A DNA stretch of 21,195 nt, taken from the IMG/VR virus record IMGVR_UViG_2534681940_000040, one strand, 5' to 3'. Positions 1 through 21,195 of the stretch are shown here, piece by piece. This DNA comes from a virus (taxonomy: Duplodnaviria; Heunggongvirae; Uroviricota; Caudoviricetes). The position numbers were made by a program, and so were the translations under genes. The notes beneath the pieces were generated by a model that ran no database searches, was not told the DNA's origin, and saw nothing but the letters and a program-made list of their open reading frames with translations. How positions within the stretch are numbered: position 1 is the first letter of the stretch; every line of letters begins with the position of its first letter.

Positions 1-14181: not shown

Positions 14182-16148
14182 CTGGCTGAACCGCTTCCGA
14201 TTACGTCAAAAACAGGGCCAAACCGTTCAAAGGTGTCGCGCAACGGGGTCAGCCTTTCCATAATCCCGCTGAACACCCCGGCAAAGAAAGCCCTGATAGG
14301 ATCCCAGTATTTCCAGATAAGAACGGCAGCTCCGGCAAGCGCAGCCACGATAAGACCAACCGGACTGAACAACGCCCCGATAACGCCTCCCAGTAAAGAA
14401 ACGGAACCCGTCACCATTCCCCATAGCGCAGGTAACACCCTGACGACATTCATTGACCGGGTAAGAATGTCAAAACCAAGACGCAGGGTGGCCAGCTTCC
14501 CGTAAAGCACCCCAATAACCAGCGACAACGAGCCAATCGTTGCAGTCATTGCCAGCAACGCACCGCCTGCTATCAGTAGCTGGCGCGTCAGTACCGGATG
14601 GGCCTGCGCCAGCGAGGTGATTTTTTCAAGCACCCGCGTGAGCCACTGCGTGACAGAACGCAGCGGACCGTCAACCAGATCACTGATGCGAATACGAAGA
14701 CCTTCCCATGCGCTGTCGAGATTTTTCAGGTCCCCATCAAGATTATCAGCCATTACTTTTGCGACGCGATCGGCCTCTCCCCTTGCCCCCTGCAATTCTC
14801 TGGTCAGTTTTTGCAGCTCTCCTGAACCAGCCGCCGCAACAAGCGTCTGCAAACCAACGAACGCCTCTTCTCCGGCGATGTCCTTGAAGAAGGAGACCTG
14901 GTCCACCTGTCCGTATTTTTGTGTCGCCTTATAGAGATCAAGCAGCACATCCTCCATCGGGCGCATTTTGCCTCTGGCCTCAGCAACTGACACCCCCAGC
15001 TCTTTCAGTGCATCAGCCGCAGCTTTTGGCGGTGATGCAAGGCGGGACAGACTTGCGCGCATGGCCGTGCCAGCATCGCTTCCGCGAAGACCATTATTGG
15101 CAAGCATCCCGGCCATGGCCGCCGCTTCTTCAAGACTGATACCAAGTTTTGCGGCAACCGGACCGGTATACTTCATGGTTTCGCCCAGCGCGCGTAAATC
15201 AGTATTGGTCCGGGTAAATGCTGCTGTCAGCGTATCGCCCACCCGGTCCATTTGATCGGCTGTCAGGTTGAACTGTGTGAGGATATTGGAGCCTATATCA
15301 GCCGTCTCGCCGAGTTCGACGCCACCTGCCAGCGCCATATTAAGAACACCGGGCAATGCGGCCTGAATGGCCTGCGGAGTAAAACCAGCCATTGCCAGAA
15401 AGCTCTGCCCACTGGCGGCATCACTCGCAGTAAACTGTGTTTCAGCAAGTTTTAACGCCTGCTCACGCAGCGCCTTAAACTGCGGGCTGTTTTTGTCGAT
15501 TCGCGTCAGTGCCTGAACGCGGGACATCTCTTTGCCGAACCCGATCGCAGGCTGCAAAAAACGCCCGGCAGCATAGCCGCCCGCCGCTGCCGCACCAATT
15601 GCCAGCGCACCACCTGTTTTCAGTTTTCCCGCGGTTTCCTGCGCGTGCGAATACCGCTCACGCGCCTGCGTTACACGCGCAAGCGCCTGCCGTTCGCGTT
15701 CAAGCTGGTTGTTGTATTGTTCGGTGCGTCTGATGGCCTGCTGAATGGTGTTATCGCTGCCTGTCAGGGAAATGCCGTGGCGTTTCAGCTCTCCGCCAAG
15801 TTCCCTCATTTTCTGAATTTCCCGTGTGCGCGATTCATTCAGGCGTTCAAGCCGGGTGCTTAACTGCTGCATCAGCTTTTGTTGTTTTTCGCTGAGCACT
15901 GTACCCGTGCGTTGTAACTGATTAAGGGCGTTAAGCTGGCGTCGTGCTTTCACGATGCCAGCATCCGCTTTACTGACAGCGTCGCGGGCGCGCTCAAATG
16001 ATCGCGCCTGACGCTCGAGATTTTTGATCGCCCCCTGCGTTCGCTGGATGGAGTCACCAAACTGCCCCATCAGGCGGCGTGCGTTTTCGGCAGGTCGGGT
16101 CAGCCTGTCAACGGCGCTGAAAGCGACCCGGATATCAAGAGTCTTCAT
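14058..16148 (-). CDS. T: tail tape measure protein, N-terminal portion (gene apparently frameshifted)
   Basis: Long ORF starting MKTLDIRV at ATG 16148, overlapping the E' stop. Its last approximately 40 residues are Cys/Arg/Trp-rich and look out of frame. Confidence 0.75.
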   Translation of the reverse strand: MKTLDIRVAFSAVDRLTRPAENARRLMGQFGDSIQRTQGAIKNLERQARSFERARDAVSKADAGIVKARRQLNALNQLQRTGTVLSEKQQKLMQQLSTRLERLNESRTREIQKMRELGGELKRHGISLTGSDNTIQQAIRRTEQYNNQLERERQALARVTQARERYSHAQETAGKLKTGGALAIGAAAAGGYAAGRFLQPAIGFGKEMSRVQALTRIDKNSPQFKALREQALKLAETQFTASDAASGQSFLAMAGFTPQAIQAALPGVLNMALAGGVELGETADIGSNILTQFNLTADQMDRVGDTLTAAFTRTNTDLRALGETMKYTGPVAAKLGISLEEAAAMAGMLANNGLRGSDAGTAMRASLSRLASPPKAAADALKELGVSVAEARGKMRPMEDVLLDLYKATQKYGQVDQVSFFKDIAGEEAFVGLQTLVAAAGSGELQKLTRELQGARGEADRVAKVMADNLDGDLKNLDSAWEGLRIRISDLVDGPLRSVTQWLTRVLEKITSLAQAHPVLTRQLLIAGGALLAMTATIGSLSLVIGVLYGKLATLRLGFDILTRSMNVVRVLPALWGMVTGSVSLLGGVIGALFSPVGLIVAALAGAAVLIWKYWDPIRAFFAGVFSGIMERLTPLRDTFERFGPVFDVIGSGSARCLTGLNRCCHRWSPARKRWINVPVLARYSVTFLVVRYSLF

Positions 16149-16664
16149 TGTCTGCATTCCCGCTGCGAAGTGCCGCCCGCTCACGCCAGCTAACCACTTC
16201 GCCGGGCGTCATCATGAAGATTTCGGCGGGCGACCAGTTAAAAATAACGGCAATATCTGCCACAAAGTCTTCTATGTGCTCAAAGCACACAACCGTGATC
16301 AGGCTTCCGTCGCCTGTTCGTTCTTCCCGCCAGAGTCCGCACCGCTCAAAAAATTTACGGCAACCACACATAACTGAATAAAGTCACGGGATGCCATTTT
16401 TTTGATCGTCACTTCATCCAGTCGCGGTGATGTCACGCGTGACAGCAGCGTAAACATGGATTCCGCTTTCAGATTCAGCACATCAGACAGCGACAAATCT
16501 CGCAGAGATCCAGCCTGCTCAATAGCCCCGGTGATCTCCACATACGTGATTTTTTCGCCGCCTCGCTCAATTGGTTGGGTAAGTTTTACACCACGCTCAC
16601 TGGTTTCTTTCACAGTGTCAGTAACTACCGTGTTTTCGGTATCGATGTTTTTCGTCTCTTTCAT
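16135..16664 (-). CDS. gpE+E' -1 programmed-frameshift fusion product
   Basis: Slippery heptamer T-TTT-TTG at 16347-16353 (minus strand) in the E frame. The -1 frame continues KFFERCG... to a stop at 16135, overlapping the T start. Confidence 0.7.
16299..16664 (-). CDS. E: tail assembly chaperone gpE
   Basis: 121-aa ORF with SD AAGGAG 7 nt upstream; position between the tube and tape-measure genes. Confidence 0.85.
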   Translation of the reverse strand: MKETKNIDTENTVVTDTVKETSERGVKLTQPIERGGEKITYVEITGAIEQAGSLRDLSLSDVLNLKAESMFTLLSRVTSPRLDEVTIKKMASRDFIQLCVVAVNFLSGADSGGKNEQATEA

Positions 16665-16718
16665 CAGGAAACTCCTTTCAGTCAGAGGCGACGCACTGCG
16701 CCGCCTGCATATTACTTA

Positions 16719-17231
16719 TCAGCCAAGCCCAAGCGCGGAACGGATGCGATCGGGCACAATGTCCTTGCCGTCCTTCCGGTAAATGAAGTTCAGCAGGTCA
16801 ATCTCCCACAACGGGCGATCGTTAACACTCAGCTTGTAGTAGGTGTTTTTAATGGCGTAAGTGTGTGATGTGGCTTCGCCCTGTTTGGCTTCCCCCATAT
16901 CAATTTCCGTCACACGTCCGCGCATTTCGACTTCATACAGGTCGCTTTCATCATCGGTGTAGTATTCCCCCGCAAAACGCAGTAGCGTGCCGTCAATCGT
17001 GCCGCCATACTTCAGGAACAGCTCACGAACTGCGCCCCCCATGACAAAGCTCGCATCAAGCGCGGAGTCGTCCAGGCCGAGGTCAATACTTACCGCACCC
17101 ATCATGCCACCACCCCGGTAGCTGTCGGTTTTGCGCGTCAGTTTAGGCAGGGTGACGGACGTCACCTTACCCACTTCGTTTTCACCATCCACAAACAGCG
17201 TAAAAAAGCGAAGATGTTTTGGTACAGCCAT
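16719..17231 (-). CDS. FII: tail tube protein gpFII
   Basis: 170-aa ORF; size and sequence fit P2 FII (172 aa) as recalled. Start overlaps the FI stop (TGATG). Confidence 0.9.
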   Translation of the reverse strand: MAVPKHLRFFTLFVDGENEVGKVTSVTLPKLTRKTDSYRGGGMMGAVSIDLGLDDSALDASFVMGGAVRELFLKYGGTIDGTLLRFAGEYYTDDESDLYEVEMRGRVTEIDMGEAKQGEATSHTYAIKNTYYKLSVNDRPLWEIDLLNFIYRKDGKDIVPDRIRSALGLG

Positions 17232-18415
17232 CAGGCACCTCCCAGCACCGCAAATGCGGGACCAAAGAATTCATCAGTAAACGACTGGTAAAGCTCCATG
17301 TCTTCCAGCGGAGGAACGGGCGTATATTTGTAGCGAATACGCACACGCCCCTGACGTAAATTCGTGGTGCTGTTATCCTCGATGTCATACCAGCACTCCG
17401 CGCCAATCAGTTTCCCGGCAGTAACCAGTGAATCCAGTTTTGCCCTGATGGCACTGATAACATCCTTCACGTTCGCAGGTGTCAGTGGACTGTCGATGGT
17501 TTCAAACTGCGCTTCCGCAATTGAATCAGCCAGCACCTGTGCGGTTCGGGTATACACCTCAAAGATGTAGGCGTTCGTTTCCGGTGTGCGGTTGCCCCAG
17601 AAGCGGAACCCGTTGCGACGAATAATGGTCGTGATTTCTTTGTTGTTGAGGCTGTTGGCATCACTGTCTTCGGCCTGCAACGACCAGAACACATGCCTCG
17701 ACATCCCAAGCACATTTTTAACCGGAACGTTGGACAGCGATTTGTGCCAGCCCTGCTCATGGTCAATGTACGCACGAAGGCCGCACGCATAAGCAGGCGC
17801 GGGGAACGTTTCGTTTTTGCCACTTTTCAGGTTGTAGGCGATGAAGTCAGGCCATAAGAGCATCACCTCACGTTCGTTGAATTTCTGGCGGTAGGTAATC
17901 GCCTCAGCCATCGTGTTACAACCATGACATGTGGCATACACAAACGCGCGCAGTTTACCCGCAATCACGCACAGGGATTTTGTTACCGCCTCCGTGTCCA
18001 GCTCCGGCGCGGCCAGAATACGCGGACGGTATCCGATGCTTTCATCCTGCTCTGCAACAAGCAGCGCATACATCCCCGTATAGCTGCCGTCAGATTCAGA
18101 ACCACCGATAACCAGTTGATCCTGCGTCTTACCGCCTTCTTCTTTGTGTTCAGCCACGCGAACGACGATCACTTTTGTGCTCACCTGGTCTGCGATAGCC
18201 TTAAGCGCACGATAAAGCGTCCCCGTAGTCCCGCATTTTCCCAGCACGTCATTGACGCGGGTCAGCAGTGTGGGCTTGTTCAGCGGGAACAGCTCCGCGT
18301 CCGCATCATCTGCCGTTGCCACGATACCGATAACACTGGAATCAACATCATTAATCGCTGTTACCAGGTCGGTACTTTCCGTAACACGGGCACCATGAAA
18401 ACGAGTTTCACTCAT
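17231..18415 (-). CDS. FI: contractile tail sheath protein gpFI
   Basis: 394-aa ORF (P2 FI is 396 aa) with SD AAGGGG upstream. Confidence 0.9.
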   Translation of the reverse strand: MSETRFHGARVTESTDLVTAINDVDSSVIGIVATADDADAELFPLNKPTLLTRVNDVLGKCGTTGTLYRALKAIADQVSTKVIVVRVAEHKEEGGKTQDQLVIGGSESDGSYTGMYALLVAEQDESIGYRPRILAAPELDTEAVTKSLCVIAGKLRAFVYATCHGCNTMAEAITYRQKFNEREVMLLWPDFIAYNLKSGKNETFPAPAYACGLRAYIDHEQGWHKSLSNVPVKNVLGMSRHVFWSLQAEDSDANSLNNKEITTIIRRNGFRFWGNRTPETNAYIFEVYTRTAQVLADSIAEAQFETIDSPLTPANVKDVISAIRAKLDSLVTAGKLIGAECWYDIEDNSTTNLRQGRVRIRYKYTPVPPLEDMELYQSFTDEFFGPAFAVLGGA

Positions 18416-18573
18416 AGCTTCAGCCCCTTGTATCCGTTAAATGATTCGGCAACAATCATCACCCACCACTCGCGTAATCTCACCCCTGCGCCGTTCATCC
18501 CGCCACGGCGACAACAAAAAGCAGTAACCCCCTCCGCACGCACATGCGACCATGCCGCACAGGGAGGGAACAG

Positions 18574-18742
18574 ATGACCGACACCACCATGCAATTGCTC
18601 AGTCAGGGCACAGACCACGTGAAAGTGCCGGATTTTGATATTCTCGCGGAGGGTAAAACGCTGTCAGGCGTGGCAGAGCGCCTGATGAGCCTGTCACTGA
18701 CCGACAACCGGGGATTTGAGGCGGACCAGCTCACCATCACGC
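18574..18742 (+). pseudogene. D: tail protein gpD, N-terminal fragment interrupted by IS3
   Basis: ATG 18574 with SD GGGAGGG. Encodes MTDTTMQLL...LSLTDNRGFEADQLTITL, matching the gpD N-terminal motif (LTDNRG.EADQL) as recalled. Frame is broken by IS3 at 18743. Confidence 0.8.
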
Positions 18743-18796
18743 TGAACCGCCCCGGGAATCCTGGAGACTAAACTCCCTGAGAAAGAGGTAAACAGG

Positions 18797-19123
18797 ATGA
18801 CTAAAAATACACGTTTTTCCCCCGAGGTCCGTCAACGGGCAGTCCGTATGGTTCTGGAAAGTCAGGGCGAATATGACTCACAATGGGCGGCAATTTGTTC
18901 CATTGCCCCAAAGATTGGCTGTACACCAGAGACTCTGCGTGTGTGGGTTCGTCAGCATGAGCGGGATACCGGGGGCGGTGATGGTGGACTCACCACCGCT
19001 GAACGTCAGCGTCTGAAAGAGCTGGAACGTGAAAATCGTGAACTGCGCCGCAGTAACGATATCCTTCGCCAGGCTTCCGCTTATTTTGCGAAGGCGGAGT
19101 TCGACCGCCTCTGGAAAAAATAA
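18797..19123 (+). CDS. insE: IS3 orfA (InsE)
   Basis: 108-aa ORF; recognised IS3 orfA sequence. Confidence 0.9.
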
Positions 19124-20010
19124 TGCCGCTGCTGGATAAGCTGCGTGAGCAGTACGGGGTCGGACCGGTATGCAGTGAACTGCATATTGCCCCGTCAACG
19201 TATTACCACTGTCAGCAACAGCGACATCATCCGGATAAACGCAGTGCCCGTGCGCAGCGCGATGACTGGCTGAAGAGAGAGATACAGCGCGTATACGATG
19301 AAAATCATCAGGTGTACGGTGTGCGTAAAGTCTGGCGCCAGTTGTTACGCGAAGGTATCAGGGTGGCCAGATGTACAGTGGCGCGCCTCATGGCGGTTAT
19401 GGGACTTGCCGGTGTTCTCCGGGGTAAAAAGGTCCGTACTACCGTCAGCCGGAAAGCCGTTTCCGCAGGCGACCGCGTAAACCGTCAGTTCGTGGCAGAA
19501 CGTCCTGACCAGCTGTGGGTGGCTGATTTTACTTACGTCAGCACATGGCAGGGCTTCGTCTATGTGGCGTTCATCATTGATGTGTTTTCCGGATGTATCG
19601 TGGGGTGGCGAGTCTCATCGTCTATGGAAACGACATTCGTGCTGGATGCACTGGAGCAGGCGTTGTGGGCCCGTCGGCCGTCCGGCACAGTCCATCACAG
19701 TGATAAAGGTTCTCAGTATGTATCACTGGCCTATACGGAGCGACTAAAAGAAGCAAAACTGCTGGCATCAACAGGGAGTACAGGTGACTCGTATGACAAC
19801 GCGATGGCGGAGAGCATCAATGGTCTTTACAAAGCGGAGGTAATACACCGTAAGAGCTGGAAAAACCGTGCAGAAGTGGAACTGGCCACACTCACGTGGG
19901 TGGACTGGTATAACAATCGACGATTGCTGGGAAGGCTGGGTCATATCCCTCCGGCAGAAGCAGAAAAAGCTTATTATGCTTCCATCAGAAACGATGATCT
20001 GGCAGCCTGA
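19123..20010 (+). CDS. insF: IS3 orfB transposase (InsF), DDE integrase fold
   Basis: 295-aa ORF in the -1 frame relative to orfA, start overlapping the orfA stop (TAATG). Confidence 0.9.
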   Translation: MPLLDKLREQYGVGPVCSELHIAPSTYYHCQQQRHHPDKRSARAQRDDWLKREIQRVYDENHQVYGVRKVWRQLLREGIRVARCTVARLMAVMGLAGVLRGKKVRTTVSRKAVSAGDRVNRQFVAERPDQLWVADFTYVSTWQGFVYVAFIIDVFSGCIVGWRVSSSMETTFVLDALEQALWARRPSGTVHHSDKGSQYVSLAYTERLKEAKLLASTGSTGDSYDNAMAESINGLYKAEVIHRKSWKNRAEVELATLTWVDWYNNRRLLGRLGHIPPAEAEKAYYASIRNDDLAA

Positions 20011-20052
20011 GTTCACAGATAAAACACTCTCCAGGAAAACCGGGGCGGTTCA

Positions 20053-20153
20053 CGCTGGATGATGCAGATGGTCAGTTGCAGCTACCGCCACGGGGCGCGC
20101 GCCTGACGGTTCTCATTGGCTGGAAAGGAGAACCGCTGACAGAAAAAGGCACT
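20053..20153 (+). pseudogene. D: tail protein gpD, internal fragment between IS3 and IS30
   Basis: With one CGC copy removed the reading continues in frame: ...TITL|DDADGQLQLPPRGARLTVLIGWKGEPLTEKGT, then is cut by the IS30 end at 20154. Confidence 0.75.
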
Positions 20154-21195
20154 TGTAGATTCAATCTGTCAATGCAACACCCCTTTCAATTATCTCTTTC
20201 GGTGTTTTGAACTTCAGTGTCTTTCTCGGTCTGTTGTTTAGCTGAGCAGCAACCAGATCTAGTTCATGTTGAGTATATTGGGCAAGACATGTCTTTTTAG
20301 GAAAGTACTGCCGAATTAGCCCATTTGTGTTCTCATTTGTTCCCCGCTGCCAAGGACTCTGAGGATCGCAGAAGTAAACTTTAACGCCGGTGCTGACAGT
20401 AAATTCTAGATGTCTGGCCAGTTCCATTCCTCTGTCCCATGTCAGTGATTTTCTGAGTTCTGACGGTAAACTCAGGAATTTGTCGGTAAGAGCCTGATTT
20501 ACTGAGACAGAATCTTTGCCCCTGAGTCTGAGGATGATCGTATAACGTGATTTTCGGTCTACAAGTGTGGCTATATGAGAGTTTTTTGTACCTGAGACTA
20601 AATCGCCCTCCCAATGCCCTAGAGAGCGTCTGTTATCGATATTTCGGGAACGTTCGTGAATTGGTGTTCCGTTCACTATGTTAATCGTACCTCTTTCGCC
20701 TTTGCGGGTATGACGCCTGCCATGGCGAAGGCTATGCGACCGTCGCAGATGCTGTATATTCAGGTGGTGTAGCGCTTCACGGCTACGAAAGTACAGCGTT
20801 TTATAAATTGTCTCAGGTGATATTCGCAGCGTTTTTTGACGTGGTTTTGTTCGCCTTAACCATCCTGATATTTGCTCTGGAGACCATTTCATCTCCAGCT
20901 TTTCCAGAACAAGCTTTCGCAATGGTAAATTTTGATCCAGTAAGCACGGTTTTGGCCTTTTCGCCATTCTGTTGGCTCGGTTATTAGCATCAACAGCTTT
21001 GTAATAGCGTCTGCCCCGATTACGCTGAACTTCACGTGAGATCGTCGAAGGACTGCGATTCAGCGCAGTAGCTATCGCACGAATGCTCATTTTGGCTGAC
21101 AAACCAGCTCGTATCTCCTCGCGCTCAGACAGTGTCAGGTGAGCTACAGCCCGCTTACGCTCATGGGGTTTTATGCCGCCAGTATCCCTTAACAT
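20154..21195 (-). mobile_element. IS30, partial (runs off the window end)
   Basis: Terminal IR TGTAGATTCAATCTGTCAATGCAACA at 20154-20179; transposase on the minus strand. Confidence 0.85.
20161..21195 (-). CDS. insI: IS30 transposase (InsI), N-terminus beyond the window
   Basis: 344 aa visible, recognised as the IS30 transposase (about 383 aa full length). Stop at 20161-20163. Confidence 0.9.
   Translation of the reverse strand: MLRDTGGIKPHERKRAVAHLTLSEREEIRAGLSAKMSIRAIATALNRSPSTISREVQRNRGRRYYKAVDANNRANRMAKRPKPCLLDQNLPLRKLVLEKLEMKWSPEQISGWLRRTKPRQKTLRISPETIYKTLYFRSREALHHLNIQHLRRSHSLRHGRRHTRKGERGTINIVNGTPIHERSRNIDNRRSLGHWEGDLVSGTKNSHIATLVDRKSRYTIILRLRGKDSVSVNQALTDKFLSLPSELRKSLTWDRGMELARHLEFTVSTGVKVYFCDPQSPWQRGTNENTNGLIRQYFPKKTCLAQYTQHELDLVAAQLNNRPRKTLKFKTPKEIIERGVALTD

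What the first reader, a model, noticed from the sequence alone, without database searches (positions are those of the whole stretch)
16135..16664. Conserved -1 programmed frameshift site for gpE/gpE+E' retained in a defective prophage
Seen in sequence: in the E frame the minus strand reads GTA AAT TTT TTG AGC, with the slippery heptamer T-TTT-TTG at 16347-16353. The -1 frame is open from there (KFFERCGLWREE...) to a stop at 16135, overlapping the tape-measure start. Established knowledge: P2 gpE and gpE+E' are made by a -1 frameshift at TTTTTTG, analogous to lambda G/GT. The recoding signal survives even though the gpD gene is IS-disrupted and the tape-measure gene is apparently frameshifted.
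Basis: partly seen in the sequence, partly recalled or inferred. Interest (0 to 1): 0.4.

Follow-up and report, generated by a model that had tools for sequence, protein, structure and literature searches.

The report
P2-type tail chaperone frameshift site
This is the well-known ribosome-slippage signal that P2-like phages use to make a long and a short form of a tail-assembly chaperone, sitting intact but probably idle in a crippled prophage of E. coli O157:H7, so it is ordinary.

Summary
The minus-strand ORF 16664..16299 (121 aa) reads GTA AAT TTT TTG AGC. T_TTT_TTG lies at 16353..16347 in the X_XXY_YYZ phase. The -1 frame is open from 16383 to TGA at 16137..16135, overlapping the tape-measure ATG (16148) by 14 nt.

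The trans-frame product (176 aa) aligns along most of its length with P2 gpE+E' (E 9e-26), with the junction "FL" in the same column. Its C-terminus hits Pfam Phage_P2_GpE. The gene order is sheath, tube, E, E', T, U.

Of 88 loci (77 distinct overlap sequences), 73 keep in-phase TTTTTTG. Conservation switches from the 0 frame to the -1 frame at the site. No downstream structure or independent E' start was found.

The element is the O157:H7 P2-like defective prophage (Sp13 type), a relative of phage P88 (Xuanwuvirus) rather than of P2 itself. The tape-measure frameshift and the IS-disrupted gpD are confirmed.

Two nuances:
- Retention says nothing about selection, because this stretch is 99.6% identical to live phage P88.
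- The window has a second, overlapping in-phase heptamer, A_AAT_TTT. The sister clade, including plaque-forming ΦSM, has lost T6G and keeps only that one.

Verdict: already known, low interest.

The parts
16299..16664 (-). gpE homologue (tail assembly chaperone, short form), 121 aa, zero frame
   Evidence: ORF and translation are. It hits phrog_103 'tail protein' at E 2.3e-35 and aligns with P2 gpE. The Pfam Phage_TAC_7 score is only 17.2 bits, below the 25-bit cutoff.
16347..16353 (-). T_TTT_TTG slippery heptamer in X_XXY_YYZ phase (P2-type site)
   Evidence: It occupies the same column as the annotated P2 frameshift site. It is present in phase in 73 of 88 loci surveyed, and columns 0-5 are 99-100% conserved.
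16350..16356 (-). Second, overlapping in-phase heptamer A_AAT_TTT
   Evidence: Read from the sequence and listed by the script. It is the only in-phase heptamer in the sister Xuanwuvirus clade.
16135..16347 (-). E' coding segment read in the -1 frame after the slip (70 codons plus stop); with E codons 1-106 it gives a 176-aa gpE+E' homologue
   Evidence: It hits Pfam PF06528 at 45.3 bits and phrog_1756 at E 6e-41. The -1 frame is better conserved than the zero frame downstream of the site.
16384..16386 (-). TGA that closes the -1 frame upstream, so the overlap window is 16383..16302
16397..16403 (-). A7 run (ATC AAA AAA ATG) in E; considered as an alternative slip site and rejected for this window
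   Evidence: A -1 slip here meets TGA after 4 codons. Database fusions P0057 and P0058 change frame at this run in the sister clade.
13345..16148 (-). Tape-measure gene (gpT homologue), pseudogene with a 1-nt deletion near 14193; its ATG overlaps the end of E'
   Evidence: It hits Pfam PF10145 and TIGR01760. tblastn against P88 T changes frame at 14172-14217, and the alignment shows the deletion. PGAP marks it 'frameshifted'.
16719..17231 (-). Tail tube gene (FII homologue) immediately upstream of E
   Evidence: Pfam PF04985, E 1.3e-47.
17231..18415 (-). Tail sheath gene (FI homologue)
   Evidence: Pfam PF04984, PF22671 and PF17482.
12844..13338 (-). gpU homologue downstream of T
   Evidence: Pfam PF06995, E 1.5e-38.
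18743..20053 (+). IS629-like IS3-family element splitting the 5' fragment of gpD (gpD remnants at about 18574-18744 and 20050-20154)
   Evidence: NCBIfam transpos_IS3; blastn against P88; comparison with TW14359.

Best explanation
The region encodes the P2-type tail assembly chaperone pair.

Mechanism (inferred from homologues):
- Ribosomes translating E (16664..16299, minus strand) mostly stop at TGA 16301..16299 and make a 121-aa protein.
- A minority slip back one nucleotide on the run A_AAT_TTT_TTG (16356..16347). They continue in the -1 frame to TGA 16137..16135 and make a 176-aa E+E' fusion.
- The C-terminal domain of that fusion is the conserved 'GpE' domain.
- In P2 and lambda, such pairs act on the tape-measure protein and the tail tube during tail assembly and are not part of the virion.
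- No downstream RNA structure or upstream Shine-Dalgarno stimulator is involved.

Shown here: the anatomy, the homology, the conservation of the site, and the switch of the conserved frame at the site.

Inferred: that slippage actually happens on this mRNA, its rate, and which of the two overlapping heptamers carries it.

In this host the signal is a recent relic.
- The prophage is the O157:H7 Sp13-type element. It has lost its head, baseplate and most other morphogenetic genes.
- Its tape measure is frameshifted and its gpD is destroyed, so the chaperone pair has nothing to assemble.
- The site is intact because the module is still about 99.6% identical to that of live phage P88, not because it is being maintained.
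For: - Sequence anatomy.
- Homology to P2 E+E' along most of the product, with the junction residues aligned. The P2 record annotates the -1 frameshift at the same heptamer.
- Pfam PF06528 on the -1 part; sheath, tube, tape measure and gpU around it. PHROG tail families.
- Survey of 88 loci (77 distinct overlap sequences) from phage records and 80 species genomes: 73 have in-phase TTTTTTG, most others have TTTTTTA/C, CCCTTTC or AAATTTT, and 4 have no in-phase heptamer.
- Heptamer columns are 92-100% conserved against 33-100% in the flanks.
- Mean pairwise amino-acid identity upstream of the site is 0.56 in the zero frame and 0.32 in the -1 frame. Downstream it is 0.47 and 0.61.
- No start codon with an SD for E' in any of 74 distinct homologues.
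- No structure: folding z-scores of +0.27 and +0.48, consensus fold -0.01 kcal/mol with no covariation, no Rfam hit.
- Literature: P2 shifts at TTTTTTG to give E (91 aa) and E+E' (142 aa) and has no hairpin (PMC3091744). P2-group efficiency is 2-3 times that of lambda G-T (PMC5009743).
- Defective context; Sp13 lacks most morphogenetic genes (PMC2669165).
- Near-identity to P88. All 80 close viral contigs have the same site.
Against: - Nothing here measures frameshifting.
- In E. coli reporters, U_UUU_UUG is a weak shifter: 0.118% without a stimulator, 0.25% with the IS911 stimulators and 0.77% with the IS3 pseudoknot, against a background of about 0.055% (PMC4066793, Table S3). No stimulator was found here, so the rate could be very low, or the real site could be the overlapping A_AAT_TTT.
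- The sister clade, including plaque-forming ΦSM, lacks TTTTTTG (PMC6456863). The P2-type heptamer is therefore not indispensable in this genus.
- Pfam's TAC model for the E half scores below its cutoff (17.2 against 25 bits).
- Whether the late operon is transcribed at all in this prophage is unknown. No Ogr homologue was found in the window.
Confidence: 0.9

Rival explanations
1. The operative slip site in this lineage is the upstream overlapping heptamer A_AAT_TTT (P site AAT, A site TTT), giving ...VNFF-ERCG.... The P2-type T_TTT_TTG would then be redundant or minor.
For: - All Xuanwuvirus sequences examined keep GTA AAT TTT.
- The sister clade (3 phage records and 80 viral contigs) has TTTTATG, so AAATTTT is its only in-phase heptamer. 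ΦSM of that clade forms plaques (PMC6456863).
- In 3 sister loci a synonymous CGC>CGT change puts a TGA in the -1 frame between the A7 run and AAATTTT. That rules out the A7 run as their site.
- In E. coli reporters the best motifs allow cognate A-site re-pairing. With the IS3 pseudoknot, AAAUUUU reaches 11.4% against 0.77% for UUUUUUG (PMC4066793).
- Relatives that lost T6G also keep an upstream XXXTTTY heptamer, for example CCCTTTC in a Klebsiella Reipivirus.
Against: - Without a stimulator AAAUUUU is no better than UUUUUUG (0.070% against 0.118%), and no stimulator was found here.
- Most of the family, including P2 where the site was studied experimentally, has TTTTTTG with no upstream XXX triplet.
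- The two sites may simply add up.
Confidence: 0.3
2. E' is made by independent initiation, as RefSeq/PGAP annotate it: a 51-aa 'GpE family phage tail protein' starting at GTG 16290. No recoding would be involved.
For: PGAP and the P88 RefSeq record list E and the small ORF as two separate CDSs. A GTG exists at 16290.
Against: - No SD precedes that GTG.
- Among 74 distinct homologues only 17 have any ATG/GTG/TTG in the E' frame between the heptamer and the conserved domain. None of those has an SD-like motif, and their positions are not conserved.
- The -1 frame is conserved from the heptamer onward, upstream of the GTG.
- The P2 record annotates E+E' as a joined frameshift product sharing the amino terminus of gpE (PMC3091744).
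Confidence: 0.03
3. The frame change is made by RNA polymerase slippage on the T6 run (an extra U in some transcripts) rather than by the ribosome.
For: Homopolymer runs can cause transcriptional slippage. Runs of 7 A or U are depleted in E. coli genes in all frames, possibly for that reason (PMC4066793). The product would be VNFF-ER, which sequence analysis alone cannot distinguish from a slip at A_AAT_TTT.
Against: - A 6-nt run is shorter than those known to me to give efficient slippage by E. coli RNA polymerase (own knowledge).
- Family conservation includes the phase and the seventh base: G in 92% of sequences. These matter for tRNA re-pairing, not for polymerase slippage.
- Relatives with CCCTTTC or TTTTATG have only 3-4 T in a row.
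Confidence: 0.04
4. The motif is a chance occurrence in a decaying pseudogene region and has no relation to recoding.
For: TTTTTTG occurs 17 times in the window, and the prophage is defective.
Against: The motif is in phase, at the homologous column and inside the ORF overlap in 73 of 88 loci. The conserved frame switches at the site. Only this copy has the right ORF geometry.
Confidence: 0.01

Closest known systems
Bacteriophage P2 gpE / gpE+E' programmed -1 frameshift (Christie et al. 2002, as cited in PMC3091744 and PMC5009743; NC_001895 annotation)
   Same: - Position between the tail tube gene (FII) and the tape-measure gene (T).
- The same heptamer, T_TTT_TTG, in the same phase and the same alignment column.
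- Homologous E and E' domains (31% identity, E 9e-26).
- E' ends overlapping the start of T.
- No downstream hairpin.
   Different: - E is longer here (121 aa against 91 aa). The 0 and -1 frames overlap over 82 nt rather than 34 nt, and the E stop lies 52 nt after the site rather than 25 nt.
- A second in-phase heptamer, A_AAT_TTT, overlaps the first. P2 has GGT TTT TTG, with no upstream XXX triplet.
- There is no DNA-level similarity to P2. gpD is transcribed divergently upstream of the sheath gene rather than after gpU.
- Here the surrounding tail operon is broken.
Phage P88 and other Xuanwuvirus (Peduoviridae) E/E' region
   Same: The stretch is 99.6% identical over 701 nt to P88 (gp47 and gp46), with identical overlap and heptamers.
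   Different: - P88 is an inducible, lytic-competent phage with an intact tape measure and gpD.
- The sister clade (P884B11, 503458, 520873, ΦSM) carries TTTTATG, and its -1 frame is open back to the A7 run.
Lambda G/GT and the general tail assembly chaperone frameshift of long-tailed phages (Levin 1993; Xu, Hendrix and Duda 2004, 2013, 2014, as summarised in PMC5009743)
   Same: - Two proteins share an N-terminus through a low-level -1 slip.
- The gene pair lies between the major tail gene and the tape-measure gene.
- The products act as assembly chaperones and are absent from virions.
   Different: - No sequence similarity to lambda G or T was tested or expected.
- Lambda slips on G_GGA_AAG.
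- This is a contractile-tail phage.
IS3-family transposase -1 frameshift (A_AAA_AAG plus the ALIL pseudoknot), also present in this window
   Same: A -1 slip on an X_XXY_YYZ heptamer joins two overlapping ORFs.
   Different: The IS3 site has a strong downstream pseudoknot (Rfam ALIL at 19078-19194, 120.9 bits). The E/E' site has no detectable stimulator.

Membership tests
P2-type gpE/gpE+E' recoding pair (Peduoviridae tail assembly chaperones) | Located between the tail tube gene and the tape-measure gene of a contractile-tail module | tested here: met
   The order sheath (PF04984), tube (PF04985), E, E', T (PF10145/TIGR01760), U (PF06995) is shown. P88 has the same order.
P2-type gpE/gpE+E' recoding pair (Peduoviridae tail assembly chaperones) | Downstream ORF in the -1 frame, overlapping the 3' end of E | tested here: met
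   The overlap is 82 nt (16383..16302), and the -1 extension is 70 codons.
P2-type gpE/gpE+E' recoding pair (Peduoviridae tail assembly chaperones) | In-phase X_XXY_YYZ slippery heptamer inside the overlap (TTTTTTG in P2) | tested here: met
   T_TTT_TTG lies at 16353..16347 and A_AAT_TTT at 16356..16350.
P2-type gpE/gpE+E' recoding pair (Peduoviridae tail assembly chaperones) | E' domain homologous to P2 E' (Pfam PF06528) | tested here: met
   45.3 bits against a 23-bit cutoff, E 6e-12. BLASTP against P2 E+E' gives E 9e-26.
P2-type gpE/gpE+E' recoding pair (Peduoviridae tail assembly chaperones) | E domain homologous to P2 gpE / the TAC family | tested here: met
   The BLASTP alignment covers window residues 23-105 against P2 residues 4-85, and phrog_103 scores E 2e-35. 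Pfam PF10109 alone is below its cutoff (17.2 against 25 bits).
P2-type gpE/gpE+E' recoding pair (Peduoviridae tail assembly chaperones) | Heptamer conserved at the same position across homologues while flanking sites vary | tested here: met
   73 of 88 loci have in-phase TTTTTTG. Columns 0-5 are 99-100% conserved and G is 92%. The exceptions keep an adjacent heptamer.
P2-type gpE/gpE+E' recoding pair (Peduoviridae tail assembly chaperones) | No independent translation start for E' | tested here: met
   None of 74 distinct homologues has a start codon with an SD-like motif in the E' frame downstream of the site.
P2-type gpE/gpE+E' recoding pair (Peduoviridae tail assembly chaperones) | A trans-frame protein is actually produced and is needed for tail assembly | not testable with these tools
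   This needs a reporter assay, mass spectrometry or phage genetics. In this prophage the partners (T, D, baseplate, head) are broken or absent (PMC2669165).
Stimulated -1 PRF signals (dnaX / IS3 type) | Downstream hairpin or pseudoknot, or an upstream SD-like stimulator | tested here: not met
   Folding is no better than shuffled sequence (z +0.27 and +0.48). The family has no consensus structure and there is no Rfam hit. By eye I saw no SD-like sequence 6-17 nt upstream.
Lambda G/GT-type tail assembly chaperone frameshift | Analogous gene position and -1 fusion; sequence homology is not required | tested here: met
   Position and geometry are shown. This is a functional analogy only; homology to lambda G/T was not tested.

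The most novel reading that the evidence does not exclude
Within Xuanwuvirus the working slip site may be A_AAU_UUU, three nucleotides upstream of the P2 position. The P2-type U_UUU_UUG would then be dispensable: it is present in the P88/Sp13 subclade and lost by a single T>A change in the ΦSM/P884B11 subclade. That would document turnover of a recoding site between overlapping heptamers in closely related, viable phages. It would also bear on a puzzle: U_UUU_UUG is a weak shifter in E. coli reporters (0.1-0.8%), yet it dominates the P2 family, whose reported efficiency is 2-3 times that of lambda's G-T site (molar ratio about 30:1).
Probability: 0.3. Interest if true: 0.3.

Novelty: already known. 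Interest (0 to 1): 0.12.

Why it matters
It matters little beyond annotation.
- RefSeq/PGAP and the P88 record list E and a 51-aa 'GpE family' ORF as two separate genes. The correct model is a joined -1 frameshift CDS (E+E', 176 aa) plus E.
- The site is a textbook example. Its intactness in the O157:H7 Sp13-type prophage reflects recent descent from a P88-like phage, not maintained function.
- The only mildly informative by-product concerns the genus as a whole. It carries two overlapping heptamers, and one viable subclade has lost the canonical P2 one. That offers a natural experiment on which heptamer drives tail-chaperone frameshifting.

Tried and rejected
- **A7 run (16403..16397) as an alternative slip site.** Rejected for this window because the -1 frame meets TGA four codons later. 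It is also disfavoured in the sister clade, because 3 of 80 loci have a synonymous change that closes the -1 frame there. Database fusion proteins that change frame at that run (P0057, P0058) are probably indel variants or assembly errors.
- **Downstream stimulatory structure.** Single-sequence folds are no better than shuffles. The RNAalifold consensus over 14 diverse homologues is empty. Rfam finds nothing at E <= 1.
- **Independent initiation of E'.** No conserved start or SD.
- **Solved structures.** There is no PDB relative of E+E' (best E 0.84).
- **Late activator and promoter.** tblastn with P2 Ogr finds nothing significant in the window (best E 0.11). No TGT-N12-ACA motif lies upstream of the sheath gene. 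Expression status is therefore left open.
- **Christie et al. 2002.** The paper could not be read because it is not held. Its content is cited only through PMC3091744 and PMC5009743.
- **First viral-contig scans.** They returned only 98-100% identical copies. These were useful for invariance but not for diversity, which came from the genome-contig scan.
Full report
**1. Observation**

Reading the minus strand and the ORF table confirms each statement in the finding.
- An ATG at 16664 opens a 121-codon ORF that ends in TGA at 16301..16299.
- Codons 103-107 read GTA AAT TTT TTG AGC.
- TTTTTTG occupies 16353..16347. Its first T is the third base of AAT, which is the X_XXY_YYZ phase needed for tandem -1 slippage.
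- The -1 frame (KFFERCGLWREE...) is open from 16383, after a TGA at 16386..16384, down to TGA at 16137..16135.
- The tape-measure ATG is at 16148..16146, so the two genes overlap by 14 nt.

TTTTTTG by itself is common in this window: 17 copies against 6.8 expected. Only the 16353 copy sits near the 3' end of a long ORF with a long -1 extension: 121 open codons upstream, 17 to the stop, and 70 codons in the -1 frame.

**2. What the genes are**

The flanking ORFs on the same strand are:
- a tail sheath (PF04984, PF22671, PF17482);
- a tail tube (PF04985, E 1e-47);
- a tape-measure protein (PF10145; TIGR01760);
- gpU (PF06995).

The trans-frame product has 176 aa. Its C-terminal part hits Pfam Phage_P2_GpE (PF06528) at 45.3 bits against a cutoff of 23, and phrog_1756. 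The E part hits phrog_103, but scores only 17.2 bits against a 25-bit cutoff on Pfam Phage_TAC_7.

I built P2 gpE+E' from the P2 record, where the -1 frameshift is annotated at the same heptamer. It aligns with the window product across both halves at 31% identity and E 9e-26. The junction residues 'FL' fall in the same column.

**3. Where it comes from**

The stretch has no DNA-level match to P2. It is 99.6% identical over 701 nt to inducible phage P88 (Xuanwuvirus, Peduoviridae).

The right-hand 9.2 kb of the window (12000-21195) matches at 99.9% a prophage of E. coli O157:H7 strains. A direct comparison with strain TW14359 gives 99.95% over window 1-18744. There the prophage lies between yecA/int and a tRNA-Leu/Cys/Gly cluster.

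This corresponds to the P2-like prophage Sp13 of O157 Sakai. [quoted passage not shown]

- The tape-measure gene changes frame at 14172-14217 relative to P88 because of a 1-nt deletion near 14193. PGAP calls it 'frameshifted'.
- gpD retains only about 89 codons. These are split by a 1311-bp IS629-like IS3 element (18743-20053), and the rest is replaced by IS30.

**4. Is the heptamer conserved?**

I collected phage records and 80 loci from one-genome-per-species bacterial contigs, using an alignment of five E+E' proteins. I located E' with an HMM and analysed the zero/-1 overlap in each locus.
- Of 88 loci (77 distinct overlap sequences), 73 have in-phase TTTTTTG.
- Most of the others have TTTTTTA, TTTTTTC, CCCTTTC or AAATTTT. 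Four have no in-phase heptamer in the overlap; three that I inspected, all from Symbiopectobacterium, look fused or degraded.
- Aligned on the site, heptamer columns 0-5 are 99-100% conserved and the G is 92%, against 33-100% for the flanks.
- In the subfamily with the window's geometry, mean pairwise amino-acid identity upstream of the site is 0.56 in the zero frame and 0.32 in the -1 frame. Downstream it is 0.47 and 0.61. Selection therefore changes frame exactly at the heptamer.
- Independent initiation of E', as the RefSeq two-CDS annotation implies, is not supported. None of 74 distinct homologues has a start codon with an SD-like motif in the E' frame downstream of the site.

**5.

The window carries two overlapping in-phase heptamers: A_AAT_TTT (16356..16350) and T_TTT_TTG (16353..16347).

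The nearest sister clade comprises P884B11, 503458, 520873 and Citrobacter phage ΦSM, at about 85% identity. It has TTTTATG at the P2 position, so AAATTTT is its only in-phase heptamer. All 80 viral contigs of that clade agree. ΦSM is a fully functional temperate phage (PMC6456863).

In that clade the -1 frame is open back to an A7 run. Three loci, however, carry a synonymous CGC>CGT change that creates a -1-frame TGA between the A7 run and AAATTTT, which argues against the A7 run as the site. In the window the same TGA is present.

E. coli reporter data (PMC4066793, Table S3) give these -1 frameshift rates, against a background of about 0.055%:

| Motif | No stimulator | IS911 stimulators | IS3 pseudoknot |
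|---|---|---|---|
| UUUUUUG | 0.118% | 0.247% | 0.765% |
| AAAUUUU | 0.070% | 0.355% | 11.4% |

Which heptamer carries the slip here cannot be decided by computation. The two products would differ by one residue (VNFL-ER against VNFF-ER).

**6. Stimulators**

- The 57 and 87 nt downstream of the site fold no better than shuffled sequence (z +0.48 and +0.27).
- A consensus fold over 14 diverse homologues is empty, with no covarying pair.
- Rfam finds nothing in 16100-16700.

This agrees with what is reported for P2 and Burkholderia P2-like phages (PMC3091744).

**7. Mechanism and present status**

The best-supported reading is a P2-type -1 programmed ribosomal frameshift that yields E and E+E'. 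These are tail assembly chaperones analogous to lambda G/GT (PMC5009743).

In this prophage the signal is intact because the module is nearly identical to that of a live phage. All 80 close viral contigs share the exact sequence. There is no evidence of selection in the host. With the tape measure, gpD, the baseplate and the head genes broken or missing, and no Ogr homologue in the window, the pair very likely has no function now.

**8. Verdict**

- The kind is already known.
- Interest is low.

Noticed in passing
window 16350-16356 (-), and loci L084-L086, L170-L249: A second in-phase heptamer, A_AAT_TTT, overlaps the P2-type site. The sister Xuanwuvirus clade (P884B11, 503458, ΦSM and 80 viral contigs) has TTTTATG and keeps only AAATTTT, even though ΦSM forms plaques.
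   Followed up: partly
window 19078-19194 (+) and 11087-11203 (-): Two Rfam ALIL pseudoknots (120.9 bits each) mark the IS3-family transposase -1 frameshift signal. One lies in the IS629-like copy inside gpD, the other in a partial inverted IS3 copy (10482-11538). The window therefore holds a second, stimulated type of programmed frameshift.
   Followed up: partly
window 5344-5418 (+) and 5454-5541 (+): isrK Hfq-binding sRNA (63 bits) and C4 antisense RNA (78.5 bits) lie just upstream of the 76-aa 'derepression protein' ORF (5598-5828; P4 epsilon-like according to PMC2669165). This looks like a P1/P7-style antisense-controlled antirepressor module. It might relate to the unexplained mitomycin C inducibility of Sp13.
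   Followed up: no
window 18743-20053 versus L002 20820-22130: The 1311-bp IS629-like element sits in the gpD 5' fragment in this window, but inside the neighbouring IS30 copy in strain TW14359. This is an insertion-site polymorphism between O157:H7 strains.
   Followed up: partly
window 15555-15561 (-): Another T_TTT_TTG lies in the correct phase inside the tape-measure gene. Its -1 frame runs only 26 codons, so it is probably incidental.
   Followed up: no
proteins P0026, P0032, P0049, P0056-P0058: Public databases hold 'hard-wired' E-E' fusion proteins of 166-179 aa. Their frame changes at the A7 run (P0058 has 15 members) or through a shortened T run (T6 to T4). They are either real indel variants at the homopolymers or assembly errors.
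   Followed up: no
window 11836-12034 (+): An Rfam IS009 sRNA hit (191 bits) lies next to the IS3 remnant and the tail fibre assembly gene fragment.
   Followed up: no
window 12115-12720 (-): A hexapeptide-repeat acetyltransferase gene (PGAP: serine O-acetyltransferase) sits where P88 has a DNA invertase and tail fibre genes. It is probably a cargo gene or moron at the deletion junction.
   Followed up: no
loci L091-L093 (Symbiopectobacterium): The E/E' regions of these three loci have no in-phase heptamer and odd ORF geometry: E' frames of 170-203 codons in L091 and L093, and both ORFs very short in L092. They appear fused or degraded.
   Followed up: no

Follow-up and report, generated by a model that had tools for sequence, protein, structure and literature searches.

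An IS629 insertion with a 3-bp target duplication in the gpD remnant of a decayed prophage

The window, meaning the whole analysed stretch of 21,195 nucleotides (virus record IMGVR_UViG_2534681940_000040), covers a locus that on sequence comparison corresponds to Sp13 of Escherichia coli O157:H7 Sakai, the remnant of a P88-like Xuanwuvirus (Peduoviridae) prophage. Sp13 lies between yecA and leuZ-cysT-glyW, and the remnant is devoid of head, lysis and baseplate genes, its tape-measure gene being frameshifted. Near the right end of the window the 5' fragment of gpD is found on the plus strand at 18574–18742, including codons 1–56 and the first base of codon 57. The gene continues on the same strand between two insertion sequences at 20056–20153 (codons 57–89), where it is collinear with gene D of phage P88. 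The start codon ATG at 18574, preceded by a ribosome-binding site GGGAGGG as read from the sequence, matches both the PGAP annotation in strain CV261 and the start of P88 gene D.

Phage_GPD denotes the P2-type gene D product, the baseplate hub or late control D protein. The gpD remnant of 89–112 aa did not match any Pfam or NCBIfam profile because it is N-terminal to this domain, and full-length P88 gpD matches PF05954 (Phage_GPD) with 64.2 bits against a cutoff of 30.1. The identification of the remnant is thereby based on its P88 orthologue, with 98% nucleotide identity in the 5' fragment, and not on a profile. In CV261 and other genomes the fragment is labelled by PGAP as 'phage late control D family protein, incomplete'. 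As it stands in the window, the interrupted gpD forms a fusion ORF of 65 aa at 18574–18771.

The interruption is caused by a complete insertion sequence of 1310 bp with TG...CA ends, present on the plus strand at 18743–20052. It begins at 18743 with TGAACCGCCCC... and ends at 20052 with ...GGGGCGGTTCA, and its terminal inverted repeats of 25 nt (18743–18767 and 20028–20052) are 88% complementary. Two overlapping reading frames are included, both on the plus strand: orfA at 18797–19123 (108 aa) and orfB at 19123–20010 (295 aa), the latter encoding the DDE/rve catalytic part. The overlap of orfA and orfB is covered by an ALIL frameshift-stimulating pseudoknot (Rfam RF01497) on the plus strand at 19078–19194, detected with 120.9 bits (gathering score 50). 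OrfB matches the IS3-family transposase profile NCBIfam NF033516 with 314.5 bits (cutoff 160, E=1e-93), and PF00665 (rve) is recorded for the identical orfB gene in L009, the contig AIFM01000030.1 of assembly GCA_000249415.2. A programmed frameshift is annotated by PGAP in copies identical to the one in gpD. The element thus has the features of the IS3 family, namely a length within 1.2–1.5 kb, TG...CA ends, overlapping ORFs with a –1 signal, a DDE transposase and a duplication in the range of 3–4 bp, and the copy in gpD looks functional and is presumably active.

The first-pass annotation had described the element as a complete IS3. Its completeness held in the present analysis, and its name did not. 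On the basis of its sequence the element is identified as IS629/IS1203, a member of the IS3 family, a name that derives from annotated near-identical copies in Sakai and in PGAP-annotated genomes: the partial Sakai copy annotated as 'IS629 transposase OrfB' and IS1203 family is 99.8% identical to the copy in gpD, and the copies annotated by PGAP as 'IS1203' and 'IS3 family' are 95–100% identical to it. IS3 itself was also considered and ruled out, as blastn against IS3A of K-12 gave no more than a chance match of 11 nt, and the identity between OrfB and InsF of K-12 IS3 is only 28%. OrfA had no BLASTP match to K-12 IS3.

Full-length copies (positions 1–1310) with 100% identity to the element were found within unrelated flanking sequences in other O157 genomes, and therefore the boundaries of the element are fixed independently of gpD. 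One of these identical copies, located in uvrC of strain CEC96047, has a CTT duplication of its own. A different placement of the boundaries had been named beforehand as an observation that would speak against the first reading, and the full-length copies elsewhere, together with the alignment of the neighbouring IS30 to K-12 IS30A, support the boundaries as they had been drawn.

The element is flanked by the triplet CGC both at 18740–18742 and at 20053–20055, and these coordinates, as well as those of the interrupted gpD fragment, were confirmed from the sequence. Since a match of 3 bp between two flanks has a chance expectation of 1/64, an empty-site search was made, and this comparison is the decisive one. 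The query consisted of 18200–18742 and 20056–20153 joined together with a single CGC, and a genome was counted when it carried at least 80% of the query. The joined flanks were contiguous in 1358 of the 5426 complete E. coli genomes, with 100% identity in CV261, NZRM4169, Z1835 and Z1836 and 99.8% identity in most O157:H7 genomes. Also gene D of P88, which is 98% identical, has a single CGC at this position (...ATCACGCTGGATGAT...). The uninterrupted gpD allele that the first-pass annotation had suggested looking for in related strains is thus present with a single CGC in both the genomes and the phage, and therefore the duplication is genuine. IS629 entered gpD by simple insertion, duplicating 3 bp of its target, in agreement with the earlier view that the element is not a recombination joint.

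When IS629 and one CGC are taken out in silico, the gpD frame is restored as ...TITLDDADGQLQLPPRGARLTVLIGWKGEPLTEKGT and reads ...TITLDDADGQLQ...TEKGT. The earlier statement that gpD resumes in frame at 20053 is consequently valid for the restored gene only: in the raw coordinates of the window the part after the IS lies in a frame offset by +2, since the inserted length of 1313 is not a multiple of 3.

The gpD sequence ends at 20153, and IS30 starts at 20154 with TGTAGATTCAATCTGTCAATGCAACAC. In the alignment with K-12 IS30A the terminus of the right inverted repeat falls exactly on 20154, as had been proposed, and the spacing from IS629, given earlier as about 100 bp, is 98 bp. IS30 lies on the minus strand at 20154–21195, and the 1042 bp present inside the window differ from K-12 IS30A by five mismatches. 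Its transposase matches the IS30-family profile NF033563 with 276.9 bits (cutoff 80, E=2e-82), and the minus-strand ORF that encodes it is cut off where the window ends. As the window ends inside IS30, the duplication flanking the element and the events beyond it were read from L009 and relatives. Positions 8574–21195 of the window are identical to L009, with no mismatches in 12,622 bp, and the window was presumably derived from this contig. In this contig IS30 is 1175 bp long and would end at the window-equivalent position 21328. The element is flanked as CT|IS30|CT in both L009 and CV261, and CT is single in P88, so IS30 reads as a simple insertion with a 2-bp CT duplication.

Beyond IS30 the gpD frame continues in L009 as YIVDEIAHEGPPDRLSARSADFR. 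According to the comparison of L009, CV261 and P88, similarity to P88 gene D stops approximately 85 bp beyond IS30, so that the 1101-bp gene has lost about its final two thirds to a separate deletion. The gene had been thought to have been hit twice; with the terminal deletion located just past the window, the lesions are three, namely IS30, the deletion and IS629. The deletion joint past IS30 includes the motif TGAACCG. It equals the 7 nt with which IS629 starts, but a match of that length is indistinguishable from chance.

Among the complete genomes, 246 carry the gpD::IS30 junction, Sakai included, whereas the exact gpD::IS629 junction was found in none of the 5426 complete E. coli genomes, the matches obtained being only IS629 copies at other positions nearby. 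In a large public collection, just three contigs (L009, L010 and L011) have the 65-aa fusion ORF on record. Within the O157 lineage IS30 and the deletion are therefore of old date, and the IS629 insertion is recent and lineage-specific. In time the insertions thus came in the opposite order to that of the elements along the sequence, where the earlier description had listed the IS3-type element first and then IS30.

A second IS629 copy is located in the window at 10482–11538 on the minus strand. It consists of the 1057 bp proximal to the left inverted repeat, the right end being missing, and it is identical to the full copy at 1055 of 1057 bases (two mismatches). ALIL matches also this copy, at 11087–11203. 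The truncated IS629 is also present in Sakai, where it is annotated as 'IS1203 Family: IS3 partial' with a length of 1057 bp, and in CV261. The first-pass annotation had described two IS copies in inverted orientation about 7.2 kb apart; the orientation and the distance (7204 bp) were upheld, with the corrections that the second copy is a 3'-truncated remnant and that it ends at 11538 instead of the intervening segment's first position, 11539. The segment between the inverted left ends, 11539–18742, includes tfa, an acetyltransferase gene, gpU, the frameshifted tape-measure gene, E/E', the tube gene, the sheath gene and the 5' end of gpD.

The divergent order of the sheath gene (minus strand) and gpD (plus strand) was also considered as a possible trace of a past inversion, as in P2 the genes from FI through U to D are on one strand. 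This was rejected, as the divergent order is native to P88-like phages and is present in the 1358 genomes.

The inverted pair had been proposed as a substrate for future inversion. Isoforms with the segment inverted were searched for with a query in which the flank on the side of the partition gene was joined to the reverse complement of the gpD/sheath flank, the two being within joining distance only if the segment is inverted. Among 1414 genomes carrying the locus no inverted isoform was detected, the search being blind to strains in which the distance from the gpD site to a second IS629 downstream exceeds about 440 bp. At least 20 of these 1414 genomes have a full IS629 nearby in the same relative orientation. 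The 1057-bp inverted repeat itself is present, and the pair is a plausible substrate for a possible homologous inversion.

Other strains, among the complete O157-type genomes, carry IS629-family copies in the same orientation at about ten positions, 56 to about 715 bp downstream of the gpD site, and copies in the opposite orientation at three further positions nearby. Different IS629 subtypes are involved in these insertions into the gpD remnant and IS30. In CEC01302 the insertion is at gpD nucleotide 225 with the duplication GTT, in NZRM4169 it is 49 bp into IS30 with CGG, and in FDAARGOS_293 and CEC96047 it is within IS30 with TCT and GTTG, respectively. As the positions are separate and all four insertions checked have duplications of their own, the stretch has been struck repeatedly and independently. 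It is conceivable, but on present evidence somewhat doubtful, that within Sp13 the gpD remnant and the adjacent right end of IS30, together approximately 0.8 kb, form a regional hot spot for IS629-family insertion. If the insertions exceed the neutral expectation, the IS629 transposase would seem to prefer something in the local DNA, such as the end of another IS.

The explanation that we consider very probably correct is that IS629 was recently inserted into a gpD remnant already destroyed by IS30 and the deletion, within a defective prophage, and that this insertion was neutral and has remained confined to one lineage. The site that IS629 entered is codon 56/57, in what was left of the 5' part of gpD, and CGC was duplicated there. 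As judged from the membership of the element in the IS3 family, transposition would have proceeded by copy-out/paste-in, with an OrfAB transposase produced via –1 ribosomal frameshifting. By that time gpD was already dead, with the older IS30 98 bp downstream of the site and the deletion about 85 bp past IS30, two thirds of the gene having been lost, and an IS629-associated deletion had removed most late genes of the prophage. Defunct tail genes, 7.2 kb in all, are now enclosed by the resident truncated IS629 and the new copy, which form a 1057-bp inverted repeat that could support RecA-dependent inversion. The insertion was most likely selectively neutral, because the gene and the prophage were already dead. 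No evidence contradicting this explanation was found.

The IS629 in gpD could in principle mark a recombination or inversion joint, in which exchange with another IS629 copy has brought unrelated flanks together. An inverted partner copy does exist 7.2 kb away, and repeat-mediated inversions do occur in O157 genomes (PMC7430833). Such a joint is nevertheless extremely unlikely here: both flanks are collinear with one continuous gpD, the 3-bp duplication is perfect and single in the empty site, a comparison that already refutes the joint, and the 7.2-kb segment has the same orientation as in Sakai, CV261 and P88. The possibility that a repeat copy was misplaced in a draft genome has to be weighed as well, since the only source with the full context is the draft assembly GCA_000249415.2 and IS629 is a multi-copy element. 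The junction between gpD and the IS, together with the 65-aa fusion ORF, is however also present in two assemblies of independent sequencing runs (L010 and L011), and the two junctions, like the duplication, look just as expected from transposition, which makes an assembly artefact very unlikely.

The remaining alternative concerns the effect of the insertion instead of its origin: through a promoter, outward or hybrid, or through the pair of IS629 left ends, the insertion might alter expression or mobilise the segment of tail genes, in which case it would not be neutral. Nothing specific speaks for this, except that the recurrent IS629 insertions in other strains could be read as a sign of selection. 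Those insertions are however at different positions and in both orientations, which fits target preference or neutrality better. Furthermore, head, lysis and baseplate genes are gone from the prophage, and the tape-measure gene carries a frameshift. The upstream copy lacks the outer inverted repeat, so that no composite transposon is formed. An effect under selection thus appears exceedingly improbable, and a recent and neutral simple insertion into an already destroyed gene is the reading retained here.

The kind of event is already known, being ordinary decay of a defective prophage, and the insertion in gpD as such is of little biological importance. That O157:H7 prophages are polymorphic for IS629 insertions is well documented, and strain typing already makes use of it. 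The gpD::IS629 site is a rare, lineage-specific marker, found in three public datasets and in none of the 5426 complete genomes, and could serve in typing or in tracing provenance. The locus also offers a clean example of nested and datable prophage decay, in which IS30 came first, then the deletion and then IS629.

In comparison to known systems, the element in gpD agrees with IS629/IS1203, the predominant insertion sequence of O157:H7, in its length, ends, 25-nt repeats, orfA and orfB with the pseudoknot, and 3-bp duplication. Duplications of IS629 are 3–4 bp long, and prophages or prophage-like elements hold 62% of the O157 copies (PMC3271280). Other O157 genomes contain copies 100% identical to the present one, and the insertion site alone differs. 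With IS3A of K-12 (InsE/InsF) the element shares the family architecture of two overlapping ORFs, a DDE transposase and a 3-bp duplication, whereas no nucleotide similarity between the two is detectable. The IS30 copy shares with the 1221-bp IS30A of K-12 the inverted repeats, approximately 99.6% of the aligned bases and the 2-bp duplication, but it is only 1175 bp long. In CV261 and L009, past the end of the window, 46 bp are missing from its interior close to the left inverted repeat, and with them the native start codon. Phage P88 differs from the Sp13 remnant in having an intact gpD of 366 aa and all late genes. The locus has a counterpart in Sp13 of Sakai, with the same locus, the truncated IS629, the frameshifted tape-measure gene and the gpD::IS30 junction, from which the present locus differs in having IS629 in gpD.

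In O157-type genomes other than the one studied here, IS629/IS1203 copies have inserted independently many times into the gpD remnant and the adjoining right end of the IS30, the region equivalent to window 18743-20400. The insertion positions number about 10 in one orientation and three in the opposite one, and the inserted elements represent several IS629 subtypes with 95-100% identity. All four of the insertions checked have their own duplication of 3-4 bp. Copies in the comparison loci include L003 14516-15825 (strain CEC96047), L004 10505-11814, L013 2856-4165 and L014 2948-4257. The gpD remnant and the IS30 right end may together form a regional hot spot for IS629/IS1203 insertion.

Copies of the element were also present elsewhere in the relatives. 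In CEC96047 a copy 100% identical to that of the window interrupts uvrC with a CTT duplication (L003 19870-21179), an interruption that should leave the strain without nucleotide excision repair. Strain FRIK944 has another IS1203-type copy, with a GTT duplication, inserted in the tail sheath gene of its Sp13 remnant (L002 9901-11210).

The IS30 copy is 1175 bp long as against 1221 bp, both in L009 (contig AIFM01000030.1, which runs past the window end; 11581-12755, window-equivalent 20154-21328) and in the comparison locus L001 (12642-13816). A 46-bp internal deletion adjoins its left inverted repeat and has removed the native ATG and the first transposase codons, and PGAP places the transposase start at an upstream GTG in place of this ATG. 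Beyond the IS30, just past the window end, the gpD frame goes on for approximately 85 bp (L009 12756-12845), with a 6-bp deletion in comparison to P88. All gpD similarity is then lost at the joint of GATTTTCGGGATG with TGAACCG, and the remainder of the gene is deleted in L009. These seven nucleotides at the joint are also the first seven of IS629, a match which may be due to chance.

Rfam matches, all exceeding the gathering score, identified isrK and C4 antisense RNA (window 5344-5418 and 5454-5541, + strand), located either inside the early operon's antirepressor region or upstream of it, and 'IS009' (11836-12034, + strand) within the tail-fibre assembly gene. After the replication gene, this integrated P2-like prophage carries ParM/StbA-like plasmid segregation genes (9172-10450, + strand). 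The tape-measure gene is broken into two overlapping ORFs of 708 and 278 aa (13345-16184, - strand), and the annotations of all relatives record a frameshift in it.

The partition genes adjoin one side of the truncated IS629 (10482-11538), which has no inverted repeat there, while its other side meets the start of the tail-fibre assembly gene. In P88, a comparable interval is occupied by the entire region for head, lysis, baseplate and tail fibre; the truncated IS629 locus looks like an old IS-associated deletion, common to Sakai, CV261 and others. Between tfa and gpU lies a hexapeptide-repeat serine O-acetyltransferase gene (12115-12720, - strand), a cargo gene replacement; P88 has at this position a DNA invertase and the alternative cassette of tail-fibre genes.
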